The notes below the pieces were generated by a model that was not told where the DNA came from, did no database searches, and worked only from the letters and a program-made list of their open reading frames with translations. A stretch of DNA of 64,000 bases from Anaerolineae bacterium (GTDB lineage: Bacteria > Chloroflexota > Anaerolineae > B4-G1 > SLSP01), in contig JALOOJ010000014.1 of NCBI GenBank assembly GCA_025454475.1, positions 179 through 64,178 on the forward strand, read 5' to 3'. Position numbers and translations under genes: made by a program. Below, in pieces: positions 1 through 64,000 of this stretch. Numbering within the stretch: the stretch's first letter is position 1; every line of letters begins with the position of its first letter.

Positions 1-459
1 GGGGGCGCCTATCTGATCGCGCTTCGCGCGGTGCCCGACGGGTTCTGGTGGACCCTCAGCACGTTCATGGCCGTTTGGGTTGGCGACTCCGCAGCGTATT
101 TCCTGGGCAGGCGGTATGGCCGGCACAAGATGGCCCCCACGATCAGTCCCGGCAAGAGCTGGGAGGGATATGCAGCCCAGGTGGTCGGGGGACCTTTGGC
201 CGGGCTGCTTATGGCCTGGCTGGGCCAGATGATCTATGGTGAGACAGCCACATTGACGTTCAGCCATGGCATCATCCTTGGCCTAATCGTTAGTGTTTTC
301 TGTCCAGCTGGGGATTTCCTGGTGTCGATGATGAAGCGTGAGGTAGCGGTCAAAGACACCAGCGGCTTGATTCCAGGCCACGGTGGGATGTTGGATCGCA
401 TCGATAGCCTGCTATGGGCAGGGATTCTGGGCTATGTTCTGGCCCTCTGGTTGCGGTGA
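1..459 (+). CDS. cdsA: phosphatidate cytidylyltransferase (CDP-diglyceride synthase), C-terminal part; 5' end lies outside the window
   Basis: Open frame from base 1 (GGAYLIALRAVPDGFWW...) with no stop. C-terminal CdsA-like multi-TM sequence ending ...GMLDRIDSLLWAGILGYVLALWLR. Confidence 0.75.
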   Translation, partial: GGAYLIALRAVPDGFWWTLSTFMAVWVGDSAAYFLGRRYGRHKMAPTISPGKSWEGYAAQVVGGPLAGLLMAWLGQMIYGETATLTFSHGIILGLIVSVFCPAGDFLVSMMKREVAVKDTSGLIPGHGGMLDRIDSLLWAGILGYVLALWLR

Positions 460-480
460 ATCGCCGTTGACGAGGGCTAG

Positions 481-1998
481 TTGCAGGGCTCCGGTCGGCG
501 CGCTAAGATGGCGCTCGGAGTGTGGCAGGTCGAAAAGCAGAGGAGGCATGACGTGGAGTCAACTGTGAAATCCCAAGCCGAGGACGAATTCGAGTTCTCG
601 GAGCCTGAAGAAGAACCCATCGTTGCGGTTGCAGAGGCAGTTCCAGAAGATGCGGGAGATGGCGCTGGGGCAAAGAGCAAGCACTCTGTCGGAGCGCAGG
701 GCGACGTGCTGCGAAAGCTGGCTATGGCGGATCTGGAGCGCATGCGTCTTCAGGAACTGCGTGAGTTGGCCCGCGACTATCGGGTCACCGGCTACAGTGG
801 GCTAAAGAAGGATGACCTGATACTGCTCCTACTCCGCACCAAGGCTGAGCGCGAGGGGTTCAGTTTCGGTGGTGGCATCTTGGAGATCACCGACGACAGC
901 ATGGGATTCCTGCGTTCGGCGCGTTACGCGCCTGGCCCGGAAGATGTCTACGTGTCACAGAGCCAGATTCGGCGATTTGGCCTGCGGAGTGGCGACATGG
1001 TCGCGGGGCAGGTACGTCCGCCCAAGGATACCGAGAAGTTCCGGAGCCTGCTGCGAATCGAGGCCGTGAACGGCATGGATCCGGAACTGGCTAAGCTCAG
1101 ACCAGTCTTTGAAAAACTGACACCCATCTTCCCCACCAAGGGGTTCACTCTGAACACCGGGCCGCGGATGCTTACGCAACGGCTGTTGGAGTTGGTGGCT
1201 CCCATCGGCTTTGGTCAGCGTGGGTTGATAGTCTCCCCACCCAAGGCGGGCAAGACGACCGTGCTGAAAAAGGTAGCCAACGGCATCTCGGCAAACCATC
1301 CGGATGTGCATCTGATGGTTGTCTTGATCGGCGAGCGACCGGAAGAGGTAACCGACATGGATCGGTCGGTAGATGCCGAGGTGGTCAGCTCCACGTTCGA
1401 CGAGGCGGTAGAGCATCAGGCCCACGTTGCGGAGATGGCGCTGCATCGAGCCAAGCGCCTAGTGGAGATGGGGCGGGACGTGGTCATTCTAATGGACAGC
1501 CTGACCCGTCTGACACGGGCCTATAACCTGGTCGTTCAGCCAAGTGGTCGAACGTTGTCCGGCGGCCTCGACCCAGCAGCGCTATACCCGCCCAAGCGTT
1601 TCTTCGGCGCTGCACGCAATATCGAAGAGGGCGGCAGCCTGACCATTCTGGCGACCTGCCTGATCGACACAGGCAGCCGTATGGACGACATGATCTATGA
1701 GGAGTTCAAGGGAACGGGTAATATGGAGCTGCATCTCAACCGCAAGCTCGAGGAGCGACGCATCTTCCCGGCCTTTGACATCATCCGTTCGGGCACACGC
1801 CGTGAGGAGATGCTACTGGATAAGGAGACGCTGCGCAAGGTGTGGCTGATGCGCCGCATGATCTCGCAGATGATGTCCGGCACAGCGACAACGCAAGGCT
1901 ACGACATCACGGCGGCACACGAGGCTCTTCTGGCGCAGATGCGCAAGAGCCGCACCAACCGTGAGTTCCTGGACGTGTTGACCAAGGATCTTAAATAA
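481..1998 (+). CDS. rho: transcription termination factor Rho
   Basis: Acidic N-terminal extension, then Rho N-terminal domain ([32 protein letters not shown]), OB/CSD region, Walker A PKAGKTT, RecA-like core and C-terminal KDLK. Start uncertain; an internal Met or GTG is possible. Confidence 0.9.
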
Positions 1999-2012
1999 GC
2001 ACGCCTACTGCT

Positions 2013-2360
2013 TTGGGATCACGTTGCGTTTTCTGTGGGATCATACGCGGTGAGGTCGCTGCCGACATTGTCTATCGGGATGCGTCGGTGACGGCCTTCC
2101 GCGATCTAGCCCCTCAAGCTCCGTGCCATGTGTTGGTCGTTCCAAATCAGCACGTGCGAGACCTCTCCGAGCTTGGTGTAGAGAAGGCCGACTTGTTCGG
2201 GACGCTGCTCTGGGCTGCACGGGAGATCGCTGCGGCGGAGGGTCTCGCGCAGCGTGGCTATCGCCTCGTCCTCAATGTGGGCGCTGATGGGGGGCAGAGC
2301 ATCCAACACCTGCATCTCCACATTCTGGGGGGACGTCGCCTCGGGTGGCCTCCAGGGTAG
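2013..2360 (+). CDS. HIT-family (histidine triad) nucleotide-binding protein
   Basis: CVFCGII...HxHxHxx motif (QHLHLHILGG), ~115 aa. Confidence 0.85.
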   Translation: MGSRCVFCGIIRGEVAADIVYRDASVTAFRDLAPQAPCHVLVVPNQHVRDLSELGVEKADLFGTLLWAAREIAAAEGLAQRGYRLVLNVGADGGQSIQHLHLHILGGRRLGWPPG

Positions 2361-2459
2361 TACGCTTGCGGTCGGGTTGGGACGCGGTGGGGCCAAGCCC
2401 TGTAGTGTTTTTCTCCTCTGTCTGGGCGCAAGGAAAATTGCATGTCTGTGGGCTGCGAG

Positions 2460-2487
2460 TTGACAACCGACCTCAGACCGGTACAAT
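2460..2487 (+). promoter_or_regulatory. sigma70-type promoter (-35 TTGACA 2460-2465, 16-nt spacer, -10 TACAAT 2482-2487) placed for a leaderless transcript of the 2494 ORF
   Basis: Near-consensus hexamers read directly in the sequence. ATG at 2494 lies 7 nt after the -10. Confidence 0.55.
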
Positions 2488-2493
2488 AGCTGA

Positions 2494-3330
2494 ATGTCAG
2501 ATCGAGCCATAGAGCGTCTTCGGCCGGAGCGGGGCAAACTCAGTGTGTTGCTCGCGGTCACCCTCTCCAGCGTGACGCTCTTTCGCTTCGTAGAGCTGCC
2601 CACATTGAACTGGGGAGCGTTACAGATCTTCGGATCGCCTCTGGGATTCAGCCTCGATGGTGGCGTGCTCCTAACACTCCTGGTTGTGGGTCTTGTCGCC
2701 ACTGGGACCCTTGCCATCCTACAGGATCATCCCCAGCGGGAAGCCGGAGAACGTCCCCTGCTAATAGCCCTCATCACACCATCGATGGGCGCGTTGGTAG
2801 TCTCGATCTTCCTTATCCAAGCTGCGACGTGGCCGCTTTGGTTAGCAGTGTTGCTCGTGGGCGGGGCCATCATTGGTATGCTTGTCCATCTTAGCTATCA
2901 GGCTATCTCACCACGCAATCCTGCCTACCCGGGTGCGAGAACGCTGCTGAATGTCGTCGGTTATCTGATGGGATTTGTGCTCTTCAGCTTGAGCCTGGGG
3001 CAGGAGGGGCGCGGGCTGATCATTGCCCCCGTGGTGATGGTGTTGAGCGGGTCGCTGGCGTTGGAGCTCTTGAGCGCGACCGGCGCCCCGATCGGCTCGG
3101 TGCTGCTCTACAGCGCCACGATAGGGTTGCTTGAGGGCGAGTTGGCATGGGTCCTGGGATACTGGCCCATCTCGACGTGGACGGCGGCAACGGTGCTGAC
3201 GTTGGGACTTTACATCTGGGGGGGCGTTGGCTACCAGCATCTCCTGGGACGGCTGACACGTCAGATCGTTGTGGAGTTCACCGCAATCGGACTGCTGATG
3301 CTGGTCCTGGTGTTGGCCATACGCCCGTGA
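2494..3330 (+). CDS. hypothetical polytopic membrane protein
   Basis: 278 aa with multiple hydrophobic helices and no recognisable catalytic motif. Preceded by a strong promoter. Confidence 0.55.
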   Translation: MSDRAIERLRPERGKLSVLLAVTLSSVTLFRFVELPTLNWGALQIFGSPLGFSLDGGVLLTLLVVGLVATGTLAILQDHPQREAGERPLLIALITPSMGALVVSIFLIQAATWPLWLAVLLVGGAIIGMLVHLSYQAISPRNPAYPGARTLLNVVGYLMGFVLFSLSLGQEGRGLIIAPVVMVLSGSLALELLSATGAPIGSVLLYSATIGLLEGELAWVLGYWPISTWTAATVLTLGLYIWGGVGYQHLLGRLTRQIVVEFTAIGLLMLVLVLAIRP

Positions 3331-3387
3331 TGCGTTATGGGTCTGCTTCCCGCAGATTCTCGCAGTCTACCTACAGTTAGGGGATAG

Positions 3388-5562
3388 GTGCAAGTGGAAA
3401 TAAGAGAGAGGTCGGTAATTGCTGAGAAGCTGACGCCGCGCTTGGCGCGCGTTGCGGAGTTGGCTTACAACTTCTGGTGGTCGTGGAACCGTCCGGCGCG
3501 CGATCTGTTCAAGCAGTTGGATAGGACGTTGTGGACAACGACACGTCACAATCCGGTGCGGATCCTGCGAGAGGTGCCTAAAGAGCGCGTGCTGAGCTTG
3601 ACACGGGACCCGGCATTCCTGCGCGATTTCGATGCGGTGTTGATGGAGCTGGACCGAGAAACCAGGAATGGCCACCTCTGGTACCCGCAGGCTTACCCGA
3701 ACCTCTGCGCGCATCCGATAGCTTATTTCTCGGCGGAGTTCGGGCTGCACAGCTCGTTGCCCATCTACTCCGGCGGCTTGGGAGTCCTGTCCGGGGATCA
3801 TACGAAGGAAGCCAGCGACTTGGGTCTGCCGTTCGTGGCGGTCGGATTCCTGTATGAGCAGGGATACTTCCGGCAGAGGCTCGACCACAGCGGGTGGCAG
3901 GAAGCTATCTACCCGCCTCTTGACCCGGATGAGGTGGCCCTTCGGCCTGTCACGCAGGAACAGGATTCCTGTGGTGCGATTCTTGTCCAGGTGGGCGATC
4001 GCGAGATCTGTCTCAAGCTCTGGGAGGTCATGGTCGGGCGCACGCGCGTCTACCTGATCGACGCAGGTGTCGAGGCGAATGCGCCCTGGGATCGGCAGCT
4101 GACAGCGCGGCTGTACGGAGGGGATCGCGAGATGCGCATCCAGCAGGAGATCCTCCTGGGGATTGGTGGTGTGCGTGTCCTGCGCGCCATGGGCATCCAG
4201 CCTTGGGTGTGGCACATCAACGAGGGACATTCCGCGTTTATGGTACTGGAGCGGGTGCGCGAGTACGTCGCTCAGGGATTGACGTTCGACGAAGCTCGTG
4301 AGCGCGTTCGTGCAAGCACCGTGTTCACGACGCACACGCCAGTGCCGGCGGGTCATGATGCATTTGACTTTGGCCTCATTGACAAGTACTTCCATGACTT
4401 CTGGCCTCAGTTAGGGCTCACTCGAGAGGATTTCCTGGAGTTGGGTAGCTACAGTCCGGGCTATGGTGCCGCGTTCAACATGACCAAGCTGGCTCTGCAA
4501 GTGTCCGGGCAGGCCAACGGCGTGAGTGCGCTTCACGGCGAGGTCAGCCGCCGCATGTGGCAGAGTCTGTGGCCGGACCGCAAAGTTGAGGATGTGCCCA
4601 TCGGCCACGTCACGAATGGCGTTCACCTCTCTTCCTGGACCGGTGAAGCTATGCATCAGCTCTACCGGCGCTACATAAGCCCCGATTGGGTCCGGCGTCA
4701 GGACGATCCCCTGCTATGGGCCCGTGTCGAGGAGATCCCCGATGGGGAGCTGTGGGACGCGCACGTCATACTGAAGCAGAAGATGTTCGCGACGATCCGG
4801 GAGCGGGCTCGCCAGGATTGGATCACCCGCTCGACGCCGCCTGAGCAGTTGTTGGCCTCCGGTATTTTTCTGGATCCCAATGCGCTGGTGATCGGCTTTT
4901 CCCGGCGCTTTGCGACCTACAAGCGGGCCAACCTGATCTTCCAGGATTTGGACCGGCTGATGCGGCTGGTTCACGATCCTTACCGGCCCGTGCAGGTGAT
5001 CTTTGCGGGCAAGGCGCATCCTGCGGATGACCCTGGGAAACTTGCCCTGCAGCGGCTCTACAACCATGCGCGTGATCCGAAGTTTGGCGGGCGTAGTGCC
5101 TTTGTTGAGGATTACGACATGCATGTCTCGCGGTACTTGATTCAGGGCGTTGATGTATGGCTCAACACACCGCGCAAGCCTAACGAGGCCAGTGGTACCA
5201 GCGGGATGAAAGCGGCGTTCAACGGTGTTCTCAACCTGAGTATCCTCGACGGTTGGTGGGCTGAGGCTTACAACGGGCGCAACGGTTGGGCAATTGACGC
5301 CGGGGTCGAGACAGATGACTGGGATGAGCAGGACCGGACCGACGCTGCGGCGCTCTATCGTATACTCGAGGAGCAGGTTGTTCCGCTGTACTACCAACGC
5401 GATCGGGACTACGTCCCACGCGATTGGGTCGCTATGATGCGCGAGGCGATCCGGACCATTGGCCCGCAGTTCTCAACGCGACGGATGGTCAAGGAATATA
5501 CTGAGCGTTACTACGTGCCCGCACTGCAGGCGTCATTGGCGCTGGAGGCACAAAGCCAATAG
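3388..5562 (+). CDS. glgP: alpha-glucan phosphorylase (GT35, GlgP/maltodextrin phosphorylase-like with DUF3417 N-terminus)
   Basis: WNxxARDLF...NPV N-terminal motif, GGLGVLSGDH, EGHSAF, TTHTPVPAGHD, FSRRFATYKR, GKAHPADDPGK, ASGTSGMKAAFNG (PLP-Lys region), NLSILDGWW. Confidence 0.85.
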   Translation: MQVEIRERSVIAEKLTPRLARVAELAYNFWWSWNRPARDLFKQLDRTLWTTTRHNPVRILREVPKERVLSLTRDPAFLRDFDAVLMELDRETRNGHLWYPQAYPNLCAHPIAYFSAEFGLHSSLPIYSGGLGVLSGDHTKEASDLGLPFVAVGFLYEQGYFRQRLDHSGWQEAIYPPLDPDEVALRPVTQEQDSCGAILVQVGDREICLKLWEVMVGRTRVYLIDAGVEANAPWDRQLTARLYGGDREMRIQQEILLGIGGVRVLRAMGIQPWVWHINEGHSAFMVLERVREYVAQGLTFDEARERVRASTVFTTHTPVPAGHDAFDFGLIDKYFHDFWPQLGLTREDFLELGSYSPGYGAAFNMTKLALQVSGQANGVSALHGEVSRRMWQSLWPDRKVEDVPIGHVTNGVHLSSWTGEAMHQLYRRYISPDWVRRQDDPLLWARVEEIPDGELWDAHVILKQKMFATIRERARQDWITRSTPPEQLLASGIFLDPNALVIGFSRRFATYKRANLIFQDLDRLMRLVHDPYRPVQVIFAGKAHPADDPGKLALQRLYNHARDPKFGGRSAFVEDYDMHVSRYLIQGVDVWLNTPRKPNEASGTSGMKAAFNGVLNLSILDGWWAEAYNGRNGWAIDAGVETDDWDEQDRTDAAALYRILEEQVVPLYYQRDRDYVPRDWVAMMREAIRTIGPQFSTRRMVKEYTERYYVPALQASLALEAQSQ

Positions 5563-5577
5563 CCAGGGTACCACGAC

Positions 5578-5618
5578 ACAGATGAGCGCCGCCTCACATC
5601 GAGGCGGCGCTCATCTGT
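5578..5618. terminator. perfect 18-bp inverted repeat (acagatgagcgccgcctc / gaggcggcgctcatctgt, 5-nt loop) between convergent genes; candidate bidirectional terminator without U-tract
   Basis: Inverted repeat seen directly; lies between the glgP stop (5562) and the convergent metallopeptidase gene end (5649). Confidence 0.5.
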
Positions 5619-5648
5619 TGATACGCCATGCGTGTCCCCGTAACAACC

Positions 5649-6017
5649 CTAATAGGCTCCCAGGTCGCGCAGCCGGTCATCGCTGATTCCAAAATGGTGG
5701 GCGATCTCATGCCGCAGGACGTGTTCGACCATCGTGCGGACGTCTTCCTCTGTCTCACAGCGCATCTGGATAGGCCCGCGGTAGATGCTGATCTTGTCCG
5801 GCAGTACGAGGGTGTAGCTGCGAGTGCGGTGCGTCCGTGGCACGCCGTGGTAGAACCCCAACAGCTCTGTGCGATGCCTGATGCCGGCCTGGCGCATGGT
5901 CACCCTGTCTGGCCAATCCTCAACAACGATCTCCACGTTGTCCAGCGTCTCAAGCAGACCGGGTGGCAGGGCGTCGACCGCCTCCGCAACCAGGGTCTCA
6001 AACAACGTTCGATCCAT
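5649..6017 (-). CDS. metallopeptidase-family protein (zincin-like, DUF1025/SprT-like small Zn protease)
   Basis: 122 aa with HEIAHHFG (HExxH) motif. Confidence 0.65.
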   Translation of the reverse strand: MDRTLFETLVAEAVDALPPGLLETLDNVEIVVEDWPDRVTMRQAGIRHRTELLGFYHGVPRTHRTRSYTLVLPDKISIYRGPIQMRCETEEDVRTMVEHVLRHEIAHHFGISDDRLRDLGAY

Positions 6018-6025
6018 GGCCCCGT

Positions 6026-7231
6026 CTATTCAGCCAGGCTAAGTACCATACCCGCTGCGACCTCCTTCTGTACCTGGAGGGCACGGGCAAATGGAATCGA
6101 GATGAGGATCAGGACTGCCGAGGCCAGGAAGATGCCCTGGTAGTTGATGATGGGCAGTAGCGCTCCGGCAAGGAAGGGCACTCCCACCGAGCTGATGTGG
6201 TCAAAGGTAACGCCGGCGGTCAACGTCGGGGTGAGTTCCTCTGGTGGCGCGGTGCGATAGACATAGGTCGATAGGCCCATCCCGAGCGGTGTGACCAGCT
6301 TGATGATGATCCAAAGCGCAATCAGGATCCACAGATTGGCAACCACGGCGAAGCCGAAACAGCATAGGGCGAGGACCGCATAGAAGGCCACGGTCGTGAC
6401 CTGCTCGCCCCGTCGATCGATGAGCTTGCCCATTGCGGGGGAGAGGACCAGCGTAAGGACGCTGCTGATGAGGGTAAGCGTGCTGATATGCCAGACTCGT
6501 AGACCGAAGGTTTCGACCAGCATCAGCGTGATAAGGCTACCCAATACCAGCTTACGGGCACCAGAGAAGAAGATCAGCACGTAGTAGCGCCAGTAGCGAC
6601 CCTTGATGAGGATTCGCGGAGGCTCGACCTCTGTCGTACCAAGGTGCTTGGGCAGCCAGTAGAGCAGCAGCGAGGCTATGATGATCACGACACCGCCTGC
6701 CACGTAGTAGGTGGTCAAGGGCATGGAGGGCAACAGCCCCGAGATGAGTGAGATCGCTCCCATGCCTGCGATGCCTGCTAGCGAGCCCACCGAGGCCAGC
6801 GCGCCGAGAACGTATCCGGCGTTCTGCCGATTGCTCAGCGCAAGTCCGATGGAGCTGTGCAGTGGAGCCCAGAGGTGGAAACCGAAACTACCGGCGACCA
6901 CGGCCAGGAGAAGGGCCGAATACGATCCTACAAACGCATGGACGAGATAACCCACGCCCATTACGAACAGGGCCAGCGTGCCCTGGCGCATCAGCGGCAA
7001 CCGCATCGTGAACGCTGCCAGGAAGATCAGGCCGAGTCCGGGAAGCTCCCGAATGCCCTCCAACCACAGGACCTGGCCCTCGCTCAGGTTCAGCGTCTCG
7101 ATGAAGAAGTTCATACGGGTGCCATCCAACAGCCCCTGACCGAAGCGAGACAGGAACAACGTGGCGGCGAACAGGACGAGGTTCCTGGTCCAGATGGAGG
7201 TGTCGAAGCGTATTCGGGTGCGTTGTTGCAT
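6026..7231 (-). CDS. MFS-type transporter (about 12 TM)
   Basis: Many TM helices. The long ORF (to 7627) has an implausible non-membrane N-terminus; start placed at the internal Met (MQQRTRIRFDTS) at 7229-7231. Confidence 0.7.
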   Translation of the reverse strand: MQQRTRIRFDTSIWTRNLVLFAATLFLSRFGQGLLDGTRMNFFIETLNLSEGQVLWLEGIRELPGLGLIFLAAFTMRLPLMRQGTLALFVMGVGYLVHAFVGSYSALLLAVVAGSFGFHLWAPLHSSIGLALSNRQNAGYVLGALASVGSLAGIAGMGAISLISGLLPSMPLTTYYVAGGVVIIIASLLLYWLPKHLGTTEVEPPRILIKGRYWRYYVLIFFSGARKLVLGSLITLMLVETFGLRVWHISTLTLISSVLTLVLSPAMGKLIDRRGEQVTTVAFYAVLALCCFGFAVVANLWILIALWIIIKLVTPLGMGLSTYVYRTAPPEELTPTLTAGVTFDHISSVGVPFLAGALLPIINYQGIFLASAVLILISIPFARALQVQKEVAAGMVLSLAE

Positions 7232-7409
7232 GAAATCTCCTCGGCTGCACAGGCGCGGGCCCCCAGATGGTGTTGGATACCCAACCCGGGGTGGATTATA
7301 CACCTTCCGGGAAGCTCGGCGGAGCCTCGCAGATACAGGGATTACGGCAAGTGCGAGGAGCTTGCGTGACGGCGGTTCTACAGCTTCTCGCAAGACCGGA
7401 ACGCGCGCC

Positions 7410-7437
7410 TTGATCTCCGCGCCGAAACTGCTATAAT
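7410..7437 (+). promoter_or_regulatory. promoter of ssrA (-35 TTGATC 7410-7415, 16-nt spacer, -10 TATAAT 7432-7437); predicted TSS coincides with the tmRNA 5' GGGG at 7445
   Basis: Hexamers read in the sequence. The -10 to tmRNA 5' end distance is 7 nt. Confidence 0.6.
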
Positions 7438-7444
7438 AGTGTCT

Positions 7445-7843
7445 GGGGATGATCGGTTTCGACGGGGAAGGCTGGCTGTGGGCTGCGAGCCGGGGAGGCT
7501 TCGTCTCCGTAAACCCAGAAGCAAACCAATAAATGCCAACACTATGGCAAACACTTGGGCGCCCGTCGCCGTTGCTGCGTAAGCAGTAAGCGACTAACCC
7601 CAAAAACCTGACCGGGTATCCGGTCACGCCCCTCTGGCATCTCGTATGCGTGTCAGAGTAAGGTGATATAATGTATACGTGCTAGCTGGCAGACACCGAT
7701 AAGCCAGTCCAAGAAAAATCGGATGGCGCGGATGCGGCGTGGTCGGCAACGGCCCTCCGCGCGACACGAAATCGCCGACTACGCTCGTAGAGGCTCATTG
7801 TCGATTTCTTCGGACGCGGGTTCGATTCCCGCCATCTCCACCA
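7445..7843 (+). ncRNA. ssrA: tmRNA (SsrA), standard one-piece form
   Basis: 5' GGGGATGATCGGTTTCGACGGGG and 3' GGACGCGGGTTCGATTCCCGCCATCTCCACCA (T-arm plus CCA) form the tRNA-like domain. Internal tag reading frame ...GCA AAC ACT TGG GCG CCC GTC GCC GTT GCT GCG TAA (7547-7582) encodes ANTWAPVAVAA, or ANTMANTWAPVAVAA if resumed at GCC 7535. Confidence 0.85.
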
Positions 7844-7849
7844 AGTAAC

Positions 7850-7886
7850 AAGGAAAGCCACCGCAGATAGGTGGCTTTCCTTGTTA
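7850..7886 (+). terminator. rho-independent terminator after ssrA (aaggaaagccacc / ggtggctttcctt stem, then TTGTTAT)
   Basis: 13-bp perfect stem with 6-nt loop immediately 3' of the tmRNA CCA end, followed by a T-rich run. Confidence 0.7.
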
Positions 7887-7985
7887 TCGCCTCAGGCCCA
7901 GATCATCAGGAGGTATGAGCGATGAACAAGGTGTCAGTGCCGATATCCAACAACTTCTGCGATCGCTGGATGAGCCTGAGCCATA

Positions 7986-8582
7986 GTGAAACCGCAACAC
8001 CCTCATCGGGGACCCGTGGCGGACTCTAACGTCATCCTGCTGACCGGCGATCGACAGATCGGCAAGACCACGGCGCTGTGGGAGGCGGTGGGGTTGCTGC
8101 GAGGCGTCGGCATGAGGGTTACAGGGCTGTTGACACAGCGCACCGGGCCTCACGATTTGGCGGTTATGGAGCTCCACACCGGAGACCGTTACCCATTGAC
8201 CGATCCCTGGTACGAGGATCATGGTACACCGACGCCCAATTTCGTTATGAACGAGGCGGCGATGGCTCGCAGCAGTGGTGCATTGGCGGCGTGTTTTCCG
8301 ACGCAGGTGTTCGTGCTCGACGAGATCGGCCCGCTCGAATTGCGCCACCGGCGTGGATGGGTGGGTGCGTTGGATCTACTGAGGCGCGAGGCCTACGAAT
8401 TAGGCATTCTCGTGATCAGACCTGAGCTGTTGGGAGTGGCAATCGCCGAATTACCTGGAACAACCTTCACGGTGATCCGAGTGGACGCGGGCAACCGGCA
8501 GGGTTTGGGGACCGAGCTATTTGGCACAGCGATGGCGCTGTTCTCGCGCACCGCGATGCTACCCCAGGGGATTCGTCTGTGA
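7986..8582 (+). CDS. P-loop NTPase of the THEP1/NTPase_1-like family
   Basis: Walker A ILLTGDRQIGKTT and Walker B VLDEIGPLEL (THEP1-like DEIGxMEL). 4-nt overlap with holB. Start uncertain. Confidence 0.55.
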   Translation: MKPQHPHRGPVADSNVILLTGDRQIGKTTALWEAVGLLRGVGMRVTGLLTQRTGPHDLAVMELHTGDRYPLTDPWYEDHGTPTPNFVMNEAAMARSSGALAACFPTQVFVLDEIGPLELRHRRGWVGALDLLRREAYELGILVIRPELLGVAIAELPGTTFTVIRVDAGNRQGLGTELFGTAMALFSRTAMLPQGIRL

Positions 8583-9568
8583 GCCAGTGGCCTGTTGTCG
8601 GTCATCGTTGGGCCGTACAGCAACTGCGCCACGCGATCGAGGTTGGCGAGGTCCCGCATGCGTTGTTGATCACCGGCCCGGAGAGCGTGGGAAAACGTAC
8701 GCTGGCGCAGCAATTGATCGCCGCGATGCTGTGCCGGGCCACAGGGGAAGAGCGTCCCTGCGGTCGTTGCCCTTCCTGCCGGAAGCTGGCTTCTGGCAAC
8801 CACCCGGACTTCTATGGGGTGGAGTCCGAGGACCGGACGACCCATCTGCGGATCGAACAGATCCGAGACGTGGAGCGGTTCCTGACGCTGACGCCGAACG
8901 AGAGCCCGTGTAAGGTAGCGCTCATCAGCGACTTCGAGCGTGCCACAGTTGGGGCGGCCAATGCACTGCTCAAGACGCTGGAAGAGCCCCCGACGTATGC
9001 GCACTTAATCCTCTTGGCAACAGACGCCGACTTGCTTTTGCCGACGATCGTGTCCAGAGCACAGCAGATCGTGCTTAGGCCCCTCGCAAGCCATGAGATT
9101 GAGGGAGCCCTGATCGCCACGTGGGGCGTCGAGGCGGGGTTGGCCGGTCGCCTGGCGCGACTCGCGGGAGGGCGGATCGGGTGGGCGGTGCGAGCTGCGA
9201 CAGGGCAGGAGCCCCAGACACAGATGGAGGTCGCAGTCGAGGCGCTTGCCTCGGCGCTGCGGGAGGATCTGCCGTCGCGGTTTGAGCGTGCTCAGGCGCT
9301 GGCGCGGGACACAGCCACATTGGCCGAGACGCTGGAGGCCTGGCTGACGTTCTGGCGCGATGTGCTGTTGCTGCAGACAGGCAACGAGGTCGCGTTGGTC
9401 AATCTCGAGCGGCGCGACCTGTTGGGTTCGATTGGTAAAGCGGTGGACATCGCGATGACGCTCCACATCCTGGCGGAACTCGACCATTCACAGGATGCCA
9501 TTCTTGCGAATGCCAACGCGCAACTGCTGGTCGAGGCCCTGATGCTCGAGCTGCCTACCCTAAGCTGA
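8579..9568 (+). CDS. holB: DNA polymerase III subunit delta'
   Basis: AAA+ clamp-loader fold: HALLITGPESVGKRT, Zn module CGRCPSCRK, SRC-like TIVSRAQ motif. Confidence 0.85.
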   Translation: MSQWPVVGHRWAVQQLRHAIEVGEVPHALLITGPESVGKRTLAQQLIAAMLCRATGEERPCGRCPSCRKLASGNHPDFYGVESEDRTTHLRIEQIRDVERFLTLTPNESPCKVALISDFERATVGAANALLKTLEEPPTYAHLILLATDADLLLPTIVSRAQQIVLRPLASHEIEGALIATWGVEAGLAGRLARLAGGRIGWAVRAATGQEPQTQMEVAVEALASALREDLPSRFERAQALARDTATLAETLEAWLTFWRDVLLLQTGNEVALVNLERRDLLGSIGKAVDIAMTLHILAELDHSQDAILANANAQLLVEALMLELPTLS

Positions 9569-9609
9569 TCGCCGGAGGGGATAGACCTGTTCCAGGGTGA
9601 GGAGCGCGC

Positions 9610-9951
9610 TTAGGGGCGGCTTTGCTCTGTGAGGGTGACGCCGACCTCGGTCGCGAAAGCAGTGATGGATTCGACCGCGAATCGCATGGCCGTGCGTTCC
9701 TTGCCATCGATGCTCACTTCCGAGAACGAGGGGATGCATGCGATCTCGATGGCGTCCAACTCGAGGTAGCCCCGTGCGATGGCGATAGCCTTGATAGCCT
9801 GGTTGACCGCGCCCGCCCCGATGGCCTGTACGTCTACGCGTCCCCTTTCTCTGATGATGCCTGCGATGGCCCCTGCCACTGCCGTGGCACGGGAGTTTGC
9901 TGCGACCTTGACGAGATCCACGGATGTCTCCTTGGGCACAGGTTGGTGCAC
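9610..9951 (-). CDS. spoVS: SpoVS-family protein (stage V sporulation protein S homolog)
   Basis: LKVAANSRATAVAGAIAGIIRERGRVDVQAIGAGAVNQAIKAIAIARGY matches the conserved SpoVS core. Start may be an internal Val/Met. Confidence 0.8.
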   Translation of the reverse strand: MHQPVPKETSVDLVKVAANSRATAVAGAIAGIIRERGRVDVQAIGAGAVNQAIKAIAIARGYLELDAIEIACIPSFSEVSIDGKERTAMRFAVESITAFATEVGVTLTEQSRP

Positions 9952-10130
9952 GCCCCGTGTTTATTATACCAATATTCGTGTTCCGAGGCAAGTAAATCTG
10001 TCGCTCGCCGTGGTTTGTGCCACTTTTGTATACCAGTTCGCCGCAAAGTTTGTTGATCGCGTGATCTTTGCGCATATTATCCTGGCTCGGGAAGTTGTCA
10101 GACCACCGCTCGTGAGTATAATCGCACGGG

Positions 10131-10745
10131 ATGTTCCATTATGGCGTGGCGTACAAACCTTACGGCGTTCTCAGCATTCATCACGAGGACCCACTCGGCC
10201 GGCGGACTTTGACTGCGATGGGTATTCCGACGACGCTGTCTTCCGCTGGGCGACTCGACCTCGACAGTGAGGGACTCTTGGTGCTCACCGATGACGGTCA
10301 GACGTTGCATCGCCTGACGCACCCGGCCTTCAGCCACGCGAAGACCTACTTTGTGCTCGTGCTGGGACATCCCGACGTCGAGGCGCTGCGATCCCTACGC
10401 CAAGGCGTGGAGATCAAGCTGGGGCGGACTCGCCCCGCCGATGTCGAGATCCTAGCCAACGCGCCGCCTCTCCCTCATGCGCCTGTGCCGCAGCCGCCGC
10501 CCGATCATACGACTTGGCTGCGCATCGTGCTCCATGAGGGGATGAACCGCCAGATCAAGCGCATGACAGCGGCAGTAGGTCACCCAACCGTGCGTCTGAC
10601 GCGCGTGGCGGTGGGGCATGTGACGTTACCGCCGGATCTTGCCCCCGGCACGTGGCGTGAGATGACTGCTGTCGAGCGTAAGGTGTTGCTTGACGATGCC
10701 TGGCCCAATGGCCGTCGGGCTGCCGTGCGCCGCCATCGTTTATAG
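10131..10745 (+). CDS. RsuA/RluB-family pseudouridine synthase catalytic domain (no S4 domain in this ORF)
   Basis: SAGRLDLDSEGLLVLTDDG (catalytic Asp motif), HAKTYFVLV, NRQIKRM. Confidence 0.75.
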   Translation: MFHYGVAYKPYGVLSIHHEDPLGRRTLTAMGIPTTLSSAGRLDLDSEGLLVLTDDGQTLHRLTHPAFSHAKTYFVLVLGHPDVEALRSLRQGVEIKLGRTRPADVEILANAPPLPHAPVPQPPPDHTTWLRIVLHEGMNRQIKRMTAAVGHPTVRLTRVAVGHVTLPPDLAPGTWREMTAVERKVLLDDAWPNGRRAAVRRHRL

Positions 10746-10759
10746 GTTCGGAGGTTCTC

Positions 10760-11497
10760 GTGAAGCTTTCTGTGATCATTCCTGCGTACAACGAGATCGA
10801 GACCATCGAGGAGATCATCGCCCGCGTGCGGAACGTACACCTTGAGATCCCAATCTGGTCAAGTCACGCGAGCGAGACGTTGGTCCAGATGGACCGCGAG
10901 ATCGTCGTCGTGGACGATGGTTCGACGGATGGTACGCGCGCTTATCTGGATACGCTCCGCGACGTTGAGGGAATCATCCCCATTTTTCATGAGCAGAACC
11001 AAGGCAAGGGTGGCGCTGTCTGGACCGGGCTCAAAGCGACGACGGGCGACATATGCCTTGTCCAGGACGCGGACCTTGAATATGACCCTCGCGAGTACAG
11101 CAAACTGCTGCAGCCCATCCTCGAGCACCGCACACACGTCGTCTATGGGTCTCGGTTCCGCGGTGGACCGACAAAAGCTATGTTCTTCTGGCATATGATG
11201 GGCAACCGCTTTCTGACCGCGGTTACGAATGTGCTCTACAACACGATTCTGAGCGACATGGAGACTTGCTACAAGGTCTTCACCCGCGAGGTGGCGGACC
11301 GTCTTCACTTGCAGGCGCGCGGTTGGGGGTTTGACCCTGAGATCACGGCTCAGATCCTGCTAAGTGGTTACCGCATTTATGAGGTGCCGATCTCCTACAG
11401 CGGCCGCGAATTTGCCGAGGGCAAGAAGATCTCCTGGCGCGATGGCTTCACGGTGCTCTGGACGCTGCTCAAGTACCGGATCGCGGGCTACCGCTAG
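10760..11497 (+). CDS. family 2 glycosyltransferase (DPM1-like)
   Basis: VIIPAYNE, VVDDGSTDGT, QDADLEYDP (DxD) motifs. Confidence 0.8.
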   Translation: MKLSVIIPAYNEIETIEEIIARVRNVHLEIPIWSSHASETLVQMDREIVVVDDGSTDGTRAYLDTLRDVEGIIPIFHEQNQGKGGAVWTGLKATTGDICLVQDADLEYDPREYSKLLQPILEHRTHVVYGSRFRGGPTKAMFFWHMMGNRFLTAVTNVLYNTILSDMETCYKVFTREVADRLHLQARGWGFDPEITAQILLSGYRIYEVPISYSGREFAEGKKISWRDGFTVLWTLLKYRIAGYR

Positions 11498-11617
11498 CGT
11501 CGCCGGTGTCTCATATTCCGCTTGGTATGGATGCCGCCGAATCTTCACTTGACGATTTGGCCGAGAATGCCATGATGGCTGTGTGAACGCCTCGGGTCCG
11601 GCTGAGGGGGACGTAGA

Positions 11618-13288
11618 GTGGGAGTGACGGAGTTCAGACTTCCTACGATCTCGCGCCCAATCCGGCATCTGCAACGTTACCGGCAGATCCTGATGGTCTT
11701 TACGCGCCACGGGTTTGGCTTCGCGCTCGCGCATCTTCCCACAGAGCCCCTCTGGTTACGCGACCTCTACCCCTATCCGAGACAGGAACGGGCTTCGCTG
11801 CCTTTCCACTTCCGCCAGGCTCTAGAGGAACTGGGGCCGGCATTCGTGAAACTGGGCCAGGTTCTGAGCACGCGTCCTGACTTGCTGCCGCCGGACTATA
11901 TCGTTGAGCTGACCAAGCTGCAGGACGAGGTCCCGCCCGTGGCTTGGGCCGAAATAGAGCACGTGCTTATCGGCGAATTGGGTCGCCCGTTGGACGAGGT
12001 ATTTGAGGAGATCAACACGCGACCCCTGGCAGCTGCTTCACTGGCACAAGTCCATCTTGCGAAGCTGAATACGCACGAGCGCGTGGCGCTGAAGGTTCAG
12101 CGACCGAATATCCTTCGCACACTCAAGACCGATTTGGAGATCATCCACGATATCGCTGAGTATGCCCAGGGCCATACGCCGCTAGGACATGTGTACAACC
12201 TTGAGGAAATTGCAGAAGACTTCGCGGACACGCTGAATCGCGAGCTTGATTACGTTGCAGAGGGCCGCAATGCGGACCGTTTCCGCCATAACTTTGCAGA
12301 TGAGTCTGGCGTCTACATCCCAGTGGTGCACTGGGATTTCACCACCAAGCGTCTTCTCGTTATGGAGTTCATCGAAGGCATCAAGATCGACCAGATCCGA
12401 GCCATCGATGGTGCAGGATACGATCGCGAGGAAATCGCCAAGAACGCTGCGCGGATGATCATCCAGGAAGTGCTGCTGGACGGCTTCTTCCACGCCGATC
12501 CACATCCCGGGAACTTCCTGGTCATGGAGGGTAATGTTATCGGTGCGCTCGACTTCGGCATGGTGGGATACCTGACTCGCGCCGATCGGGTGAACCTAAT
12601 CCGTCTCTATAACGTCGCCGTCCAGATGAACGCCAAAGGGGCAACCGAGGAACTCATTCATATCGGCGCGGCCCCCTACGATGTAGACCGGCGGGTCCTG
12701 ACGCGCGATATTGAGCGATTGCTGCAGCACTATGGTGGGCGTGCGCTCAAGGACATCCACCTCGGCGATCTGGTCGACGAGGTGATGCCCGTGATCTTCG
12801 AGCACCGGCTCAAGATGCCCACGAACTACTGGCTGTTGGCCAAGACCCTGGCGATGATGGAGGGTATAGGGCTCAAGCTGGCGCCGGGGTTCGACATCTT
12901 CGGTTTCTCCGCACCCTATGTCAATCGGCTCATTCTGGGCACTGTTGTGCCCGACGGACGGTGGCTTGGGGACATGGTGCGCCGCGGAATGTCGTGGATC
13001 GATCTGTTGGATGCACTTCCCCAGGCCGGCCGACTGCTAATCGACAGGTTAGAGAAGCACGAACCTGTCAGATTGGCGCTGGACGATCGCAGCCTCAACG
13101 TCCTTGACCGCCTTGCAACTCGGCTGGCGCTGAGCCTGATCGTCGCGGGGATGATCGTCGGACTGGCATGGCTGATACCCGCGGTCACTGGGGCCAACTG
13201 GCTCGTTCAGGCGTCTGTGATTGTCAGCTTCATCGTAGCGATTCTGATGGGATTCAGGATTCTGTGGTCCATCGTGCGTAAGCGGTGA
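11618..13288 (+). CDS. ubiB: ABC1/UbiB-family atypical protein kinase
   Basis: AarF/ABC1 kinase-like motifs (LGPAFVKLGQVLSTRPDLLP, FHADPHPGN, DFG) and C-terminal TM helices. Confidence 0.85.
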   Translation: MGVTEFRLPTISRPIRHLQRYRQILMVFTRHGFGFALAHLPTEPLWLRDLYPYPRQERASLPFHFRQALEELGPAFVKLGQVLSTRPDLLPPDYIVELTKLQDEVPPVAWAEIEHVLIGELGRPLDEVFEEINTRPLAAASLAQVHLAKLNTHERVALKVQRPNILRTLKTDLEIIHDIAEYAQGHTPLGHVYNLEEIAEDFADTLNRELDYVAEGRNADRFRHNFADESGVYIPVVHWDFTTKRLLVMEFIEGIKIDQIRAIDGAGYDREEIAKNAARMIIQEVLLDGFFHADPHPGNFLVMEGNVIGALDFGMVGYLTRADRVNLIRLYNVAVQMNAKGATEELIHIGAAPYDVDRRVLTRDIERLLQHYGGRALKDIHLGDLVDEVMPVIFEHRLKMPTNYWLLAKTLAMMEGIGLKLAPGFDIFGFSAPYVNRLILGTVVPDGRWLGDMVRRGMSWIDLLDALPQAGRLLIDRLEKHEPVRLALDDRSLNVLDRLATRLALSLIVAGMIVGLAWLIPAVTGANWLVQASVIVSFIVAILMGFRILWSIVRKR

Positions 13289-13313
13289 GGTAAACGCCTT
13301 ACAGCCGGTGCGG

Positions 13314-13341
13314 TTGCTCGCGAGTATCGCTATGTTACAAT
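13314..13341 (+). promoter_or_regulatory. promoter for pcrA (-35 TTGCTC 13314-13319, 16-nt spacer, -10 TACAAT 13336-13341); the -10 overlaps ATG 13340, so the ATG at 13349 is likely the leaderless start
   Basis: Hexamers read in the sequence. Second ATG (MKQDIH) lies 7 nt after the -10. Confidence 0.45.
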
Positions 13342-15532
13342 GGTGAGCATGAAACAGGACATTCATCCCCTCCTTCGCGTGCTCAATGAGCAGCAGCGCG
13401 CCGCGGTGACGACTCCCACAGGCCCGGTTCTGGTCCTCGCTGGCCCAGGCTCGGGCAAGACGCGCGTCCTGACCCATCGGATTGCCTGGATGCTATCCGA
13501 GATGCATGTGTCTCCCTGGCAGGTGCTGGCGGTCACTTTTACCAACAAGGCGGCTCGCGAGATGAACCATCGGTTGGGCACGATGTTGGGGGACACATCC
13601 GCCCGCGCGATGATGCTCGGCACATTTCACGCCACTTGCGCGCGAATCCTGCGGCGTGAGGGGGAGACGCTCGGCCTTTCACCAAACTACCTGATCTTTG
13701 ACACTGATGATCAGCTCACGGTGATGAAACAGGTCGTGGCGGATCTTGGGTTGGATGACAAGAAGTACCGGCCCCACAACCTGCTCAACGCGATCTCCTC
13801 GGCCAAGAACGAGCTGATTCTCCCGGCGGATTACCCGGTGCGTACGTATCACGACGAGATCGTCGCGCGAGCCTACGTCCGATATCAGCAGACACTGCGT
13901 AAGAACGACGGGCTCGACTTTGATGACTTGCTTATGGAGACCGCCCGGATGCTGCAGACGAACCCGACTGTGGTGCGTCAATACCGGGATCGCTTTCAGC
14001 ACATCCTGGTCGATGAGTTCCAGGACACGAACATCGCACAGTATGTGATTCTCAAGCAACTGGCTGCGGAGCATCACAGCCTCTATGTCGTCGCGGACGA
14101 GGATCAATCGATCTACTCGTGGCGGGGCGCGGATTACCGCAATATCGTGCGCTTGCGGGAGGATTTCCCAGAGCTCCTGGAGTTCCTTCTGGAGGAGAAC
14201 TACCGTTCCACACAGGTCATCCTCGACGGCGCACAGGCGATCATCGCGCAGAACTCCGATCGGACGCCCAAACATCTGTTCACTGAGAAAAAGGGCGGAC
14301 AGCCGATAAGCCTGAACGAGGCGTACGATGAGCAGGAGGAGGCCGATTTCGTCGCCGACGAGACGACGAGGCTGCTGCGTAACGGTCACAAGCACGGTGA
14401 TATCGCCGTGATGTACCGGACCAACGCACAATCGCGTGCTCTGGAGGAAAGCTTCATCCGGCACAACATTCCCTACCGACTGATCGGTGCGACGCGCTTC
14501 TACTCGCGCAAGGAGATCAAGGATGTTCTTGGCTATGTGCGCCTGGCGCACAACCCTGACGATGACGTAAGCTTTGCGCGTGTGATCAACGTCCCGCCGC
14601 GCGGAATCGGCGCCCGCACGATCAGCGCCGTGGCTGCCGCAGCGCAGCGTGCTGGGGGCAGTCTATACGCAGGGATGCTCGCGCTGATCCAAGCCGGCGG
14701 TCAGGGCGGACGGACGGAGCGTGCGTTGTCCGCTTTCGCCGCGATGGTCGCGCAGTGGGTGGTGCTACGGCAGGAGCTCAGCGTTGCCGGGCTGATAGAC
14801 CGTGTGGTGGCCGATACGGACTATGAGACGTTTATCCGTGATGGGAGCGACCAGGGCGAATCGCGGTGGGAGAATGTGCTGGCGCTGCGGGCAGTGGTGG
14901 CCGAGGCGCCTGACATATCGTTGACCGATTTTCTGACTGATGTGGCGTTGGTCGCCGATGTGGATGAGCTCTCCGAGGAGGTTGATGCGGTTACGCTGTT
15001 GACGCTGCACAGCGCGAAGGGGCTTGAGTACCCTGTTGTGTTTCTCACCGGTCTGGAAGAAGGACTGCTGCCGCACAGTCGGTCGATAGAGTCCGCAGTC
15101 GAGGTGGCCGAAGAGCGCCGTCTGCTCTACGTGGGCATGACGCGCGCCGAGCGGCGCCTCTATCTGACGTACGCTTTCCGCCGGAGCTGGCGGGGATTCA
15201 GGGACAGCGAGCCGTCAGCGCCGTCGCGGTTCCTGGAGGATCTGCCGGACGCGGTGCTCAAACAACCGCGGGACCGGGGTCGGCAGGCGACGAAAACCAG
15301 CTGGACACCTTCGTGGCGCGCGGCGCCAAAGCGAGCGGAGGCGCCGGTCCGTGTAGAATTGCAGTACCGCACCGGGCAGCGCGTGGCGCATGCGTTCTAT
15401 GGCGAGGGAATGGTGTTGGGCAGTGAGCTCGAGGGACGGCAGGAGATGGTGACCGTGCTGTTCGGCAACGGGATCGGTGTGAAGAAGCTCCTGAGCAGCA
15501 TGGCGCCAATGGAGCCGTTGCCGCAACACTGA
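13340..15532 (+). CDS. pcrA: ATP-dependent DNA helicase PcrA/UvrD (SF1)
   Basis: GPGSGKT (Ia), TFTNKAAREM, DEFQDTN (II), YRSTQ, VMYRTNAQSRALEE, LTLHSAKGLEYPVVF, LLYVGMTRAE motifs. True start may be 13349. Confidence 0.9.
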   Translation: MVSMKQDIHPLLRVLNEQQRAAVTTPTGPVLVLAGPGSGKTRVLTHRIAWMLSEMHVSPWQVLAVTFTNKAAREMNHRLGTMLGDTSARAMMLGTFHATCARILRREGETLGLSPNYLIFDTDDQLTVMKQVVADLGLDDKKYRPHNLLNAISSAKNELILPADYPVRTYHDEIVARAYVRYQQTLRKNDGLDFDDLLMETARMLQTNPTVVRQYRDRFQHILVDEFQDTNIAQYVILKQLAAEHHSLYVVADEDQSIYSWRGADYRNIVRLREDFPELLEFLLEENYRSTQVILDGAQAIIAQNSDRTPKHLFTEKKGGQPISLNEAYDEQEEADFVADETTRLLRNGHKHGDIAVMYRTNAQSRALEESFIRHNIPYRLIGATRFYSRKEIKDVLGYVRLAHNPDDDVSFARVINVPPRGIGARTISAVAAAAQRAGGSLYAGMLALIQAGGQGGRTERALSAFAAMVAQWVVLRQELSVAGLIDRVVADTDYETFIRDGSDQGESRWENVLALRAVVAEAPDISLTDFLTDVALVADVDELSEEVDAVTLLTLHSAKGLEYPVVFLTGLEEGLLPHSRSIESAVEVAEERRLLYVGMTRAERRLYLTYAFRRSWRGFRDSEPSAPSRFLEDLPDAVLKQPRDRGRQATKTSWTPSWRAAPKRAEAPVRVELQYRTGQRVAHAFYGEGMVLGSELEGRQEMVTVLFGNGIGVKKLLSSMAPMEPLPQH

Positions 15533-15540
15533 GGCGCATA

Positions 15541-17196
15541 TTGGATGCAGATCCTTTGAAAGGGTGCACGACGCAACACAAGGGGGACGCCATGGGAGCG
15601 CTGGGATCCGAATGCAGAGCACGCGACGTGCTGGTTGGCTTGTTGGCGGGCCTGCTGGTGTTTCTGGGGGTGCTTTCGTTCCTGGTTGGTGAGCGGGCGC
15701 ACGAGATCTTCCCCTCCGCACACAATTCCGCCCTTGTCTCCCTGCGCGAGGACCCGGTCGCGCTGGCGGCTGCCGATCGCGCCCGTGGCTTGTTGGTTGG
15801 TCCGCTCTATGTTCTAGCGGCGCCCAATGTGACGTGTACTGTCGATATCACGACGACGGATAGCGCCCCCGTGGGCAATCTGACGCTGGACACAGCCGCG
15901 AGTATCGCCAACTACACTGATCAGTCGCTGCTGGTAGGGACGGGCCCGCACGTCCCTGGAGCATCAGTGGAAACGCGGTCCGATTTCTATAGGCTCGATA
16001 ATGCTACGCCCGGCTACAAGTACACAGTGCAGGCCAAGCCGGACCGGACCATCAACTACAACCTGGGGATGATCGTCTACAATCGCGACAGGGTCGCGAT
16101 CATCACTGACACCAATACCTTTGACAACAACTTCGCAAGTGTGACCGTCACGGCTGACAACTTCGGCCCCTACTACTTCGAGATCTTCCAGATCAGCGAC
16201 CAGTGTTCGGGGCATACGTACAGCCTGATCCTGGGCTCAACGGCTCCGACACCTACCCCTTCGCCCACAGGGACTTCCCAACCTGCGGCAACAGCGACCC
16301 CTGTAGCGCCAAGTTGGATGACGGGTTTCGACCAGTACGAGCCCAACTACGACTTTGGTGTTGCCACGACTATCGCACCCGGCCTCAGCTATGAGATGAA
16401 CTTTGTCCCCTGGGGTGGGGCGGATGTCGACAACGACTTCCTCAAGGTTCGGGTCAAGCCTGGCCTGCAGCTGACGTGTGAGACCTCCGACCTCGACCCG
16501 GCGGTGGACCCGCGAATCGCCTTCTATACTGGTCCGGGCGAGCAGTTCTTCGTCATGGCTAATGACGATATCTCGCTCGGGGACTTTAACAGTCGGCTTT
16601 CGACTTACATTAGCTATGAAGGGTTCCTGTACATTCTGGTCGGGCAGGGGACCCGTATGGCCAAGCGCGATACGGTGAACAGTTCGTATACGATCTCCTG
16701 CCAGCTCACTGTGCCAGGCCAACCTACCACGCCGGGACAGCCCACTCCGATTAGCAAAGCACCCATTCCTGCGCCTGTTGCCACAGCTACGCCGCGGACG
16801 TCGCCTATCGACACGCCCACACCGCCCCCGGCGGCTCAGGATGTTCCGTTGACCTTCCGTCTCGTCACCCGGCCTGAAGCGCCGACGGAAACGCCGGCAC
16901 CCAACGAGTTCCGCACCTTCCGAGTCCTGGTCTACTTCGATGCGGACATGGATGGGGAGATGGGGGCTGGCGAAGGGGTGACCGGTTTCTTTGTTCTGGC
17001 CTTCTCTCCCGATGGTCAAACCGGGTTGGCTCAGGGGTACACCGACGAACTGGGTCAGCTCTCCTTTACTGTCCCGACGGTGAGCACCGTGCGCATCCTG
17101 GTGCCTCTGTTGGGCTATGATCGTCTGATCGAGTCCTCAAGACCCGAGGTGCGGGTGCGTATTGCGCCGCCCAACCTGCCGGAGATGATCCCGTGA
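15541..17196 (+). CDS. hypothetical membrane-anchored protein with two PPC-like beta domains separated by Pro/Thr-rich linkers
   Basis: N-terminal TM helix (LLAGLLVFLGVLSFLV); PT linkers (APTPTPSPTGTSQPAATATP and PGQPTTPGQPTP...TPTPPP). Start may be the internal Met at 15592. Confidence 0.5.
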   Translation: MDADPLKGCTTQHKGDAMGALGSECRARDVLVGLLAGLLVFLGVLSFLVGERAHEIFPSAHNSALVSLREDPVALAAADRARGLLVGPLYVLAAPNVTCTVDITTTDSAPVGNLTLDTAASIANYTDQSLLVGTGPHVPGASVETRSDFYRLDNATPGYKYTVQAKPDRTINYNLGMIVYNRDRVAIITDTNTFDNNFASVTVTADNFGPYYFEIFQISDQCSGHTYSLILGSTAPTPTPSPTGTSQPAATATPVAPSWMTGFDQYEPNYDFGVATTIAPGLSYEMNFVPWGGADVDNDFLKVRVKPGLQLTCETSDLDPAVDPRIAFYTGPGEQFFVMANDDISLGDFNSRLSTYISYEGFLYILVGQGTRMAKRDTVNSSYTISCQLTVPGQPTTPGQPTPISKAPIPAPVATATPRTSPIDTPTPPPAAQDVPLTFRLVTRPEAPTETPAPNEFRTFRVLVYFDADMDGEMGAGEGVTGFFVLAFSPDGQTGLAQGYTDELGQLSFTVPTVSTVRILVPLLGYDRLIESSRPEVRVRIAPPNLPEMIP

Positions 17197-17202
17197 TGCC
17201 AT

Positions 17203-18894
17203 TTGGCGAACAGTGATGAGGCAATATCCATGACCCAGAAAACCGTGAAGGACTACTACGCCGTCCTTGGGTTATCGTCACGGGCGTCGCTGGATGAGAT
17301 TCGGCTGGCCTATCGCAAGCAAGCGCGGGCCTACCATCCTGACCTGAGCACAGACCCGGATGCTGCAGAGCGGTTCCGGGAAGTGAACGAGGCGTATGAG
17401 GTCCTGGCCAATGCGGAGAAGCGTCATGCCTACGACTACTTCACTGCGGGGATGCCACCCCTGGAGACGCCCCAGATGGACGATGTGCCCCACCTTGATT
17501 CATCACCGCCGCTATCAGCCCCCTTTGCGCCATCTTTGGCTGGGCCCGGGCCCGTGATGCCGCCGCCGTTATCGGCAGCCAGGGCAGAGGCTCCGCGGCG
17601 GGTCTATCCGCCCACTTGGGCGATTCTGCTGATCGTGGTCGGCGCATGTACCATCGTTGGCGTTGGCATCGGAGCGTTCCTCTCGCTTCGGCGCAATCGC
17701 CCCACGGGCGGGGCTGGGGCCGTCGATGTGGTGAAGCTGGCCACGTTCCTCTCCCCGCCGTCGATTCCGGAGAATCTCACGGTTCTGCAAGAAGACGATA
17801 TGCCTTTGCGCACGGTCGCGCCCATCCAACTCATGGTAGGCGGTGATGTCTTCCCCGTTGTAGCCGTGGTTCCGGAGCAGGGGCGGTGGCCGATGCCTGC
17901 GGAACAAGAGCAGTTGGGGGTATGGATCCACGGGACGCTGATCAACTATGTGATCGGGATGCCCTACACGGCCGATATGGAGTATTTGCTCTCCGGGCTG
18001 ACGAGCAGCGATCGCCTTACGCTCACGCTGGAGAGTGGGATGGCCCTCGTGTTCGGATCTCCTCAGTTGAAACGCGTCGCGCTCGATGACATGTCACCGC
18101 TGGCTCAGGACACCCCGGAGCTCACGTTGTTGACGCTGGGCGACGGCCGCTCCAACCGTCTGGTCGTCAAGGCTCGATACCTGCCGGAGAACGTGGCTCC
18201 AGTCGTTGAACAGAGCGCCGATGGCCTTGGGGTCAAGATAATGCGTGCCGACGTGGTCCCGGGCGTGGCCCCCGACGATGGGGAATCGGCGTACTTCGTA
18301 GTCGAGTTTGAAGTGATCAATGGAAACGCGTCCGCTGTTAATCCGGCGTTCTTCGATATGGTGCTGGAGGATGGTCGCGGACAGCGATATATGCTGAATG
18401 ACACCGCGACAAGCAAGGGCAACTACGGCAAGCTCAGCCTGCCGGTTCTAGCTGGCGCGAGCGTCTCCGGCAGCGCCGGCTATGTGATACCACGTCAGGT
18501 TGTCGCGCCTCTCGTCTGGATTTTCAGGGCCGATGTGACTTCCAGCGATGTGGTCAGGTTTGTCACGAGCTACGAACCCCCTGCGCCAACGCCGGCGGCG
18601 CCCGAAGTTGAGCTTAGCGAAGCGTTCTTCGACCGGAATCGCGATGTGATTGTTATCTCGGGCACGGTCTACAATGATGGGGGCTCGAACTTGAGTGTTG
18701 CCGCTGAATCCGTTGAACTGACCTCCAGCATGGGCCAAAGCAGGCTGGTTGCCTCGACGCCGTTGTTGCCGTGGCCTATCATTCCCGGTAGCTACCAGGA
18801 CTTCGAGCTTCAGTTCGAGGCGCCGGCGAGCACCGACTCGGTGCTGCTCAACATCCTGGGGTTTACCTTCGAGATCGAGGGCTTGACCCCCTAA
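17203..18894 (+). CDS. J-domain (DnaJ-like) membrane protein with C-terminal extracytoplasmic DUF4352-like domains
   Basis: J domain DYYAVLGL...[12 protein letters not shown] (HPD motif), Pro-rich linker, TM helix ([22 protein letters not shown]), then beta-rich C-terminal domains. Confidence 0.7.
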
Positions 18895-19709
18895 GCTTCC
18901 AGGACGATCAAGGCGCCGAAGCGACCTGTCCGGCCCCCTTCGGAACGGTGCGAGTACCACTCGTCTGTGCGGCACGCCGTGCAGATTCCTGCGTGGTCGA
19001 TCGCGCGGACCCCCAATGCTGTCAGCTGCGCATGGATTGCGCCCGGCAGGTCGAGGGTCCACTGGTCTGCCCGTCTGAAAGCGACCTGCGCTCCGGGAGG
19101 AAGCGTGGCCTGGACCGCGTCAACGACTGCGTCGCCCACCGCATAGTGGTCACTACAGATCGATGGGCCGATTCCTGCCCAGAGGTCGCTCGGATCTGTC
19201 CCGAAGGTTGCGGTCAGGTGCGCCAGGGCGGCGGGCACCACCTGTGCAGCTACGCCGCGCCAGCCGGCGTGTGCCAGGCCGATGACGTGGTGCACGGCGT
19301 CATAGAACAACACCGGAACACAGTCGGCAAAGCGCAGCAGGAGCGCTAAGCCGGGCTGGTTGGTGACGAGGGCGTCGGTCGCCGGGATCACCGAGCCCCC
19401 ATCGCGGCGGTCCGCTGTGGCGACGTGCGCGCCATGGACCTGGTGCGGGCTCACGACTGCGGCTCTCGATAGGCCCAGTGCCCCAAAGAGTCGCCGATGG
19501 TTCTCCTCAACGGCCCCAGGATCGTCGCCGACCGAACTACCAAGGTTCAGGGCGGCGAATGGGGCCCGGCTGACTCCACCCAGGCGCGTGACCATCGCGT
19601 GTTGGAAGCCCTTCAGGGAATGGATACCTCGATCCCCTGAAGGGCGCGGGTCTATGAAGTGGTACCAGGCGATGCCTGTTCCCGGATCCTCGACGCGCTG
19701 AAGGGGCAT
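18891..19709 (-). CDS. pgeF: peptidoglycan editing factor PgeF (YfiH/DUF152, laccase-domain purine nucleoside phosphorylase family)
   Basis: Conserved H and C motifs ([45 protein letters not shown]). Confidence 0.8.
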
Positions 19710-19716
19710 GCCGCCC

Positions 19717-20232
19717 CTACGAGCGGGCGGTTCGGAAACCGTGGGCGAAGAGTGTCTTCAGGACGAGCCCAACCCAGCCGACGGCCCAGAACCCGAGGAG
19801 GATGCCCGCCAGAGCCACTTTTTGCTCGTCGACGATGGGCTTGACGTGTGTTCCATCTGGACCGACCTCGATGTAGGCGATGGGACGTACATGCGCGCCA
19901 GCCCCGCCGCCTGCGCCGCTCGCTGGCTCGTGTACGTCGCATTCACAGGGCTCGTCCTCACAGCAGCCCTCGTCCGCGCAGCATGCCTCGCCCTCGGGTT
20001 CAGTCTCACTGCCGCATTCGCACTCGCCTTCACACTCACACTCTTCCTCACATCCGCACGAACATTCCGGCGGCTCTGAGGTTCCTGCTCCCATTCCGAA
20101 GCCATACGTCACCTCAGCCACGGGGATAAGCGTGCGTCCCTCAATGACCTGCGGTTTTCCGAACACCGCGTCCACGTTGGCCTCGGCAGACATCTTCTCG
20201 AATCGGTTCACCAGTGCTGTGATTGCTTCCAT
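19717..20232 (-). CDS. GerW/YtfJ-family (Spore_YtfJ) protein with an internal Cys/Glu-rich insertion and a C-terminal TM helix
   Basis: Both conserved halves of the YtfJ fold flank a 48-residue insert with 13 Cys (PECSCGCEEECECEGECECGSETEPEGEACCADEGCCEDEPCECDVHEP). Confidence 0.7.
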   Translation of the reverse strand: MEAITALVNRFEKMSAEANVDAVFGKPQVIEGRTLIPVAEVTYGFGMGAGTSEPPECSCGCEEECECEGECECGSETEPEGEACCADEGCCEDEPCECDVHEPASGAGGGAGAHVRPIAYIEVGPDGTHVKPIVDEQKVALAGILLGFWAVGWVGLVLKTLFAHGFRTARS

Positions 20233-20246
20233 TCAACTAGCCTCCT

Positions 20247-20549
20247 CTATCTACGCCACAGGAATCGGATCGCGCCTATCAGGAATACGGCGGCCAAGGC
20301 GATACCTACGGCTGGAGCAGCCATGGTACTGATCGTGGCTGTCGTTTCATTGGGAATCTCCATCCATTGTGCGCCCTCGGGTCCCTCAACCACGATCGAT
20401 ACTGGTCTTGCCTTCACTTGGCGGAATAGCCCACGCCCCGGCACTCCATAGGCCGTTGTATCCACGAGGACTGAGGGCAATAATCTCACCTCGCCCAGGT
20501 CGATCGGCGTTGCTGCCACCAATCGGGTTCGTTTTTCGGGTAGCTTCAT
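20247..20549 (-). CDS. hypothetical small protein with C-terminal TM helix
   Basis: ORF 20247-20642, start placed at the internal Met (MKLPEKRTRL). Co-directional and tightly spaced with the GerW-like gene. Confidence 0.4.
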   Translation of the reverse strand: MKLPEKRTRLVAATPIDLGEVRLLPSVLVDTTAYGVPGRGLFRQVKARPVSIVVEGPEGAQWMEIPNETTATISTMAAPAVGIALAAVFLIGAIRFLWRR

Positions 20550-20574
20550 GGATACCTCCATACGGGAAGGCGCC

Positions 20575-20895
20575 TCATTGCAGGAGCGCGTCCTTGTCAC
20601 AGTAACTCGGCCATCCGTTGGGCAGATCCAGGTCACAGACATCGGAATCCACGGGATAGCGGGTCAGCTCAAGCGCCATATCCAGGCCATCGGCGATGTC
20701 GTCCAGTGTCGTGGCCATCGGCGTGTCGGTCCAGCGTAGATCGGTGATGTGCTCCCGAATCCACCTGGAGGCCATCAGCCGTTGTGACTCAGGGACCTTG
20801 AGCAAGATGACCTCGCCCTGGCCGATAGCGTCCAGCAACGCATCGAGGCTGCTATAGCCCATCATCTTCGCGATCTCACGTGCTCGGTCGATCAT
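20575..20895 (-). CDS. hypothetical acidic protein
   Basis: 106 aa, no recognisable motif; first gene of the minus-strand cluster ending in pgeF. Confidence 0.4.
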   Translation of the reverse strand: MIDRAREIAKMMGYSSLDALLDAIGQGEVILLKVPESQRLMASRWIREHITDLRWTDTPMATTLDDIADGLDMALELTRYPVDSDVCDLDLPNGWPSYCDKDALLQ

Positions 20896-20940
20896 AGTGT
20901 CACTCCTTGTCGCGCCACATTAACGTCAGTATACCTTCGT

Positions 20941-22821
20941 TCAGCCGATGAAACCAGCCTGAGGGATCAAGTCAGCGTAGTCCTGGACTGAGCCCTGATC
21001 CAGACAGCACTCGATGATCCGGCGCCCGAGGGGATCCAAGCTATCAGTCAAGAAGAGGCCCAGTTGCTGGTGGAAGAAATCGGTCAGAATACGTGCGCCC
21101 TGGTCGTAGCCGTCATTGCCGACCTCGGGCTGAGTGTTCACTTGCAGGAACCACCGGGCAACAAACCGGCCCTCCAACTGCAGTTGGTGGAGTGCATAGC
21201 CGAGCAAGGGGCTGCGCGCTGGGCGAATCTGGTCAGCCTTGAACTTGGCGCTTCCCCGACGCGCCAGATACTCGCGCATAAGCCACTCAGCCATGAACCC
21301 GACGCGCCATGCGCCGATGTACTGGTTGGGGCAGAGCACATAGCGCGTGTTGAGATTGTCTCGGAATTGCGTCAGCAGCAGATTGGCTTGATCGACGCGC
21401 AGGCCGGTCGCAAAAGGCCAATAGGAGCCCACGCCCTCGCTGCTCATACCCTTGGTGTCGATGATGCTCGGGCTGTCGTGCCCGCGCGGTGCAGCGAGTC
21501 GCCACAGCCACGCCAGTGCCGGCGGTAGCAGGTGAAAGAGGCCGATGATCCCATACGTAGGATGCTCCTCTGTACACGGGGGCGTGCGGACGCCGAAGCT
21601 GCGGATGTCGACCTGCACCGGCTCGTTGACGATATTGGGGAAGATGCTGCGCGGGACAACCACGCGTGGATTTGGGCAAGGCTTTCCTGGCGTGTCTTCA
21701 ATGTGCTCCCAGATCAGGGCACGGCTACCGGGCACTGCATAGAGGTTCATAAAGAGCAGCGGTTCGGACGGCTCCGCCGTCAGGCGTTCCAGGTGGACAT
21801 CGGTCCCGTAGTGATCGATATGGTTGACGCGGAGAAACCACGCATCTTCGGCATCGACGACGGTGAGTTTGCCGGAGCCGGTTTGCAGCGAGGGGTGGCA
21901 GAGCGCCATGTCATCGGCTACGGGGTATAACTCGCAAGATCGTGGGATCTCGAGGTAGCGGCGCTCGCCGGTCAGCATGTTCTCCCCGAGCAGTAGCCGC
22001 CCGTCTTCCTCACGCTGTGCGTGCTCCAGAAGCTCGCTCTTGCCACCTCCGCTCGCAGCTTCGTGCATCATCGTTGTCACGTTATCGTAGGGTGTCACCA
22101 CCATCACGGCCGAACAGTGCGCAGTCACCCATCCCTCTTTTTCGCCCTGGGCCAGCAACATTCCGTATACACCCTTTTTTGCGCTCGGGCCCGGGTAGAG
22201 GTTGTAGGAGAACATCTCGTGCAGGTCCGGCATGCGGTTGTGGACGACCACCTGTCTGCCGTCGAAGTGCGTGTGCCTGAAGGGTGGGGCCACGTAGATG
22301 ATCGACTTAGGGCAAAAGTCCTCGGGGATGTCTTCCTCAGCGATGATGCCTTGCAGGAGGGCGAGACTCATTCCGAAGAACCCCGCGTTTGCGGGCGCGA
22401 TGACCACGGAATCCTGTCCCATGCCGCGCTGCCCAGTCACATAGCCAAACATCATCAGCGGGCGCGCTGCCAGCCAATCGAAGGTGGCTTGGCGCATCGG
22501 CGCGAACTCGCTTCCGTAGCGCTCCAGGTACGTAGGCTTATCGGTAGGACCGTCGTCGGCGACGACCAGGCAGTCGGGATCGCGCCGTCGCATGTAGGGT
22601 TCGGGGTAGTTGACCGAAACGCCATTGCGCACCCGGGCGACAATTGCCTCGACGACGTCGCCCTGCTCAGGTACGTCATACGAGACTTCGAAGTGGCTGC
22701 TGCCCATCCCGCCGCAGGCGAGGTTGACCAGTTCAGTCACAGTGCTGGCAATCGTCAGGCTGGGACAAGCTTTGACGATCCGCGCGGCCTCCGCAGGTAG
22801 ATGATATCGCTCCCAATCCAT
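20941..22821 (-). CDS. large uncharacterised protein, DUF4914-like, with an HprK/PEPCK-like P-loop (ASGGGKSE)
   Basis: About 626 aa from Met MDWERYHL; the long ORF begins at 22950. Family assignment is from memory only. P-loop-like motif seen directly. Confidence 0.55.
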   Translation of the reverse strand: MDWERYHLPAEAARIVKACPSLTIASTVTELVNLACGGMGSSHFEVSYDVPEQGDVVEAIVARVRNGVSVNYPEPYMRRRDPDCLVVADDGPTDKPTYLERYGSEFAPMRQATFDWLAARPLMMFGYVTGQRGMGQDSVVIAPANAGFFGMSLALLQGIIAEEDIPEDFCPKSIIYVAPPFRHTHFDGRQVVVHNRMPDLHEMFSYNLYPGPSAKKGVYGMLLAQGEKEGWVTAHCSAVMVVTPYDNVTTMMHEAASGGGKSELLEHAQREEDGRLLLGENMLTGERRYLEIPRSCELYPVADDMALCHPSLQTGSGKLTVVDAEDAWFLRVNHIDHYGTDVHLERLTAEPSEPLLFMNLYAVPGSRALIWEHIEDTPGKPCPNPRVVVPRSIFPNIVNEPVQVDIRSFGVRTPPCTEEHPTYGIIGLFHLLPPALAWLWRLAAPRGHDSPSIIDTKGMSSEGVGSYWPFATGLRVDQANLLLTQFRDNLNTRYVLCPNQYIGAWRVGFMAEWLMREYLARRGSAKFKADQIRPARSPLLGYALHQLQLEGRFVARWFLQVNTQPEVGNDGYDQGARILTDFFHQQLGLFLTDSLDPLGRRIIECCLDQGSVQDYADLIPQAGFIG

Positions 22822-22907
22822 GGCCTTCTCTCCTCTTCCTTTCCCTTGGGATAGCACAAGCGGCGCCTTTGACTTGCGCCGCCTGTCATCCCTCAACCCC
22901 GAATCTC

Positions 22908-25900
22908 TTAGGTCATCCCCGGCGGCGTTTGCGCTCGAAGCGCTCGCCACAATCGCTCAGGTGTTACCGGCGTTCGCTGGACCATCACGCCAGTGGCGTC
23001 ATAGATCGCATTGATGACCGCAGGGGCGACCCCATTGACGACGATCTCCGCCACTGACTTGACACCCACAGGGTGCGACGGCTCGAAGGTCTCGACGAAG
23101 AGCGTTTGCATCGGTGGCATTTCGTCAGCGCGGAGCACGCGGTAGTCATCGAAGCGCGGGTTCACGGTGCGGCCCTGATCGTCGTAGATAAGCTCCTCGG
23201 TCAGCGCATAGCCCAACGCCTGATGCATCCCGCCCTCCGCCTGGCCGCTTGCCGTCAGGGGGTTGACGATCTGCCCGGAGTCCAGGGCGATCAGCAGGTT
23301 GTCTACCACTGTCTGGCCGGTCTCGGTGTCGACGGTGACCTCGGCAAACTGTGCGCCGAAGGGCGGCGGGCTCACAGGACTCACAAACGATGCGTGCCCC
23401 ATGATTTGGTGCTGGTTCTGCGTGTGGAGCGCGAACAGCGCGATCTCGCGAAGCCCCAAGCTTGCGCCGTCCTTGCGCCAGGCCCGTCCACCCCTCAGCG
23501 TGAAAGCCGAAGGAGCGCCCCCGACCATCTCCGCAGCCACGGCCCGGATCTGGTCCGCTACTGCGTTTGCAGCCCGGGCAACGGCCCCGCCACTGACATA
23601 GGTAGTACTGGACGCGTAGGCGCCCTTGTCGAAGGGCGTCACGTCCGTGTCCGAAGACCGGATGATCAGGTTCGTCAGACTGCAGCCCAGGACCTCTGCA
23701 GCGATCTGGCCCAACACCGTGTCGGATCCCGTGCCCAAGTCGGTGGCGCCGATCATCAAGTTGAACGAGCCATCGTCGTTCATCTTGATATTTGCCGCCC
23801 CCATGTCCAAGTTGGGGATCCCTGAGCCCTGCATCAGGAAGGCAACGCCGATTCCACGGCGCAGGTGCGGCTTGCCCCAGACCACGTGCCAGTCTGGGTG
23901 GCCGAACTTTCGGGACCAGTCGACGGCTGCTGCGCCCTGGATGGCCGCCTCACGCAGCGCGTTGGTTTCGATGATTTCGCCACGGGCCTCGCGTCCCTCA
24001 CTCCACGTCTTGCTCATGATGTTTTCGGTGTGTGGGGCGATGATGTTGCGCAGGCGGAACTCCAATGGATCGAGTCCCAGTTCGTGCGCCGCGCGCGTGA
24101 TAAGCGTCTCGGTAGCGATGACCCCCTGGGTGACGCCATAGCCGCGGAAGGCCCCCGCACGGGGGAGGTTCGTGTAGTAGGTCTCGCCCCGGAAGCGAAC
24201 GTTGGGGGTGTTGTATAGCGGGAGGGTCTTGTGTCCGGTGTTGCCCAGCACCGTCAGCCCGTGCCCGCCGTAGGCGCCCGTGTCGCTGATGGCGTGCATA
24301 TCCTGCGCGACCATGATGCCGTCCGCGTCGACGCCGATGCGATACGTCACTCGCATCGGGTGCCGCGTGGTCGTGTAGATGAACTGCTCCTCGCGCGTGA
24401 GCTCCAGGAAGACTGGGCGCCCGGTGGCGATCGTCAAGTGCGCCGGGATGTCCTCGTAGATCTCCTGTTTATTGCCGAAGGCCGCCCCGATGCGCGGTTT
24501 GATCACGCGGATGCGGCTTTCGGGGAGTCCCAGAACCGGCGCCAGAATCCTGCGTACGTGAAATGGAACCTGCGTCGAGGCCAGGATGACCAGCCGGTCG
24601 TCCTCGTCCCAATACGTCAGGGTCACCCAAGGTTCCAGGGGGACGTGCTTCATCTTCTGCGTGTCGACGGTAGTTTCGAAGACCCGAGCCGCACGGCCAC
24701 ATGCGTCATCGACATTACCGACCTCAAGGTCCACCTTGGCGACGAGGTTCCGGGCGGGGTCGCTCTCCCCGAATCTAGCATAGTCGTCCTGATCGTGGAT
24801 GATCGGCGCGCCCTCTGCCATAGCGGCATCCATCGTTAGCGCCGCCGGTAGCACCTCGTAGTCTACCCGGATCAGACCAATGGCTTCCTCCGCAATCTCG
24901 GGGCTGTCGGCAGCCACTGCCGCCACACGATCGCCCACATAGCGAACCTTCCGGTCGAAACTCACGTAGTCCAGCGGTCCAGGAATGGGGTAAGACTGCC
25001 CGGCTGTTGAGTAGACGACGCGGGGCACGTTCTTGTGGCACAGTACCGCACGCACGCCGGGCAGGTTCTCAGCCTCGCGCGTGTCAATCTCCCTGATTCG
25101 CGCATGGGCGTGGGGGCTGTGGAGGATCTTGGCATAGAGCATCCCGGGACGCTCGAAATCGGCTACGAAGGCTGCGTGTCCCTGCACGAGCTTCGGCGCA
25201 TCCACTTTGGGTAGGGGCTGGCCGACGACATCGAAGCGCTGCCCCTCCGTTGAGACAAAGACTGTCGGATGCGTCTGGATGCGAGTCTGTGTGGCTGAAT
25301 GAGGTGCACCACCGGACTCCAGGGGCTCGGGTTCGACGCTGGGGGCGGGGCCAAACGGGCTGGGAGGGAGCAAGTCGTCGGGCATACGATACAGATCGGC
25401 GGTCGCGTCATCGCCGATGGGGCCGAGGTCCTCGCCGCGCATGATCGCGGCTGCGCGCAGGATTGCGGAAACGGGCTTCGCATACCCGGTCTCGCGCGAT
25501 ACAATGCCACTGATGGCATCGCGAACTTCCGCCTCGGTAGGGGTGCGCGTGCGCTCCAATAGCGCCAGCCCCGCGAGGATCAGGGCAGGTGTGTCGTAGC
25601 CGCTCTGGATCGCCCCGGTGTCGATGAAGGCCTGCTGCAGCGGGTGCCACGCGGGACCACGGTCCCAGCCCAGTAGCTGCGGCCCCCTCAGCCCTTCGAG
25701 CGTCAGGACCTCAGCGCCATCTACCTGGGCGGCGAGCAGGGTCACACTGCTCACCGCGTGCCCGTTCACCAATACCGTGCTATACCCATCGGCGCCGTCC
25801 TCGCTGCCGAACTTCATACTGTGCAGACCAGGCCGCTGGGAAGCGGGACGCCGGAGAAGGCGAAACAAGGTGTCTCGTGGTGATATGTCGAACTGGCGTT

Positions 25901-25931
25901 TTTCTCCGTTTAGGGTAATGGTGATCTGCAT
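22908..25931 (-). CDS. xanthine dehydrogenase/aldehyde oxidase-family molybdopterin-binding subunit with a fused N-terminal cysteine-less [2Fe-2S]-type domain
   Basis: N-terminus aligns to CoxS/XdhA-type 2Fe-2S subunits (TLNGEK...TLLxxLR...TVLVNG...QQAFIDTGAIQSGYDTPALI) but every Cys position is substituted. Followed by a/b hammerhead (HSPHAHARI...GVRAVL) and MoCo-binding domains. Start at MQITITLNG (25931). Confidence 0.85.
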   Translation of the reverse strand: MQITITLNGEKRQFDISPRDTLFRLLRRPASQRPGLHSMKFGSEDGADGYSTVLVNGHAVSSVTLLAAQVDGAEVLTLEGLRGPQLLGWDRGPAWHPLQQAFIDTGAIQSGYDTPALILAGLALLERTRTPTEAEVRDAISGIVSRETGYAKPVSAILRAAAIMRGEDLGPIGDDATADLYRMPDDLLPPSPFGPAPSVEPEPLESGGAPHSATQTRIQTHPTVFVSTEGQRFDVVGQPLPKVDAPKLVQGHAAFVADFERPGMLYAKILHSPHAHARIREIDTREAENLPGVRAVLCHKNVPRVVYSTAGQSYPIPGPLDYVSFDRKVRYVGDRVAAVAADSPEIAEEAIGLIRVDYEVLPAALTMDAAMAEGAPIIHDQDDYARFGESDPARNLVAKVDLEVGNVDDACGRAARVFETTVDTQKMKHVPLEPWVTLTYWDEDDRLVILASTQVPFHVRRILAPVLGLPESRIRVIKPRIGAAFGNKQEIYEDIPAHLTIATGRPVFLELTREEQFIYTTTRHPMRVTYRIGVDADGIMVAQDMHAISDTGAYGGHGLTVLGNTGHKTLPLYNTPNVRFRGETYYTNLPRAGAFRGYGVTQGVIATETLITRAAHELGLDPLEFRLRNIIAPHTENIMSKTWSEGREARGEIIETNALREAAIQGAAAVDWSRKFGHPDWHVVWGKPHLRRGIGVAFLMQGSGIPNLDMGAANIKMNDDGSFNLMIGATDLGTGSDTVLGQIAAEVLGCSLTNLIIRSSDTDVTPFDKGAYASSTTYVSGGAVARAANAVADQIRAVAAEMVGGAPSAFTLRGGRAWRKDGASLGLREIALFALHTQNQHQIMGHASFVSPVSPPPFGAQFAEVTVDTETGQTVVDNLLIALDSGQIVNPLTASGQAEGGMHQALGYALTEELIYDDQGRTVNPRFDDYRVLRADEMPPMQTLFVETFEPSHPVGVKSVAEIVVNGVAPAVINAIYDATGVMVQRTPVTPERLWRALRAQTPPGMT

Positions 25932-26144
25932 AAAGTCCTCGTCCATGCCGCTCGGGAGCGTTGAGACCGGGATGTTTTTCGATTATCCGAGCCATTGTAC
26001 CGGGATTGATGCGTCTGTCAAAGGTCTGAGGCGTAGGTTTCAGGGCTGAGTGTGCTATAATTGGATTGGATCGTGACACTCATTGCCTTCGGGCTCTGGG
26101 CACCCGCTGTCAGAATGCCTCGTCACGACACCTCGGGAGATCCA

Positions 26145-26897
26145 ATGAGCAGGAGCGAGGATCCTTTGCACAAAGTGCAGGCCAACCTGAACTACCAATT
26201 CCGTGACCCTGCATTGCTCGAGCTTGCGCTTACCCATCCCTCATATGCTCACGAGCATCCGGACGAGGGTGGGGAGGAGCATCACAATCAGAGACTCGAG
26301 TTTCTTGGGGATGCGGTCCTGGATTTCCTGGTTGCTGCATGGCTCTATCGCACCTACCGCGGCTTTCCGGAAGGTCCACTCACGCGCTTGCGGGCGACCC
26401 TCGTGCGTACGACCACGCTCGCTGATCTGGCGCGGGAACTGGAGCTGGGGGATGCGCTCCGGCTCGGACGGGGTGAGGAAGAGAGTGGCGGCGATGCGCG
26501 TTCGGCGAATCTGTGCGATGTGCTGGAGGCCACAATAGGCGCCCTATATCTCGACGCCGGCCTGGATGCGATCTGGACGCGACTGGAGCCATGGTTCGCG
26601 CAGAGAGCTGAAGCGATTCTGGACGCGGAGTCCTACGTGGACGCCAAGTCGCGGTTCCAGGAATGGGCGCAGGCCGAACTCGGTGCCACGCCGGCCTACC
26701 AAATTGTCGCAGAAGAAGGCCCAGACCACGCGAAGACCTTTACCGCACAGGTACTGGTTGGGCACCAGATCGCGGGAGAGGGGATCGGCGCAAGCAAGCG
26801 GCTGGCTGAACAGGCCGCGGCGCGGGCAGCTTGGGCTGGTTACCCGCGAGCCGGTCGTGGAAACGACCGAGGCCGTCAGAACGGCTTGGAGGGATAG
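26145..26897 (+). CDS. rnc: ribonuclease III
   Basis: RNase III signature [20 protein letters not shown], catalytic E ([13 protein letters not shown]), C-terminal dsRBD (KSRFQEWAQ...). Start at Met 26145 within the longer ORF. Confidence 0.85.
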
Positions 26898-26902
26898 CAC
26901 TG

Positions 26903-29386
26903 ATGATGCGCTTTGATCGTTTCACCGAGCGGGCACAAGAAGCTGCCCAGCGGGCTGTGGAGCTGATGACCCGGTACGGGCATAGCCAGGTTGATGTCGA
27001 ACACCTATTGTTGGCGTTGGTGCAGCAGAAGGATGGGACCGTTCCGTCGTTGCTTACTGAGTTAGGTGCCGATCCTGCTGTGATTGCAGACGCGCTTGAC
27101 AATCAACTGCGCGATAGTCCCCGCCCGGGGATCTATGGCGCGCGCGGCAATCAGCAAGTTTTCATCACTCCGCGGGTGAAGCGGGTGCTGGACGCCAGCC
27201 AAGAAGAAGCTACAGCGCTGAAGGACGAGTACATCTCGACTGAGCACATCCTTCTGGCGATTACCCACGAGCTCAATACCCCTGTGGCACGTATGCTGGG
27301 AGAGCACAACATCACTCACGAGCGGGTGAAGGAGGCGATTCAGCAGATGCGGGGGGGGCAGCGTCTGACCACGCCTCAGGCGGAGAGCAAGTATCGGACG
27401 CTGGAGCGATACAGCCGAGACTTGACGCAGTTGGCCCGGGAGCACAAGCTCGATCCGGTGATCGGTCGCTCTGGGGAGATCCAGCGGGTGATCCAGATCC
27501 TCGTGCGGCGGACCAAGAACAATCCGGTTCTGATCGGCGAGCCCGGGGTGGGCAAGACGGCGATCGTGGAGGGACTGGCGCAGAATATTGCCAGCGATGA
27601 TGTGCCCGAGATTCTGAAGCACAAGCGACTCTTGCTCCTGGATCTGGGTGCGCTGGTTGCGGGGACCCGCTTCCGTGGGGAGTTCGAGGAGCGGCTGAAA
27701 TCGATTCTGGAGGAGCTTCAGCGGTCAGAGGGGGAGAACATCCTGTTCATCGACGAGCTGCACACCGTTGTGGGCGCGGGGAATGCGCAGGGAGCTCTGG
27801 ACGCGTCGAATATGATCAAGCCGGCCCTGGCGCGCGGGCAGTTGCAGTGCATCGGCGCGACTACGCTGGATGAGTACCGGCAGTACATCGAGAAGGATGG
27901 CGCACTGGAGCGGCGTTTTGCGCCGGTCTTTGTTGAGGAACCCTCGGTCGAGGATACGATCGCGATGTTGCGGGGCTTGCGCGACCGCTATGAAGCGCAC
28001 CACAAGGTGCGTATTAGCGATGAGGCATTGGTCGCTGCGGCACGTCTCTCTCATCGCTATGTCACCGATCGTCACTTGCCGGACAAGGCCATTGACCTGA
28101 TGGATGAGGCATCGGCCAAGCTACGGGTCACGTTGTTCACTCTGCCGCCGGACCTCAAGCGGATGGAGGCTGAGATCAATCGACTGCGGGTCGAGGAGGA
28201 AGCTGCCGGCAACACGCGCGACTACGAGCGCGCGGCCGAGGCTAAGACTGAGCGTTTGCGCGCCGAGCAAGCTTTCTCCGAAGCGTGGTTGAGCAGCCAC
28301 CAGCTTGACGAGACGGTCGAGGCGGAGGATATCGCCGACGTCGTGTCAGCGTGGACCGGAATCCCGGTCTACCAGGTGATGGAGAAAGAGGCCGACAAGC
28401 TGTTGCGGATGGAGGAAGCGCTGCGGGAGCGCATTGTGGGGCAGGATGAGGCGATCGGCGTGATCGCCGACGCGATCCGCCGCGCCCGCGCCGGGCTGAA
28501 GGATCCCCAGCGGCCTATTGGAAGTTTCGTCTTCCTGGGCGCTTCCGGCGTCGGCAAGACCGAGACAGCCAAAGCGTTGGCGGCATTCCTTTTCGATGAC
28601 GAGGATGCGCTGCTGCGCATTGATATGAGTGAGTATCGCGAAGGTCATACGGTCTCACGGCTGTTCGGGGCGCCGCCGGGATACGTCGGCTACGATCAGG
28701 GTGGGCAGTTGACCGAGGCCGTGCGCCGTCGCCCCTATCAGGTAGTGCTATTTGACGAGATTGAGAAGGCACACTCGGATGTCTGGAATGCGATGTTGCA
28801 GATCCTGGATGAGGGACGCCTGACCGATGGCCAGGGGCGAACGGTGGACTTCCGTAACACGGTCGTCATCATGACATCCAACGTGGGCACGGACTATATG
28901 AGCCGCGGTGGGGCATTGGGGTTTGCCAGGGGCCGGGACGAGGAGGAGGAGCAGAATCACCGCCGAACCCTGTCGGCCCTGAAGGAGACCTTCCGCCCCG
29001 AGTTCATCAACCGGGTCGATGAGATCATCATCTTCAATAACCTCACGCGCGCCGACGTCGAGCGTATCGTGGACCTCCAGATGCAGGAGATCCGCGAGAG
29101 GTTGCTGGAACACGGTCTGCACGTGACGTTGACCGACGCGGCCAAGGGCTGGCTTGCTGAGCAGGGCTACGATCCCCAGTTCGGCGCCAGGCCGCTGCGC
29201 CGGGTGATCCAACGCTGCGTTGAGAGTCCGCTCAGTATCGACCTGTTGCGGGGCCAGTTCACCGGCGGCGCTAATGTCCTGGTCGACCTCGCAGCCAATG
29301 CTCTGGTGTTCCGTGCTCTGTCCGAGGAGGCTGTTGAGGTAACGTCTGTGGTCGAATCGGTTGATCTGGAGCAAGAGGGCCCCTGA
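26903..29386 (+). CDS. clpB: ATP-dependent chaperone ClpB
   Basis: Clp N domain, two AAA+ modules (GEPGVGKTA and GASGVGKTE), long coiled-coil M domain between them, [15 protein letters not shown] sensor region. Confidence 0.9.
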
Positions 29387-29532
29387 CTCACGGAAGCTTC
29401 AGTGCCTCACGGGATCTGATGAAAGGAGGTGCATCCGGCAGCGACTTCGTCGTACTGGGGTGGCTTGTCTCGAAGTGTGTTGTTAGCAAAGCCGGCGTTT
29501 CGGTTTCACTCAAACCAAGGAGGGTTTTCTCT

Positions 29533-30585
29533 ATGCGTAAGCATCTGTCGATTGGGTTGGCCGCCATTCTTCTGGCGAGTCTCGTGATGACCGCATGCGG
29601 TGGTGGCGCTGCCAGCGGCTACAAGGTCGGTATGGTGACCGACATGGGCGGAATCGACGACAAGTCGTTTAACGCACTTGGGTGGAAGGGTATCGAGGAT
29701 GGCATCAAGGAGCTTGGCATTGAGGGCTCCTACCTTGAGTCGCAGCAACAGACTGACTACGCTACGAACATCACGCAGTACGTGAACCAGGAGACGGATC
29801 TCATCGTCACCGTAGGGTACATGCTAGCCGACGATACGGCGAGCTTCGCGGCGGCTAATCCTGACGTGAACTTTGCCATCGTCGACTTCTCGTACGCTCC
29901 GCCGATTGACAACGTCCGAGGTCTGACATTTGCGACTGATCAGGCGTCCTTCATGGCGGGTTACATCGCGGCTGCCGTGACCAAGACCGGCAAGGTCGCC
30001 TGCTTCGGTGGTATCAATATCCCCTCGGTGGCGATTTTCATGGTGGGCTATGAGGCGGGTGTCAAGTACTACAATGAGAAGCATGGCACCAATGTCGAGG
30101 TCTTGGGCTGGGACACGGCGGCGAACAATGGGGTCTTCGTCGGCAACTTTGAGTCCACGGACGATGGACGTCGTACGGGTGAGGAGTTTCTCGCCGAGGG
30201 CGCCGACGTCATAATGGCTGTGGCCGGTCCCGTGGGTCAGGGTACCGCTGAGGCGGTGCAGGCAGCTGGGAATGCATGGTTCATCGGTGTCGACGCAGAC
30301 TGGACGGTCACGGCATCTAAGTACTCGGACATCATCCTGACCAGTGTCCTGAAGAACATTGATGTTGCCGTCCTCGACACGATCAAGTCGGCCTCTGCGA
30401 GTGGTTTCGCCGGCTTTGGCGGCGAGTCCTATGTTGGGACGCTGGCCAACAACGGTGTGGGCCTGGCCGATGTGGCAAGTGGCGCGATCTCCAACGATAT
30501 TGAAGATGAGCTCGAGGATGTCCGCCAGGGCATCATCGACGGCACTATCGACTCGGGTTGGGAGACCTACCTGTCCAACCTGTAG
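29533..30585 (+). CDS. BMP-family (basic membrane lipoprotein, PnrA/NupN-like) ABC transporter substrate-binding lipoprotein
   Basis: Lipoprotein signal (LLASLVMTAC-GGG), then BMP-family fold motifs (GMVTDMGGIDDKSFN, FIGVDADW). Confidence 0.85.
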   Translation: MRKHLSIGLAAILLASLVMTACGGGAASGYKVGMVTDMGGIDDKSFNALGWKGIEDGIKELGIEGSYLESQQQTDYATNITQYVNQETDLIVTVGYMLADDTASFAAANPDVNFAIVDFSYAPPIDNVRGLTFATDQASFMAGYIAAAVTKTGKVACFGGINIPSVAIFMVGYEAGVKYYNEKHGTNVEVLGWDTAANNGVFVGNFESTDDGRRTGEEFLAEGADVIMAVAGPVGQGTAEAVQAAGNAWFIGVDADWTVTASKYSDIILTSVLKNIDVAVLDTIKSASASGFAGFGGESYVGTLANNGVGLADVASGAISNDIEDELEDVRQGIIDGTIDSGWETYLSNL

Positions 30586-30741
30586 TGTGATGGGCGAAGA
30601 GGGGAGCGGGCTGCTCGGAAGCGGTTCGCTTGTGAGCGACTTGCTCCCCTGAGTCGGCGGCAGGCGCCGGGATGCTGCCTGGCGGCGGGGCGTCCCTATG
30701 GGGCGTGCTCTGCTATGGTTGCTTAGGTTGCCGCTAGAGCA

Positions 30742-32268
30742 TTGGAGGTGACGATGCCCCCTGTACTGCAGCTTCGAGGGATCACCAAGCGTTTCCCCGG
30801 TGTTCTCGCCAATGATCACATCGACCTGGAGCTCGAGCAAGGGCAGGTCCTCGCCCTGCTTGGCGAGAATGGCGCCGGCAAGAGCACGTTGATGAACATC
30901 CTATATGGTCTGTATCACCCGGACGAGGGCGAGATCTACGTCCGCGGCGAGAAGGCCGATATTCAGGGTCCGAGCGACGCTATCAAGCTGGGCATTGGCA
31001 TGGTGCACCAGCATTTTATGCTCGTCCCTGTCTTGACTGTCACAGAGAATGTGATGCTGGGCATGGAGTCCATACGGAACGGCATCGTCTTGGACCGCGC
31101 CAAGGCGGCGAGGCGTATCCGCGATATCTCAGACCAATATGGCCTGGAGGTCGATCCAGAGGCAACGGTGGAGGACTTGCCGGTAGGGATCCAGCAGCGG
31201 GTGGAGATCATCAAGCTGCTCTACCGGAACGCAGACATCCTCATCCTCGACGAGCCCACAGCTGTCCTGACCCCGCAGGAGGTCATGGGACTGATTGCCG
31301 TGATCCGTTCGCTAGTCGCCCAAGGGAAGTCGGTCGTCTTCATCTCTCACAAGCTCAAGGAAGTGCTGGAGCTCTCAGATCGCATCGTAGTGCTGAGGCG
31401 CGGACGTTCGGTAGGAGCCACGACCCCAGCGGAAAGCGATGAGCGCAGCCTAGCCTCGATGATGGTGGGACGGGACGTGATCCTAGAAGTGCCCAAGGGT
31501 CCGGCAAATCCGGGTGACGTGGTCCTTGATGTTCGGGATCTGGTAGTCAAGGGAGATCAGAACAAGGTCGCTGTGTCCGGCGTCAGTTTCCAGGTTCGGG
31601 GCGGCGAGATTGTGGGCGTGGCAGGGGTCCAGGGTAACGGGCAGACGGAGCTGATAGAGGCGCTCACGGGCCTACGAGCCGTCGAAAGTGGGCGCGTCGA
31701 GCTTGGAGGCCGAGACGTCGCCAATGCCTCTCCAAGGTCGATCACGGAGGACGGAACGGCACACGTGCCGGAGGACCGGCAACGAGATGGGCTTGTGCTG
31801 GGCTACTCCGTTGCTGACAATCTGATTCTCAATACGTACTACCTGGCGCCCATTGCCAAGGGCCTTGCTATGCAGGAAGCGGCCATTACCGATCGGGCCG
31901 ATCGCCTTATCAAAGAATACGATGTGCGTACACCCACGCCCCTAACCCCTGCGGGTAACCTGTCCGGCGGCAATCAACAGAAAGTCATCGTCGCGCGTGA
32001 GCTGAGCCGACCGGTGAAGCTGACGATCGCGTCCCAGCCTACGCGGGGCCTGGACGTTGGCTCGATCGAGTACATTCACTCACAACTAGTCAAGAAGCGA
32101 GATGAGGGGGCGGCGGTGATCGTCGTATCCGCGGAGCTTGACGAGGTGATGGCCCTGGCGGATAGGATTCTCGTGATGTATGAGGGGCGGATCATGGGCG
32201 CCCTCGATGCTGCCGCTGCTACCAAAGAGTCGCTGGGTATGCTCATGGCAGGTGTAGCGACAGAATAG
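30742..32268 (+). CDS. ABC transporter ATP-binding protein with duplicated ATPase domains (nucleoside/sugar type)
   Basis: Two Walker A/LSGG/Walker B sets (GENGAGKST...LSGGNQQK...). Start may be the Met at 30754. Confidence 0.9.
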   Translation: MEVTMPPVLQLRGITKRFPGVLANDHIDLELEQGQVLALLGENGAGKSTLMNILYGLYHPDEGEIYVRGEKADIQGPSDAIKLGIGMVHQHFMLVPVLTVTENVMLGMESIRNGIVLDRAKAARRIRDISDQYGLEVDPEATVEDLPVGIQQRVEIIKLLYRNADILILDEPTAVLTPQEVMGLIAVIRSLVAQGKSVVFISHKLKEVLELSDRIVVLRRGRSVGATTPAESDERSLASMMVGRDVILEVPKGPANPGDVVLDVRDLVVKGDQNKVAVSGVSFQVRGGEIVGVAGVQGNGQTELIEALTGLRAVESGRVELGGRDVANASPRSITEDGTAHVPEDRQRDGLVLGYSVADNLILNTYYLAPIAKGLAMQEAAITDRADRLIKEYDVRTPTPLTPAGNLSGGNQQKVIVARELSRPVKLTIASQPTRGLDVGSIEYIHSQLVKKRDEGAAVIVVSAELDEVMALADRILVMYEGRIMGALDAAAATKESLGMLMAGVATE

Positions 32269-32398
32269 CGGGGATGTCTGTCTGAATCTCGGATTACACT
32301 GATTACGATATCCCACGGACGGCGGAGATCGTCCCCTGGTTTGGTCCGTGAAATCCAGGAATCTGTGTCATCCGTGAATCAGACTCTCCAGTACAAGC

Positions 32399-33703
32399 GT
32401 GGGAAGAGGAGTGTCCATGGACGACAAGACTGTAGCGAGCGCCATTGCCAACGCGGTCCAACAACCGAAGAGCGGGGCCCCTACCCCGAAGGGGCAGCAT
32501 CGCCGGGGCGGCTGGCTGAGGCAACTGCTTGTCCCACTTCTGGCGATCATCACGGCATTGATCCTCGGGGCTCTAGTCATCGCCTTTACGGATGAATCCG
32601 TCTTTCAAGCGTTTGGCGGCGGGTTTGGGCGTGGTGTCGGACAGGCCTTCTCTGTCATCGGACGGGCCTACGGCGCGTTCTTCTCCGGGGCCTTCGGGAA
32701 TCCTGTCCGGATCATCAGCGCGCTCATCAGCGGACAGGGGGCCCAGATACGGCGGGCCATCTACCCGCTGATGGAGACGCTGCGCATCTCAACCCCCTAT
32801 ATCTTCGCCGGTCTTGCGGTCGCGCTAGGTTTCCAGGGCGGTGTGTTCAACATCGGCGCCGAAGGTCAGTACTTCATCGCCGGCCTGGTAACGGTGTTCG
32901 TCGGATATGCCATCAAGGGCCTTCCTGCCATCGTGCACTTGCCGCTGGCGCTGCTCGCTGGGGTAGTGGGGGGCGGTCTGTGGGGCGCGATCCCAGGGTA
33001 CCTAAAGGCCAAGACCGGCGCGCATGAGGTCATCAACACGATTATGTTGAACTACATCGCGTTCCGTCTTGCGGAGTTCATGCTGGATGCCAATGGGTTG
33101 ATGGCTCGGGGCGATGGGCGGCCGGTCAGCCCAGAGATCCAGCCAAGTGCCTATCTACCGCAGTTCTTTCCCAACCAAGTCGAGCTGCGGGTCAATGTCG
33201 GCTTCTTCTTGGCTCTGGCGGCGGCAGCCCTGGTCTGGTGGCTGCTTTACAAGACGACGCTCGGCTATGAGATCCGCACCGTTGGTGCAAATCCCCGCGC
33301 TGCTCGCTATGCTGGCATGAGCGTTGCCCGGACCATTGTCATCACGATGGCCCTGAGTGGGGCGCTCGCCGGGCTTTCAGCCTCCACGGACATACTCGGC
33401 GTGTTGCACTATATGCCTAACGCTTTCTCCTCGGGGTACGGATTTGACGCTATCGCTCTCGCCCTTCTGGGCAAGAGCCATCCGTTTGGTGTGGTGCTGG
33501 CATCGTTGCTCTTTGGGGCCCTACGGGCGGGGGCTCAGAACATGCAAGGTATTGCGCAGGTGCCGGTCGACCTGACGTCGATCGTGCAGGGCCTGATCAT
33601 CGTGTTCATCGCCGCTCCCGAGATTATCCGGAAGCTCTACCGGCTACGACAACCCGTGGAGGGTGAGGAGTTGGTGACGGTTCGCGGATGGGGTGGCGCG
33701 TGA
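32399..33703 (+). CDS. ABC transporter permease (first of two, branched-chain/sugar type)
   Basis: Multi-TM protein downstream of the ATPase; alternative start Met at 32417. Confidence 0.8.
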   Translation: MGRGVSMDDKTVASAIANAVQQPKSGAPTPKGQHRRGGWLRQLLVPLLAIITALILGALVIAFTDESVFQAFGGGFGRGVGQAFSVIGRAYGAFFSGAFGNPVRIISALISGQGAQIRRAIYPLMETLRISTPYIFAGLAVALGFQGGVFNIGAEGQYFIAGLVTVFVGYAIKGLPAIVHLPLALLAGVVGGGLWGAIPGYLKAKTGAHEVINTIMLNYIAFRLAEFMLDANGLMARGDGRPVSPEIQPSAYLPQFFPNQVELRVNVGFFLALAAAALVWWLLYKTTLGYEIRTVGANPRAARYAGMSVARTIVITMALSGALAGLSASTDILGVLHYMPNAFSSGYGFDAIALALLGKSHPFGVVLASLLFGALRAGAQNMQGIAQVPVDLTSIVQGLIIVFIAAPEIIRKLYRLRQPVEGEELVTVRGWGGA

Positions 33704-33737
33704 TGACGATCAACGGGTCGTCTTACAGGAGGGATCG

Positions 33738-34991
33738 ATGACACTGATCAAGACGTCGGCAAAGGCCCAGCGACGGGCACGGACGTTAGGCGTTGTCTTG
33801 CTTGTGTCTGCGCTGGCCATTCTGCTGTTGTTCGTCCCAGGAGCAAATGCCGGTCAGACAACCACGTTCGCCTTCAACGAGACGCGTAGCGAAGCCTTTG
33901 CGATTCCCGAGCTTGCCTTCCCGACACGGGCCGGACTCTATCTCATGGCGGCCCTGACTGCGTTCGCTGGAGCCTACCAACTCGCCCGGGGGTTCACGCG
34001 CCAGGGTGCCGTGCTAGGCATTGTCGCGGGTCTGTTTGTGCTGGCCTTTCTAACATGGGCGGCGCGTGGTCAGTCGATGAACCTCACCGGTATGATGAAG
34101 TCCTCGCTCTTGCGCGCGATTCCCATCATCCTGGCGGCGCTGAGCGGCGTGATGTGTGAACGGTGTGGTATCGTCAACATCGGGATCGAGGGCATGATGC
34201 TGAGTGGCGCGTTTCTGGCTGCGCTTATCGGCAGTGTGGCGAACAACGTCTGGGTCGGCCTGATTGGCGCGATGCTGGGAGGCGCCCTGATGGCGGCCCT
34301 CTTGGCTGTGTTGGCGATCAAGTACCGGGTCAACCAGATCGTCGCGGGGACGGCTATCAACATCCTGGCCACCGGACTGACGAGCTACTTCAGCTCGCGC
34401 TACCTGCAGAAGTACGAAGTGCTGAACACCCCCCCCACCTTCTTGCCAATCCCTCTGCCCGGCCTGTCGCGCATCCCCATCATCGGTCCGGCGCTGTTCA
34501 ATCACACGGTACCGGTCTATCTGACGCTTGTGCTGGTGATCGCGATCCAGCTGATGTTGTTCTACACGCGCTGGGGCCTGCGCACCCGTGCTGTGGGCGA
34601 GCACCCCAGAGCGGCTGACACGTTGGGCGTGAATGTCTTCTTGACGCGCTACGTGAATGTACTCCTTGGGGGATGTGTTGCGGGGCTCGGCGGAGCCTAT
34701 CTAGTGCTGAGCTCTGTCGCGCGCTTTGACGAACTGATGACCGCTGGGAAGGGCTACATTGGCCTTGCTGCGATGATCTTTGGCAAGTGGAACCCTGTGG
34801 GGGCCTTTGGTTCTTCGCTGATGTTCGGGTTTGCGGATTCGCTGCAGACGCGGTTGGCCATTCTGGCTGTCCCCATTCCTTCGCAGTTCCTGTTGATGGC
34901 ACCCTACCTGCTGACGATGGTCGTACTGGCGGGCGTTGTAGGACGGTCCCGTGGGCCGGCTGCTGGCGGCCAGCCTTACGAGAAGGAATAG
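33738..34991 (+). CDS. ABC transporter permease (second)
   Basis: Multi-TM permease; start placed at Met MTLIKTS (33738) within the ORF beginning 33693. Confidence 0.8.
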   Translation: MTLIKTSAKAQRRARTLGVVLLVSALAILLLFVPGANAGQTTTFAFNETRSEAFAIPELAFPTRAGLYLMAALTAFAGAYQLARGFTRQGAVLGIVAGLFVLAFLTWAARGQSMNLTGMMKSSLLRAIPIILAALSGVMCERCGIVNIGIEGMMLSGAFLAALIGSVANNVWVGLIGAMLGGALMAALLAVLAIKYRVNQIVAGTAINILATGLTSYFSSRYLQKYEVLNTPPTFLPIPLPGLSRIPIIGPALFNHTVPVYLTLVLVIAIQLMLFYTRWGLRTRAVGEHPRAADTLGVNVFLTRYVNVLLGGCVAGLGGAYLVLSSVARFDELMTAGKGYIGLAAMIFGKWNPVGAFGSSLMFGFADSLQTRLAILAVPIPSQFLLMAPYLLTMVVLAGVVGRSRGPAAGGQPYEKE

Positions 34992-34996
34992 CCCCT

Positions 34997-36439
34997 TTGG
35001 CTCTGTGGCCGGAGGATTTCGTCGAGCGGATGCGCGGCTGGCTGGGCGCGGAGAGTGATGATTTCCTCGCCGCGATGGCCAAGCGCGATGTTGGGCTACG
35101 GCTGAATCCCAGCCGCGGCGAGTCCGCACTCCTCAGGACGCAACTCCCCTGGACTACCGCGCCGGTGCCTTGGTGTCCCGAGGGGCTGGTGTTGCGGCCA
35201 GTCCCCCATGCCGACTCAGGCGCAGGTGATCCCGATCCCGAAGTCTCTATCGGCGTACATCCCTATCACATCGCCGGCGTGTACTACGGCCAGGATCCGA
35301 GCGCGATGGCGGCGGCTGTGCTGCTCGACCCCCAGCCCGGCGAGTGGGTACTGGACCTCGCCGCAGCCCCAGGCAGCAAGGCCACCCACATCGCCGCGCG
35401 CATGCAGGGCGATGGCCTGTTGGTCGCCAACGACGTTTCGCGGAAGCGCACAACTGTCCTAGCGATGAACCTGGAGCGCATGGGGGTGACCAACGCCGTC
35501 GTCACCAATGCGTATCCCGAACGATTGAGCGAGGCATGGCCCGGGCTGTTCGACGCGATGCTGGTGGACGCTCCGTGTTCGGGCGAGGGGACCTTCTCGC
35601 GCGAGCCTCAGGCGTTGCGCGATTGGAGTCTCGATACTGTAAGAAGCTATGCCGCGCGACAACAGCGCATCCTGGATCAGGCCGCCCCACTCGTGAGGCG
35701 GGGCGGCCGGGTTCTGTATGGGACCTGCACATTCTCGCCTGAGGAGAACGAGGGGGTCATTGCCGGATTCCTGAGCGAGCATCCGGAGTTTGAGATCGCC
35801 GACCTGCCTGCGGTGCCGGGGATGAGCGCAGGGCACCCTGAGTGGATAGGGGTCTCGGAGGACCTGCGTCGCGCAGGTCGGTTCTGGCCTCACACCGGCC
35901 CAGGCCATGGGCACTTTTTCGCGTTGTTGAGGCGCACGGGCAGGGCGCCTGAGGACCTCCCGGTACGCTGGACAGGACAGAACATACCGGGACGTATCCT
36001 GCGGTTGTACGAGAAGACGTTGGCCCAGGTCCTGGTCCACGAGCCACCCGTGGCTGGGTTGGTACTCACCAAGGATGATGAGTGTTACATCACGCCCATG
36101 GCGCCTGATCTGCTGAGTCGGGTGCCTGTGTTGCGACGGGGATGGTGGGTGGCTTCACTGCGGCACGACAAGATCCTGCCCGACCACGCGCTGGCGATGG
36201 CGTTGCGCCCGGACGATGTCCAGTACACCGTCCGGCTCTCTCCCGGGGATCAGCGGCTGCCCAGTTTCCTCGACGGAGGGTTCTGGATTGAGGAGGGGCG
36301 TCAGACCACAGAGCCATCTGGTTTCGCGCTGGTCACGGTGGATGGGTTCCCGCTGGGGTGGGCCAAAAGCGACAGTAGCAGAGTCCGCAGCCGCTACCCC
36401 GTTCACCTGCGCCGCGGCGCAGCGCTCACGCTGGGCTGA
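34997..36439 (+). CDS. rsmF: 16S rRNA (cytosine-C5) methyltransferase, RsmF/RsmB (NOL1/NOP2/Sun) family
   Basis: SAM MTase motifs (VLDLAAAPGSKATH, DAPCSGEGT, LYGTCTFSPEENE), N-terminus LPEDFVERMRG like RsmF. Start TTG 34997 (alternative ATG 35030), right after the permease stop. Confidence 0.7.
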   Translation: MALWPEDFVERMRGWLGAESDDFLAAMAKRDVGLRLNPSRGESALLRTQLPWTTAPVPWCPEGLVLRPVPHADSGAGDPDPEVSIGVHPYHIAGVYYGQDPSAMAAAVLLDPQPGEWVLDLAAAPGSKATHIAARMQGDGLLVANDVSRKRTTVLAMNLERMGVTNAVVTNAYPERLSEAWPGLFDAMLVDAPCSGEGTFSREPQALRDWSLDTVRSYAARQQRILDQAAPLVRRGGRVLYGTCTFSPEENEGVIAGFLSEHPEFEIADLPAVPGMSAGHPEWIGVSEDLRRAGRFWPHTGPGHGHFFALLRRTGRAPEDLPVRWTGQNIPGRILRLYEKTLAQVLVHEPPVAGLVLTKDDECYITPMAPDLLSRVPVLRRGWWVASLRHDKILPDHALAMALRPDDVQYTVRLSPGDQRLPSFLDGGFWIEEGRQTTEPSGFALVTVDGFPLGWAKSDSSRVRSRYPVHLRRGAALTLG

Positions 36440-36447
36440 ACCTGGTT

Positions 36448-38814
36448 CTAGGGCGTGTCTTCCCCGTCTCCCCCCAGCACGACCTGACGGCTGCGGCCAG
36501 CGCTTTCCTGAGGCCCAACCAGACCCATTGTCTCCATCTGCTCCATCAGCCTCGCCGCGCGCGGATAGCTGATGCGAAGGCGACGCTGGATGCCCGATGT
36601 GGAGACCTTGCCATGGGTTCTTGCATAGGTGATTGCCTGTTCGAGGAGGTCCGCGTCCTCGCCAAGTCCCTCAATGCGCCAGTTCTCCGGGCCCTGCGAG
36701 TCAGCCAGCACATCCCATGGCGCTCGCGCCGGGGTTGCGCCAGCTTCCTGCTGCCAGAAGCGGATCAGTGCCTCGAGCTCGTCGTCGGAGATGTAGCATC
36801 CCTGAACCCGGATCGGCGCCGATGCGTCGGGCGGCATAAAGAGCATATCGCCTTGACCGAGGAGTGTCTCGGCGCCAGGTGTGTCAATGATCACGCGCGA
36901 GTCGACGCCACTGGCAGTGGCAAAGCTGATACGGGCCGGGAAGTTGGCTTTGATCAGGCCGGTGACTACGTCGGTGCTGGGACGCTGCGTCGCCACGACG
37001 AGGTGAATACCTGTGGCCCGCGCCATTTGGGCGATGCGCGTAAGCGTTCGCTCGGTCTCCTCGGGCTCCGACATCATCAGATCTGCCAGCTCGTCGATGA
37101 GCACGACGATACGAGGTAGCGGGGCTTCCTCTTCCTCTTCCGCATCGGGCACCGCGCGTCGGCGTGCCAGTCTGGCATTGTACTCGTCGAGGTTGCGCGC
37201 AACGGCCTTGGCGAACAGCTTGTAGCGCTCATCCATCTCATGGGCGACCCAACGGAGCACGCGCAGACCGCGCTCCACGTCCGTTTCAGCGCTCCCCAGG
37301 AGATGGGGGAGCCCGTTGAGGTGGCTGAGCTCCACCATCTTGGGGTCGATGGCGATCAATTTGAGTTCCTCTGGCGTGTTGTGCGCAATCAGGCTCGCGG
37401 CCAGTGCTTTGATGAAGATGGACTTGCCGCTGCCTGTAGTCCCGGCAACCAGCAGATGGGGCATCCTTGATAGATCGGCGACCTGCGGGCTTCCGGCGAC
37501 ATCAAGTCCGATGGCGATGCAGAGCGGGCGACCGCATTTGTGAAACGCATCGCTCTCGAGCAACGACCTGAGCCGAACTGTGGTGATGTCAGCATTGGGT
37601 ACTTCGATCCCCACGACAGCGCGTCCGGGCACTGGTGCTTCGACGCGTAGCGAGCGTGCTGCCAACGCCAGAGCCAGATCGTCGGAAAGCGTGGCGATTT
37701 GGCTGACGCGCACCTTGCGCTGCCGCTCTCCCTCAGTCCCACGGTTAATGTACCCGGGCGAGACGCCAAACTGGGTGACTGTAGGGCCAGGACGCACTTC
37801 GGTGATGCGTGCCGGGACACCAAACTGCTCGAGTGTCTCCTCGATGATGTGGCTCTTACGCTCGATCTCCTGCGGGTCCATCCCGATTGTCTTGGATTCG
37901 CGGAGTAGATCCATAGGGATCATAAGTAGAGCAGATTTAGTGCGTCGGGGCTTTGCGATGGGTTGGGGCTGTCGGATCTTGGGCTTGGCTCGGTTCTGCT
38001 CCATAGGCGGCGCCATCGCCGCAGACCGGCGTCGCGAAATCGGCGAGACGGCGACGCCGGCGGCAGGGCTGTAGCTCTGCGCGTCGCCCAGGGCGTGTCG
38101 GGCATTGACTCGCGCAGTGACCTTGGCTGCTTGGGCTGCACGCCACGCTGACCAGACCTCCGTCAATCGCCCGCCGAAGGCTGCAAGTTCCTTGCCAGTC
38201 AGGTCGAAGACCAGCGCGATACCCAGCAAGGTCATCAGACCCATGAGCAGTCCGGTGATCAGCTTGCCTAGATAGTCGCTCACGAAGAGGTAGAGCCCCC
38301 AACCGATAACACCACCGCCTTTACCCGACTCAATAAGCATCCAGCCAGGCTGATCGATCAAGGCAAAGGTTAGGGCTTGTAGACCAATCAGGGCCAGCTC
38401 GAGGCCCAGAAGGGGGCGCCAGCGCCATGCTGTGGGCTGGTGCACGAGGTGTCGCAGCCACAACAGCCCCGAGGCCACAATCAGGGTCGCCACGGGATAC
38501 GCCGCCCAGCCAAAGGCAAGAACCAAGAAGCGCACCCAAGCGATGACCAAGGCTCCGGAATTGACGCCCGGGATGAGCGTGATAAAGGTTACCGTGCCAA
38601 ATGCGATCAGTGCTAGCGCCAAGACCTGCTGACCAGCAGGCCCCATGAGCCAGGCTCCCAGCCAACGGCTGAGTTTTGCTGGCCACGACTCGGCCAGGGG
38701 CTTGGGCGGTGCGGATGCGCGCGCTGCGGATGAGTGAGGCGCAGGTGTGCGCTGCTGCCTGGTCGTGGCCCCGCTTCGTGGATGGGCCATACGCGCGTAA
38801 CGTCGCTCAGGCAT
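36448..38814 (-). CDS. ftsK: DNA translocase FtsK/SpoIIIE
   Basis: N-terminal TM helices, linker, RecA-like motor (HLLVAGTTGSGKS, VLIDELADLM), gamma domain wHTH. Confidence 0.85.
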   Translation of the reverse strand: MPERRYARMAHPRSGATTRQQRTPAPHSSAARASAPPKPLAESWPAKLSRWLGAWLMGPAGQQVLALALIAFGTVTFITLIPGVNSGALVIAWVRFLVLAFGWAAYPVATLIVASGLLWLRHLVHQPTAWRWRPLLGLELALIGLQALTFALIDQPGWMLIESGKGGGVIGWGLYLFVSDYLGKLITGLLMGLMTLLGIALVFDLTGKELAAFGGRLTEVWSAWRAAQAAKVTARVNARHALGDAQSYSPAAGVAVSPISRRRSAAMAPPMEQNRAKPKIRQPQPIAKPRRTKSALLMIPMDLLRESKTIGMDPQEIERKSHIIEETLEQFGVPARITEVRPGPTVTQFGVSPGYINRGTEGERQRKVRVSQIATLSDDLALALAARSLRVEAPVPGRAVVGIEVPNADITTVRLRSLLESDAFHKCGRPLCIAIGLDVAGSPQVADLSRMPHLLVAGTTGSGKSIFIKALAASLIAHNTPEELKLIAIDPKMVELSHLNGLPHLLGSAETDVERGLRVLRWVAHEMDERYKLFAKAVARNLDEYNARLARRRAVPDAEEEEEAPLPRIVVLIDELADLMMSEPEETERTLTRIAQMARATGIHLVVATQRPSTDVVTGLIKANFPARISFATASGVDSRVIIDTPGAETLLGQGDMLFMPPDASAPIRVQGCYISDDELEALIRFWQQEAGATPARAPWDVLADSQGPENWRIEGLGEDADLLEQAITYARTHGKVSTSGIQRRLRISYPRAARLMEQMETMGLVGPQESAGRSRQVVLGGDGEDTP

Positions 38815-39745
38815 TCTCGACCTCGCTTGTCGCCAGCGCTAGGGCAATCCGGTGTTCGTCAGGCAGAATGTCGAGTATGCGGACGTCGATTGCCTCCCCG
38901 ACAGTGAACATGCTCTGGACATCGTTGCGGCAGCTCGCATCGCCCAGTCCGGAGATGTGAACGAGCCCCTCAATGCCTTCCAGAAGCTCAACGAAAAGCC
39001 CAAAGCGTTCGACACTCGCAACGGATCCTTCGATGACGTCGCCGGGCTTCAGGAGATCATGCACGGTCGCCCAGGGATTGGGCCGCAAGCGCTTGATGCT
39101 CAAGCCAACGCGCTGGTGCTCGAGGTCAACGTTGAGGATCCTGACCTTTACCGACTGTCCAGGGGCGACGAAATCCTGAGGGTGGCGCACGCGTCCCCAG
39201 GAGATCTCAGAGATATGGACCATGCCCTCGAGGGGACCGATATCGACAAAGGCACCAAATGGACGTACGCTGGTGACGATTCCATCGCAGACTGTGCCTA
39301 TACATAACCATGCGGGCCATTCAGTATGCTTTGGCTCACAGTCGGCGACCCGGCGCTCTGAGAGCAGGATCCGGTTACGTGAGGGTTCGACTTCGATGAC
39401 GCAGAAGCGCAGGGTCTTGCCCAGATAGCGCTCAAAGCAACTCTCTCTGGTGTCGGGATCAGCAGGAAACGGATAGGCCACGAGATGGGATGCTGGCACG
39501 AAGCACTCGATGGATTTCCAGTGTGCTATCAGGCCTCCGCGGTTGTAGCTGTCTACAGTGATACTGACAGTGCTGTGGCGATCCTGAAGGTCGCGGGCTT
39601 CATCCCATATCTCGAGAGCCACTGACGGCAACTCGATCCACTCCCATGGCCCTGGGACCTCACCTGTGCTGATCGGCCCCTCCCTAAGGATCGCCTCCCA
39701 GCATGCCTCACAGGGCGGGCAGTACGGCGGAACGTACGACTCCAT
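38807..39745 (-). CDS. S1 RNA-binding domain protein (three S1 repeats) with N-terminal CxxCxxC cluster
   Basis: Repeated S1 motifs (GxV..V..FGAFV.I....G.VHISE). N-terminus YCPPCEACW. Confidence 0.65.
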   Translation of the reverse strand: MESYVPPYCPPCEACWEAILREGPISTGEVPGPWEWIELPSVALEIWDEARDLQDRHSTVSITVDSYNRGGLIAHWKSIECFVPASHLVAYPFPADPDTRESCFERYLGKTLRFCVIEVEPSRNRILLSERRVADCEPKHTEWPAWLCIGTVCDGIVTSVRPFGAFVDIGPLEGMVHISEISWGRVRHPQDFVAPGQSVKVRILNVDLEHQRVGLSIKRLRPNPWATVHDLLKPGDVIEGSVASVERFGLFVELLEGIEGLVHISGLGDASCRNDVQSMFTVGEAIDVRILDILPDEHRIALALATSEVENA

Positions 39746-39793
39746 TCAGCTGATCCTCCTCACCGGCTCTGCAGTCAGTGCACCAGCCGGTCT

Positions 39794-41680
39794 TCAGTCG
39801 GCCGGGGCGTTCTGTGCCTCTTCTTCCATCTCCGTCAGGATATCGGCCAAGCTTTCTATGGCGATCCGCTGTTTGCGGTAGAGGTCGCTCTCGCTGACGG
39901 CCAACCGCATCGCAACCTGTCGCACCCTGTGCCCGCGCAGGAACTTCATTTCCAGGATATTGTACAATAGCCATTCGGGGGCTGTCAACTTCAGCTCGCC
40001 GTCAGGGCGCAATCGCTCAATCGCATTGGCCAGAACCGCCCGCAGGCCTTTCACGGCGTCGCCTTCATAGTCCGAGGCCGCCTGGCGCACCACCTGGAGT
40101 TCGAGGAGTGGGTTGGCCGTCAGACGTGGCCCGCCCCAGTAGTGTGCTAAAGCGTCGTGTACATACTGGGGCAACTCGGGCGACTGTGCCACAGAGAATC
40201 CGACGACGGACTCCCCGCTGTAGCGCATCATCCCACCACGCATTTGAATGTCTCTCAGCTCGGGGAGCAATGGGGCAAACGCTGCGAAGACGATCTGCTG
40301 CAGTCGCCGATCAGCCAAAGCCGCAGATGCCTGCAAGAGCAGCTGGTCAAGACGGTGCTGTTGTTCGGATGTGAGTGGAGTCTCCACGGCTGGGGACCTC
40401 AGCCCGATGAAACCCAGCAAATCGCTGCCCGCCTTGTCGCGCAAGGGGATCACCCAATACCCGTCCCAGCGGATGAAGGCCTCGCCCGACGGATCGGTGT
40501 CGTGTGCTTGTGTGACCTGCGCGAGTTGCAGTGTCGCGATCTCGGCATCGGACATCGACAGGTCACACCAGATATCCCAGCGGAGTTGTCCCTGATCAAG
40601 AATCGCCAGGAAGCCCCCGTTGCTGCGCATGAGCTCGCATACGGCGGCCAGGACGTTTTCCAGGAACTGCTTGAGATCCGCCGTGGTGAGCAGACGTTGG
40701 CTCAGTTCTTGCGCTTGTGTGACCTCACGAGCTCCCTCGCGGTAGAGCATCAGGTCGATCACCGGCTTGAGCAGTTCAACGGCCAACTGCGCCAAGATGA
40801 CGGCAACAGCAAGCGCGACAAGCGAAAGCGTGTACTGCCCCAGACCTAGCAGCGGCTCCAGGGTCAGTCCGACTCCGAATGCGATCAGCGCCACAATCGC
40901 CGTGACAGGGCCGCGTAGGAGGAAGCGCACCATGCGGTGTTTGATGACCCGATCGGGCATCAACGTCCCGAAGAACGCCACGCTGTATGCCACAAGGGCC
41001 AGCATCGCCGCTACCGCGAGGTTACCGGCGATTAGCAAAATCTGCAGAACGCCACTGGAGAGACCTGCGGGCCATCCAGCAAGCAGCAAGTATGGGAAGA
41101 CGCCCATCGCCGGGGCCGCGAAGCCGATGGACAGGTAAGCCATGCGTCTGCGTGCCGTGTGGGTATAGCAGCGTTTCCGGGCAAGGAGAGTCTCACGCAG
41201 TCCCCACAGGGCCACGATGGCGAACAGAAGTGCAAAGGGATAGAAGAGCGGACCCGGTCTGAGGTGGAAAGTGCGGGCCGCCGTAGGGTTGCTTTGCACC
41301 ACCAGATTCGTGGTGAGGGCCAAGATGCTGATGAGGCCACTCAGTACGACGCTTACGGGACGCAACCAGCCGAAGCTGTGATCTCTGACAACCGATAACC
41401 TGATGGCACGAACGAACTCAAGGTAGAGCGACGGTGTGAACGCAATTCCGATCCACTGCAGGCGAAGAAGGCGCTCTGCGTACTCGGGCCCGGCGATATT
41501 CCGCAGCAGCAGATCAGTCAGGTAGGCAACGATAACGCATCCCAGAAGGCCGACGAAGGTACGGGCGACCTGACTGGTCCGGTTGTAGACAAGCAGGTAG
41601 AGCGCGAGCGCCAGTGCGGTCGCGCCGACGCCCGCTGTGAGCACGTCGCTGGCGCGTTCGAGAAAGTGTACCCAATCCAT
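39794..41680 (-). CDS. membrane-bound putative regulator: N-terminal 7TM, GAF-like domain, C-terminal sigma-70 region-4-like HTH
   Basis: About 7 TM helices in the first ~330 aa. GAF-like core (GGFLAILDQGQLRWDIW...LLGFIGLR). C-terminal LYNILEMKFLRGHRVRQVAMRLAVSESDLYRKQRIAIESL resembles sigma70_r4/LuxR-type HTH. Confidence 0.55.
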   Translation of the reverse strand: MDWVHFLERASDVLTAGVGATALALALYLLVYNRTSQVARTFVGLLGCVIVAYLTDLLLRNIAGPEYAERLLRLQWIGIAFTPSLYLEFVRAIRLSVVRDHSFGWLRPVSVVLSGLISILALTTNLVVQSNPTAARTFHLRPGPLFYPFALLFAIVALWGLRETLLARKRCYTHTARRRMAYLSIGFAAPAMGVFPYLLLAGWPAGLSSGVLQILLIAGNLAVAAMLALVAYSVAFFGTLMPDRVIKHRMVRFLLRGPVTAIVALIAFGVGLTLEPLLGLGQYTLSLVALAVAVILAQLAVELLKPVIDLMLYREGAREVTQAQELSQRLLTTADLKQFLENVLAAVCELMRSNGGFLAILDQGQLRWDIWCDLSMSDAEIATLQLAQVTQAHDTDPSGEAFIRWDGYWVIPLRDKAGSDLLGFIGLRSPAVETPLTSEQQHRLDQLLLQASAALADRRLQQIVFAAFAPLLPELRDIQMRGGMMRYSGESVVGFSVAQSPELPQYVHDALAHYWGGPRLTANPLLELQVVRQAASDYEGDAVKGLRAVLANAIERLRPDGELKLTAPEWLLYNILEMKFLRGHRVRQVAMRLAVSESDLYRKQRIAIESLADILTEMEEEAQNAPAD

Positions 41681-41701
41681 AGTTGCGAGAGTCCGCGCGA
41701 T

Positions 41702-42232
41702 CTAACGGATTCGCTGGCGGAAGAAGAGTGCGACTTCCTGGCCCGGCCAGTAAGCATCCTGGAAGCCGCAGAAAACGAAGCGTTGCTTCAGTGCGAAGGC
41801 GATTGCAGGATAGGCTTTCAGTGAGGAGACCAAAACGAGTTGGTTGACGTGCTGCCTGAGACACCATTCCGTGGCACGGGCCAAAAGGGCGGTCGCCATA
41901 CCGTGACGCCGCTCCTCAGGTGCGACCACCAGATCGGTGATCTGGGCTTGTCGCCGGGCCTGGTCGACGTCCAATCCCAGGTAACCGCTGATCTTGCGGT
42001 GCTCTATCGCGACCCAGAACGCGTCACGACGTTGCCACGCCTTGAGCGAGCTTTCATCGGGAGGAGGGGGCTGGATACGCAGCGTGCGGGGAAGATGGAT
42101 CTCACGGAACGACATCCGCCACTCGCCGCCCTCCTGGCGGGTGTCCATCTGCCAGGAGGCATCGGTCTCGTAGGACAGGTCGATGCCGAGACAAGATTCC
42201 CAATCGTCGTCACGGGCAATGCGGACAAGCAC
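41702..42232 (-). CDS. GNAT-family N-acetyltransferase
   Basis: Acetyl-CoA binding motif VVAPEERRHGMATALL. Confidence 0.7.
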   Translation of the reverse strand: MLVRIARDDDWESCLGIDLSYETDASWQMDTRQEGGEWRMSFREIHLPRTLRIQPPPPDESSLKAWQRRDAFWVAIEHRKISGYLGLDVDQARRQAQITDLVVAPEERRHGMATALLARATEWCLRQHVNQLVLVSSLKAYPAIAFALKQRFVFCGFQDAYWPGQEVALFFRQRIR

Positions 42233-42242
42233 AGTACCCTCC

Positions 42243-43034
42243 TTATTCCTCTGCAGCCACGATATTCACCGGGATGACACACGCGGTGGTGTTCCCATAG
42301 ATATCCACCACCACGAGTCGGAAGCGGTAGGGCCCACCAGGTGGGTACCGCGTCGGGTCCGAGATATCCCAGAAGCCCAAGGAACCATTGTCCACGGATG
42401 TGTCGATTTGAGCAACGAAGTTCGGCGTCTCCGATCCCGGGAAGATGACCTCAAAGCGGTAGAATGAGAACGCATTCACGCTTGCTGTGCCGAGGACTTC
42501 GACCACACCCGAGAGATCGCTTCCCGCTGCGGGGAACGTTAACTGAGCGCCGGGACTGGGGCAGTCAGGCTGCAGTGCGGCTTGAGGGACTGCGGTGGAG
42601 AGCGGCAACGGCGTCGGTTCGCCGGCACTCTCTGGGGCAGAGATGATTACGCCCGTCGCAACGGGTCCGCCCGTCGCAACGGGTTGGGTCACCGTGCCCG
42701 AGGCGCTCAGGGGTGGATTCGGCAAGGTGGATCCCGGGGTCAAGGTGAACAGCCCGCTGCTGGGAGTGGGCGAAGCCGTCAGGTCATCTGAAGTCGTCGG
42801 CGCCCAATACATTCGGATGGTGAACACGGTCGCCGCGAGCATAAGAAACAGCAATGTGACGAATCCTGCACGCGCCATACGTTGCTGGTAGACCTCACGT
42901 TCCAAGCTGAACTGCGCCGTGTCTCGTCTGCGCTTCGCGACGATGGCCGAGACCGAATACCCTATGGCGCCGAACAGGCAGATCACGCCGATCCAGATGA
43001 CCTGTCGGCTGAGCCAACTGAGAATAACGCTCAT
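42243..43034 (-). CDS. hypothetical membrane-anchored protein with Pro/Thr/Ser-rich linker and C-terminal beta domain
   Basis: Two N-terminal TM helices, low-complexity PT-rich linker, C-terminal domain with FYRFEV / YRFRLVVVD motifs. Confidence 0.45.
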   Translation of the reverse strand: MSVILSWLSRQVIWIGVICLFGAIGYSVSAIVAKRRRDTAQFSLEREVYQQRMARAGFVTLLFLMLAATVFTIRMYWAPTTSDDLTASPTPSSGLFTLTPGSTLPNPPLSASGTVTQPVATGGPVATGVIISAPESAGEPTPLPLSTAVPQAALQPDCPSPGAQLTFPAAGSDLSGVVEVLGTASVNAFSFYRFEVIFPGSETPNFVAQIDTSVDNGSLGFWDISDPTRYPPGGPYRFRLVVVDIYGNTTACVIPVNIVAAEE

Positions 43035-43888
43035 AGCTCGCTGAGGATGCCCCGCACAAGCAACTCGAGCCGCGGTACCAGGGCAGCGCCGGCCTCGAGT
43101 ACCTCTTCATGGTTGGGTGGTTGGGCCCCCTCTGCTCTCAGGGGCACAGGTTCGCCAACGAGGATGTTGGTGATCCCGGAGAGCCCCAAGACCCGGATTC
43201 CACTATGGCGTGCTGTGATAACTTCCGGCACCGTGGACATCCCCACAGCATCTGCCCCGATGACGCGCAGGAACCTCACATCCGCTGGCGACTCGAAATT
43301 CGGCCCCGCGAGGCAGATATACACGCCTTGTTGGAACGGAATTCCCTCATCCAGCGCGATCTTCCGCGCCAACTCCCGGAGCGCTGGGTCATAGGCGTCA
43401 TTCATGCTGGGGAAACGCGGGCCGAACTGGTCAAGGTTAGGCCCGCGGAGTGGCGTGAGTCCCGCCATCCCGACCAGGTTGATATGGTCACGGATGATCA
43501 TGATTTCACCGGGACGATAGGCCATATTGACGCCACCTGCGGCGTTGGTGACGATGAGGACTTGGATGCCGAGCAAAGCCATAACCCGGATAGGGAACCC
43601 GATCTGCCCCATGCTGTACCCTTCGTAGTAGTGGCTTCTGCCTTGCATTACGACGACTGGCTGTCTCTCCAGCATTCCCACAACCAACCGGCCAGAGTGT
43701 CCCTGTACCGTGGACACGGGGAAGTGCGGGATCTGCCCGAAATCAACGCGGACCGGCATCTCGACTGCATCAGCCAGGGGGCTGAGTCCCGATCCAAGGA
43801 TGAGCCCCACACGAGGGGTCAGGTCCGCGAGCTGTTTGATGGCTGCAGTGGCTTCCTCAAGCATCGCCATTGTGATCAGTGGATCCAT
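43031..43888 (-). CDS. punA: purine nucleoside phosphorylase (PNP-I/PunA; MTAP-related)
   Basis: PNP/MTAP family motifs (LGSGLS, GHSGRLV, VTNAAGGV, STVPEVI). Confidence 0.85.
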   Translation of the reverse strand: MDPLITMAMLEEATAAIKQLADLTPRVGLILGSGLSPLADAVEMPVRVDFGQIPHFPVSTVQGHSGRLVVGMLERQPVVVMQGRSHYYEGYSMGQIGFPIRVMALLGIQVLIVTNAAGGVNMAYRPGEIMIIRDHINLVGMAGLTPLRGPNLDQFGPRFPSMNDAYDPALRELARKIALDEGIPFQQGVYICLAGPNFESPADVRFLRVIGADAVGMSTVPEVITARHSGIRVLGLSGITNILVGEPVPLRAEGAQPPNHEEVLEAGAALVPRLELLVRGILSEL

Positions 43889-43890
43889 AG

Positions 43891-44952
43891 CTACCCTCCA
43901 TCCTTTGCTTCGAAGTGAGCCCGCGGATGTGCTCGATTGTAGGCCTCACGCTTGCGACGGCTAGAGACGTCGGTATAGATCTGGGTTGTCGTAACACTGG
44001 CGTGGCCCAGCAGTTGCTGCACCTCCCGCAGTTCCGCGCCCCCCTCAAGCAGGTGGGTCGCGAACGTGTGCCGTAAGGTGTGGGGCGAAACCCACGCGGG
44101 CAGGCCGGCAGCCTCTGCATAGCGCTGCACGATGAGCCAGAGGCCCTGGCGTGTCAAGCCTTCTCCGGTGCTATTCAGGAATAACGGCAGGTCCGCCAGA
44201 GATTTGCCGTCAGAACGGTTGCCGTCAGACCGTGCCGGATCGTCGAGTCGGTCGGCTCGATAGCCCGTACGCAGCAGCAGGGGACGCCCCACCTGCACGT
44301 ATCGCGCGACGCTCTCCAAAGCCCGCGGATACAGCGGGATGATCCGCTCCTTGCTGCCTTTCCCGAAACAACGTACGGTGCCCGCCTCGCAGTCTACATC
44401 GTGGGGTCGGAGCTGGATGATCTCTGAGGCCCGCATCCCTGCCGCATAGAGCAGCTCAATGAGGGCCCTGTCGCGTAGCTTCGTCGGGCCGTCGTCCGTC
44501 GGAACGGGTCCGCCCGTCAGGATGGGCCGCTCAGGAGTGGTGTCGTCCGTTGGAACGAGTTGCTCAGCTGCAGGGGCAGGGCTGCTCGTCGCACGCAACA
44601 GCCGGTCGATCTGATCTTGGGTCAGCACTTTCGGGAGGCGTTTCTCGGTCTTCGGCTGGTGCAGCCAATCCAGGTATTCAGGGCCGATATCACCCTCGGC
44701 GTAGAGGAACCTAAGGAAGGCACGTGTCGCCGCGATTTTCCGCGCGACTGTCGCGCTGCTGTACCCTTCACGCTGCAGGGCAGCGATGAAGCCATCCAGC
44801 TCTTCCGGAGTCAGGTCCTCCAGCGGGGCATTGAGGTCATCGACAAAGCCCTGAAACTGCTGGAGATCGTGCTCGTATGCGGCCAAAGTGTTGGGCGAAT
44901 ACCCACGCTCGAACCTAAGGTAGTGCAGAAAGCGGCGTCGTTGGGCTTCCAT
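43891..44952 (-). CDS. xerC: tyrosine recombinase XerC/XerD-type
   Basis: N-terminal SAM-like domain (FLHYLRFERGYSPNTLAAYEHDL), catalytic R..HxxR..Y (LRHTFATHLL, TQIYTDV), with low-complexity insertions. Confidence 0.85.
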   Translation of the reverse strand: MEAQRRRFLHYLRFERGYSPNTLAAYEHDLQQFQGFVDDLNAPLEDLTPEELDGFIAALQREGYSSATVARKIAATRAFLRFLYAEGDIGPEYLDWLHQPKTEKRLPKVLTQDQIDRLLRATSSPAPAAEQLVPTDDTTPERPILTGGPVPTDDGPTKLRDRALIELLYAAGMRASEIIQLRPHDVDCEAGTVRCFGKGSKERIIPLYPRALESVARYVQVGRPLLLRTGYRADRLDDPARSDGNRSDGKSLADLPLFLNSTGEGLTRQGLWLIVQRYAEAAGLPAWVSPHTLRHTFATHLLEGGAELREVQQLLGHASVTTTQIYTDVSSRRKREAYNRAHPRAHFEAKDGG

Positions 44953-46229
44953 CAGGGCCTCAAGGTGCGGTGCGTTCTACTTGCGTGTGCGTCGCCTGCT
45001 ATAGCTTGCGATCGTGGGGCTGCCAGAGACCATACTCCCCGCGCGATTTGCTCGGTCGCGAGGGGCCGGGCAAGGGCTCTTGACCTAGCGGCCATCGCGT
45101 GCCGTTCCTCTGGGTGTTCGACGAGGTGTACAACGGCGCGCGCGGCCTGTCGTGGGAATGGTGCCCAGAGCCCGGCGCCATTCTGAACCACGTGGTCGAT
45201 GTTGCCCTCTTCCTGTCCAGGCAGGGCGGCGAAGAGCACCAACGGCAAGCCCGCGACAAATGCCTCCGCGAGTGTGTTGGGTCCAGCTTTGGTCACCAGA
45301 ACGTCCGCGGCTCGCATCCACGCCTCCATATTGCTCACGAACCCCTCAATCTGGACTGTTGCTCTGAAGGGTACAGGTGCGGGCAATTCCAGACGAGCGA
45401 GTTCCTGCTGGAGCGCACGATTGCGGCCGGTGACGACAACCACGTGCATAGAAGCGCTCTGTCGCGCCAACGCACGAACGACGTGTCCCAACGGCCCCAT
45501 ACCATCGCCCCCGCCCACAACCAGCACGACGGGGCGATCCTGCGGTAGGCCGAGTTGGGCGCGGGCTTCGGACTGCGACAAGTCGATCGCCTCGACGAAA
45601 GCACGCCGCGCGGGCATTCCTGTCACATGGATGTGGTCCGGCGCGATGCCCCAGCGCTTGGCGCGCGCCTCGGCAGCCAGGGTGGGCACAAAGTACAGAT
45701 CTGCGCCTGGCACAAACCAGGCGGCGTGTGTGGTGACGAGATCGACTGCGACGATCGCAAAGGGGACCTGCAGCCCCATATGTCGCAAGCTCATCGATAA
45801 TGCATAGTTTGGAACGGGGTGAAAGGAGACGATGACGTCGGCTGGGTGTCGATGTAACAAGCTGCACAGGGCGCTGCGCGTGTACGGCCAGACGATTCTG
45901 GACATCGTCTTGACTAATCTGGCGCCATCGGATAGGTGGAAGCCAACACCCCAGGGGATCCCGTTCAGGCCGACGCATGTCGGATACCATTCGGGGAAGC
46001 GGTCAAAGGGCCACTGGCCCAGCGCAGCGAAGACGTCCAGGAGTTCCACGGTCGCAGCTGCGCCATAGAGCCGTTCCATCTCGCCCTTCACTGCCTGGGC
46101 CGAGGCGCGGTGGCCCCCGCCTGTGTCGGAGAAGAGAAAGACAAAGCGCTTTGGGGCCAAAGGATGTCCGATGCCAGCTGCAGCTTCGCGCAGGGTGTCA
46201 GTCCCCAACGTGAGCGGATGCTTTGTCAT
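44952..46229 (-). CDS. GT28-family glycosyltransferase (MGDG synthase / processive diacylglycerol glycosyltransferase UgtP-like)
   Basis: N-terminal [17 protein letters not shown] motif and C-terminal GT-B domain (VLVVGGGDG...TKAGPNT). Confidence 0.75.
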
Positions 46230-46438
46230 AGTGCGACCACTTCTGGGCCCCGCTCTACAAATCGTTTGATGTCGTGCTCAAAGCGCCGTCGGGGAATCAG
46301 GACATAGCGCCGGCATGTGAGACACTCTGCCCCGATGTCCAACCCGACGCGCAGGACCCGCCATAGCCTGCCGCCACAGGGATGGGTCTTTCGCAGCTCG
46401 ACGACATCGCCGATGGTCAACGCTATTGGCTCAGCCAT
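46226..46438 (-). CDS. DUF951-family small protein
   Basis: 70 aa; [15 protein letters not shown]...ECLTCRR pattern typical of DUF951. Confidence 0.6.
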
Positions 46439-46585
46439 AATCCATCCTGCGCTTGGAGCCTAGCGCTAGGGCGGCGTAGCGTCGTAGGGAAGTCGCTGAG
46501 GCGCCGCGATACGATAATGCAGGCTCCGGCCGTCGGAACGGATGCGGCCGCGGAAATGAGCCGCTACGAAGCGGGAGGGACTGGA

Positions 46586-47218
46586 TCATGCCAGAGAGAC
46601 CTCCCGCGGGTGAACGCGCAGGTGCTCCGCCTGGATGATCTGGAGTACCTTAGCGACGGCGTCGTCGAGTTCACATTCCCGATTGATAACCACATAGTCG
46701 AACTCGACGATCCGCTCCATCTCCTGCCGCGCCGTCTCGATCCGCCGCTGCAGTTGCGCCTCCGACTCGGTCTGGCGCTTCTGCAGCCGCTCGACCAGCT
46801 CCGCTTCCGACGAAGCCGTGAGGAAGATGAGGATGGCCTCGGGAAGGAGGCGCTTGATCGTGGCAGCGCCCTGAACGTCGAGGCGCATGACGACATCCTG
46901 CCCACTGGCCAATGCTTCACGGACCTGCTGTTTCGGGATGCCTTTGTACTGCTCGTAGACGATGGCGTATTCCAGCAGTTCATCCTGTTCAACCATCGCC
47001 TCGAATGCCGCAGGTGAGACAAAGAAGTAGTCGACACCGTGAATTTCCCCCGGTCTGGGAGGGCGTGAGGTCGCAGTGATCACGAAATGGAACTGCGCGC
47101 CGTGCTCCTTCATTGCCTCCACTAGGCTATCCTTGCCAACCCCGGAGGGGCCCGAAATGACGACCAGTAGCGGCGTAATCTGTGGATGGTAGGGATCGAC
47201 TACGGTGGCGTCGCGCAT
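46586..47218 (-). CDS. gmk: guanylate kinase
   Basis: SGPSGVGKDSL P-loop, ATSRPPRPGEIHGVDYFFV, GK fold. Confidence 0.9.
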   Translation of the reverse strand: MRDATVVDPYHPQITPLLVVISGPSGVGKDSLVEAMKEHGAQFHFVITATSRPPRPGEIHGVDYFFVSPAAFEAMVEQDELLEYAIVYEQYKGIPKQQVREALASGQDVVMRLDVQGAATIKRLLPEAILIFLTASSEAELVERLQKRQTESEAQLQRRIETARQEMERIVEFDYVVINRECELDDAVAKVLQIIQAEHLRVHPREVSLA

Positions 47219-47333
47219 GCGTTTGCTCCTGGCCGTACTTCACAGTATAATGGCATCGCTCTGGCTAGATCGCACCTGGACCTGGCCGAGTTGTGTTTCA
47301 AGACTATACCACACTTGACCGAGGAGACGAAGG

Positions 47334-47777
47334 ATGCCGATCTACGAGTACCGATGCGAAGCGTGCACACGTCGATTCTCGGTGTTTTGGCGCTCCTTTT
47401 CCGACGTTGACGAAGCCAAGGTCTACTGCAAACGGTGCGGGAGCGATCAGGTACACCGATTGGTGTCGCGGGTGCGGGTCGTTAGGTCAGAAGACAGTCG
47501 CCTCGAAGATATGGCGGACCCCAGTGCATGGGGCGATCTCGACGAGAACGATCCCAAGAGTATGGGACGGTTTATGCGCAAGATGATGAGCGAGATCGGG
47601 GATGAGGCCGGAGAGCTAGGTCCGGAGTTCGAGGAGGTCGTGAACCGCCTCGAGTCCGGGCAGGACCCCGAGCAGATCGAGAGGGATATGCCGGATCTGA
47701 TGGGCGAGGGTGCGGGTGGCGCTCCGGGGATGGGCCCTGGCGCAAACGAATATAACGCGTCGGATTTCGATGATTGA
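47334..47777 (+). CDS. FmdB-family zinc-ribbon putative regulatory protein with acidic/Gly-rich tail
   Basis: MPIYEYRCEAC...CKRCGS (CxxC...CxxC). Confidence 0.7.
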   Translation: MPIYEYRCEACTRRFSVFWRSFSDVDEAKVYCKRCGSDQVHRLVSRVRVVRSEDSRLEDMADPSAWGDLDENDPKSMGRFMRKMMSEIGDEAGELGPEFEEVVNRLESGQDPEQIERDMPDLMGEGAGGAPGMGPGANEYNASDFDD

Positions 47778-48633
47778 GAGTGCCTCTGCGGTCCTGGGTA
47801 AGGGGTGCGGGGAGGTTGCATCCTTAGGCGGTAGGCTGAAAGGCCGGTGGGCGCTCATACTCGGCGCCTCGAGTGGTTTCGGTGCCGCCACCTCCCGGGC
47901 GCTGGCACGGGAGGGTATGAACGTGTTCGGCGTACATCTTGATCCGCGCCGAACAGTCGAGCGGGCTGAGTCCGTCATTGCCGACATAGAAGCTACTGGC
48001 GCTCGGGCGGTCTTCTACAATACCAACGCTGCCGATGCACGGCGACGTGCGCGTGTGGTCGAGGCGATAGGCGAGGTGCTGAGTGCGGATTCGGGTGCGG
48101 CCATCCATATGGTGGTACACACACTGGCATTCGGTAGCTTGCGCCCCTACATTGCTGACGACCCCATTGTAGCTGTGAACGAGAGCCAGATGGAGATGAC
48201 GCTGGCGGTCATGGCGCATAGCTTAGTCTATTGGACCCAAGACCTTGTTCGCGCGGGCTTGCTCCGTCGCGGTAGTCGCGTCTATGCTATGTCCAGTATC
48301 GGTTCTCGACGGGTCTCGTCTCACTATGGGCCGGTATCCGCAGCGAAGGCCGCGCTCGAGGCCCACACGCGACAGCTCGCTGTGGAACTGGCGCCTGTGG
48401 GAATCGCAGTTAACTGTTTGATGCCTGGTGTGGCCGATACACCGGCTCTGCGCGCGATTCCCGGTCACGAAGAGATCCTACAGCAGGCACACACGTACCA
48501 CCCGGCGCGTCGGTTGACTCAGCCCGAGGATGTGGCACAGACCTTGGTCGTGTTGGCGGATCCGCGCCTGACGTGGGTTTCCGGCGCCGTGATCCCGGTC
48601 GATGGTGGTGAGTCCCTTGTTGCTGCAGGCTAG
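47770..48633 (+). CDS. SDR-family oxidoreductase, enoyl-ACP reductase-like (FabI/FabL-type Y-x6-K)
   Basis: GASSGFGAATSRALA NAD(P)-binding motif; SHYGPVSAAKAALEA (Y-x6-K) as in FabI/FabL. Start ATG 47770 overlaps the FmdB stop. Confidence 0.6.
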   Translation: MIESASAVLGKGCGEVASLGGRLKGRWALILGASSGFGAATSRALAREGMNVFGVHLDPRRTVERAESVIADIEATGARAVFYNTNAADARRRARVVEAIGEVLSADSGAAIHMVVHTLAFGSLRPYIADDPIVAVNESQMEMTLAVMAHSLVYWTQDLVRAGLLRRGSRVYAMSSIGSRRVSSHYGPVSAAKAALEAHTRQLAVELAPVGIAVNCLMPGVADTPALRAIPGHEEILQQAHTYHPARRLTQPEDVAQTLVVLADPRLTWVSGAVIPVDGGESLVAAG

Positions 48634-48638
48634 CGAAG

Positions 48639-48666
48639 TTGACTTTGCGCCTGGGTATGATACAAT
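48639..48666 (+). promoter_or_regulatory. promoter for rpsA-infA (-35 TTGACT 48639-48644, 16-nt spacer, extended -10 TGaTACAAT 48658-48666), followed by a ~70-nt leader containing a small hairpin (ttgcac...gtgcaa)
   Basis: Hexamers read directly in the sequence. Confidence 0.5.
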
Positions 48667-48735
48667 ACCTGGAGTTTGTGAGCCCCATCTAAGTTGCACC
48701 GATCCTTTTTTGTGCAAAACTAGATGGAATAGGAG

Positions 48736-50265
48736 TTGGATGTGGACGATTTGATTCATGCCTCTACGCCTTCGGAGTCTGTGGAAAGCCAAGTAGAAGA
48801 GCCCAGTGCTGTGCAGCAAGAGGTTGTGGCTGTGACGCCGGACGTTGCCGAGCCAACTGCTTCGCCTAAGGTGGCTGAAGTGCGAGCCCCGGTTGCTGCG
48901 GCTGTACCCAAAGAGGCAACGGCCTCCTGGGAGGAGCAACTCGAGGAGTCGCTCAATGCCAGTACGATCAAGCGTGGCGAGTTGCGCGAGGGCACCATCC
49001 TCTCTCGCCGTAGCGATGGCTTTGTCGTTGACATTGGGGCCAAGCGTGACGGCTTTGTACCTTTTGAGGATCTTGCAGAAGTCCACGGCCGTGAGTTCAA
49101 CGTGGGTGACTTGGTTCCTGTCGTTGTGGCGCGGTTCCGTGACTCCGATGGCAACGTGGAGCTTTCCATTTCCCAGGCTCTCCTGCAGGAGGACTGGCTC
49201 ATCGCGGAGAGACTTCTTGAGAGCCAGGATGTCTATGAGTCGCGTGTCACAGGGGCTAACCGTGGTGGCTTGACCGTTGAGTTTGGTCGACTTCGTGGTT
49301 TTGTGCCGATGTCGCAGCTCATTGGTTTCAACCGTATTCGTCAACCCGGAGAGCGCCAGCGCCGCCTGGAGGCGATGGTCGACGAGGAGATTCTGCTCAA
49401 AGTCATTGAGGTGAACCGTCGGCGACGCCGGCTGATCTTGTCCCAGCGCGCTGCGGCCAAGGAATGGCGCGCTACGCGGCGTCAGGATTTACTTGAGGAG
49501 CTCGAAGCCGACCAGGTGCGCAGGGGGCGTATCAGCCAGATCACGGACTTTGGCCTCTTTGTGAACCTTGGTGGCATGGATGGGTTGGTGCACATTTCTG
49601 AGCTCTCATGGGGTCGCATCGAGAACCCCAGTGAGGTATATCACGTTGGACAACGAGTCAAGGTCAAGGTTCTCAATATCGACCGAGACCGGCAGCGGAT
49701 CGCGTTGAGCATCAAGGCGCTCGCCCCCGATCCGTGGGAAAGCGTGGTCGAGCGCTACAACATCGGTCGGTTGGTGCAAGGACGTGTGACCCAGGTTGTG
49801 GACTTCGGCGTCTTCATTGAGCTTGAGCCGGGCGTTGAGGGTTTGCTGCACAACTCCGAGTTGCGTGACGTCGCGCAGCGTGAAGATATGGTCTCCGGTG
49901 AGGCCGTGTTGGTGAAGGTAATTCGGGTTGAGTCGGACCGGCGCCGCATCGGTTTGAGCGTTCGCCAGGTGCGTCCCGAAGAGTGGGAGGAATGGGCGCT
50001 CGCTCAGATCGCCGAGGAGCAGGTCGCCCCGTCCGAGGATGACGGTGACGAAGACGTCGAGGATGATCTCGATTTTGGCGATGTCAGCACGCATCCGAGT
50101 GCTGATATCGGTGCTGGTGCCGCTGCTGATGAAGGCCTCGACGACGAAGATGCCGAAGAGGATTTTGGTGTCGATGAGGGTGACAACGCTGACGAAGACG
50201 TCATTGACGATGTCGTCGAGGGTGACAAGATCAGTAATGTAGACAGTATGGAGTCGGAAGGTTAG
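48736..50265 (+). CDS. rpsA: 30S ribosomal protein S1 (four S1 domains, long acidic D/E-rich C-terminal tail)
   Basis: Four S1 repeats (GxV..V..FG.FV.LG...GL.HISE...). Start codon TTG 48736 or GTG 48742. Confidence 0.85.
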
Positions 50266-50275
50266 AGTTGTAAGT

Positions 50276-50527
50276 ATGACAACAAAGGAAGAGAAGATCG
50301 TTGTTGAGGGTTTGGTAGTCGAAGCCCTCCCCGCCACCCAGTTCAAGGTCAAGCTGGAGACTGGTCACGAGGTTCTGGCGTACCTCTCCGGTAAGATGCG
50401 CAAGTACTACATCCGGATTCTGCTGGGCGATCGTGTGCGGGTGGAGCTTTCTCCCTACGATCTGACGCGCGGACGTATCGTCTATCGCCACAAGAAAATG
50501 CGGTTGGGCGATCCTGACGAGGAGTAA
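50276..50527 (+). CDS. infA: translation initiation factor IF-1 (with ~10-aa C-terminal extension)
   Basis: [62 protein letters not shown] is near-identical to canonical IF-1. Confidence 0.85.
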
Positions 50528-50552
50528 AACTCGCTTCACGTGAGCACATACG

Positions 50553-50590
50553 GACGCCGGCCTACCCTGTGGGGGCCGGTGTCTTGTTAG
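50553..50590 (+). terminator. probable intrinsic terminator after infA (GC stem ccggcc...ggccgg followed by TGTCTTGTT)
   Basis: Inverted repeat plus T-rich tract seen in the sequence. Confidence 0.45.
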
Positions 50591-50620
50591 TTGGAGCCTA
50601 GGTATCGTGGGAGCCTTTAT

Positions 50621-51472
50621 ATGGATCTCTATCAAGCTATCCTCAGTCGCCATTCCGTGAGGCGCTATCGCAACGAGCCGTTGGACAAAGAGACATTGGC
50701 TATGATCGATGACATCGCCGCTCATGTGAGACCCCTCGTCCCGGAGAATCGTTTTCGCTTTATGCGACGTGATGTCGTCAGTGGTGAGGATCTCATCGCG
50801 GCAATGGGGGGGTACGGGCGGGTGCTTACTCCGCCGCACTACCTGGTGGCTTATACAGTGGGCGACCGTGCGCCCCTAGTGGATCTTGGCTATCGTATGG
50901 AGCAGATCTGCGTGCAGATGGTGCAGTTGGGTGTCAGTGTCTGCTTTATCGGCAGTCTGGGTCGGGAAGACAATGTGCGCGTGCGGTTCCGGTTGACTCG
51001 TGGCGGCCGAACAGGTGCCTTCTTGATCTTTGGGCGAGCTGCCGAGACCGTGACAGGGCGGACGATCAACGCCGTCATCCGTAGGACGTCCGGCGGAGCT
51101 ACCCGGTTGGACCCAGAGGATATCTTCTACGATGGGGCGTTCGACAGCCCCGCGGTGCCTCCCAAACACCTGGCCAAGCTGGTCGATGCCGGTCGGCGCG
51201 CTCCATCGGCCAATAACGCCCAGCCGTGGCGGTTTCTGTGGCGAGATGGCGATCTGTGGCTTCTGCTGGAGAAGCATCATATCCGCTATGGCAGCAGTTC
51301 GGTGCTTCAGGAGTACCGGTATTTCGATGGTGGTATCTGCATGGCCAACCTTATGATGGCGATGGAGGCGCTCGATATGCCCGGTCGCCTGCATCTGCTC
51401 GGCCCGGCGGATCCCTCTCCGGAGGGCCTGCCCGACAGACTCGAGCCATTGGCGAGGATAATACTGAACTGA
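50621..51472 (+). CDS. nitroreductase-family protein
   Basis: N-terminal AILSRHSVRRY motif typical of nitroreductase/SagB-like fold, duplicated domain pattern. Confidence 0.7.
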   Translation: MDLYQAILSRHSVRRYRNEPLDKETLAMIDDIAAHVRPLVPENRFRFMRRDVVSGEDLIAAMGGYGRVLTPPHYLVAYTVGDRAPLVDLGYRMEQICVQMVQLGVSVCFIGSLGREDNVRVRFRLTRGGRTGAFLIFGRAAETVTGRTINAVIRRTSGGATRLDPEDIFYDGAFDSPAVPPKHLAKLVDAGRRAPSANNAQPWRFLWRDGDLWLLLEKHHIRYGSSSVLQEYRYFDGGICMANLMMAMEALDMPGRLHLLGPADPSPEGLPDRLEPLARIILN

Positions 51473-51479
51473 CGCCCAC

Positions 51480-52691
51480 CTATGGCGTTTCGACTGGGAT
51501 GATGATCCCTTCCGAGACCCGTAACGTGGTCGTACGTTTCCGGAAGCTGTCCGGGAACAACTCGGCATCCGTCGTCGCCAGGATAGTTTGCTCGACATTA
51601 CCCAGCAGGTCCAGTAGGTAGTTGCGCCGAGCTCGATCGAGCTCAGCGAGGACCTCATCAAGGAGCAGGACCGGCGATTCCCCCGTGGTCTGCTCTAGCC
51701 AACGTAGTTCGGCCAGGTGCAGGGCCAGTACCGAGGTGCGCTGCTGACCACGCGAGCCAAAGGTCCCCATATCGCGTTCATTGGAGATGAAGCGCATCTC
51801 GTCGCGGTGGGGACCGACCAAGGTCATTCCCCTGTCGATTTCCTGGGCGCGTTTGCGCGCGAGCGCTTCGCGGTACGCGGTATAAAGCGCTTCCACATCC
51901 AGGGTTCGCTCCTCCGCATCCTCGGGTAGTAGCCCCATCTGATCGGCTGCAGGGGGCCGTACGGGGTCGAAGTTGGGCTCATATTGTAGCCTGAGCCAGG
52001 CTTGTCCACCGGTCAACTCCCGATGCAGTCGATCGATATGTATGGTGAGCTCGCGGATCACCTGCTGGCGATAGAGTGAGACCGTGACGCCGGTTCGGAC
52101 AATGCGCTCCTCCAGAGGAGCCAGCTGCATCGGATCTCCCCCATGCCGGCGCAGGTGCCGCAGCAGGGCATTCCGTCGCGAGACTGCGTGACGATAGGCA
52201 TCATAGACCTCGACATAGGTTGGATAGACCTGTGAGAGCAAGTTGTCGAGGTAGGCGCGTCGCCCCACCGGCGGGCCGTGGACGAGCGCAAGGTCCTCAG
52301 GCAAGAAGAGCACGACGTTGAGATGGCCGGCGAGGTTTGACCGCCGAATGGGTCGCTGGTCGATACGCACGCTCTTCTGCATGCGCTGGTGGCCATTGGA
52401 TAATGGCTTCCGCTCGATGGCGACCTCCAGCGTCTCCGTGCAATCGCGCCGCACGACCTCGGCCCTCACGTGTGAGAAGGGGAGACTGGCCTCCTCAGCG
52501 CCCCAATGGATGACTTGTTGGTCCACGCTGGTAAGGGGAGAGGCGCCGATGGCGAGAAACGCGATCGCCTCGAGCAAGCTGGTCTTTCCCTGCGCATTTG
52601 CTCCCAGGAGCAGAATGGGGCCAGCGGGCAGATCCAGCTCCAGGCGGTTGTACGTGCGGAATTGCCGCAGGCTAAGGCTTCGGATACGCAT
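51480..52691 (-). CDS. recF: DNA replication and repair protein RecF
   Basis: MRIRSLSLRQFRTY, Walker A GANAQGKTSLLEAI, signature and Walker B LLLDEVLAELD. Confidence 0.85.
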   Translation of the reverse strand: MRIRSLSLRQFRTYNRLELDLPAGPILLLGANAQGKTSLLEAIAFLAIGASPLTSVDQQVIHWGAEEASLPFSHVRAEVVRRDCTETLEVAIERKPLSNGHQRMQKSVRIDQRPIRRSNLAGHLNVVLFLPEDLALVHGPPVGRRAYLDNLLSQVYPTYVEVYDAYRHAVSRRNALLRHLRRHGGDPMQLAPLEERIVRTGVTVSLYRQQVIRELTIHIDRLHRELTGGQAWLRLQYEPNFDPVRPPAADQMGLLPEDAEERTLDVEALYTAYREALARKRAQEIDRGMTLVGPHRDEMRFISNERDMGTFGSRGQQRTSVLALHLAELRWLEQTTGESPVLLLDEVLAELDRARRNYLLDLLGNVEQTILATTDAELFPDSFRKRTTTLRVSEGIIIPVETP

Positions 52692-52825
52692 CGGAGGCGT
52701 ATTGTAGCACGGGCGATCGGAAGCTCAATGCTGGTTCAGGCAGGTTTGTGACTGGGGTGAACTGTGGTAGGGTAGGTGCTGTGCCGAATAGGGCGATCCT
52801 TTACCGGAGTCAGGAGGGAGCGTAC

Positions 52826-55399
52826 ATGCGACCAAAGCCGATTCGCACGTTTTCCATTGTCCCATCGTTGCCCGAGCCGTTGCTGCCACTCTGGCGCCTG
52901 GCCTACAATCTGCGCTGGGCTTGGAAGCACGATGCTATTGAGCTTTTTATCCGATTGGACAGTGAGTTATGGGAGCGGACGAACCACAATCCTGTTCGTA
53001 TGCTCGGGATGGTCAGCCAGGAGCGGTTGGAGAAGCTAGCTACCGACGTTGGGTTTCTGGCGCACCTCGAGCGGGCAACGGCGTACCTGGACGACTATAC
53101 GGGCCAGACGGAGTCTTCGTGGTACAGCCGGACGTATGGCAAGAAGGGCTCGGCGCCCATCGCCTATTTCTCGCTTGAGTTCGGACTGACTGAGTCGCTC
53201 ACTATTTTCGCCGGGGGCCTCGGCGTGCTTGCTGGCGACCACCTCAAGTCATCGAGTGACCTCAACGTTCCGCTGGTGGGGGTGGGCCTGCTGTATCAGC
53301 AGGGCTACTTCCAGCAGTATCTGAACCAGGCCGGATGGCAGCAGGAAGCCTATGAGGACAACCACTTCGACAATCTGCCCCTGACCCTTGAGCGGTTGCC
53401 CAACGGCGATCCTCTGACCGTGGACGTTCAGTTCCCTGGACACAAGGTGTTCGCCCAGGTATGGCGGGCCCAAGTTGGGCGCATCCCCCTCTACTTGCTG
53501 GATACCAACACGGCACTTAATAGCCGCCCGCAGGATCGTGACATTACCGATCAGCTCTATGGAGGGGACCAGGATCTGCGGATCAAGCAAGAGATCCTCC
53601 TGGGGATTGGCGGCTATCGGGCATTGCAGGCGCTGGGCCTGGCGCCGGTTGTCTATCATATGAACGAGGGGCACTCGGCTTTTCTGGCCCTGGAACACAT
53701 CCGAAGGCTAATGGTCGATCACAACCTCACTTTTGCCGCGGCACGCGAGGCAGCCTCGGCGAGTTGTGTGTTTACCACGCACACGCCGGTGCCAGCGGGT
53801 CACGATCGCTTCCCAGCCCCCCTGATGCAGCACTACTTCAACGATTATGCTACGCGTGAGTTGTCCTTGGGCTGGAATGACTTTATGGAACTGGGGCGCG
53901 AGAACCGTTTTGACGCCAATGAACCTTTCTGCATGACTGTTCTGGCTATCAAGTTGTCATCGTACACTAACGGCGTGAGCGCTCTCCACGGTGAGGTGTC
54001 GCAGGAGATGTGGCAGAATCTGTGGCCCGGGGTGCCACAGCAAGAGATCCCGATCTCGCATGTCACGAATGGGGTCCATATCCTCTCCTGGATCTCTCGA
54101 GATATGAAGGTGCTTTACGACCGCTATCTCGGCCCGCGGTGGCGTGAGGAGCCTGGTGATCGGGAGGTGTGGCGGCTGGCCAGGGATATCCCGGCCGATG
54201 AGCTATGGCGCACGCACGAGCGCCGCCGAGAGCTGCTCGTGGGCGTGACTCGGCAGCGCTTGCATCGACAGTTGGAGCAGCGCGGCGCACTGCCCAGCGA
54301 CATCCGTGCGGCTGACGAAGTCCTCGATCCAGAAGCCCTAACCATCGGGTTGGCGCGTCGTTTTGCGACGTACAAACGCGCCACACTGATCATGCGGGAC
54401 CCGGATCGCCTCGACCGCATCCTCAATGACCCCCAGCGTCCGGTTCAGATCATCTTCTCCGGAAAAGCACATCCCCGTGACGACCCCGGCAAGGCGATGA
54501 TTCAGCAGATCGTGGCCCTGAGCCGGGAGGATCGCTTCCGCAACCGTATCGTCTTTCTTGAGGACTATGACATGATCGTGGCCCGTTATCTGGTCCAGGG
54601 CTGCGACGTCTGGTTGAACACGCCCAGCCGACCAAGAGAGGCGAGTGGCACCAGTGGCATGAAGGCTGCCGCCAATGGCGTGCTGAATATCAGCACGCTG
54701 GATGGTTGGTGGGCTGAGGCCTACCGCCGTGAGGTGGGTTGGGCTATCGGCCGGGGTGAGACGTACAACGATGCCGAATACCAGGATCGCCTCGAGGCAG
54801 CGGCGCTCTATGATCTTCTGGAACGCGACGTCATCCCTATGTTCTACGACCACGAAGGGCGCGTCCCGCGCCGTTGGGCCGAGCAGATGAAGGCCAGTAT
54901 TGCGGACCTTTCCTACTTCTTTAACACCAACCGGATGGTGGCGGAGTACACGGATAGATTCTACGTCCCCTTGGCGGCGCGATATCGCAGCCTTGCCGAG
55001 GACGAGTTCGCGGGGGCAAAGGATCTTGCGGCCTGGCGTGAGAGGGTTCTACGCGACTGGTCGCAGATCCGCGTGAATTCGGTCAACGGCGATCTGCCGG
55101 TCCAGATCCATGTGGGGCGAACGTTTACAGCACACGCCGAAATCTACCTTGGTACCCTGCAGCCAGAGGACGTATGCGTCGAGCTCTATATCGGATTGGT
55201 CAATCCAAGTGGCGAACTGGTTCGGGGACGCCCGGTCACGATGCAGGTCAGTGAGAAACTCGACGGGCAGCGGTATCTCTATGCGGCGGACGCTGAGTGC
55301 GCGATGAGCGGCCTGCACGGGTATACGGTGCGGGTCTTGCCCTATCACGAGGACCTGGTGACCCTATTCCAGCCCGGGATGATACGTTGGGCCGGCTAA
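52826..55399 (+). CDS. glgP: alpha-glucan phosphorylase, second paralog (GlgP-like with ~150-aa C-terminal extension)
   Basis: Same motif set as 3388-5562 (WKHDAIELF...NPV, GGLGVLAGDH, EGHSAF, TTHTPVPAGHD, GKAHPRDDPGK, ASGTSGMKAAANG). Start at Met 52826 preceded by AGGAGG. Confidence 0.85.
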   Translation: MRPKPIRTFSIVPSLPEPLLPLWRLAYNLRWAWKHDAIELFIRLDSELWERTNHNPVRMLGMVSQERLEKLATDVGFLAHLERATAYLDDYTGQTESSWYSRTYGKKGSAPIAYFSLEFGLTESLTIFAGGLGVLAGDHLKSSSDLNVPLVGVGLLYQQGYFQQYLNQAGWQQEAYEDNHFDNLPLTLERLPNGDPLTVDVQFPGHKVFAQVWRAQVGRIPLYLLDTNTALNSRPQDRDITDQLYGGDQDLRIKQEILLGIGGYRALQALGLAPVVYHMNEGHSAFLALEHIRRLMVDHNLTFAAAREAASASCVFTTHTPVPAGHDRFPAPLMQHYFNDYATRELSLGWNDFMELGRENRFDANEPFCMTVLAIKLSSYTNGVSALHGEVSQEMWQNLWPGVPQQEIPISHVTNGVHILSWISRDMKVLYDRYLGPRWREEPGDREVWRLARDIPADELWRTHERRRELLVGVTRQRLHRQLEQRGALPSDIRAADEVLDPEALTIGLARRFATYKRATLIMRDPDRLDRILNDPQRPVQIIFSGKAHPRDDPGKAMIQQIVALSREDRFRNRIVFLEDYDMIVARYLVQGCDVWLNTPSRPREASGTSGMKAAANGVLNISTLDGWWAEAYRREVGWAIGRGETYNDAEYQDRLEAAALYDLLERDVIPMFYDHEGRVPRRWAEQMKASIADLSYFFNTNRMVAEYTDRFYVPLAARYRSLAEDEFAGAKDLAAWRERVLRDWSQIRVNSVNGDLPVQIHVGRTFTAHAEIYLGTLQPEDVCVELYIGLVNPSGELVRGRPVTMQVSEKLDGQRYLYAADAECAMSGLHGYTVRVLPYHEDLVTLFQPGMIRWAG

Positions 55400-56281
55400 G
55401 CTGACCTCAAGAACGCGATCCCTCCCCTCCAGATCCTGATGTATCTGGAGGTGGGTGGCTTGATGCCCACGTCGTGTGAATATTCGCTGAGCCAGCTCCA
55501 TCACGGCGCTGGCTTGCTGCTCACCAATCTCCGTTAACAGACATCCCCCGGGCGCCAGTCGCGTTGCCGCTTGTCGCAACAGCCGCTCAATGGCATCTAG
55601 TCCCTCCGGCCCAGAGATCAGAGCCGCACGAGGCTCATGCCGGACCGAGCACGGAAGGTCCTGCCATTCTGCCTCGGCGATGTAGGGCGGATTGCTGACA
55701 ATCAAGTCCACGGGCGCGGCGAACGGTGTCAGCAGATCGGTCTGTACCCACGCCAGGCGCTCCGCCACGCTGTTGCGCTGCGCGTTCGCTCGGGCCACTG
55801 CCAGTGCTGCAGCCGAGATGTCCGCGGCCCAAATACGCGACGAAGGCACTGCCGCCGCTAGTGCCACCGCGATACACCCGGACCCAGTGCCAACGTCGAC
55901 CACGCGCTGCGCGCGCTGTACCCCGGAGTGGTGCCATGCTGAGAGCCGGGGCAGTGCCAGCTCCACCAGCAGCTCCGTTTCGGGACGTGGGATCAGAACC
56001 GCCGGCGTAACACCGAACTCCAGCCCGAAGAACTCGACGAATCCCAGGATGTACGGTAACGGGACGCCGGTAGCTCGGCGTTGCACTGCATCCGTGAAGC
56101 GATCGACTTGGGCTGGTGCGAGCGGCCATTCGGGGTGAGCCAGAACTGCGGTCCGCTCAAGGTGCAGTATCCAGGCAAGCAGGCGCTCTGCCTCATTGTG
56201 AGGACGATCGGTTGTTCGCTGAAGTTGGACGACTGCCCACTGCAGCGCCTCGCGAATTGCGAGCAGGCTTGGCGATGTCAC
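55364..56281 (-). CDS. prmC: release factor glutamine N5-methyltransferase PrmC (HemK)
   Basis: VDVGTGSGCIAVALA SAM motif, NPPY catalytic motif (IVSNPPYI). Start placed at GTG 56281 downstream of the upstream gene's stop; the longer ORF is excluded. Confidence 0.7.
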   Translation of the reverse strand: MTSPSLLAIREALQWAVVQLQRTTDRPHNEAERLLAWILHLERTAVLAHPEWPLAPAQVDRFTDAVQRRATGVPLPYILGFVEFFGLEFGVTPAVLIPRPETELLVELALPRLSAWHHSGVQRAQRVVDVGTGSGCIAVALAAAVPSSRIWAADISAAALAVARANAQRNSVAERLAWVQTDLLTPFAAPVDLIVSNPPYIAEAEWQDLPCSVRHEPRAALISGPEGLDAIERLLRQAATRLAPGGCLLTEIGEQQASAVMELAQRIFTRRGHQATHLQIHQDLEGRDRVLEVSLAGPTYHPGLE

Positions 56282-56310
56282 GGCCGGCGCGGTGTTCCCT
56301 AAGCCGAGGT

Positions 56311-56994
56311 CTACTCGTTGCGGAAGCGGGCCTCGAGTTTCTCCAGCAGTTCTGCGGCTTCGACCAGCTTGTCGAGCGGGTTCTGCTTGCCCGTGAAATA
56401 GCGGTAATCGCAAGGCATAATATCCAGCTTTGTTACCAGCGTCTCGTGGTGTTTTCTGATGGTTTCTGCTGAGCTCTCGTAGGTATTGACGAGCTCTTCC
56501 AGCGAAACGTCGTGTAGGTTCACCTTGCGTACGGTGTAGTCCAATGCGGCGGCCCAAGCTTCGGGCTTGGGGATGGCGAGCGGTTCTTCGCCCAGGCTTA
56601 TACGGAACTCCACCCACATCTGGATCGCCGCACCCGTTAGGTCGATGGGTAGATGCGAGGCAGTCATCTTCTCGGTGAGCTGGTTCTCAACTGGGTCCAT
56701 CCCACTGGCAAAGAGCTGCTCGATGCGACTGGCTACCTTCGACTCGGGCTCGAGTCTGAGGTAGTTGGCCAGTGCTCTCAGAGCCCGGTCGAAGTCTCCC
56801 GAGCGCGACAGCACCTGCGCCAGGCGCATCTGGTAGGCCGCGTTGTCCGGATGCAACGCTACGACTGCTTCCAGTCCCCGCACTGCATCCTCAACATCCC
56901 AGCGCTCGTATGCCGCAAGTGCCTTGTCGTAAAGTGTCTGGGCTTTGCGCCGTTTGACCGCTGCTGACTGATCTGGACTCATCGCGACCTCCAT
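56311..56994 (-). CDS. TPR-repeat protein
   Basis: Helical TPR-like repeats (AAYERWDVEDAVRGLEAVVALHPDNAAYQMRLAQVLSRSGDFDRALRALANYLRLEP). Confidence 0.6.
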   Translation of the reverse strand: MEVAMSPDQSAAVKRRKAQTLYDKALAAYERWDVEDAVRGLEAVVALHPDNAAYQMRLAQVLSRSGDFDRALRALANYLRLEPESKVASRIEQLFASGMDPVENQLTEKMTASHLPIDLTGAAIQMWVEFRISLGEEPLAIPKPEAWAAALDYTVRKVNLHDVSLEELVNTYESSAETIRKHHETLVTKLDIMPCDYRYFTGKQNPLDKLVEAAELLEKLEARFRNE

Positions 56995-57109
56995 AGGTGA
57001 TCACGCCGTATGCATGTCCATTATAGCATTGACGGCAGGTCTGCAAACAGAGCGTAAGATTTCGGTATGCGCACGCGGATGCGCTGCTCCAGACGCTGGG
57101 GAGAGCGCG

Positions 57110-59326
57110 TCACCACCAATGCTCGGACGCTACTTCGACACCCCAGGAGTCCAGCAACGCCATAACCTCACTCCAGTGTGCTTCGTTGACGATCGCCAGG
57201 CTTTCCAGACCGGGCAGAGGGCGCAGCCAGCGATGCAGGGCTGGGTCCGCAGCGCGCAGTTCGGCCAACGCCTCGTTGCGTTTGAGGTGGAGCAAGCGTA
57301 CCTGGGAAGTCTGGCCGTCGCCAAAGTGCTTGCCCCACGCTTTGACAAGTTTTTCCAAGCCGTCTGGGGGAGGCGCACCGGTTAGCATCTTCAGGCGGGC
57401 AATCACCTCAAGCGGGGGAGTGCCCAACGCTGCTGCCGCCTGAATAGACTGTGGGGTGAGGCGCCAACGGTTTCCGTGCGGTTCAGCGAACCGGGCCAAG
57501 GCGGCGCTTACATAGAGGCTGGGCAGTGCGGTGCGCGACTCCAGCTCACCATCACGCCACCGCATACTGTTTGGGAGGTCGGCTTGAGCTCCATGCGATA
57601 CTGCTGGGAGTAGTTCGTGTGCCTGGAGGCGCTGTCGGACCAGATCGGTGTCCTCCGGTACGAACCATGCGGAACGATCGTCAATGCGATGAAGATGCTG
57701 GCCAAGTTGAGGATCATCCAACAGCGCGGTCAGGCGTTCCCCACTATCGACTTGCAGGATCCTTGCGCTGCGCCGGACAGTGATCCGCTCATACTGCCGA
57801 TACCACTCCTCAAGCGAGCGGTGGATGTTTTGGGGGATCGGCTGGCCTGTGGTTTCTTCCAGGTATGCCAGTATGGTCGGCACTGTCTCGCCCGCTCGCA
57901 GCGCGCGGTAGATCGATTCGCGGTTGAGCCGGTACGTGACGACGCTCTCATCGATCTTCTCGCGGTGCGCGACTTGCTCGATACCGGCCAGAACACGCAA
58001 CGGGATGGGGCCTAATGCCAGAACTTGGAAATCGGGTTGCAGGATCACTTGCCAGGGCTGGTCCTGATGGCTTGGTACGGTCTGTCCAAGGGTCTGATCC
58101 GTGCGTAGCGCCACCAGATCCTTCGAGTCGGCCTCGCTGTACCCTAGCTCGACCAGTCCCATGGCACACAACTCCTCCAGTGCGCGCTGGACCCATGCTC
58201 GCTCTATCCCCTTCAGATTGGCCTCCACCTCGCGTTGATAGGCGCTGCCATACCAGCGATATTGGTCATAAACAACGGCCAGGATGTTGTCATCGAGGAC
58301 AAGGCCGCCCGCTTGGTCGCCTGTCAGCAGGCTCAGGAGGGTGGAGAAGGACCACCAGCCGGGAGCGGAGGCCTGTACAAGCGTAGCCAGGATCTGACTG
58401 CGCACGTCGCTGGGTGCGCGTAGGTCAAATCCCTGGAGATGCCCGGTCAGGCGAGAGGTCGCGCGATCGCTAGAAAGCGGCGATGACATGCGGGCATACG
58501 CTTGGCGCAGATCGCGTTGATATTGGGAGGTCTTCGCTCCCCAGAACAACGTGACAGCTTGGCCCTCAACCGCCGTGACCTCAGTGGGGGATTCGGTAAC
58601 CAGATTCAGCGCGGCGAGCACGTGGCAGAGCCACGCGACCTTCTCCAGCCCATCGGGTTCTTCGAGCGCCAGCGCCGCGCACAGTCGGCGTCTATCGCGT
58701 TTCCCGATGTCTCCTGTCTTGAGGCGCTGGGCGGGCTGATCTCGGAGGTGAGCCCACACGAAGAGGAGCTCGCGCAGGAATGCCTGCAGATCGCGTGACA
58801 CGACGTGATGCGGTGTCACGCTGCGTGCCAAGACCTGGCCCAGATCCGGCTGCGGTTCAGACAGCAGAGCGGTTGGAAGTAGACTGCGGACTTCTTCCGG
58901 GATGCCAAAGCGGCTCATCAGCGACAACGTCCGGCCGTCAGAGCTGCTGATTGGTGGGGTCACGTTCACGATCAGGCCCTTGCGCAACAGGTCGGACAAG
59001 ATGTCTCGGGTCCGCGGCCGGCGAGAAGCCTCGGGTTGGCCCTCGATATGCACCAGCCCGGCTAGCATCAGGGGGCGGGCCACGGTGGCAAGTGTGGTAG
59101 GTTCCGCGCAGTTGATCAAGATTGCCAACGCCGCCCGCTCGGTGTCGCTCAGCGCCTGGATGAATGCTTCCGAACGTGCCATCTTGGGGATGAGTCTGCC
59201 AAGCTCGGTGACTAGCCATCCCTTTCGCGGAGGAAAACGATCTGACTTGAGCGCGAGCTGATCGGCGATTTCCTGCAGTGCATTGATGTGGTAAGACTGC
59301 AGCGTGGCTTCCAGTTGTGGGACCAC
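57110..59326 (-). CDS. large uncharacterised XPB-operon protein B (738 aa), paralogous to the 639-aa neighbour
   Basis: Shares N-terminal (..L..L..LGL....R..LV..L...DP....E..V..LSEEE-like) and C-terminal (LKxxWxxxxG...VRLLHLKRNEALAELRA) modules with the ORF at 59328-61247. 1-2 nt spacing between operon genes. Confidence 0.55.
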   Translation of the reverse strand: MVPQLEATLQSYHINALQEIADQLALKSDRFPPRKGWLVTELGRLIPKMARSEAFIQALSDTERAALAILINCAEPTTLATVARPLMLAGLVHIEGQPEASRRPRTRDILSDLLRKGLIVNVTPPISSSDGRTLSLMSRFGIPEEVRSLLPTALLSEPQPDLGQVLARSVTPHHVVSRDLQAFLRELLFVWAHLRDQPAQRLKTGDIGKRDRRRLCAALALEEPDGLEKVAWLCHVLAALNLVTESPTEVTAVEGQAVTLFWGAKTSQYQRDLRQAYARMSSPLSSDRATSRLTGHLQGFDLRAPSDVRSQILATLVQASAPGWWSFSTLLSLLTGDQAGGLVLDDNILAVVYDQYRWYGSAYQREVEANLKGIERAWVQRALEELCAMGLVELGYSEADSKDLVALRTDQTLGQTVPSHQDQPWQVILQPDFQVLALGPIPLRVLAGIEQVAHREKIDESVVTYRLNRESIYRALRAGETVPTILAYLEETTGQPIPQNIHRSLEEWYRQYERITVRRSARILQVDSGERLTALLDDPQLGQHLHRIDDRSAWFVPEDTDLVRQRLQAHELLPAVSHGAQADLPNSMRWRDGELESRTALPSLYVSAALARFAEPHGNRWRLTPQSIQAAAALGTPPLEVIARLKMLTGAPPPDGLEKLVKAWGKHFGDGQTSQVRLLHLKRNEALAELRAADPALHRWLRPLPGLESLAIVNEAHWSEVMALLDSWGVEVASEHWW

Positions 59327-59327
59327 G

Positions 59328-61247
59328 TTAGGCTTCCTTAGGCATATAGCCCTGCCGGGTTAGGTTGCTGAGAAGTGGGTCAACACTCTCTTCGTCAAGC
59401 AGTACCGTTTCAGGGGTCAGACTACCCAGAATTGACGACTGCAGACTGGGGAGGGCCACCTGCAGTTCATGCATGGTGACCGCATCGCGTGTCTGGAGCA
59501 GGGCTTGTGTCGGGTAGATGCGCACGTGTCCGTAGCGGAGCCACCAGGCATCCCACCACTGCGCAATCTCGGGAAGCGGCTCGAAACCTGTGGCGGCCCT
59601 CCATGCAGCCTTGAGTGCGTCGGGATGCATGCCGTGCTCAAAGGCTCTGTGAAGCCGCTGAACGTCCAGTCGATAGCGCACCAATGTGCGTGAGAAACCC
59701 GCCGGCACCGCCCATTGGAGCACAAACGTCACGAGATCCGGTGGAAGGGGGGCCTCGATCTCCAGGATGGACTCCGCCATAACGAACCGCAGGGTCTCTT
59801 GTCGCAGTTCACCAACGGCGTCCAACATGACCTCCATGCTTCGCCTCCAGTGGAGGTCCTGGAATCGCTGGAGGCGTATACTCTTGACGGTGTTCAGAGA
59901 CGGCCCTACATCCGCAAGGCCGAAAGCATGCAGTGGGCCAGTGACCATACGCAGGAGGGCCGTCTCCAGAAAGTCCGTCCAGCCTCCCTTGGGGCCCTTG
60001 GGTATGACTCCTATCAGATACTGATGGGTGTCCGGCGTTGGGAAGAGCGCGGTGAGCCACTCCATCAGATCGCTGACAGCAAGCCAGGTGCCGTGTGGGA
60101 GGCAGGCGAGCAACTCAAGTAAGACTCCCCGCAGATCGACGACGCTGCTTCTGATGGCGTCGTCGATAGAATTGAGCCCCCAATACCCGTGGTAGAGTTG
60201 GGTGATGGTAATCTGCTGCTCACGCCATAGAGGCCACCACTCCGACCACGTTGTGATGCTGCACCAGAGGTGATAGAGCGCACCCAGTTGGTTCCCCGGA
60301 GTCAAGGCTAACCACTGCTGCGCTAAGGCGCTGTCGATCGTGATCGGGCTGCCGCTCAGAATGATGCCGCTGTATAGGAGTAACGCGTAAATAAGCTCCG
60401 CCCGCTCCGGCGTGCAACCCAGTACGTGGGTCCACTCATTGAGCGTTTCGGCATCGAGGTCTGGGTCTGGTGGCAGTAACTCTATTCTGCCCTCCAAGGC
60501 GGGCCTGGCAATGATCTTCTGGGCATCGGCTGGGACCGGGGGCCAACAGATGATGGGCTGCGCAAACGGATAGGGTGGCGCTTTCCACCTGAGTCGAGCC
60601 CTGAGCTTCGCAGGTTCGGACTGCAGGACGCTGATCAGCTGCTGGACCTGTGTGAGGATTTCCCGCGGGTTGGACGGCACAACCTTACGCGGCGCCGAAC
60701 TGGCACGGAAGGGTATCTGCAGCTGTGGGAGTCTCCGGCGCAGTGCCGCTGGCAGATACAGCTGCCCGTCTTCGGTCACTAGCGCTAGCCCGGCTTTGCG
60801 GATGCGTTGCGCGAGTCTGGGCCACGGCGTCGTGAAGTCATACCACAACGCTCTTCCCTGGGGTACCGTGTGATAGGCTTGGATGAAGCTCTGCACGACC
60901 AGGGTGCCGTAATATCTGAGCTCTTCTTCAGAGAGATCGTCCACGCACTGCTCTAGGCGTTGGGGATCGAGGAAGCACTCGGCTAACTGCTGCGCCACCA
61001 GTTGCCGCGTTCCCCCTTCGGGCGGAAGCCCAAGGGCGGTGAGAAGGTCACGAAGTTGGGACAGCCGCCAGCCGGATTCCAGCAGCTCCTGCACCATATG
61101 GGTGACGGGGTCGACGAGTCCCGCCGACCAAGCGGGAGGGGCCGACAATGGGGTTGGCGACGTTGGGAACTCCCACAGATAGCCCAATTCCGAGCTCGGC
61201 GTCGCGTCCTCTCTGCTAGATTTCGCGCTCGAGGGCTTCTTGCTCAT
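59328..61247 (-). CDS. large uncharacterised XPB-operon protein A (639 aa), paralogous to the 738-aa neighbour
   Basis: Overlaps the XPB stop by 4 nt. Trp/Leu-rich helical protein with no recognisable catalytic motif. Confidence 0.55.
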   Translation of the reverse strand: MSKKPSSAKSSREDATPSSELGYLWEFPTSPTPLSAPPAWSAGLVDPVTHMVQELLESGWRLSQLRDLLTALGLPPEGGTRQLVAQQLAECFLDPQRLEQCVDDLSEEELRYYGTLVVQSFIQAYHTVPQGRALWYDFTTPWPRLAQRIRKAGLALVTEDGQLYLPAALRRRLPQLQIPFRASSAPRKVVPSNPREILTQVQQLISVLQSEPAKLRARLRWKAPPYPFAQPIICWPPVPADAQKIIARPALEGRIELLPPDPDLDAETLNEWTHVLGCTPERAELIYALLLYSGIILSGSPITIDSALAQQWLALTPGNQLGALYHLWCSITTWSEWWPLWREQQITITQLYHGYWGLNSIDDAIRSSVVDLRGVLLELLACLPHGTWLAVSDLMEWLTALFPTPDTHQYLIGVIPKGPKGGWTDFLETALLRMVTGPLHAFGLADVGPSLNTVKSIRLQRFQDLHWRRSMEVMLDAVGELRQETLRFVMAESILEIEAPLPPDLVTFVLQWAVPAGFSRTLVRYRLDVQRLHRAFEHGMHPDALKAAWRAATGFEPLPEIAQWWDAWWLRYGHVRIYPTQALLQTRDAVTMHELQVALPSLQSSILGSLTPETVLLDEESVDPLLSNLTRQGYMPKEA

Positions 61248-63019
61248 CTGCTGTCGATTCGTGGAACGCCGGGAATGGCTCGCTGCTGCGTGTGAGGCAG
61301 AGCCCCGGGGATCTCCTCCCCATAGAGGATCAGATACCGATAGCCTTGCTCGGTGAGGAAGCGTTGACGGTTGGCGCTGAAGTCCTGATCCACGGTCTCT
61401 TTGGTGACGATGGAGTAGAAGTAGGCCTGACCACCGTCAGGCTTGGGGCGCAGAATGCGACCGAGGCGCTGGGCTTCCTCCTGGCGCGAGCCGAAGGTTC
61501 CCGAGATCTGGATCGCAACATTGGCGTCCGGCAGGTCGATGGAGAAGTTGGCGACCTTGGAGACCACGAGTGTGGTGATCTCACCGTTGCGGAACTTCTC
61601 GTAGAGCTCCTCACGTTCGGACACCTTGGTCTTGCCGGTGATGATAGGATAGCCATAGTGCGAGGAGATCTGTTCTAGCTGTTCCAGGTACATCCCAATG
61701 ATGAGGACCCGATCGCCTTTATGATACGTGAGCAGCCGGTCGAGGATGTCGAGCTTGACCGTGGCATCGGCTGCTACACGGTACCTAAGTCGTTGCTCCG
61801 CCATAATGTAGCCTATGCGCTCCGCCTCCGACATCGTCACGCGGATTTCATAGCAGATGGCAGGTGCGATCCATCCTTGTCGTTCCAGATCGTGCCACGG
61901 CACATCGTACTTCTTGGGACCGATTAGCGAGAAGACGTCCTCTTCCCGCTGATCCTCTCGAACCAAGGTCGCCGTCAACCCAAGGCGGCGGCGCGCCTGA
62001 AGCTCGGCGGTGATGCGGAAGACGGGCGCGGGCAGAAGGTGCACCTCGTCGTAAATAATGAGCCCCCAGTCGCCCTCGTTGAAGAGCGCGAAGTGCGGGT
62101 ACTGTTCGGACAGCGGAAGGTGGTCGCCGGCCTTGGTGCCCCGCTTGCGATGCGTGAGGATCTGGTACGTGGTCACCGTGACCGGGCGGATCTCCTTGCG
62201 CTCCCCGGTGTATTCGCCGATCGAGTCCTCGGTAAGCGAGGTCTTGCTGAGCAGTTCCTCGCGCCATTGGCGGGCCGCGACGGTGCTGGGCGTGAGGATC
62301 AGTGTGTTCATTTGAATCTGCGCCATCGCTACCATGCCTACGATCGTCTTCCCGGCGCCGCAGGGAAGGACGATAACTCCTGCCCCACCGGCATCCGAGC
62401 CATGGGCCCAGAAGATGCCTGCAGCATCGCGTTGATACTCGCGGACGACAAACGGGCCGTCGTTCAGCGATAGGGCGCGAAGCTGGAGTGCCAATGGTTT
62501 GCCTGCGAGATAGCCGACCAGATCCTCGGCGGGATAGCCGGCCTTGAGCAGGGCCTGCTTCACATGGCCGCGTCGCGAGGCGGGTACCTGGAATGTGTGG
62601 GGCCCAAGGCGGTCCAGCACGTAGGGTTTGAGGTGGCGGTTATTCTCTAACTCGATGAGCAGTAGCGGCTCGTCTGATGTGAGTCGCAGTCGCTCCGGGT
62701 CATAGGGGTCGCGCGTGAGCCGCACCCTACCGTACCTGCCTATCGCGTCACGTATTTCGAAGACAACGTTTTCAGGCAGGGGATACTTGGCGAAGTTCTG
62801 CAGCCCGGCGATGATCTCCTCGGCGTCGAGGCCAGCGGCTGCGGCGTTCCACAGCGAGAGCGATGAGATGCGATACGTGTGGATGTACTCCGGGCTCTTC
62901 TCCAGCTCGGCGAACCTCGCCAGATGGTCTCGCGCGGCTTCGTAGTCAGAGCTGTTCACCTCCAGGAGGACTGTGCGGTCACCCTGGACGATAAGTGGCG
63001 CGTCGATTCGAAAATCCAT
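61244..63019 (-). CDS. xpb: XPB/ERCC3/Ssl2-type SF2 DNA helicase (bacterial XPB)
   Basis: N-terminal damage-recognition-like domain, motif I VLPCGAGKT, motif II IYDEVHLL, XPB-specific RED motif in LTATLVREDQRE, motif V/VI (SKVANFSIDLPDANVAIQ, QEEAQRLGRILR). Confidence 0.85.
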   Translation of the reverse strand: MDFRIDAPLIVQGDRTVLLEVNSSDYEAARDHLARFAELEKSPEYIHTYRISSLSLWNAAAAGLDAEEIIAGLQNFAKYPLPENVVFEIRDAIGRYGRVRLTRDPYDPERLRLTSDEPLLLIELENNRHLKPYVLDRLGPHTFQVPASRRGHVKQALLKAGYPAEDLVGYLAGKPLALQLRALSLNDGPFVVREYQRDAAGIFWAHGSDAGGAGVIVLPCGAGKTIVGMVAMAQIQMNTLILTPSTVAARQWREELLSKTSLTEDSIGEYTGERKEIRPVTVTTYQILTHRKRGTKAGDHLPLSEQYPHFALFNEGDWGLIIYDEVHLLPAPVFRITAELQARRRLGLTATLVREDQREEDVFSLIGPKKYDVPWHDLERQGWIAPAICYEIRVTMSEAERIGYIMAEQRLRYRVAADATVKLDILDRLLTYHKGDRVLIIGMYLEQLEQISSHYGYPIITGKTKVSEREELYEKFRNGEITTLVVSKVANFSIDLPDANVAIQISGTFGSRQEEAQRLGRILRPKPDGGQAYFYSIVTKETVDQDFSANRQRFLTEQGYRYLILYGEEIPGALPHTQQRAIPGVPRIDSR

Positions 63020-63028
63020 AACCTAGCC

Positions 63029-63056
63029 ATTCTACCCGACCAGGATGCTTAGTCAA
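63029..63056 (-). promoter_or_regulatory. promoter of the XPB operon on the minus strand (-35 TTGACT = + coords 63051-63056, 16-nt spacer, -10 TAGAAT = 63029-63034); start codon 63017-63019 lies 9 nt after the -10, so near-leaderless
   Basis: Consensus hexamers read on the reverse complement. Confidence 0.55.
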
Positions 63057-63139
63057 CGTCGCCCTTCATGATAGAATGCCTCTGGAGAGTTGGGGTACCC
63101 AACCTAACGCGATCCATATCCGATCGAGGAGGTTAACCT

Positions 63140-64000
63140 ATGCACCATGTCATGGTGACGGGGGGAGCGGGTTTCATCGGGTCGAACTTCGTCCGGTATT
63201 TCTTACAGGCGCACCCGGACTACGACGTCGTCGTCTATGACAAACTCACGTACGCCGGGCGGCTGGAAAATCTGCAGGACGTTTCTGAGGCCTTTGCGGG
63301 CCGCTATGCCTTCGTGCGGGGTGACATCTGCGACATTCCCCTGGTGGAGCGGACGATATCGCAGCACGGTGTTGACACGATCGTGAACTTCGCCGCGGAA
63401 ACCCACGTCGACCGCTCGCTAATGACGCCGGGGTCGTTTATCCAGACGGACGTGTATGGCACTTTTGTGCTGCTCGAAGTGGCCCGCAAGCACGGGCTGG
63501 AGCGCTATCATCAGATCAGCACCGATGAGGTCTACGGTCAGGTGCTCGACGGGCGCTCGGTGGAGACAGACCAGCTAGAGCCGCGCAGCCCCTATGCCGC
63601 CAGCAAGGCCGCCGGCGACTTGATGGCATTGGCATACGTCGAGTCCTGGGGGTTGCCCGTTACGATCACCCGAGGTTCCAACAATATCGGCCCTTTCCAG
63701 TATCCTGAGAAGGTGGTGCCGCTCTTTGCGACCAACGCCATTGATGATCAGCCTTTGCCCGTGTATGGCGATGGTCGCCAGATGCGTGACTATCAGCATG
63801 TGCTTGACCACTGCACGGGCATTGACACGGTTCTGCACAAGGGCGAGTTGGGTCAGATCTACAACGTCGGCACAGGGTCGGAGCTGACCAATATCGAGAT
63901 GACGCGGATCGTGCTCGACACGCTGGGCAAGCCCGATAGTCTCATCAAGCACGTCGAGGATCGGCCTGGGCACGATCGGCGCTATGCCCTCGATGTTAGC
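63140..64000 (+). CDS. rfbB: dTDP-glucose 4,6-dehydratase, 5' part (runs off window end)
   Basis: MHHVMVTGGAGFIGSNF, YDKLTYAG, catalytic YAASKAA, preceded by AGGAGG RBS at 63126-63131. No stop before 64000. Confidence 0.85.
   Translation, partial: MHHVMVTGGAGFIGSNFVRYFLQAHPDYDVVVYDKLTYAGRLENLQDVSEAFAGRYAFVRGDICDIPLVERTISQHGVDTIVNFAAETHVDRSLMTPGSFIQTDVYGTFVLLEVARKHGLERYHQISTDEVYGQVLDGRSVETDQLEPRSPYAASKAAGDLMALAYVESWGLPVTITRGSNNIGPFQYPEKVVPLFATNAIDDQPLPVYGDGRQMRDYQHVLDHCTGIDTVLHKGELGQIYNVGTGSELTNIEMTRIVLDTLGKPDSLIKHVEDRPGHDRRYALDVS

Follow-up and report, generated by a model that had tools for sequence, protein, structure and literature searches.

The founding member of the Spore_YtfJ family (PF09579) is YtfJ of B. 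subtilis, also named GerW, and loss of gerW has no significant effect on spore germination or outgrowth in B. subtilis, or on spore germination in B. megaterium (PMC4366231). In the literature on PF09579/GerW-family proteins we found nothing from outside the Bacillota and nothing on Cys-rich variants. Metallothioneins (MTs) are defined by C-X-C, C-C and C-X-X-C motifs together with thiolate binding, and the bacterial examples are few, most of them from cyanobacteria, pseudomonads or mycobacteria (PMC13578184). An MT module joined to another bacterial domain has been claimed for the Runella TrxA thioredoxin-metallothionein chimera, in which one part shares 96% identity with an enterobacterial TrxA and the other 98% with Synechococcus SmtA (PMC13578184). 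This chimera looks like expression-vector contamination and is thus a weak precedent for the protein described here, from which it also differs in that a canonical SmtA-type MT is joined on at a terminus instead of forming an internal loop. Acidic metal motifs built on CC pairs are found in the C-terminal tail of SlyD, a nickel/zinc-handling protein. CC motifs have a higher affinity for Zn(II) and Ni(II) than CH/HC motifs do, and peptides such as Ac-EEGCCHGHHE, from Hpn of H. pylori, owe their tight binding of both ions to the CC pair (PMC10221980).

In a 64-kb stretch of DNA from an uncultured Anaerolineae bacterium, hereafter the window, we find a predicted tail-anchored member of the Spore_YtfJ family in which every Cys is crowded into one acidic loop. 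As in GerW, both halves of the protein match the Pfam model above its cutoff and a Gly-rich central loop is present. Unlike GerW, the protein carries a predicted C-terminal membrane anchor and an acidic, usually Cys-rich, extra loop segment, it belongs to a lineage from which endospores are not known, and its gene lies between those for a probable truncated paralogue and PgeF.

Architecture and gene neighbourhood

The gene (19717..20232, minus strand, as are all features below unless stated) begins with an ATG in the ORF listing and encodes 171 amino acids. A Shine-Dalgarno-like GGAGG, read from the sequence (20241..20245), lies 8 nt 5' of the ATG, within the 14-nt gap behind the stop codon of the upstream gene. 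The protein matches PF09579 with 37.3 bits (E=3.4e-9; gathering cutoff 25), residues 30-137 aligning with profile positions 4-67 of 81. There are 240 homologues at E<=1e-3, and among the 120 listed, 119 have a precomputed PF09579 match, while P0044 has none on record. The N-terminal half (aa 1-51, 20080..20232) is modelled by AF2 as two short helices followed by a first long beta-strand ending in YGFGMGAG (H2-17, H20-24, E28-30, E33-51), and its invariant residues are V20, F24, G25, I36, P37, A39, G48 and G50. The C-terminal half (aa 114-135, HVRPIAYIEVGPDGTHVKPIVD, 19828..19893) supplies the returning long strand and a short one (E105-124 and E127-132 in the AF2 model), with P117, A119, I121 and G127 invariant. 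Membership of the YtfJ/GerW Pfam family with both conserved halves intact, as the original prediction had it, is thus borne out. A PDB search with the whole protein returned chance matches only, such as dihydroorotate dehydrogenase at E ~1.5. We dismiss an ORF on the opposite strand (19880..20332, plus strand), whose translation is rich in His and Ser, as a side effect of the repeat; the minus-strand frame alone is conserved across homologues.

Membership of the narrower GerW equivalog is a different matter. The protein scores 27.5 bits against TIGR02874, aligning over residues 10-51 only, and because this is far below the curated cutoff of 116.3 it should not be named GerW, nor called a sporulation or germination protein. 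All 54 genomic loci come from Anaerolineae, Thermoflexales or Chloroflexota MAGs rather than from endospore-forming Bacillota, and endospores are not known from this Anaerolineae/Thermoflexales host lineage.

The hydrophobic, Gly- and Trp-rich helix at aa 136-163 (19744..19827) is the presumed membrane anchor, and the C-terminal TM helix of the original prediction is well supported: its pLDDT in the AF2 model is ~97, W149 and W153 are invariant, and almost all of the 150 distantly related family representatives examined have a hydrophobic C-terminal segment. The first 20 residues have a mean net charge of -2.6 and the maximal 12-aa hydrophobicity within the first 36 is 1.58, so that no signal peptide is recognized. 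The protein therefore resembles the bacterial tail-anchored proteins of Craney et al. 2011 (PMC3087755) in having no N-terminal signal and a single predicted TM helix that lies within ~30 residues of the C-terminal end and is followed by a tail of 4-12 residues. It is unlike them in the charge of that tail, which here is HGFRTARS (aa 164-171 with the stop codon, 19717..19743) and across the family has a mean net charge of +1.5, against -0.5 for the flank preceding the helix. Such a basic tail argues against a simple N-in/C-out topology. Bacterial tail-anchored proteins have been predicted in both orientations (PMC3087755). Insertion itself is predicted here, and the charge of the tail suggests that the protein may adopt an orientation other than the classical N-in; the loop could lie on either side of the membrane.

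Upstream lies the gene for p100 (20247..20549), a 100-aa tail-anchored protein encoded at 42 of ~50 loci. It is probably a truncated YtfJ paralogue, as judged by an hhalign comparison with the C-terminal half and TM helix of YtfJ (80% probability, E=1.3e-5). Downstream, the gene for PgeF/YfiH (Cu-oxidase_4; 18891..19709) starts 7 nt past the YtfJ stop and is present at 50 of ~50 loci; it scores 257 bits for PF02578 and 182 bits for TIGR00726. PgeF is zinc-dependent. The core order p100-YtfJ-PgeF-(DnaJ) is alike for Cys-rich and Cys-free members, and no association of Cys richness with gene neighbourhood was seen among the ~50 loci. Orthologues lacking Cys keep the same neighbourhood, and therefore the core function of the protein does not need thiols. 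A Mo-hydroxylase with a Fer2_2 domain belongs to the same putative operon in a minority of loci (16 of ~50). Among the immediate neighbours we saw no metal-responsive regulator (ArsR/SmtB, MerR, CsoR) and no metal transporter.

Composition and evolution of the loop

The Cys/Glu-rich segment (aa 55-103, PECSCGC...CDVHEP, 19924..20070) is made up of CxCxC, (CE)n, two ExxCC units and CxC..H. Every one of the 13 Cys in the protein falls within aa 57-98, and the segment P55-P103 is 27% Cys, with no aromatic residue and one His; the original prediction had counted the Cys correctly, and its length of 48 residues becomes 49. In the six frames of the window the maximum number of Cys per 48 aa is 13 at this segment and 8 at the next site, and Cys accounts for 0.76% of residues in the long ORFs. 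The 65-residue loop, taken between family-anchor limits at aa 51-115, holds 21 D/E, and the N-domain has a net charge of -24. In the AF2 model the Cys-rich loop is the exposed, low-confidence tip of a long beta-hairpin, with a pLDDT below 50 for residues 62-92, and this modelled position can let it expand freely. The segment had been described as replacing the Gly-rich central loop of the family, which is contradicted by the Gly-run ASGAGGGAGA (aa 104-113, 19894..19923): it is kept directly behind that Cys-rich stretch, both in the query and in 120/120 homologues, with G106, G108, G109, G110 and G112 invariant or nearly so.

Nor is the segment unique, as the original prediction had implied. 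The query and its 120 closest homologues make a set of 121 sequences, annotated mostly as Anaerolineae/Chloroflexota MAGs, in which the loop is 24-72 residues long and holds 0-16 Cys. Four or more loop Cys are present in 76 of them and eight or more in 45; 21 lack loop Cys altogether. Cys makes up 11.7% of loop residues in these sequences, as against 0.09% elsewhere. The "insert" is thus an acidic variable loop, common to a clade annotated mostly as Anaerolineae, that has expanded and become enriched in Cys, and this clade-wide loop may be taken as a new variant, of predicted function, within the known YtfJ family.

The spacing of the Cys is not what loop composition would give, and the CxC/CC pattern first noted in the window holds across the set, since CC (z=+6.9) and CxC (z=+10.1) are over-represented. 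CxxC is depleted, with 10 occurrences against 74 expected (z=-8.1). As a sequence signature, CC/CxC spacing is that of MT-type ligand sets and CxxC that of zinc-ribbon, thioredoxin or ferredoxin sites. The number of His climbs with that of Cys (r=0.71), CxCxCH recurs in 32 sequences, and 52 family members have between them 95 copies of [DE]-x-C-C in a setting of acidic residues and His. Loop Cys numbers are even in 56 sequences and odd in 44, giving no even-number bias. Minimal members such as P0053, P0068, P0072 and P0105 keep two CxC(xC) motifs, with 4-6 Cys in all.

High Cys density is built from repeat units that differ between subclades, namely (ExxACC)n, (CE)n, (HEPGCECEC)n and (CDxxEEC)n, and a flank-only tree places ~17 gains or losses of the Cys-rich trait. 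Together these suggest repeated selection for a property rather than for one sequence. Loop size changes by hexapeptide units. In the window the ExxCC units are encoded by an imperfect 18-bp tandem repeat (19951..19995) that TRF finds to be weak (period 18, 2.5 copies, 77% matches), and it is here that the closest homologue, L059, which is 85% identical and comes from another sample, holds one extra unit (CCGDET). Apart from this one clean 18-nt (6-aa) indel, L059 has the same loop with synonymous differences. Fresh tandem repeats are visible in P0128, and P0060, P0068 and P0092 have 9, 4 and 0 Cys between near-identical flanks. Hexanucleotide repeats of the (TGC GAG) type are slippage-prone, so that mutation could account for some of the Cys load.

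In five sequence pairs from different subclades, which are few and include sequences related to one another, Cys columns are identical in 49 of 53 cases, compared with 82 of 110 for the other loop columns (Fisher p=0.006) and 562 of 639 for the folded flanks. Many of the columns in which both members have Cys differ by a synonymous TGC/TGT change, as do 5 of 13 when the window is compared with L059; a comparison with L005 likewise shows conserved Cys and synonymous codon changes. These sequence comparisons point to purifying selection on the loop Cys while the residues between them drift. It had been foreseen that orthologous inserts might turn out to be ordinary linkers free of conserved Cys; this is so for a minority of orthologues and is contradicted for the majority, in which Cys is conserved like the folded core.

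Proposed metal binding and competing explanations

Metal binding is predicted, and is the best-supported guess as to what the loop does. The loop would then be a membrane-tethered, MT-like thiolate/carboxylate metal-binding module of tunable capacity, a reading to which we give slightly less than an even chance. Across the clade, whose named members are nearly all Anaerolineae or other Chloroflexota MAGs, a disordered polyanionic loop sits at the beta-hairpin tip ahead of the Gly-run; here and in most close relatives it has become enriched in Cys pairs (CC, CxC, CxCxC(H)) amid Glu and Asp. In the proposed module, small thiolate clusters would form in which the thiolates, assisted by carboxylates and here and there a His, bind soft or borderline metals (Zn, Cu, Ni, Cd, Fe); 13 Cys would accommodate about 4 divalent ions, or a larger number of Cu(I). 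As hexapeptide (18-nt) units are gained and lost by a slippage-type process, capacity would be adjusted in the course of evolution, and Cys-free orthologues would keep the carboxylate version only, for hard cations or a purely electrostatic role. More tentatively, we raise the possibility of a new kind of bacterial metal-thiolate protein: an MT-like module seated at the tip of the hairpin in a YtfJ-fold protein with a tail anchor, derived on several occasions from an acidic loop and tuned in metal capacity by gain and loss of hexapeptide CC/CxC units.

The segment fits the compositional definition of an MT (PMC13578184) and the usual make-up of the class (Cys ~15-30%, CxC/CC/CxxC motifs, few or no aromatics), and it resembles BmtA/SmtA, MymT and the pseudomonad MTs in Cys density, CxC/CC spacing, absence of aromatics, occasional His and predicted metal-free disorder. 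It differs from them, and from the small free-standing MT of ~3.5-14 kDa, in being an internal loop of a membrane-anchored 171-aa protein whose metal binding is predicted, in its extreme acidity and in the near absence of CxxC. Six representative loops gave no match to the Pfam MT models even at E<=10, and a PDB search with the loop alone gave no match; the description as metallothionein-like consequently holds for composition and spacing, and fails for family membership. A Trypan_PARP match of the loops in the same Pfam search (E<=10, six loops) was set aside as a spurious acidic-repeat match. When the insert alone was used to query a database of 5.8 billion proteins, no candidate had words in common with it. 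The [DE]-x-C-C motifs amid acidic residues and His are locally like the EEGCC motif of Hpn. Hpn and SlyD are nevertheless soluble proteins with no homology to the present one; their tails are His-dominated, whereas His is sparse here, and one of them is linked to hydrogenase/urease maturation, for which no genes lie nearby. Confinement of all Cys to an aromatic-free loop with 27% Cys is typical of metal-thiolate composition and counts for the metal proposal. So do the family-wide concentration of Cys in the loop, the CC/CxC spacing, the rise of His with Cys, the purifying selection on Cys, the different repeat units by which subclades reached high Cys density, the exposed hairpin-tip position, the peptide chemistry of CC motifs and the general definition of MTs. 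Points against it are an acidity atypical of classical MTs, the lack of an MT match in Pfam or PDB, the Cys-free orthologues, the lack of a metal regulator or transporter nearby, the slippage-prone repeats, the topology conflict posed by tail charge, and the few, related pairs behind the selection test.

An alternative is that the loop expands neutrally or nearly so, the hairpin tip tolerating nearly any hydrophilic sequence while slippage of (TGC GAR)-type hexanucleotides and of 18-nt units raises Cys and Glu to no dedicated end; presence or absence of the thiols would then make no difference to how the protein works. The wide ranges of loop length and Cys number, the 21 Cys-free sequences, the sister sequences with 9, 4 and 0 Cys, the indifference of the p100-YtfJ-PgeF context to Cys count, the disorder of the segment in the AF2 model, and the unit indels, fresh repeats and TRF repeat are all consistent with this. 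However, disordered linkers normally contain less Cys than any other residue (0.76% in the long ORFs of the window, against 27% here), conservation of the Cys columns matches that of the folded core and exceeds that of other loop residues, synonymous TGC/TGT changes included, avoidance of CxxC and preference for CC/CxC exceed composition, and unrelated repeat units converge on one property across subclades, which together make neutral expansion unlikely. The simpler concern of an assembly or amplification artefact finds some footing in the short imperfect tandem repeat, but that repeat is weak, the reading frame is intact between two conserved halves, the independently sampled L059 shares the loop with synonymous differences and a unit indel, and unrelated projects have yielded more than 40 species-level MAGs, each assembled independently, with comparable loops. 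An artefact is effectively refuted and excluded in practice.

Redox sensing was raised in the original prediction, and redox or sulfur chemistry would fit a high local density of thiols beside the membrane: the loop could be a membrane-proximal redox buffer or sensor working through reversible, including vicinal, disulfides, a scavenger of oxidants or electrophiles, or a carrier of persulfide or polysulfide in mostly anaerobic organisms. The names of the MAG bins resemble sediment, spring and bioreactor samples, anoxia being an interpretation rather than part of the records, and the data do not separate thiol redox from thiolate-metal chemistry. Yet obligatory disulfide pairing would lead one to expect even Cys numbers, for which there is no preference, the CxxC redox motif is specifically avoided, co-varying His and flanking carboxylates are better explained as metal ligands, and no thioredoxin, Dsb-like or sulfurtransferase neighbour was found; we consider a redox or sulfur role rather improbable, a shade below neutral expansion. 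The end pairs (CxCxC ... CxCxC(H)) might instead hold one or more Fe-S clusters, making the protein a membrane-bound electron carrier or Fe-S scaffold that is possibly tied to the upstream [2Fe-2S]/Mo-hydroxylase. The 4-6 Cys of the minimal members would suffice for one cluster and a Fer2_2-bearing enzyme shares the putative operon in a subset of genomes, but CC/CxC with depleted CxxC is unlike known Fe-S binding motifs, Cys number is highly variable and often odd, the Cys lie unshielded by hydrophobic residues in a highly acidic segment predicted to be disordered, and the Mo-hydroxylase is missing from most loci, so that Fe-S ligation appears very unlikely.

Significance for the family and its hosts

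Anaerolineae are abundant in sediments, digesters and sludge. If the metal-binding reading is true, a clade-wide, membrane-anchored and evolutionarily tunable thiolate loop would give these organisms a new route to metal handling, as a membrane-tethered metal buffer or sink that would possibly serve the co-transcribed PgeF. The "sporulation/germination" name of PF09579 is misleading for organisms of the Anaerolineae clade, and no germination phenotype is associated with the founding member itself (PMC4366231). Should the metal hypothesis fail, the selective retention of Cys pairs in a fast-drifting, disordered acidic loop would still be unusual and want explaining. If it holds, the loop would be a natural case in which the expansion of short repeats within a folded scaffold has given rise to a metal-binding module, and metal binding would provide the first testable biochemical property for PF09579, the enigmatic YtfJ/GerW family.

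The YtfJ protein and its cysteine-rich segment

The minus-strand ORF at 19717..20232 encodes the 171-aa YtfJ-family protein quoted in the original prediction. Its ATG is located at 20232, and a GGAGG sequence (20241-20245, minus strand) is found 8 nt 5' of this ATG, within the 14-nt gap behind the stop of the preceding gene. The protein belongs to the Pfam family Spore_YtfJ (PF09579; 37.3 bits versus a gathering cutoff of 25) and is not a GerW equivalog, scoring 27.5 bits with TIGR02874 versus a cutoff of 116.3. Loss of gerW in Bacillus is without significant effect on spore germination (PMC4366231). Genomic relatives of the window protein are all (54/54) from Anaerolineae, Thermoflexales or Chloroflexota MAGs.

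Every one of the 13 Cys of the protein lies within residues 57-98. The segment P55-P103 is 27% Cys, with one His and no aromatic residues; the predicted count of 13 Cys was correct, though the segment spans 49 residues rather than 48. The whole loop, as delimited by family anchors, extends over aa 51-115 and contains 21 Asp and Glu. The Cys density of the segment far exceeds chance: across 581 stop-free stretches from the six frames of the window, a span of 48 residues contains at most 13 Cys, in the YtfJ loop, and 8 at the runner-up site; the Cys content of the window's long ORFs is 0.76%. The Gly-rich loop that this segment was thought to have replaced is still there, as the Gly run ASGAGGGAGA (aa 104-113) directly C-terminal of the Cys-rich segment, and is kept in every homologue. 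The opposite strand is open for 150 aa at 19880-20332 (+), giving a His/Ser-rich peptide (SLPHSHSPSHSHSSSHPHEH) that we judged to be a by-product of the hexanucleotide repeat and not a gene.

An AF2 model (74 family sequences as input; mean pLDDT 74.8) predicts that the protein begins with two short helices, followed by a very long beta-hairpin formed by strands 33-51 and 105-124, a further short strand and a C-terminal helix. The Cys-rich segment forms the tip of the hairpin, with a pLDDT <50 for residues 62-92. The C-terminal helix (136-163), which is hydrophobic and Gly/Trp-rich with invariant W149 and W153, is modelled confidently (pLDDT about 97), in keeping with the transmembrane (TM) helix originally proposed. 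No signal peptide was found, the N-terminus of the protein being acidic and hydrophilic, and the tail behind the helix is 4-12 residues long family-wide; from these features it is predicted to be a tail-anchored membrane protein. Family-wide, the mean charge is +1.5 for the basic tail and -17 for the extremely acidic N-domain (-24 in the window protein). Predicted bacterial tail-anchored proteins include both orientations (PMC3087755).

Variation, gain and loss of loop cysteines

A homologue search returned 240 proteins with E<=1e-3, the best 120 of which all have the same architecture. In the query and these best 120 of 240 (n=121), the loop between the conserved anchors PVAxxxxGxGxGxG and RPIAYI is 24-72 residues long (median 47) and contains 0-16 Cys. 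Comparable Cys-rich loops recur among relatives: 76/121 loops have at least 4 Cys, 45/121 have at least 8, and 21/121 are Cys-free. Cys frequency is 11.7% in the loop versus 0.09% elsewhere. The Cys count correlates with loop length (r = 0.84) and with His count (r = 0.71), and the commonest neighbours of Cys are Glu (30%) and Cys (29%). The 121 loops contain 195 CC, 181 CxC, 68 CxCxC, 34 CxCxCH and 11 CxxC motifs. With the residues of each loop shuffled as a reference, CC (z=+6.9) and CxC (z=+10.1) prove commoner than expected and CxxC is strongly depleted (10 observed versus 74 expected, z=-8.1).

For an unbiased census, the Cys-free homologue P0099 was searched against 1.84 billion representatives, yielding 1238 relatives with E<=1e-3. 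Nearly all of the best 150 of these 1238 combine a hydrophobic helix at the C-terminus with an acidic/Gly loop of 0-1 Cys, and only a handful (P0121, P0122, P0124, P0128, P0157, P0236) are Cys-rich. The acidic loop is therefore ancestral and Cys-richness derived, concentrated in the query's nearest subfamily. The more distant TM-anchored YtfJ proteins P0195, P0145, P0262, P0075 and P0091 have a loop without Cys, whereas their short tail behind the TM helix carries a small cluster of Cys (HPCKCSRCVRCAH, NCACCAK, RCCTCEED, SDSCC); here the thiol cluster seems to be placed at the opposite end of the membrane anchor.

When a tree is inferred from the flanking regions alone, the presence of at least 4 loop Cys requires about 17 changes on it, versus a mean of 36.7 and a minimum of 29 under random assignment, so the trait is heritable yet has been gained or lost many times. 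The homologues P0060, P0068 and P0092 have near-identical flanks and 9, 4 or 0 loop Cys. Repeat units differ by subclade, taking the forms (ExxACC)n, (CE)n, (HEPGCECEC)n and (CDxxEEC)n, and the unit difference between the window protein and its closest relative is exactly one hexapeptide, CCGDET. Fresh tandem duplications can be seen as well: in P0128 a 17-aa unit, ADECCCDEASADADA[AT]E, is repeated in tandem three times almost perfectly and adds CCC triplets, a very recent duplication that illustrates the mode of loop growth.

Neutral repeat expansion could also explain such a loop, an explanation that we regard as unlikely though deserving consideration. In five pooled pairs from different subclades, identical columns amount to 49/53 for Cys, 82/110 for the rest of the loop and 562/639 for the flanks (Fisher p=0.006, Cys versus other loop columns); for the window protein and the homologue L005 the figures are 11/13, 9/22 and 93/129 (72%). 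Within-subclade pairs show synonymous TGC/TGT changes at many conserved Cys. These comparisons are supportive of purifying selection on the loop thiols rather than conclusive, given the small number of pairs and their incomplete independence. That the loop is an assembly artefact, as was initially feared, is hardly credible. Its DNA contains no more than a weak repeat with an 18-bp period (19951-19995; 2.5 copies, 77% matches); the homologue L059, which is 85% identical and comes from a different sample, shares the loop, in which five Cys codons differ synonymously and there is a single clean indel of 18 nt; and comparable loops occur in >40 species-level MAGs from unrelated assembly projects.

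Genomic neighbourhood

The pgeF/yfiH gene (Cu-oxidase_4; TIGR00726, 182 bits) starts 7 nt 3' of the YtfJ gene. Directly upstream, at a spacing of 14 nt, is the gene for p100 (20247-20549, minus strand), a 100-aa tail-anchored protein that ends in a TM helix of its own and an RR tail. No Pfam family matched p100; profile-profile comparison with hhalign relates it to the C-terminal half and TM helix of YtfJ (80% probability, E=1.3e-5). It is probably a truncated tail-anchored YtfJ paralogue, and possibly a hetero-oligomer partner of the YtfJ protein.

Among about 50 genomic loci, PgeF is kept in 50, and p100 and a DnaJ-domain protein transcribed divergently are kept in 42 each, while p106, DUF4914 and a xanthine-dehydrogenase-type Mo-hydroxylase are found upstream in 16-20 only. 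In the window the divergent genes (15541-18894, plus strand) encode a DnaJ-domain protein of 563 aa, which matches DUF4352 weakly, and a 551-aa protein without a Pfam family, module companions in about 40 loci. The acidic 106-aa protein p106 (20575-20895, minus strand) is accompanied by DUF4914 and the Mo-hydroxylase in about 20 loci; it has no Pfam match, a SAV_915-domain hint being sub-threshold (13.7 bits versus a cutoff of 40). The Mo-hydroxylase (1012 aa; Fer2_2, Ald_Xan_dh_C and MoCoBD) and the DUF4914 protein (669 aa, 1023 bits), whose start is overlapped 43 nt by the Mo-hydroxylase, are encoded at 20941-25946 on the minus strand. The only strong sigma70-like site is 5' of the Mo-hydroxylase (25994-26021; 11/12 matches, a consensus match only), which fits one long operon, and the genes for the Mo-hydroxylase, DUF4914, p106, p100, YtfJ and PgeF may form a single six-gene operon in the window genome. 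PgeF-family proteins are also described as purine nucleoside enzymes, a role that would fit a purine-catabolic Mo-hydroxylase.

The 205-aa homologue P0119, possibly the result of a frameshift or gene fusion, runs from YtfJ straight into an apparent PgeF-type start, its tail (...GLVWYAFTGPG...) resembling the N-terminus of the window PgeF; this run-on lends independent support to tight YtfJ-PgeF linkage. Cys-rich and Cys-free members share this neighbourhood in the roughly 50 loci, and the genes next to YtfJ include no metal regulator or transporter.

Possible function and relation to metallothioneins

The loop is predicted to be solvent-exposed, disordered and polyanionic, and its metallothionein-spaced Cys pairs are preferentially kept, change in number together with His and are gained or lost in hexapeptide steps. 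With many clustered thiolates and carboxylates and no fixed sequence, multidentate binding of soft or borderline metals is the simplest chemistry; we tentatively favour metal binding, a function inferred purely from composition. CC pairs in acidic/His contexts bind Zn(II) and Ni(II) strongly, as in Hpn EEGCC peptides (PMC10221980), and metallothioneins are defined by CxC and CC motifs (PMC13578184). The loop would thus act as a membrane-tethered, metallothionein-like metal buffer or sink, its capacity set by the number of loop units. As a rule of thumb, known metallothionein clusters use about 3 Cys per divalent ion, by which 13 Cys would hold roughly four. Cys-free orthologues would retain merely an electrostatic/carboxylate loop, and their existence implies that the core job of the YtfJ protein is independent of thiols. 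PgeF is a zinc enzyme, and that the loop supplies or buffers metal for the putatively co-transcribed PgeF is pure speculation. Thiol redox or sulfur chemistry at these Cys is quite doubtful, and Fe-S ligation improbable.

The window loop resembles the metallothionein class in composition, except that it is not a small free protein, and belongs to none of the described metallothionein families when tested against Pfam metallothionein models and PDB chains. We found no literature on Cys-rich or membrane-anchored YtfJ proteins, nor on PF09579 proteins outside spore-formers. The sole 'domain + metallothionein' precedent found, the Runella 'thioredoxin-metallothionein chimera' TrxA, looks like vector contamination: its thioredoxin part is 96% identical to Citrobacter TrxA and its metallothionein part 98% identical to Synechococcus SmtA (PMC13578184), suggesting that a Trx-tag/SmtA expression construct, not a natural gene, contaminated the assembly. 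The Cys-rich loop has no bearing yet on a long-standing question; the trait is genuine, spread across the clade and under evolutionary constraint, and would surprise and interest specialists in metalloproteins and in the Chloroflexota.

Follow-up and report, generated by a model that had tools for sequence, protein, structure and literature searches.

How a protein of the xanthine oxidase family could work, if it still works as an enzyme, once its iron-sulphur domain has lost every cluster ligand is the question raised by a gene of an Anaerolineae bacterium (contig JALOOJ010000014.1), which we analysed within a window of 64,000 nucleotides. To our knowledge, every characterised enzyme of this family is described as passing its electrons from molybdenum via two [2Fe-2S] clusters. 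The original prediction had taken the gene for a molybdenum subunit fused to an iron-sulphur domain devoid of ligand cysteines, and had proposed that it encodes a neofunctionalised or a non-redox (pseudoenzyme or structural) member of the family.

The open reading frame (22908..25946, minus strand) encodes 1012 amino acids with only three cysteines in the whole protein, none of them in residues 1-300. Because GAGGA precedes the second ATG (25931) and homologs begin at the same place, translation likely starts there, which supports the coordinates 22908-25931 first assigned to the gene; residues are numbered here on the 1012-amino acid translation, in which the likely start is M6. The gene has its own predicted promoter and Shine-Dalgarno sequence (Table 1), no Moco riboswitch or other RNA element was found upstream, and the window holds just a tmRNA, located elsewhere. 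Membership of the xanthine oxidase family is indicated by the presence of the hammerhead and of two Moco-binding domains (Pfam Ald_Xan_dh_C, E = 3.6e-28; MoCoBD_1, E = 1.8e-75; MoCoBD_2, E = 3.8e-68) and by PDB matches with E-values down to 2.9e-101. In the N-terminal region, Pfam Fer2_2 covers residues 82-162 (58 bits), the NCBIfam small-subunit models cover residues 3-169 (glyceraldehyde dehydrogenase gamma subunit, E = 3.9e-30), and these agree with the HMMER alignments on the homology to the two-cluster iron-sulphur subunit that had been proposed.

Table 1. Positions in the window of the Cys-less gene, its parts and its recurrent neighbours.
Feature	Position	Strand	Remarks
CDS, Cys-less XdhD-like molybdenum protein	22908..25931	-	ORF extends to 25946
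Beta-grasp (plant-ferredoxin-like) subdomain, aa 6-81	25704..25931	-	Former FeS II ligands S48, D53, S56, V68 in conserved loop KFGSEDGxDGYS
Fer2_2 helical subdomain, aa 82-162	25461..25703	-	Former FeS I ligands S115, D118, S150, E152 (QSGYDTPA, SRETGY); pterin-contacting Gln114 kept
Variable linker, aa 175-238	25233..25424	-	Low model confidence, relaxed selection
a/b hammerhead domain (Ald_Xan_dh_C), aa 255-367	24846..25184	-	Pfam
Moco-binding domain 1 (MoCoBD_1), aa 400-635	24042..24749	-	Contains MKH(432-434)VPLEP, GAAFGNKQE (487-495), FRGYGVTQG (600-608)
GAAFG motif, aa 487-491	24474..24488	-	GGGFG in relatives; sole family-invariant motif consistently altered in the Cys-less clade
S649-E650 of TWSEGRE insertion	23997..24002	-	Aligns with E606 of E. 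coli XdhD (AIGEGKA); E. coli XdhA lacks the insertion
Moco-binding domain 2 (MoCoBD_2), aa 694-944	23115..23867	-	Contains GATDLGTGSDT, GAYASSTTY, GQAEGGM
Codon of E967, catalytic Glu equivalent (E869 of D. gigas aldehyde oxidoreductase)	23046..23048	-	Invariant in all homologs examined
Predicted sigma-70-like promoter, TTGACA-16-TACAAT	25994..26021	-	11/12 matches; upstream of the Cys-less gene
DUF4914 gene, 626 aa from M44 of the listed ORF	20941..22821	-	86 nt downstream; PEPCK-like fold, SGGGKSE P-loop
s106 gene, 106-aa protein	20575..20895	-	Invariant motif RYP..D.C.L.LP.GWPSYC (C87, C99)

Mapping of the ligands by HMMER alignments to the aldehyde oxidoreductases of D. desulfuricans and D. 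gigas (1dgj and 1sij) showed that all eight [2Fe-2S] ligand positions are replaced (S48, D53, S56 and V68; S115, D118, S150 and E152). The motifs GCGKGQCGAC, RAC, QCGFCTPG and CRCTGY of these enzymes have become GSEDGADGYS, SSV, QSGYDTPA and SRETGY, respectively, so that the four stretches in which the substitution of every ligand cysteine had been noticed land exactly on the ligand motifs, and the N-terminal 300 residues offer no cysteine at a shifted position. Since none of the eight ligands is left, the domain cannot hold canonical clusters, and for clusters of that kind the original prediction stands. The homologs with the same loss that it called for are numerous: among the best 120 database matches, 77 carry this Cys-less pattern as a fixed trait, far beyond chance.

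The molybdenum site, to judge from its residues, is intact. A set of 12 diverse relatives, E. coli XdhA and XdhD among them, shares 92 invariant Mo-domain positions, of which 87-89 are kept, and the sole consistent change is that of G488/G489 to alanine, which turns GGGFG into GAAFG; the target has GAAFGNK where relatives carry GGGFGNK, as had been noted for the GGGFGGK motif. The catalytic glutamate, a residue singled out for checking at the outset, is present as E967, which aligns with E869 of 1dgj/1sij, is invariant in all the homologs and loci examined, and is the equivalent of bovine E1261 and D. gigas E869, the glutamate next to Mo. The pterin-contacting Q114 and R601, the arginine of FRGYG, are also invariant, and the altered GGGFG loop has a precedent in the GGTFG of the active D. 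gigas enzyme. A truly degenerate relative exists as well: P0127 keeps its eight cysteines, yet has lost 24 of the 92 positions, the glutamate among them.

The same Cys-less form was found in approximately 55 species-level Anaerolineae genomes, with the catalytic glutamate in every one. In the six closest pairs dN/dS ranged between 0.03 and 0.19 for the N-terminal domain, much as for the Mo domains (between 0.05 and 0.08); the whole protein is thus under strong purifying selection and the gene is not decaying. We see next to no probability of a pseudogene, of an error of assembly or of a resemblance due to chance, given that more than 50 independent assemblies carry the open reading frame intact at full length, that dN/dS lies well under 1, and given the E-values of the two Moco-binding domains (1.8e-75 and 3.8e-68).

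More serious is the proposal that the protein is non-catalytic, namely a Moco carrier, a sensor or a scaffold in which the cofactor pocket is kept for binding alone. The total loss of the electron wire, the altered GGGFG loop, the lack of a redox partner nearby and a genomic setting of housekeeping genes instead of a catabolic cluster would all suit such a role, but no member shows a change in the catalytic glutamate or the pocket residues, the Mo domains are under selection as strong as that seen in enzymes, and P0127 shows how different true degeneration looks; a Cys-less E. coli protein, moreover, has been reported as active (PMC12507026). We consequently regard a non-catalytic role as improbable. 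Intact Mo-site residues with dN/dS of 0.05-0.08 are not the marks of a pseudoenzyme and, together with the kept FRGYG arginine and Gln114 and the GGTFG precedent, they speak against that part of the original prediction, whereas the homology, the cysteine loss, the altered GGGFG and the lack of an adjacent FAD subunit gene all stood; a neofunctionalised member of the family is possible.

The E. coli protein in question is XdhD (YgfN, b2881; TIGR03313), in whose N-terminal domain the eight ligand cysteines are likewise all missing, so that the trait, which had been described for the target only, is not unique to it. Both proteins show the same Pfam composition (Fer2_2, weak in XdhD, a/b hammerhead, MoCoBD_1 and MoCoBD_2, with no Fer2 match), a much alike pattern at the former FeS I site (QSGYNDPA and SRDAGW in XdhD; QSGYDTPA and SRETGY in the target) and 39% identity in the Mo region. 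They also have in common GTG, GAYASS and an (S/G)EG(R/K) insertion that are absent from E. coli XdhA, these signatures spanning the whole XdhD-like branch, 8-Cys members included. The target nevertheless falls below the TIGR03313 cut-off (642.1 against 1101.9 bits), as it does below that of NF043082 for XdhA (653.7 against 780), and it differs from XdhD in pocket residues (MKH for AQQ, GHG for NHS and VTQGV for APKGN) and in a locus with no adjacent ygfM, ygfK or ssnA. XdhD, which RefSeq still labels 'Fe-S binding', serves as urate reductase in the reductive pathway of uricolysis; in 2025 it was reported to co-purify with the FAD subunit YgfM and to reduce urate with NADH, yielding 2,8-dioxopurine (PMC12507026). 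We found no discussion of its missing ligands in the literature searched, the 2025 urate reductase papers included, and these papers do not report its metal content. Because Cys-less XdhD is reported to be catalytically active, loss of the cysteines alone does not make a non-redox protein.

Could the target then operate in the same way, with a FAD subunit, and perhaps Fe-S proteins, from other parts of the genome docking on the Cys-less domain to deliver electrons from NAD(P)H or ferredoxin, and with urate or a related purine as substrate? In addition to the precedent of XdhD, the 8-Cys relative P0119 (58% identical to the target) carries directly upstream a gene whose product is 30% identical to YgfM; the loop KFGSEDGxDGYS at the former FeS II site, turned towards the flavin in canonical enzymes, hardly varies; and the neighbourhood of the Cys-less gene includes a Bmp ABC transporter of the nucleoside type and a PF02578 gene resembling those of purine-nucleoside enzymes. 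No FAD-subunit gene, however, whether adjacent or anywhere in the window, was detected in tblastn searches that used YgfM, XdhB and a FAD subunit from Anaerolineae as queries, and no YgfM/XdhB/CoxM-like (PF00941-type) gene occurs within 10 kb on either side of any of the approximately 50 Cys-less loci or of any FeS II-only locus, a search that covered 64 kb of the target genome and 20 kb around each homolog, so that a partner could be encoded elsewhere. The window likewise contains no homolog of Fe-S proteins, XdhC-like chaperones, MocA, SsnA or YgfK, nor, by tblastn, ygfM or any of the uricolytic genes (ygfK, ssnA, hyuA, ygeWXY), and all that was found at the Cys-less loci was a weak SsnA-like amidohydrolase match in two of approximately 50. 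A flavin in the canonical position would also be too far from Mo to exchange electrons with it without clusters, according to the established geometry of XDH. We therefore consider this arrangement unlikely, though with an appreciable chance of being correct.

Two genes recur next to the Cys-less gene. The DUF4914 protein was examined as the missing redox partner and rejected: its model, a poor one (pLDDT 59.9), matches PEP carboxykinases only (E ~1e-12), its P-loop reads SGGGKSE, and it is 69% identical to Verrucomicrobia proteins, and thus a widespread enzyme in its own right. It is a recurrent neighbour, though probably not a redox partner, and no paper mentioning this family was found. The s106 gene is restricted to this lineage and was found with Cys-less members only. 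Of 51 informative loci, 10 have it directly adjacent, 16 have it beyond DUF4914 and 2 have it at a distance of a few kb, and it never lies beside 8-Cys or FeS II-only relatives; the database search returned 67 proteins, those with a source name being all Anaerolineae hypothetical proteins, in which C87, C99 and GWPSYC are invariant. Its product might hence be a new small subunit that supplies in trans a redox centre (a dimer-bridged cluster, for instance), or a maturation factor for an Fe-S-free enzyme. Against this, no s106 lies within reach in 23 of the 51 loci, no similarity to a known Fe-S or chaperone family was found, two cysteines per chain are weak evidence for a cluster, and adjacency could reflect inherited synteny, all of which makes such a role very unlikely in our view.

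The Cys-less clade has paralogs or orthologs among Anaerolineae proteins with eight or partly depleted cysteines (P0097-P0120, P0080-P0096 and P0118), which are 57-64% identical to the target and alike in length and domain order, with 384 of the 1012 positions at least 95% conserved in all groups. Unlike the target, they keep both clusters, FeS II alone or FeS I alone, and they have GGGFG and six to seven further cysteines. The Cys-less clade paired with the 8-Cys relatives in 200 of 200 neighbour-joining bootstraps and with the XdhD type in none of 200, and its loss of the cysteines is therefore independent of that of the XdhD type. A simple stepwise series from eight cysteines through FeS II only to none was rejected, as the FeS II-only clade joins the 8-Cys and not the Cys-less proteins (B+D, 1/200; A+B+P0118, 127/200; outgroup states at the sites separating the clades split 18:15). 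The idea that the active site was remodelled upon cluster loss is only partly tenable, since many of the states that set the target apart from the 8-Cys clade (SGIP, EIVVNG, H434 and G563) also occur in outgroups or in XdhD. Downstream of an FeS II-only relative lies a 455-amino acid gene that is conserved among close relatives only. Within the XdhD-like branch, clusters seem to have been lost, in full or in part, on several occasions (XdhD type, target clade, FeS II-only clade, P0118 and P0123).

The AF2 model of the Cys-less protein (pLDDT 81.9, pTM 0.86) has a folded N-terminal domain and shows structural matches with TM-scores of 0.87-0.90, the best over the whole chain being that with the D. 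gigas aldehyde oxidoreductase, which lacks FAD (TM 0.87). Like the target, the D. gigas and D. desulfuricans enzymes MOP and MOD (1sij and 1dgj) combine two Fe-S-type domains and the Mo domains in one chain with no FAD domain, and the target has equivalents of Glu869, Arg533, Tyr535 and Gln99 of D. gigas; MOP, however, binds two [2Fe-2S] clusters through eight cysteines where the target has no ligand cysteine, identity to MOP/MOD is only 26%, and the residues of the substrate funnel differ. Model confidence is low in the linker (residues 175-238) and at residues 488-492, the cofactor-binding loop that the change from GGGFG to GAAFG touches, and this change counts against a functional enzyme. 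Plant sulfite oxidase and other Moco-only enzymes of the sulfite oxidase family are likewise without a second redox cofactor in the polypeptide; the likeness is one of analogy only, as fold and cofactor coordination are unrelated to those of the target and there is no homology. Where the polypeptide has no second redox cofactor, electrons have to pass at the Mo centre itself or via a separate protein.

Taking these results together, the reading we prefer, to which we would give an even chance, is that of a functional, selectively maintained Moco enzyme of the XdhD-like branch that lacks the canonical electron wire. We infer from its sequence that the Cys-less protein binds Moco, and it would also carry out catalysis. 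Its N-terminal domain would be a structural module packed on the pterin, with Gln114 kept and Glu152 in place of the pterin-contacting cysteine. Given the intact Mo site, the most likely reaction of the protein is still the hydroxylation or dehydroxylation of a purine-like heterocycle. The canonical wire from Mo through FeS I and FeS II to FAD cannot be used, and since no flavin subunit lies nearby either, the Mo centre or its immediate surroundings may be where reducing equivalents pass to or from either a second small substrate, O2 being one candidate, or a partner that has escaped recognition. We know of no xanthine-oxidase-family enzyme that turns over without Fe-S clusters, with the possible exception of E. 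coli XdhD. A bolder and more doubtful proposal, which we put forward tentatively, is that of a Moco-only member of this family with neither Fe-S nor flavin, its electrons being exchanged directly at Mo or via the two-cysteine s106; because clusters appear to have been lost repeatedly in the XdhD-like branch, independence from the textbook wire may extend to the entire branch, and with it to the E. coli urate reductase.

The Cys-less trait is already present in E. coli XdhD, and this kind of protein is hence known but under-appreciated. A large conserved clade now joins it that has no clusters and no nearby flavin subunit, yet a seemingly intact Mo site. The convergent replacement of the cysteines at the pterin-side cluster (by Ser, Asp/Asn/Glu, Ser and Glu/Asp) offers a model from nature for designing a stable scaffold free of clusters. 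If the Cys-less proteins are active, a second way of coupling the Mo centre to a redox partner must exist in this family.

The open reading frame of the target comprises 1012 codons, and its true start is very probably the second methionine, at 25931 as originally predicted, because the homologs begin there and GAGGA stands just upstream of that ATG. The promoter is a near-consensus sigma-70 sequence, and no terminator-like site was found between this gene and the next one. Small Fe-S subunit models (NCBIfam) cover residues 3-169 with E down to 3.9e-30, and those of the large subunit, XdhA (NF043082) and YgfN/XdhD (TIGR03313), reach about 650 bits, each under its cut-off. HMMER alignments with the Desulfovibrio aldehyde oxidoreductases (AOR) 1dgj and 1sij place the four altered motifs of the original prediction exactly on the ligand motifs and confirm in every detail its claim that all eight ligand cysteines are lost. 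The positions of the ferredoxin-like, flavin-side cluster (FeS II) hold S48, D53, S56 and V68, those of the Fer2_2 cluster next to the pterin (FeS I) hold S115, D118, S150 and E152, and there are no cysteines in the first 300 residues and three in the whole protein.

Positions of the features (nt in the window unless stated; aa in the 1012-residue translation)
Feature	Position	Strand	Remark
Target open reading frame	22908..25946	-	
Target promoter	26021..25994	-	TTGACA-16-TACAAT
Fer2_2	aa 82-162		target, Pfam
a/b hammerhead	aa 255-367		target, Pfam
MoCoBD_1	aa 400-635		target, Pfam
MoCoBD_2	aa 694-944		target, Pfam
Bmp/PnrA-type nucleoside ABC transporter	29419..34991	+	other side of target gene
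DUF4914 gene	20941..22821	-	downstream of target, same strand
s106 gene	20575..20895	-	106 aa, after DUF4914
Two small genes between s106 and PF02578	19717..20232; 20247..20642	-	one weak Spore_YtfJ/GerW match
PF02578 (YfiH/LACC1-type) gene	18891..19709	-	four genes downstream of target
tmRNA gene	7445..7843	+	Rfam RF00023, 165.9 bits
E. coli K-12 MG1655 xdhD (b2881)	L088 25317..28187	+	

Matches in a large protein collection identify the source as an Anaerolineae (Chloroflexota) bacterium. Among the 120 best protein matches the same loss was found in 77 (clade D; at least 69% identity, none of the eight ligand cysteines), while 23 keep all eight (clade A; 57-59% identity), 16 keep only the four of FeS II (clade B; about 62% identity) and P0118 keeps only those of the Fer2_2 cluster. 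Scanning species-representative genomes yielded 78 loci, all but one (L081, an Actinomycetota MAG) from MAGs of Anaerolineae, Thermoflexales or other Chloroflexota; the Cys-less form occupies about 55 of them, the catalytic Glu being kept in every one. The replacement residues are fixed in the Cys-less proteins (KFGSEDGxDGYS, QSGYDTPA, SRETGY), and dN/dS (Nei-Gojobori, closest pairs) is 0.03-0.19 in the Cys-less domain and 0.05-0.08 in the Mo domains, with selection more relaxed in the linker (residues 175-238) than in the domains. The AlphaFold2 model of the target (55 homologs; pLDDT 81.9, pTM 0.86) has a folded N-terminal domain, and its closest whole-chain structural match is the FAD-less AOR of D. 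gigas (TM 0.87). The protein is conserved and not decaying. An artefact or a pseudogene is excluded.

The original prediction had also noted an altered glycine motif in the Mo domain and suggested a pseudoenzyme. The alteration is real (GAAFGNK against GGGFGNK). E967 aligns with Glu869 of the Desulfovibrio enzymes, R601 and Y603 with Arg533 and Tyr535, and Q114 with Gln99; from established structural knowledge, on which we rely for the roles of all four residues, we take Glu869 to be catalytic and Gln99 to contact the pterin. In 12 diverse relatives (clades A and B, P0118, four more distant representatives, E. coli XdhA and XdhD, and the XdhD-like P0148), 92 positions of the Mo region do not vary. 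The three Cys-less members compared with them retain 87-89 of these, and their sole consistent change is G488/G489 to Ala, at a motif where D. gigas AOR also deviates (GGTFG). P0127 (977 aa, representative library) has degenerated in the opposite direction, retaining the eight Fe-S cysteines and having 24 of the 92 positions changed, including GGGFG to SGSAG, RGYG to CGNS and the catalytic Glu to Thr; its residues illustrate a dead Mo site in the xanthine oxidase family. Because the Mo site is kept in the Cys-less proteins and eroded in P0127, the pseudoenzyme reading is not supported; judged by alignment the Mo site of the target is intact, and we consider it unlikely that the protein binds Moco without catalysis.

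An unrecognised precedent, missed in the original prediction, is E. coli XdhD (YgfN). Of 37 fused representatives compared from a 50%-clustered library, all keep the eight cysteines except P0123, P0148, P0125, P0139 and P0228, the last three being poorly or merely partially aligned; P0148 has none of the eight and is 52% identical to XdhD in the Mo region. XdhD itself has no cysteine before residue 190, its ligand positions read D, A, D, S / S, N, S, D within the motifs VRNSDDGFGFAGSDAII, VQSGYNDPAA and FSRDAGW, and its Pfam architecture is that of the target, with a weak Fer2_2 match and no match for Fer2. Despite this loss, RefSeq names it 'fused ... molybdopterin-binding subunit and Fe-S binding subunit'. 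In a 2025 study the FAD subunit YgfM purified together with XdhD, which converted urate to 2,8-dioxopurine with NADH (PMC12507026); neither that paper nor a commentary on the urate reductase work (PMC12990295) mentions Fe-S clusters in XdhD or the electron route to Mo. A model organism thus already has an XDH-type Mo subunit with a fused Cys-less Fe-S-like domain, and that protein is reportedly active.

The target and XdhD share GTG and GAYASS, where E. coli XdhA has GQG and GAFASR, and the target carries an insertion missing from XdhA (TWSEGRE) whose E650 aligns with XdhD E606, proposed to orient urate (PMC12507026). Since the 8-Cys relatives also have these features, they are markers of the XdhD-like branch and not of the Cys-less state. 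Across the Mo region the identity of the target is 39% with XdhD, 37% with XdhA and 63-68% with clades A and B. In neighbour-joining bootstraps (759 Mo-domain columns, 200 replicates) clade D was monophyletic and formed one group with A, B and P0118 in all 200 replicates, joined the XdhD type in none and clade B in one, A+B+P0118 being recovered in 127. Hence the target lost its cysteines independently of XdhD, and clade B probably lost FeS I in a further separate event. The FeS I ligands were replaced near-identically in these three lineages (Ser, Asp/Glu/Asn, Ser, Glu/Asp); in D. gigas AOR the fourth of these positions is Cys139, which contacts the pterin amino group, and a carboxylate there could keep this contact. 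In clade B (P0080-P0096; loci L004, L060-L066 and others) the loss of FeS I would already break the electron wire, and P0118 (L007/L008) and P0123 have lost FeS II and kept FeS I. Loss on several occasions points to weak constraint on the clusters in the XdhD-like branch.

Non-ligand cysteines have mostly gone from the Cys-less clade as well (median 2 beyond residue 200 versus 6-7 in clades A and B), LDCG to LDSG being a conserved change, and the target contains 0.30% Cys against a mean of 0.64% in the other open reading frames of the window; an oxidising reaction environment is one possible cause. Mapped by alignment, fixed differences between clade D and clades A and B adjoin the residues that we take to line the substrate funnel of D. 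gigas AOR (Phe425, Phe494, Leu497, Tyr535, Leu626, Glu869). Roughly one in four of the differences, however, is a state that outgroups have too; the differences represent divergence between clades and not necessarily remodelling at cluster loss.

As predicted, no PF00941-type FAD subunit gene adjoins the target: neither this nor homologs of an XdhC-like chaperone, MocA, SsnA or YgfK were found in the 64-kb window, and no FAD subunit was found within 10 kb of any clade D or B locus. By contrast, a YgfM-like gene lies upstream of the gene for the 8-Cys relative P0119. That a YgfM-like partner is encoded elsewhere in the genome, as in E. coli, seems to us rather doubtful. The surrounding genes are mostly housekeeping (RNase III, ClpB-like, UvrD, DnaJ-domain and FtsK proteins), with a loose purine-nucleoside theme in the PF02578 gene and the Bmp/PnrA transporter; a tmRNA gene also lies in the window. 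Downstream of the target follow DUF4914, s106 (encoding a small protein), a second small ORF, a YtfJ-like gene and the PF02578 gene. The two small genes past s106 are both conserved in about 17 related loci, the one that is not YtfJ-like having no family match and, by eye, a GerW-like N-terminal stretch.

Among 51 informative Cys-less loci the order enzyme-DUF4914-s106 occurs in 16, s106 directly follows the enzyme in 10 and lies a few kb off in 2, DUF4914 occurs without s106 in 9, and both are absent in 14; neither was found beside clade A or B genes. DUF4914, of which a literature search found no mention, has an SGGGKSE P-loop and a low-confidence model matching PEP carboxykinases (PEPCK) only, and seems to be a PEPCK-fold enzyme that is widely conserved but uncharacterised. 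Given this fold, the P-loop and the 69% identity between the Anaerolineae and Verrucomicrobia proteins, a role as dedicated partner is unlikely. The s106 protein had no Pfam or PDB match, and its database search returned 67 proteins only, all source-named ones being Anaerolineae hypothetical proteins, with the invariant motif RYP..D.C.L.LP.GWPSYC. If the target has a specific partner, this protein is the best candidate; its two invariant cysteines (C87, C99) and its place next to the enzyme or DUF4914 in Cys-less loci only would suit a new small subunit, but it is missing from many Cys-less loci and we hold that role to be improbable.

The reading that we prefer, and to which we give an even chance, is that the target is a functional XdhD-like Moco enzyme, with a purine-like heterocycle as its probable substrate, in which the former Fe-S domain would now serve as a structural module and the Mo centre would bypass the canonical wire and trade electrons with a second substrate directly or with an unrecognised partner. 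The interest of these proteins lies mainly in the question they share with E. coli XdhD, namely how a Mo centre of the xanthine oxidase family is wired in the absence of both [2Fe-2S] clusters, a question that is concrete and testable, in the E. coli protein too.

Follow-up and report, generated by a model that had tools for sequence, protein, structure and literature searches.

A nine-helix HisKA_7TM-type membrane protein of the Anaerolineae with a GAF-like domain and a C-terminal sigma-70 region 4-like module: a candidate one-component transcription regulator

The window analyzed was a stretch of 64,000 nucleotides from an Anaerolineae bacterium, and all positions given below refer to it. 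Positions 39794..41680 on the minus strand encode a protein of 628 amino acids with the order nine transmembrane (TM) helices, GAF-like domain, long helix, and sigma-70 region 4-like (sigma-4-like) module. A preliminary description had placed a gene at this position, and the open reading frame list and hundreds of full-length homologues confirmed that it is genuine; its start is kept as ATG-GAY-TGG (M-D-W) among the homologues. The protein is identical to the NCBI entry [quoted passage not shown] and is called MUF84_03060 here. The neighbors named in that description, a GNAT gene and an S1-domain gene, were both recovered by Pfam. The GNAT acetyltransferase gene is located upstream (41702..42232, minus strand; Acetyltransf_1, E = 1.7e-12), separated by 21 bp here and by a median of about 23 bp in the family, and adjoins the MUF84_03060 gene in 73 of 86 loci; both genes are probably cotranscribed. 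Downstream, the gene for an RNA-binding protein with three S1 domains (38807..39745, minus strand; Pfam S1, E = 9e-41) begins after 48 bp and is followed by the gene for FtsK (36448-38814), an order conserved in most loci. The family resides in a fixed block, XerD-PNP-hypothetical-GNAT-MUF84_03060-S1-FtsK, the order of which is also conserved in most loci, with one copy of the MUF84_03060 gene within the approximately 10-kb regions examined. Footprinting of the GNAT-MUF84_03060 and MUF84_03060-S1 spacers revealed Shine-Dalgarno sites and lineage-specific heptamer repeats but no shared operator.

A total of 627 homologues were found, and the closest 120 of them were 53 to 100% identical, nearly all full-length and about 620 to 650 residues long. 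At least 474 species genomes contain the family, and nearly all of them are labeled Anaerolineae or Chloroflexota. In a search of representative sequences, the best 150 matches all belonged to the same family, followed by about 1,350 weaker matches (E = 1e-10 to 1e-3). The domain order was the same in all full-length relatives, and a set of 63 diverse members (24 to 52% identity) was used for the family-wide tests. In public annotation, the homologues are labeled either “hypothetical” or “histidine kinase N-terminal 7TM domain-containing protein,” which leaves the output domain invisible to databases. Pfam and NCBIfam searches with the single sequence of MUF84_03060 gave HisKA_7TM and GAF_2 only below threshold and no helix-turn-helix (HTH) call. 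The AF2 models used below were of moderate confidence (pLDDT 74 and 77).

The membrane domain comprises residues 13 to 307 (40760..41644, minus strand). Hydropathy, the helices of the AF2 model, and the family-wide charge statistics of the loops agreed on nine TM helices, with the N terminus outside and the C terminus inside according to the positive-inside rule applied to the 63 diverse sequences. The mean number of K plus R per loop was 1.6, 3.9, 5.1, and 3.5 for the inside loops versus 0.6, 0.6, 1.2, 0.3, and 0.3 for the outside loops. The outer loops are short, 7 to 19 residues, and the cytoplasmic loops are basic and conserved, with RRRM at positions 177 to 180 and PDRVxKxR...LLRGP at positions 242 to 258. 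About seven HisKA_7TM-like helices had been expected; the membrane region and its HisKA_7TM-like character stood up to this analysis, but the number had to be raised to nine. The match to HisKA_7TM (PF16927) covers residues 20 to 209 (41054..41623, minus strand) and profile positions 7 to 198 of 224, with 26.9 bits in MUF84_03060 compared to a gathering cutoff of 28.6. It was matched by 47 of the 63 diverse members, with a best E value of 1.7e-15, and PF16927 was precomputed on most of the close homologues. Judged by these profile matches, the family belongs to HisKA_7TM, with MUF84_03060 itself just below the cutoff. The first seven of the nine helices are of the HisKA_7TM type, and two extra helices follow.

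Residues 333 to 437 (40370..40684, minus strand) form a GAF-like alpha/beta domain, as had been suspected from the sequence. GAF_2 reached only a subthreshold 19.2 bits in MUF84_03060 alone, but GAF_2, GAF, and GAF_3 matched 21, 17, and 12 of the 63 members, respectively, with a best E value of 1.3e-7. A PDB profile search matched the GAF domain of 6oap (E = 0.0022), and Foldseek retrieved the GAF domains of DosS, DosT, and 3cit with a probability of 1.0 and a TMt of about 0.55. Both a GAF profile match and the alpha/beta fold are therefore present. A continuous helix of 48 residues in the AF2 secondary structure (residues 438 to 485; 40226..40369, minus strand) joins the GAF domain to the output module. 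By analogy to GAF and S-helix proteins, this may be a signaling or dimerization helix. It is followed by a linker of low confidence (residues 486 to 502; 40175..40225, minus strand), which is less conserved, with a column identity of about 0.65; the pLDDT was below 50 at positions 478 to 480 and 482 to 495.

The output module is a helical region of 130 residues that ends in a sigma-70 region 4-type HTH, and it is the most conserved part of the protein. It starts with an N-terminal helical extension (residues 503 to 540; 40061..40174, minus strand), which carries the motif A510-L-x-H-Y-W515-G-G-P-x-L-T-x-x-P-L525 and is without a counterpart in the sigma-4 alignment. A510, W515, G516, G517, and L525 are invariant in the 63 sequences, which are only 24 to 52% identical. 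The sigma-70 region 4-like domain proper (residues 541 to 615; 39836..40060, minus strand) was identified by Foldseek, hhalign, PHROG, and weak Pfam matches. Its predicted HTH consists of a helix at positions 586 to 592 and a recognition helix from position 597 (SESDLYRKQR). Thirteen residues are invariant in the whole protein, among them S596, R602, K603, and A607, which fall within the predicted recognition helix, together with five from the adjacent HYWGGP motif, as expected for an output domain with a fixed macromolecular target.

Four independent routes support a sigma-70 region 4 fold, including the HTH, of this module. The best-ranked Foldseek matches in the PDB were almost all sigma-4 domains (SigL, SigD, sigma-E, and SigR; TMt 0.65 to 0.77, root mean square deviation 2 to 3 Å), including sigma-E region 4 bound to −35 DNA, with weak E values of 0.085 or higher; sigma-4 in complex with anti-sigma factors (RslA, RsdA, RsbN, and FlgM) was also found, as were PhyR-type mimics, which scored poorly. 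In BFVD, Foldseek matched the whole 130-residue module to small phage sigma-like proteins and activators. A comparison by hhalign with a profile of six Escherichia coli sigma-4 domains gave a P value of 1.4e-5 and a score of 33.5, while 40 shuffled controls and the reversed controls all scored 17.5 or less; against the single sigma-E sequence, the right region was aligned with an E value of 0.45, so that significance was reached only with diverse profiles on both sides. The PHROG transcription-regulator families 36 and 248 matched 28 of 28 members with E values around 1e-6 (3.4e-6 and 5.7e-6, and down to 2e-7), and a PHROG with the annotation “RNA polymerase sigma factor” matched 22 of the 28. 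DUF1492, Sigma70_r4_2, Sigma70_r4, and Sigma70_ECF yielded only weak, subthreshold Pfam matches to the module, no HTH exceeded the Pfam threshold in searches with MUF84_03060 or the family, and the PDB sequence profile HMM searches (A1, A2, and A3) retrieved GAF domains but neither sigma-4 nor an HTH. The C-terminal segment nevertheless scores significantly as an HTH with PHROG and hhalign. A tblastn search of plasmids resulted only in matches with an E value of 0.1 to Clostridioides difficile “sigma-70 family” genes, and the 850 kb of Anaerolineae DNA that was fetched contained no remote copies of the module.

These results also decided which known classes are not represented here. An HTH resembling either sigma-70 region 4 or LuxR had been suggested; the former was borne out, but GerE (PF00196) was missing from all Pfam match lists even at E values up to 10, and an assignment as a LuxR/GerE-type regulator was rejected. 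The profile comparisons proposed at that time thus gave GAF at the level of the family, Sigma70_r4_2 below threshold only, and no GerE. HisKA, HATPase_c, and receiver domains were found neither in MUF84_03060 nor among the 25 commonest Pfam families of the 63 members, as predicted, and all homologues end in the HTH module, which rejects a sensor histidine kinase. Sigma70_r2 was likewise absent from MUF84_03060 and from these 25 families, and the hhalign and Foldseek matches concerned region 4 only; without region 2 in the polypeptide, the protein cannot be a complete sigma-70 family sigma factor. Neither BAT (PF15915) nor HTH_10 (PF04967) appeared in the Pfam results for MUF84_03060 or the family, excluding a Bat-type GAF-BAT-HTH_10 regulator. 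A ToxR-like receptor was rejected because of the nine TM helices, the C-terminal sigma-4-type HTH, outer loops of not more than 19 residues, and the lack of a Trans_reg_C match in the Pfam searches with MUF84_03060 or the family.

The 3′ part of the gene contains a second feature. A consensus scan (11 of 12 positions) and selection at synonymous sites indicated an embedded sigma-70-type promoter, TTGACA-18 nt-TACAAT (39959..39988, minus strand), which is spelled within codons 565 to 574, with the hexamers in L565-T566 and Y573-N574, about 215 nt upstream of the start of the S1 gene. The synonymous-site analysis took in 84 genes, and TTGACA-18-TACAAT was kept in 59 of 74 genes versus 0.7% expected, with the constraint around the site confined to the two hexamers. 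Its distribution is all-or-none and complementary to that of promoters in the spacer. Rfam gave no match in the implied leader of the S1 gene. This pattern in the sequences means that the site is probably an internal promoter for S1-FtsK, and it suggests that S1-FtsK form a separate transcription unit. The extreme conservation of LTAPEWLLYN would consequently act partly on the DNA, and the site would be a natural example of dual coding, in which a peptide motif and a predicted promoter share the same 30 nt.

To our knowledge, membrane-anchored DNA-binding sensors are rare in published censuses of one-component systems, and almost every known example combines a single TM helix with a periplasmic sensor. 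ToxR and CadC bind DNA from the membrane (PMC7888679, PMC6320335). They resemble MUF84_03060 in combining sensor and output, which would also bind DNA in MUF84_03060, in one membrane protein without a phosphorelay; but their HTH is N-terminal and of the winged OmpR type, they have only one TM helix, and their sensor is periplasmic. MUF84_03060, in contrast, spans the membrane with nine helices, lacks a periplasmic domain, and carries GAF in the cytoplasm and a sigma-4-type HTH at the C terminus, so that its polarity is reversed and its fold is not the same. SusR/BguR of the Bacteroidota are composed of sensor, membrane segment, alpha-helical linker, and C-terminal HTH, without HisKA, HATPase, or REC (bioRxiv 10.64898/2026.01.10.698779), which is the same order of parts and the same lack of these domains as in MUF84_03060. 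They differ in their single TM helix, in sensing glycans with a large periplasmic beta-propeller or TPR domain, in a match to GerE, and in a location next to the regulated PUL, compared to a polytopic protein of another phylum with a GAF domain, without a GerE match, and in a housekeeping block. The GerE HTH of BguR and sigma-4 both fall into one broad class of helical HTH domains. Sensors of the ChiS family are embedded in the membrane and bind DNA themselves, and in some architectures the 7TM receptor module 7TMR-DISM comes first (PMC8092284), but they carry histidine kinase and receiver domains between the sensor and a different, cryptic HTH, while MUF84_03060 is without phosphotransfer domains. 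The earlier rating of the architecture as uncommon is fair, although CadC/ToxR, SusR/BguR, and ChiS provide precedents for DNA binders in the membrane. No paper on an architecture of nine TM helices, GAF, and sigma-4-like HTH turned up in the literature searches.

The components have their own relatives. We know of no ligand for the HisKA_7TM module. In kinases of bacteria and archaea, it is recognized as a sensor module (PMC5847659), and these kinases share the homologous N-terminal 7TM bundle; in MUF84_03060, an HTH replaces HisKA plus HATPase_c, and two more TM helices follow the 7TM core. The last 75 residues resemble sigma-4 of ECF factors and the phage sigma-like activators (PHROG 36/248 and DUF1492) in fold and profile, and the 130-residue module resembles small phage sigma-like proteins in size and shape. 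Compared to sigma-4, an 11-residue insertion (K564-L-T-A-P-E-W-L-L-Y) extends the helix before the HTH, and compared to sigma-4 and the phage proteins, there is no region 2, a unique HYWGGP motif upstream, and the fusion to a membrane sensor. CodY joins a GAF sensor directly to its DNA-binding HTH. The same applies to the haloarchaeal Bat-type GAF-BAT-HTH_10 proteins (PMC5847659). Both types are soluble, whereas MUF84_03060 is embedded in the membrane and has no BAT or HTH_10 signal.

Taking domain order, topology, sigma-4 homology, the missing kinase, receiver, and sigma region 2 domains, class-wide conservation, and fixed synteny together, all of which derive from sequences and models, MUF84_03060 is best read as a membrane-integrated one-component transcription regulator, with a probability of roughly 0.55 that also covers the presumed DNA binding, signal, and targets. 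The nine-helix domain, in which two helices supplement a HisKA_7TM-type bundle and extracellular loops are nearly absent, and the cytoplasmic GAF-like domain would be the sensor, reading a signal within the membrane, a cytoplasmic small molecule, or both. Helix 438-485 would form a parallel dimer and pass a conformational change to the output, the 130-residue module with its sigma-70 region 4-like last 75 residues. Its recognition helix, S596-E-S-D-L-Y-R602-K603-Q-R, would bind a specific DNA site and thereby control a regulon; because the recognition-helix residues are invariant, this site may be common to the whole family. No phosphotransfer would be involved, and the protein probably stays anchored in the membrane during its action, as do CadC, ToxR, SusR/BguR, and ChiS. 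Speaking against this model, the gene is located in a housekeeping block with no obvious regulated operon adjoining, an unusual setting for a one-component sensor; the HYWGGP motif, although invariant, is unaccounted for; and no DNA target emerged, with no conserved operator in the flanking spacers and synonymous-site constraint near the embedded promoter restricted to its hexamers. The subthreshold Pfam scores of the HTH, the lack of sigma-4 among the PDB sequence profile matches, the weak Foldseek E values, and the moderate confidence of the AF2 models also count against it.

The sigma-4-like module may bind a protein instead of DNA, such as the beta-flap of RNA polymerase, an anti-sigma factor, or an activator, which would make MUF84_03060 a membrane-tethered decoy or the region 4 half of a split sigma factor with region 2 elsewhere. 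Two-subunit sigma factors do exist, as in SigO-RsoA of Bacillus subtilis, and the Foldseek matches to sigma-4/anti-sigma complexes and PhyR-type mimics, the matches of the entire module to small phage sigma-like proteins, and the sigma-factor PHROG in 22 of 28 members are all compatible with this, as is an invariant HYWGGP serving as a protein-binding surface. This reading is nevertheless unlikely: the protein has no sigma region 2, the DNA flanking 86 loci, 850 kb in all, contained no sigma-70-family or anti-sigma gene, the PhyR-type matches score poorly, and the invariant basic residues belong to the predicted recognition helix, with which sigma-4 contacts DNA. Equally improbable is a latent precursor, from which, upon a signal, cleavage in the linker (residues 478 to 502) or in the juxtamembrane segment would free a soluble sigma-4-like module, with or without GAF, for action on DNA in the cytoplasm. 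The segment between the long helix and the output is indeed of low confidence and less conserved (pLDDT below 50, conservation about 0.65), and a model of proteolytic activation has been published for CadC (PMC11484849); but no recognizable cleavage motif was seen and nothing specific speaks in favor, and across the loci the block has no conserved protease gene, a rhomboid gene being near some loci (L005) only.

The class-wide fixed synteny with a XerC/D-type recombinase and FtsK, and the core gene-like occurrence in one copy per approximately 10-kb region examined, as opposed to an expanded sensor family, would also fit a structural tether between chromosome and membrane or a division or nucleoid-positioning factor, which holds a chromosomal site with FtsK and XerD and does not respond to signals. 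The chances for this are lower still: long conserved gene blocks are common and do not necessarily imply a shared function, the embedded promoter suggests a separate transcription unit for S1-FtsK, and a conserved bundle of nine TM helices plus GAF would be a costly anchor if nothing were sensed. Hardly any weight is left for a truncated or decayed histidine kinase, resulting from a pseudogene or misassembly and with a fortuitous likeness to an HTH, although the N-terminal family owes its name to histidine kinases and some homologues carry a corresponding NCBI label. Hundreds of homologues share the same end and length, the C-terminal 130 residues are the most conserved, HisKA and HATPase_c are missing from MUF84_03060 and the 25 commonest families of the 63 members, and the S1 gene starts 48 bp downstream. 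Purifying selection on the C-terminal module across at least 474 species genomes refutes this explanation.

Anaerobic digesters, sediments, and hot springs harbor abundant Anaerolineae, a class that is genetically almost unexplored. Under the preferred reading as a one-component regulator, the family joins a polytopic 7TM-type receptor and GAF directly to a sigma-4-type HTH in a syntenic core gene of the whole class. A far-reaching variant, which we regard as a rather long shot, is that the sigma-4-like module recognizes a −35-like element, its own embedded TTGACA-18-TACAAT, either as such or as the region 4 half of a split, membrane-tethered sigma factor, and couples the state of the membrane or envelope to transcription of S1-FtsK in filamentous Anaerolineae. 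If this were true, it would be a class-wide bacterial shortcut from a 7TM receptor to genes for RNA binding and chromosome segregation. A profile built from MUF84_03060 could annotate hundreds of proteins, and the family offers a test case for HisKA_7TM signaling.

The domain order of the 628-aa protein is that of a candidate one-component system, in which nine transmembrane (TM) helices and a GAF-like domain would serve as the sensor, a long helix as the transmission element and a predicted DNA-binding module as the output, all without phosphotransfer. A probability of about 0.55 was assigned to this reading. The gene, 39794..41680 on the minus strand, had exactly the extent given in the preliminary description. 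A search of 5.8 billion proteins yielded 627 relatives; the best 120 of them were 53-100% identical to the target, and nearly all of these were full-length with about 620-650 aa. The identical database entry, encoded on a contig of 64 kb, is NCBI [quoted passage not shown]. The start context ATG-GAY-TGG (M-D-W) was kept across the loci, and the open reading frame is a real gene.

Hydropathy and an AlphaFold2 (AF2) model built on 84 homologues (pLDDT 74) both placed nine long hydrophobic helices in the region of residues 13-307; the proposed membrane sensor was thus retained, but not its number of about seven helices. In 63 diverse members, which share only 24-52% identity with the target, loops 1, 3, 5, and 7 contained on average 1.6, 3.9, 5.1, and 3.5 Lys plus Arg residues, their net charge ranging from +1.1 to +5.0, and the N-terminus and loops 2, 4, 6, and 8 contained 0.3-1.2 with a negative net charge. 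Because the loop charges alternate, the positive-inside rule predicts an external N-terminus and a cytoplasmic location of the C-terminal 320 residues. The outer loops comprise 7-19 residues, which indicates that there is no extracytoplasmic sensor domain. Pfam HisKA_7TM covered residues 20-209 of the target with 26.9 bits at a cut-off of 28.6, and 47/63 members matched (best E 1.7e-15), so that helices 1-7 are predicted to be a HisKA_7TM-type bundle followed by two more helices.

The GAF-like segment that had been proposed was recovered at the family level. Residues 333-437 form an alpha/beta unit with a sub-threshold Pfam match to GAF_2 (19.2 bits) in the target, and GAF_2, GAF, and GAF_3 were matched by 21, 17, and 12 of the 63 members (best E 1.3e-7). 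PDB entries with GAF domains were matched by the family profile (6oap, E 0.0022), and Foldseek aligned the domain with the GAF domains of DosS, DosT, and 3cit (probability 1.0, TM score about 0.55). In the AF2 model, a single 48-residue helix (438-485) exits this domain, followed by a less conserved, poorly modelled linker up to about residue 502.

No other part of the protein is as well conserved as residues 503-624, which are all-helical in the AF2 model and have a column identity of 0.8-0.98 among close homologues. Nine of the 13 invariant residues of the diverse alignment (A510, W515, G516, G517, L525, L593, S596, R602, and K603) are located in this output module, as are P559 and A607. Pfam gave no call for the module in the target, and profile searches of PDB sequences gave no match. 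The commonest sub-threshold Pfam matches of the individual members were all of one kind: DUF1492 (28/63), Sigma70_r4_2 (19/63), Sigma70_r4 (7/63), and Sigma70_ECF (4/63). Residues 492-628 were also modelled on their own with AF2 (pLDDT 77); in a Foldseek comparison of this model with the PDB, almost all top ranks were sigma-70 region-4 domains, among them SigL and SigD of M. tuberculosis, region 4 of E. coli sigma-E on -35 DNA, SigR, SigF, sigma-28, and BldN, with target-normalised TM scores of 0.65-0.77 and an rmsd of 2-3 A over about 70 columns, albeit with weak E values of at least 0.085. In a comparison with predicted viral structures, the entire module was matched, in alignments of 120-140 columns, by small phage proteins with the names "Sigma70," "ECF sigma factor," or "transcriptional activator." In hhalign, the diverse family profile was compared with a profile of the region-4 segments of six sigma-70-family sigma factors from the annotated E. 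coli K-12 genome; residues 541-609 were in register with regions 4.1-4.2 (probability 80%, P 1.4e-5, score 33.5, versus at most 17.5 for 40 column-shuffled templates and 11.5 for the reversed template). Residues 572-623 matched phrog_36 (E 3.4e-6; best E 1.8e-7) and phrog_248 (E 5.7e-6; best E 6.6e-7), both of the category "transcription regulation," in 28/28 members, and 22/28 matched a PHROG annotated as RNA polymerase sigma factor. These four lines, PDB structures, viral structures, hhalign, and PHROG, settle the assignment of a predicted sigma-70 region-4-like helix-turn-helix (HTH) to the module. The predicted HTH consists of helix 586-592 and a helix starting at 597 (S-E-S-D-L-Y-R-K-Q-R), and the helix preceding it is lengthened by an 11-residue insertion relative to sigma-E in the hhalign alignment.

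No HisKA, HATPase_c, receiver, Sigma70_r2, GerE, BAT, or HTH_10 match was obtained for the target or among the 25 commonest families of the 63 members. The proposed absence of kinase and receiver was therefore confirmed; of the two HTH types suggested, sigma-70 region 4 stood and LuxR did not. As far as sequence analysis reaches, the earlier interpretation was supported. The piece of the protein with the strongest conservation is the segment of residues 503-540 (40061-40174, minus strand), upstream of and outside the sigma-4-like fold, with the invariant motif HYWGGPxLTxxPLL and five of the 13 family-wide invariant residues; the motif has no counterpart in sigma factors and matches nothing known.

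An exhaustive search of 1.84 billion representatives with an HMM of the output module yielded 155 proteins at E 1e-30 or better, besides about 1,350 weaker matches. All 150 listed of the 155 belonged to the target family; they were either fragments or full-length proteins (about 620-704 aa) that end in the module, which agrees with the proposed domain order. When each species was represented by a single genome, 474 loci encoding the module were counted. The 80 listed of these were labelled Anaerolineae or Chloroflexota (Anaerolineales, Thermoflexales/Thermoflexus), except for one "uncultured Chloroflexia" pair and one "Campylobacteraceae" MAG. The contig of the latter (locus L076, JALWPZ010000089.1) carries a typical family member, and its label is probably a binning error because the distribution is otherwise exclusively Chloroflexota. 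No second copy or remote paralogue was found in 850 kb of flanking DNA.

The gene is part of a co-directional, tightly packed, class-wide block (36448-46229, minus strand; also in loci L003-L086), which contains guanylate kinase, DUF951, and MGDG-synthase-like glycosyltransferase genes, and in the order XerC/D-type recombinase, purine-nucleoside phosphorylase, a membrane protein of about 260 aa, GNAT, target, S1 protein, and FtsK. All of this order was present in 45 loci, and most others of the 86 showed parts of it; genes of the block frequently overlap by 1-4 nt. The flanking genes were those expected, a GNAT acetyltransferase (41702-42232, minus; Acetyltransf_1, E 1.7e-12) and a three-S1-domain protein (38807-39745, minus; Pfam S1, E 9e-41). 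The conserved 263-aa protein (42243-43034, minus), always two genes upstream of the target, has no Pfam or NCBIfam match; it displays hydrophobic N-terminal segments and a linker rich in Pro, Ser, and Thr, and its C-terminal domain has no recognised fold. The S1-domain protein, with only three S1 domains and a Cys-rich N-terminus (CPPCEACW), scored far under all NCBIfam cut-offs for ribosomal protein S1 and probably represents an RNA-binding protein distinct from it. Since the median gap between the GNAT and target genes is about 23 bp, their co-transcription is suggested.

A consensus scan revealed a promoter-like element of the sigma-70 type, TTGACA-18 nt-TACAAT (39988 to 39959, minus; 11/12), on the coding strand of the target gene. 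It coincides with codons L565-T566 and Y573-N574 in the most conserved peptide, K-LTAPEWLLYN. Codon usage in 84 non-identical homologous genes was compared with conserved columns of the same amino acid. TTG was used at Leu565 in 82% (mean 21%, maximum 47% in 87 other Leu columns), ACA at Thr566 in 71% (12%, 19%; 10 columns), TAC at Tyr573 in 95% (61%, 77%; 15 columns), and AAT at Asn574 in 79% (41%, 60%; 7 columns). The full motif was present in 59/74 genes, versus 0.7% predicted from gene-wide codon usage. Shared ancestry does not explain this retention, because the six spacer codons between the hexamers are saturated at synonymous sites (e.g., GCT 28, GCA 27, GCC 14, GCG 9). Codons 572, 565, and 566 ranked 1-3 of 292 columns in divergence from gene-wide usage, and no synonymous constraint was found in these columns past the hexamers and their immediate flanks.

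The element was all-or-none, with 12/12 positions in 58 loci, 11/12 in none, and 10/12 or fewer in 25. The median target-S1 spacer was 73 nt with the element versus 174 nt without it, and promoter-like sites of at least 10/12 occurred in 0/51 spacers with it versus 4/20 without it (Fisher's exact test, p about 0.005), one of the four being a perfect TTGACA-17-TATAAT in locus L075. The element is complementary to promoters in the downstream spacer. It precedes the S1 start codon by about 215 nt and is probably an internal promoter for S1-FtsK kept by synonymous-site selection; the target gene would therefore be the last of its transcription unit, and a new unit would start with S1-FtsK. Rfam gave no known RNA element in the implied S1 leader. 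A near-consensus TTGACT-16-TACAAT with an upstream TG (48639-48666, plus), about 70 nt ahead of an ORF starting at 48736, shares the TACAAT variant of the -10 site.

Because the outer loops are minimal, sensing would probably take place inside the bilayer, where lipids, compounds soluble in the membrane, or its physical state may be the stimulus; a ligand bound by the GAF domain in the cytoplasm is an alternative. The analogy with other GAF and signalling-helix proteins suggests that helix 438-485 may form a parallel dimer, which would determine how two sigma-4-like HTH units are placed towards each other. The invariance of residues in the predicted recognition helix speaks for a single DNA target shared by the whole family. 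Footprinting of the loci found no operator in the spacers neighbouring the target gene. In several Anaerolineae genomes, longer spacers are filled by tandem repeats with a period of about 7 nt (GACTTTG/GACATTG..., AACGTTC..., ACGCATT..., CAGGATGCAAGAG...), located on either side of the target gene in L012, L016, L018, L021, L024 (3378-3527), L027, L029, L045, and L056 (target-S1 spacer). They resemble the heptameric STRR repeats of cyanobacteria and are not a shared operator, since the repeat unit varies between lineages.

CadC was shown to act from the membrane (PMC7888679, PMC6320335), BguR and SusR have been proposed to do so (bioRxiv 10.64898/2026.01.10.698779), and the target may act likewise. 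Signal, dimer, DNA target, and membrane action are all what we infer. It is unlikely that proteolysis releases the output module instead. Equally doubtful is that the module mimics sigma-4, or supplies region 4 as one half of a split sigma factor, and binds RNA polymerase or an anti-sigma-like partner, not DNA. The neighbouring XerD and FtsK genes would fit a structural tether between chromosome and membrane, which is more improbable still. A decayed histidine kinase was rejected because the conservation of the protein contradicts it, leaving this reading next to no probability.

The one-component reading resembles the membrane-integrated one-component regulators, but the protein belongs to no described family of them. 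In ToxR and CadC, the winged HTH is N-terminal, and there are a single TM helix and a periplasmic sensor, in contrast to nine TM helices and a C-terminal sigma-4-like HTH; SusR and BguR combine one TM helix and a periplasmic glycan sensor with a GerE HTH, for which the target has no match. CodY is a soluble GAF-HTH fusion, and to our knowledge such fusions are known solely as soluble proteins. Bat-type GAF-HTH fusions are soluble, and histidine kinases are known to use HisKA_7TM for sensing (PMC5847659). The ChiS family includes some 7TMR-DISM architectures with another DNA-binding domain but retains kinase and receiver (PMC8092284), both absent here. In the literature searched, no description of a HisKA_7TM-type 9TM, GAF, and sigma-4-like combination was found; the preliminary description had called the architecture uncommon. 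The protein has an unusual architecture that is conserved class-wide and an output domain without annotation in public databases.
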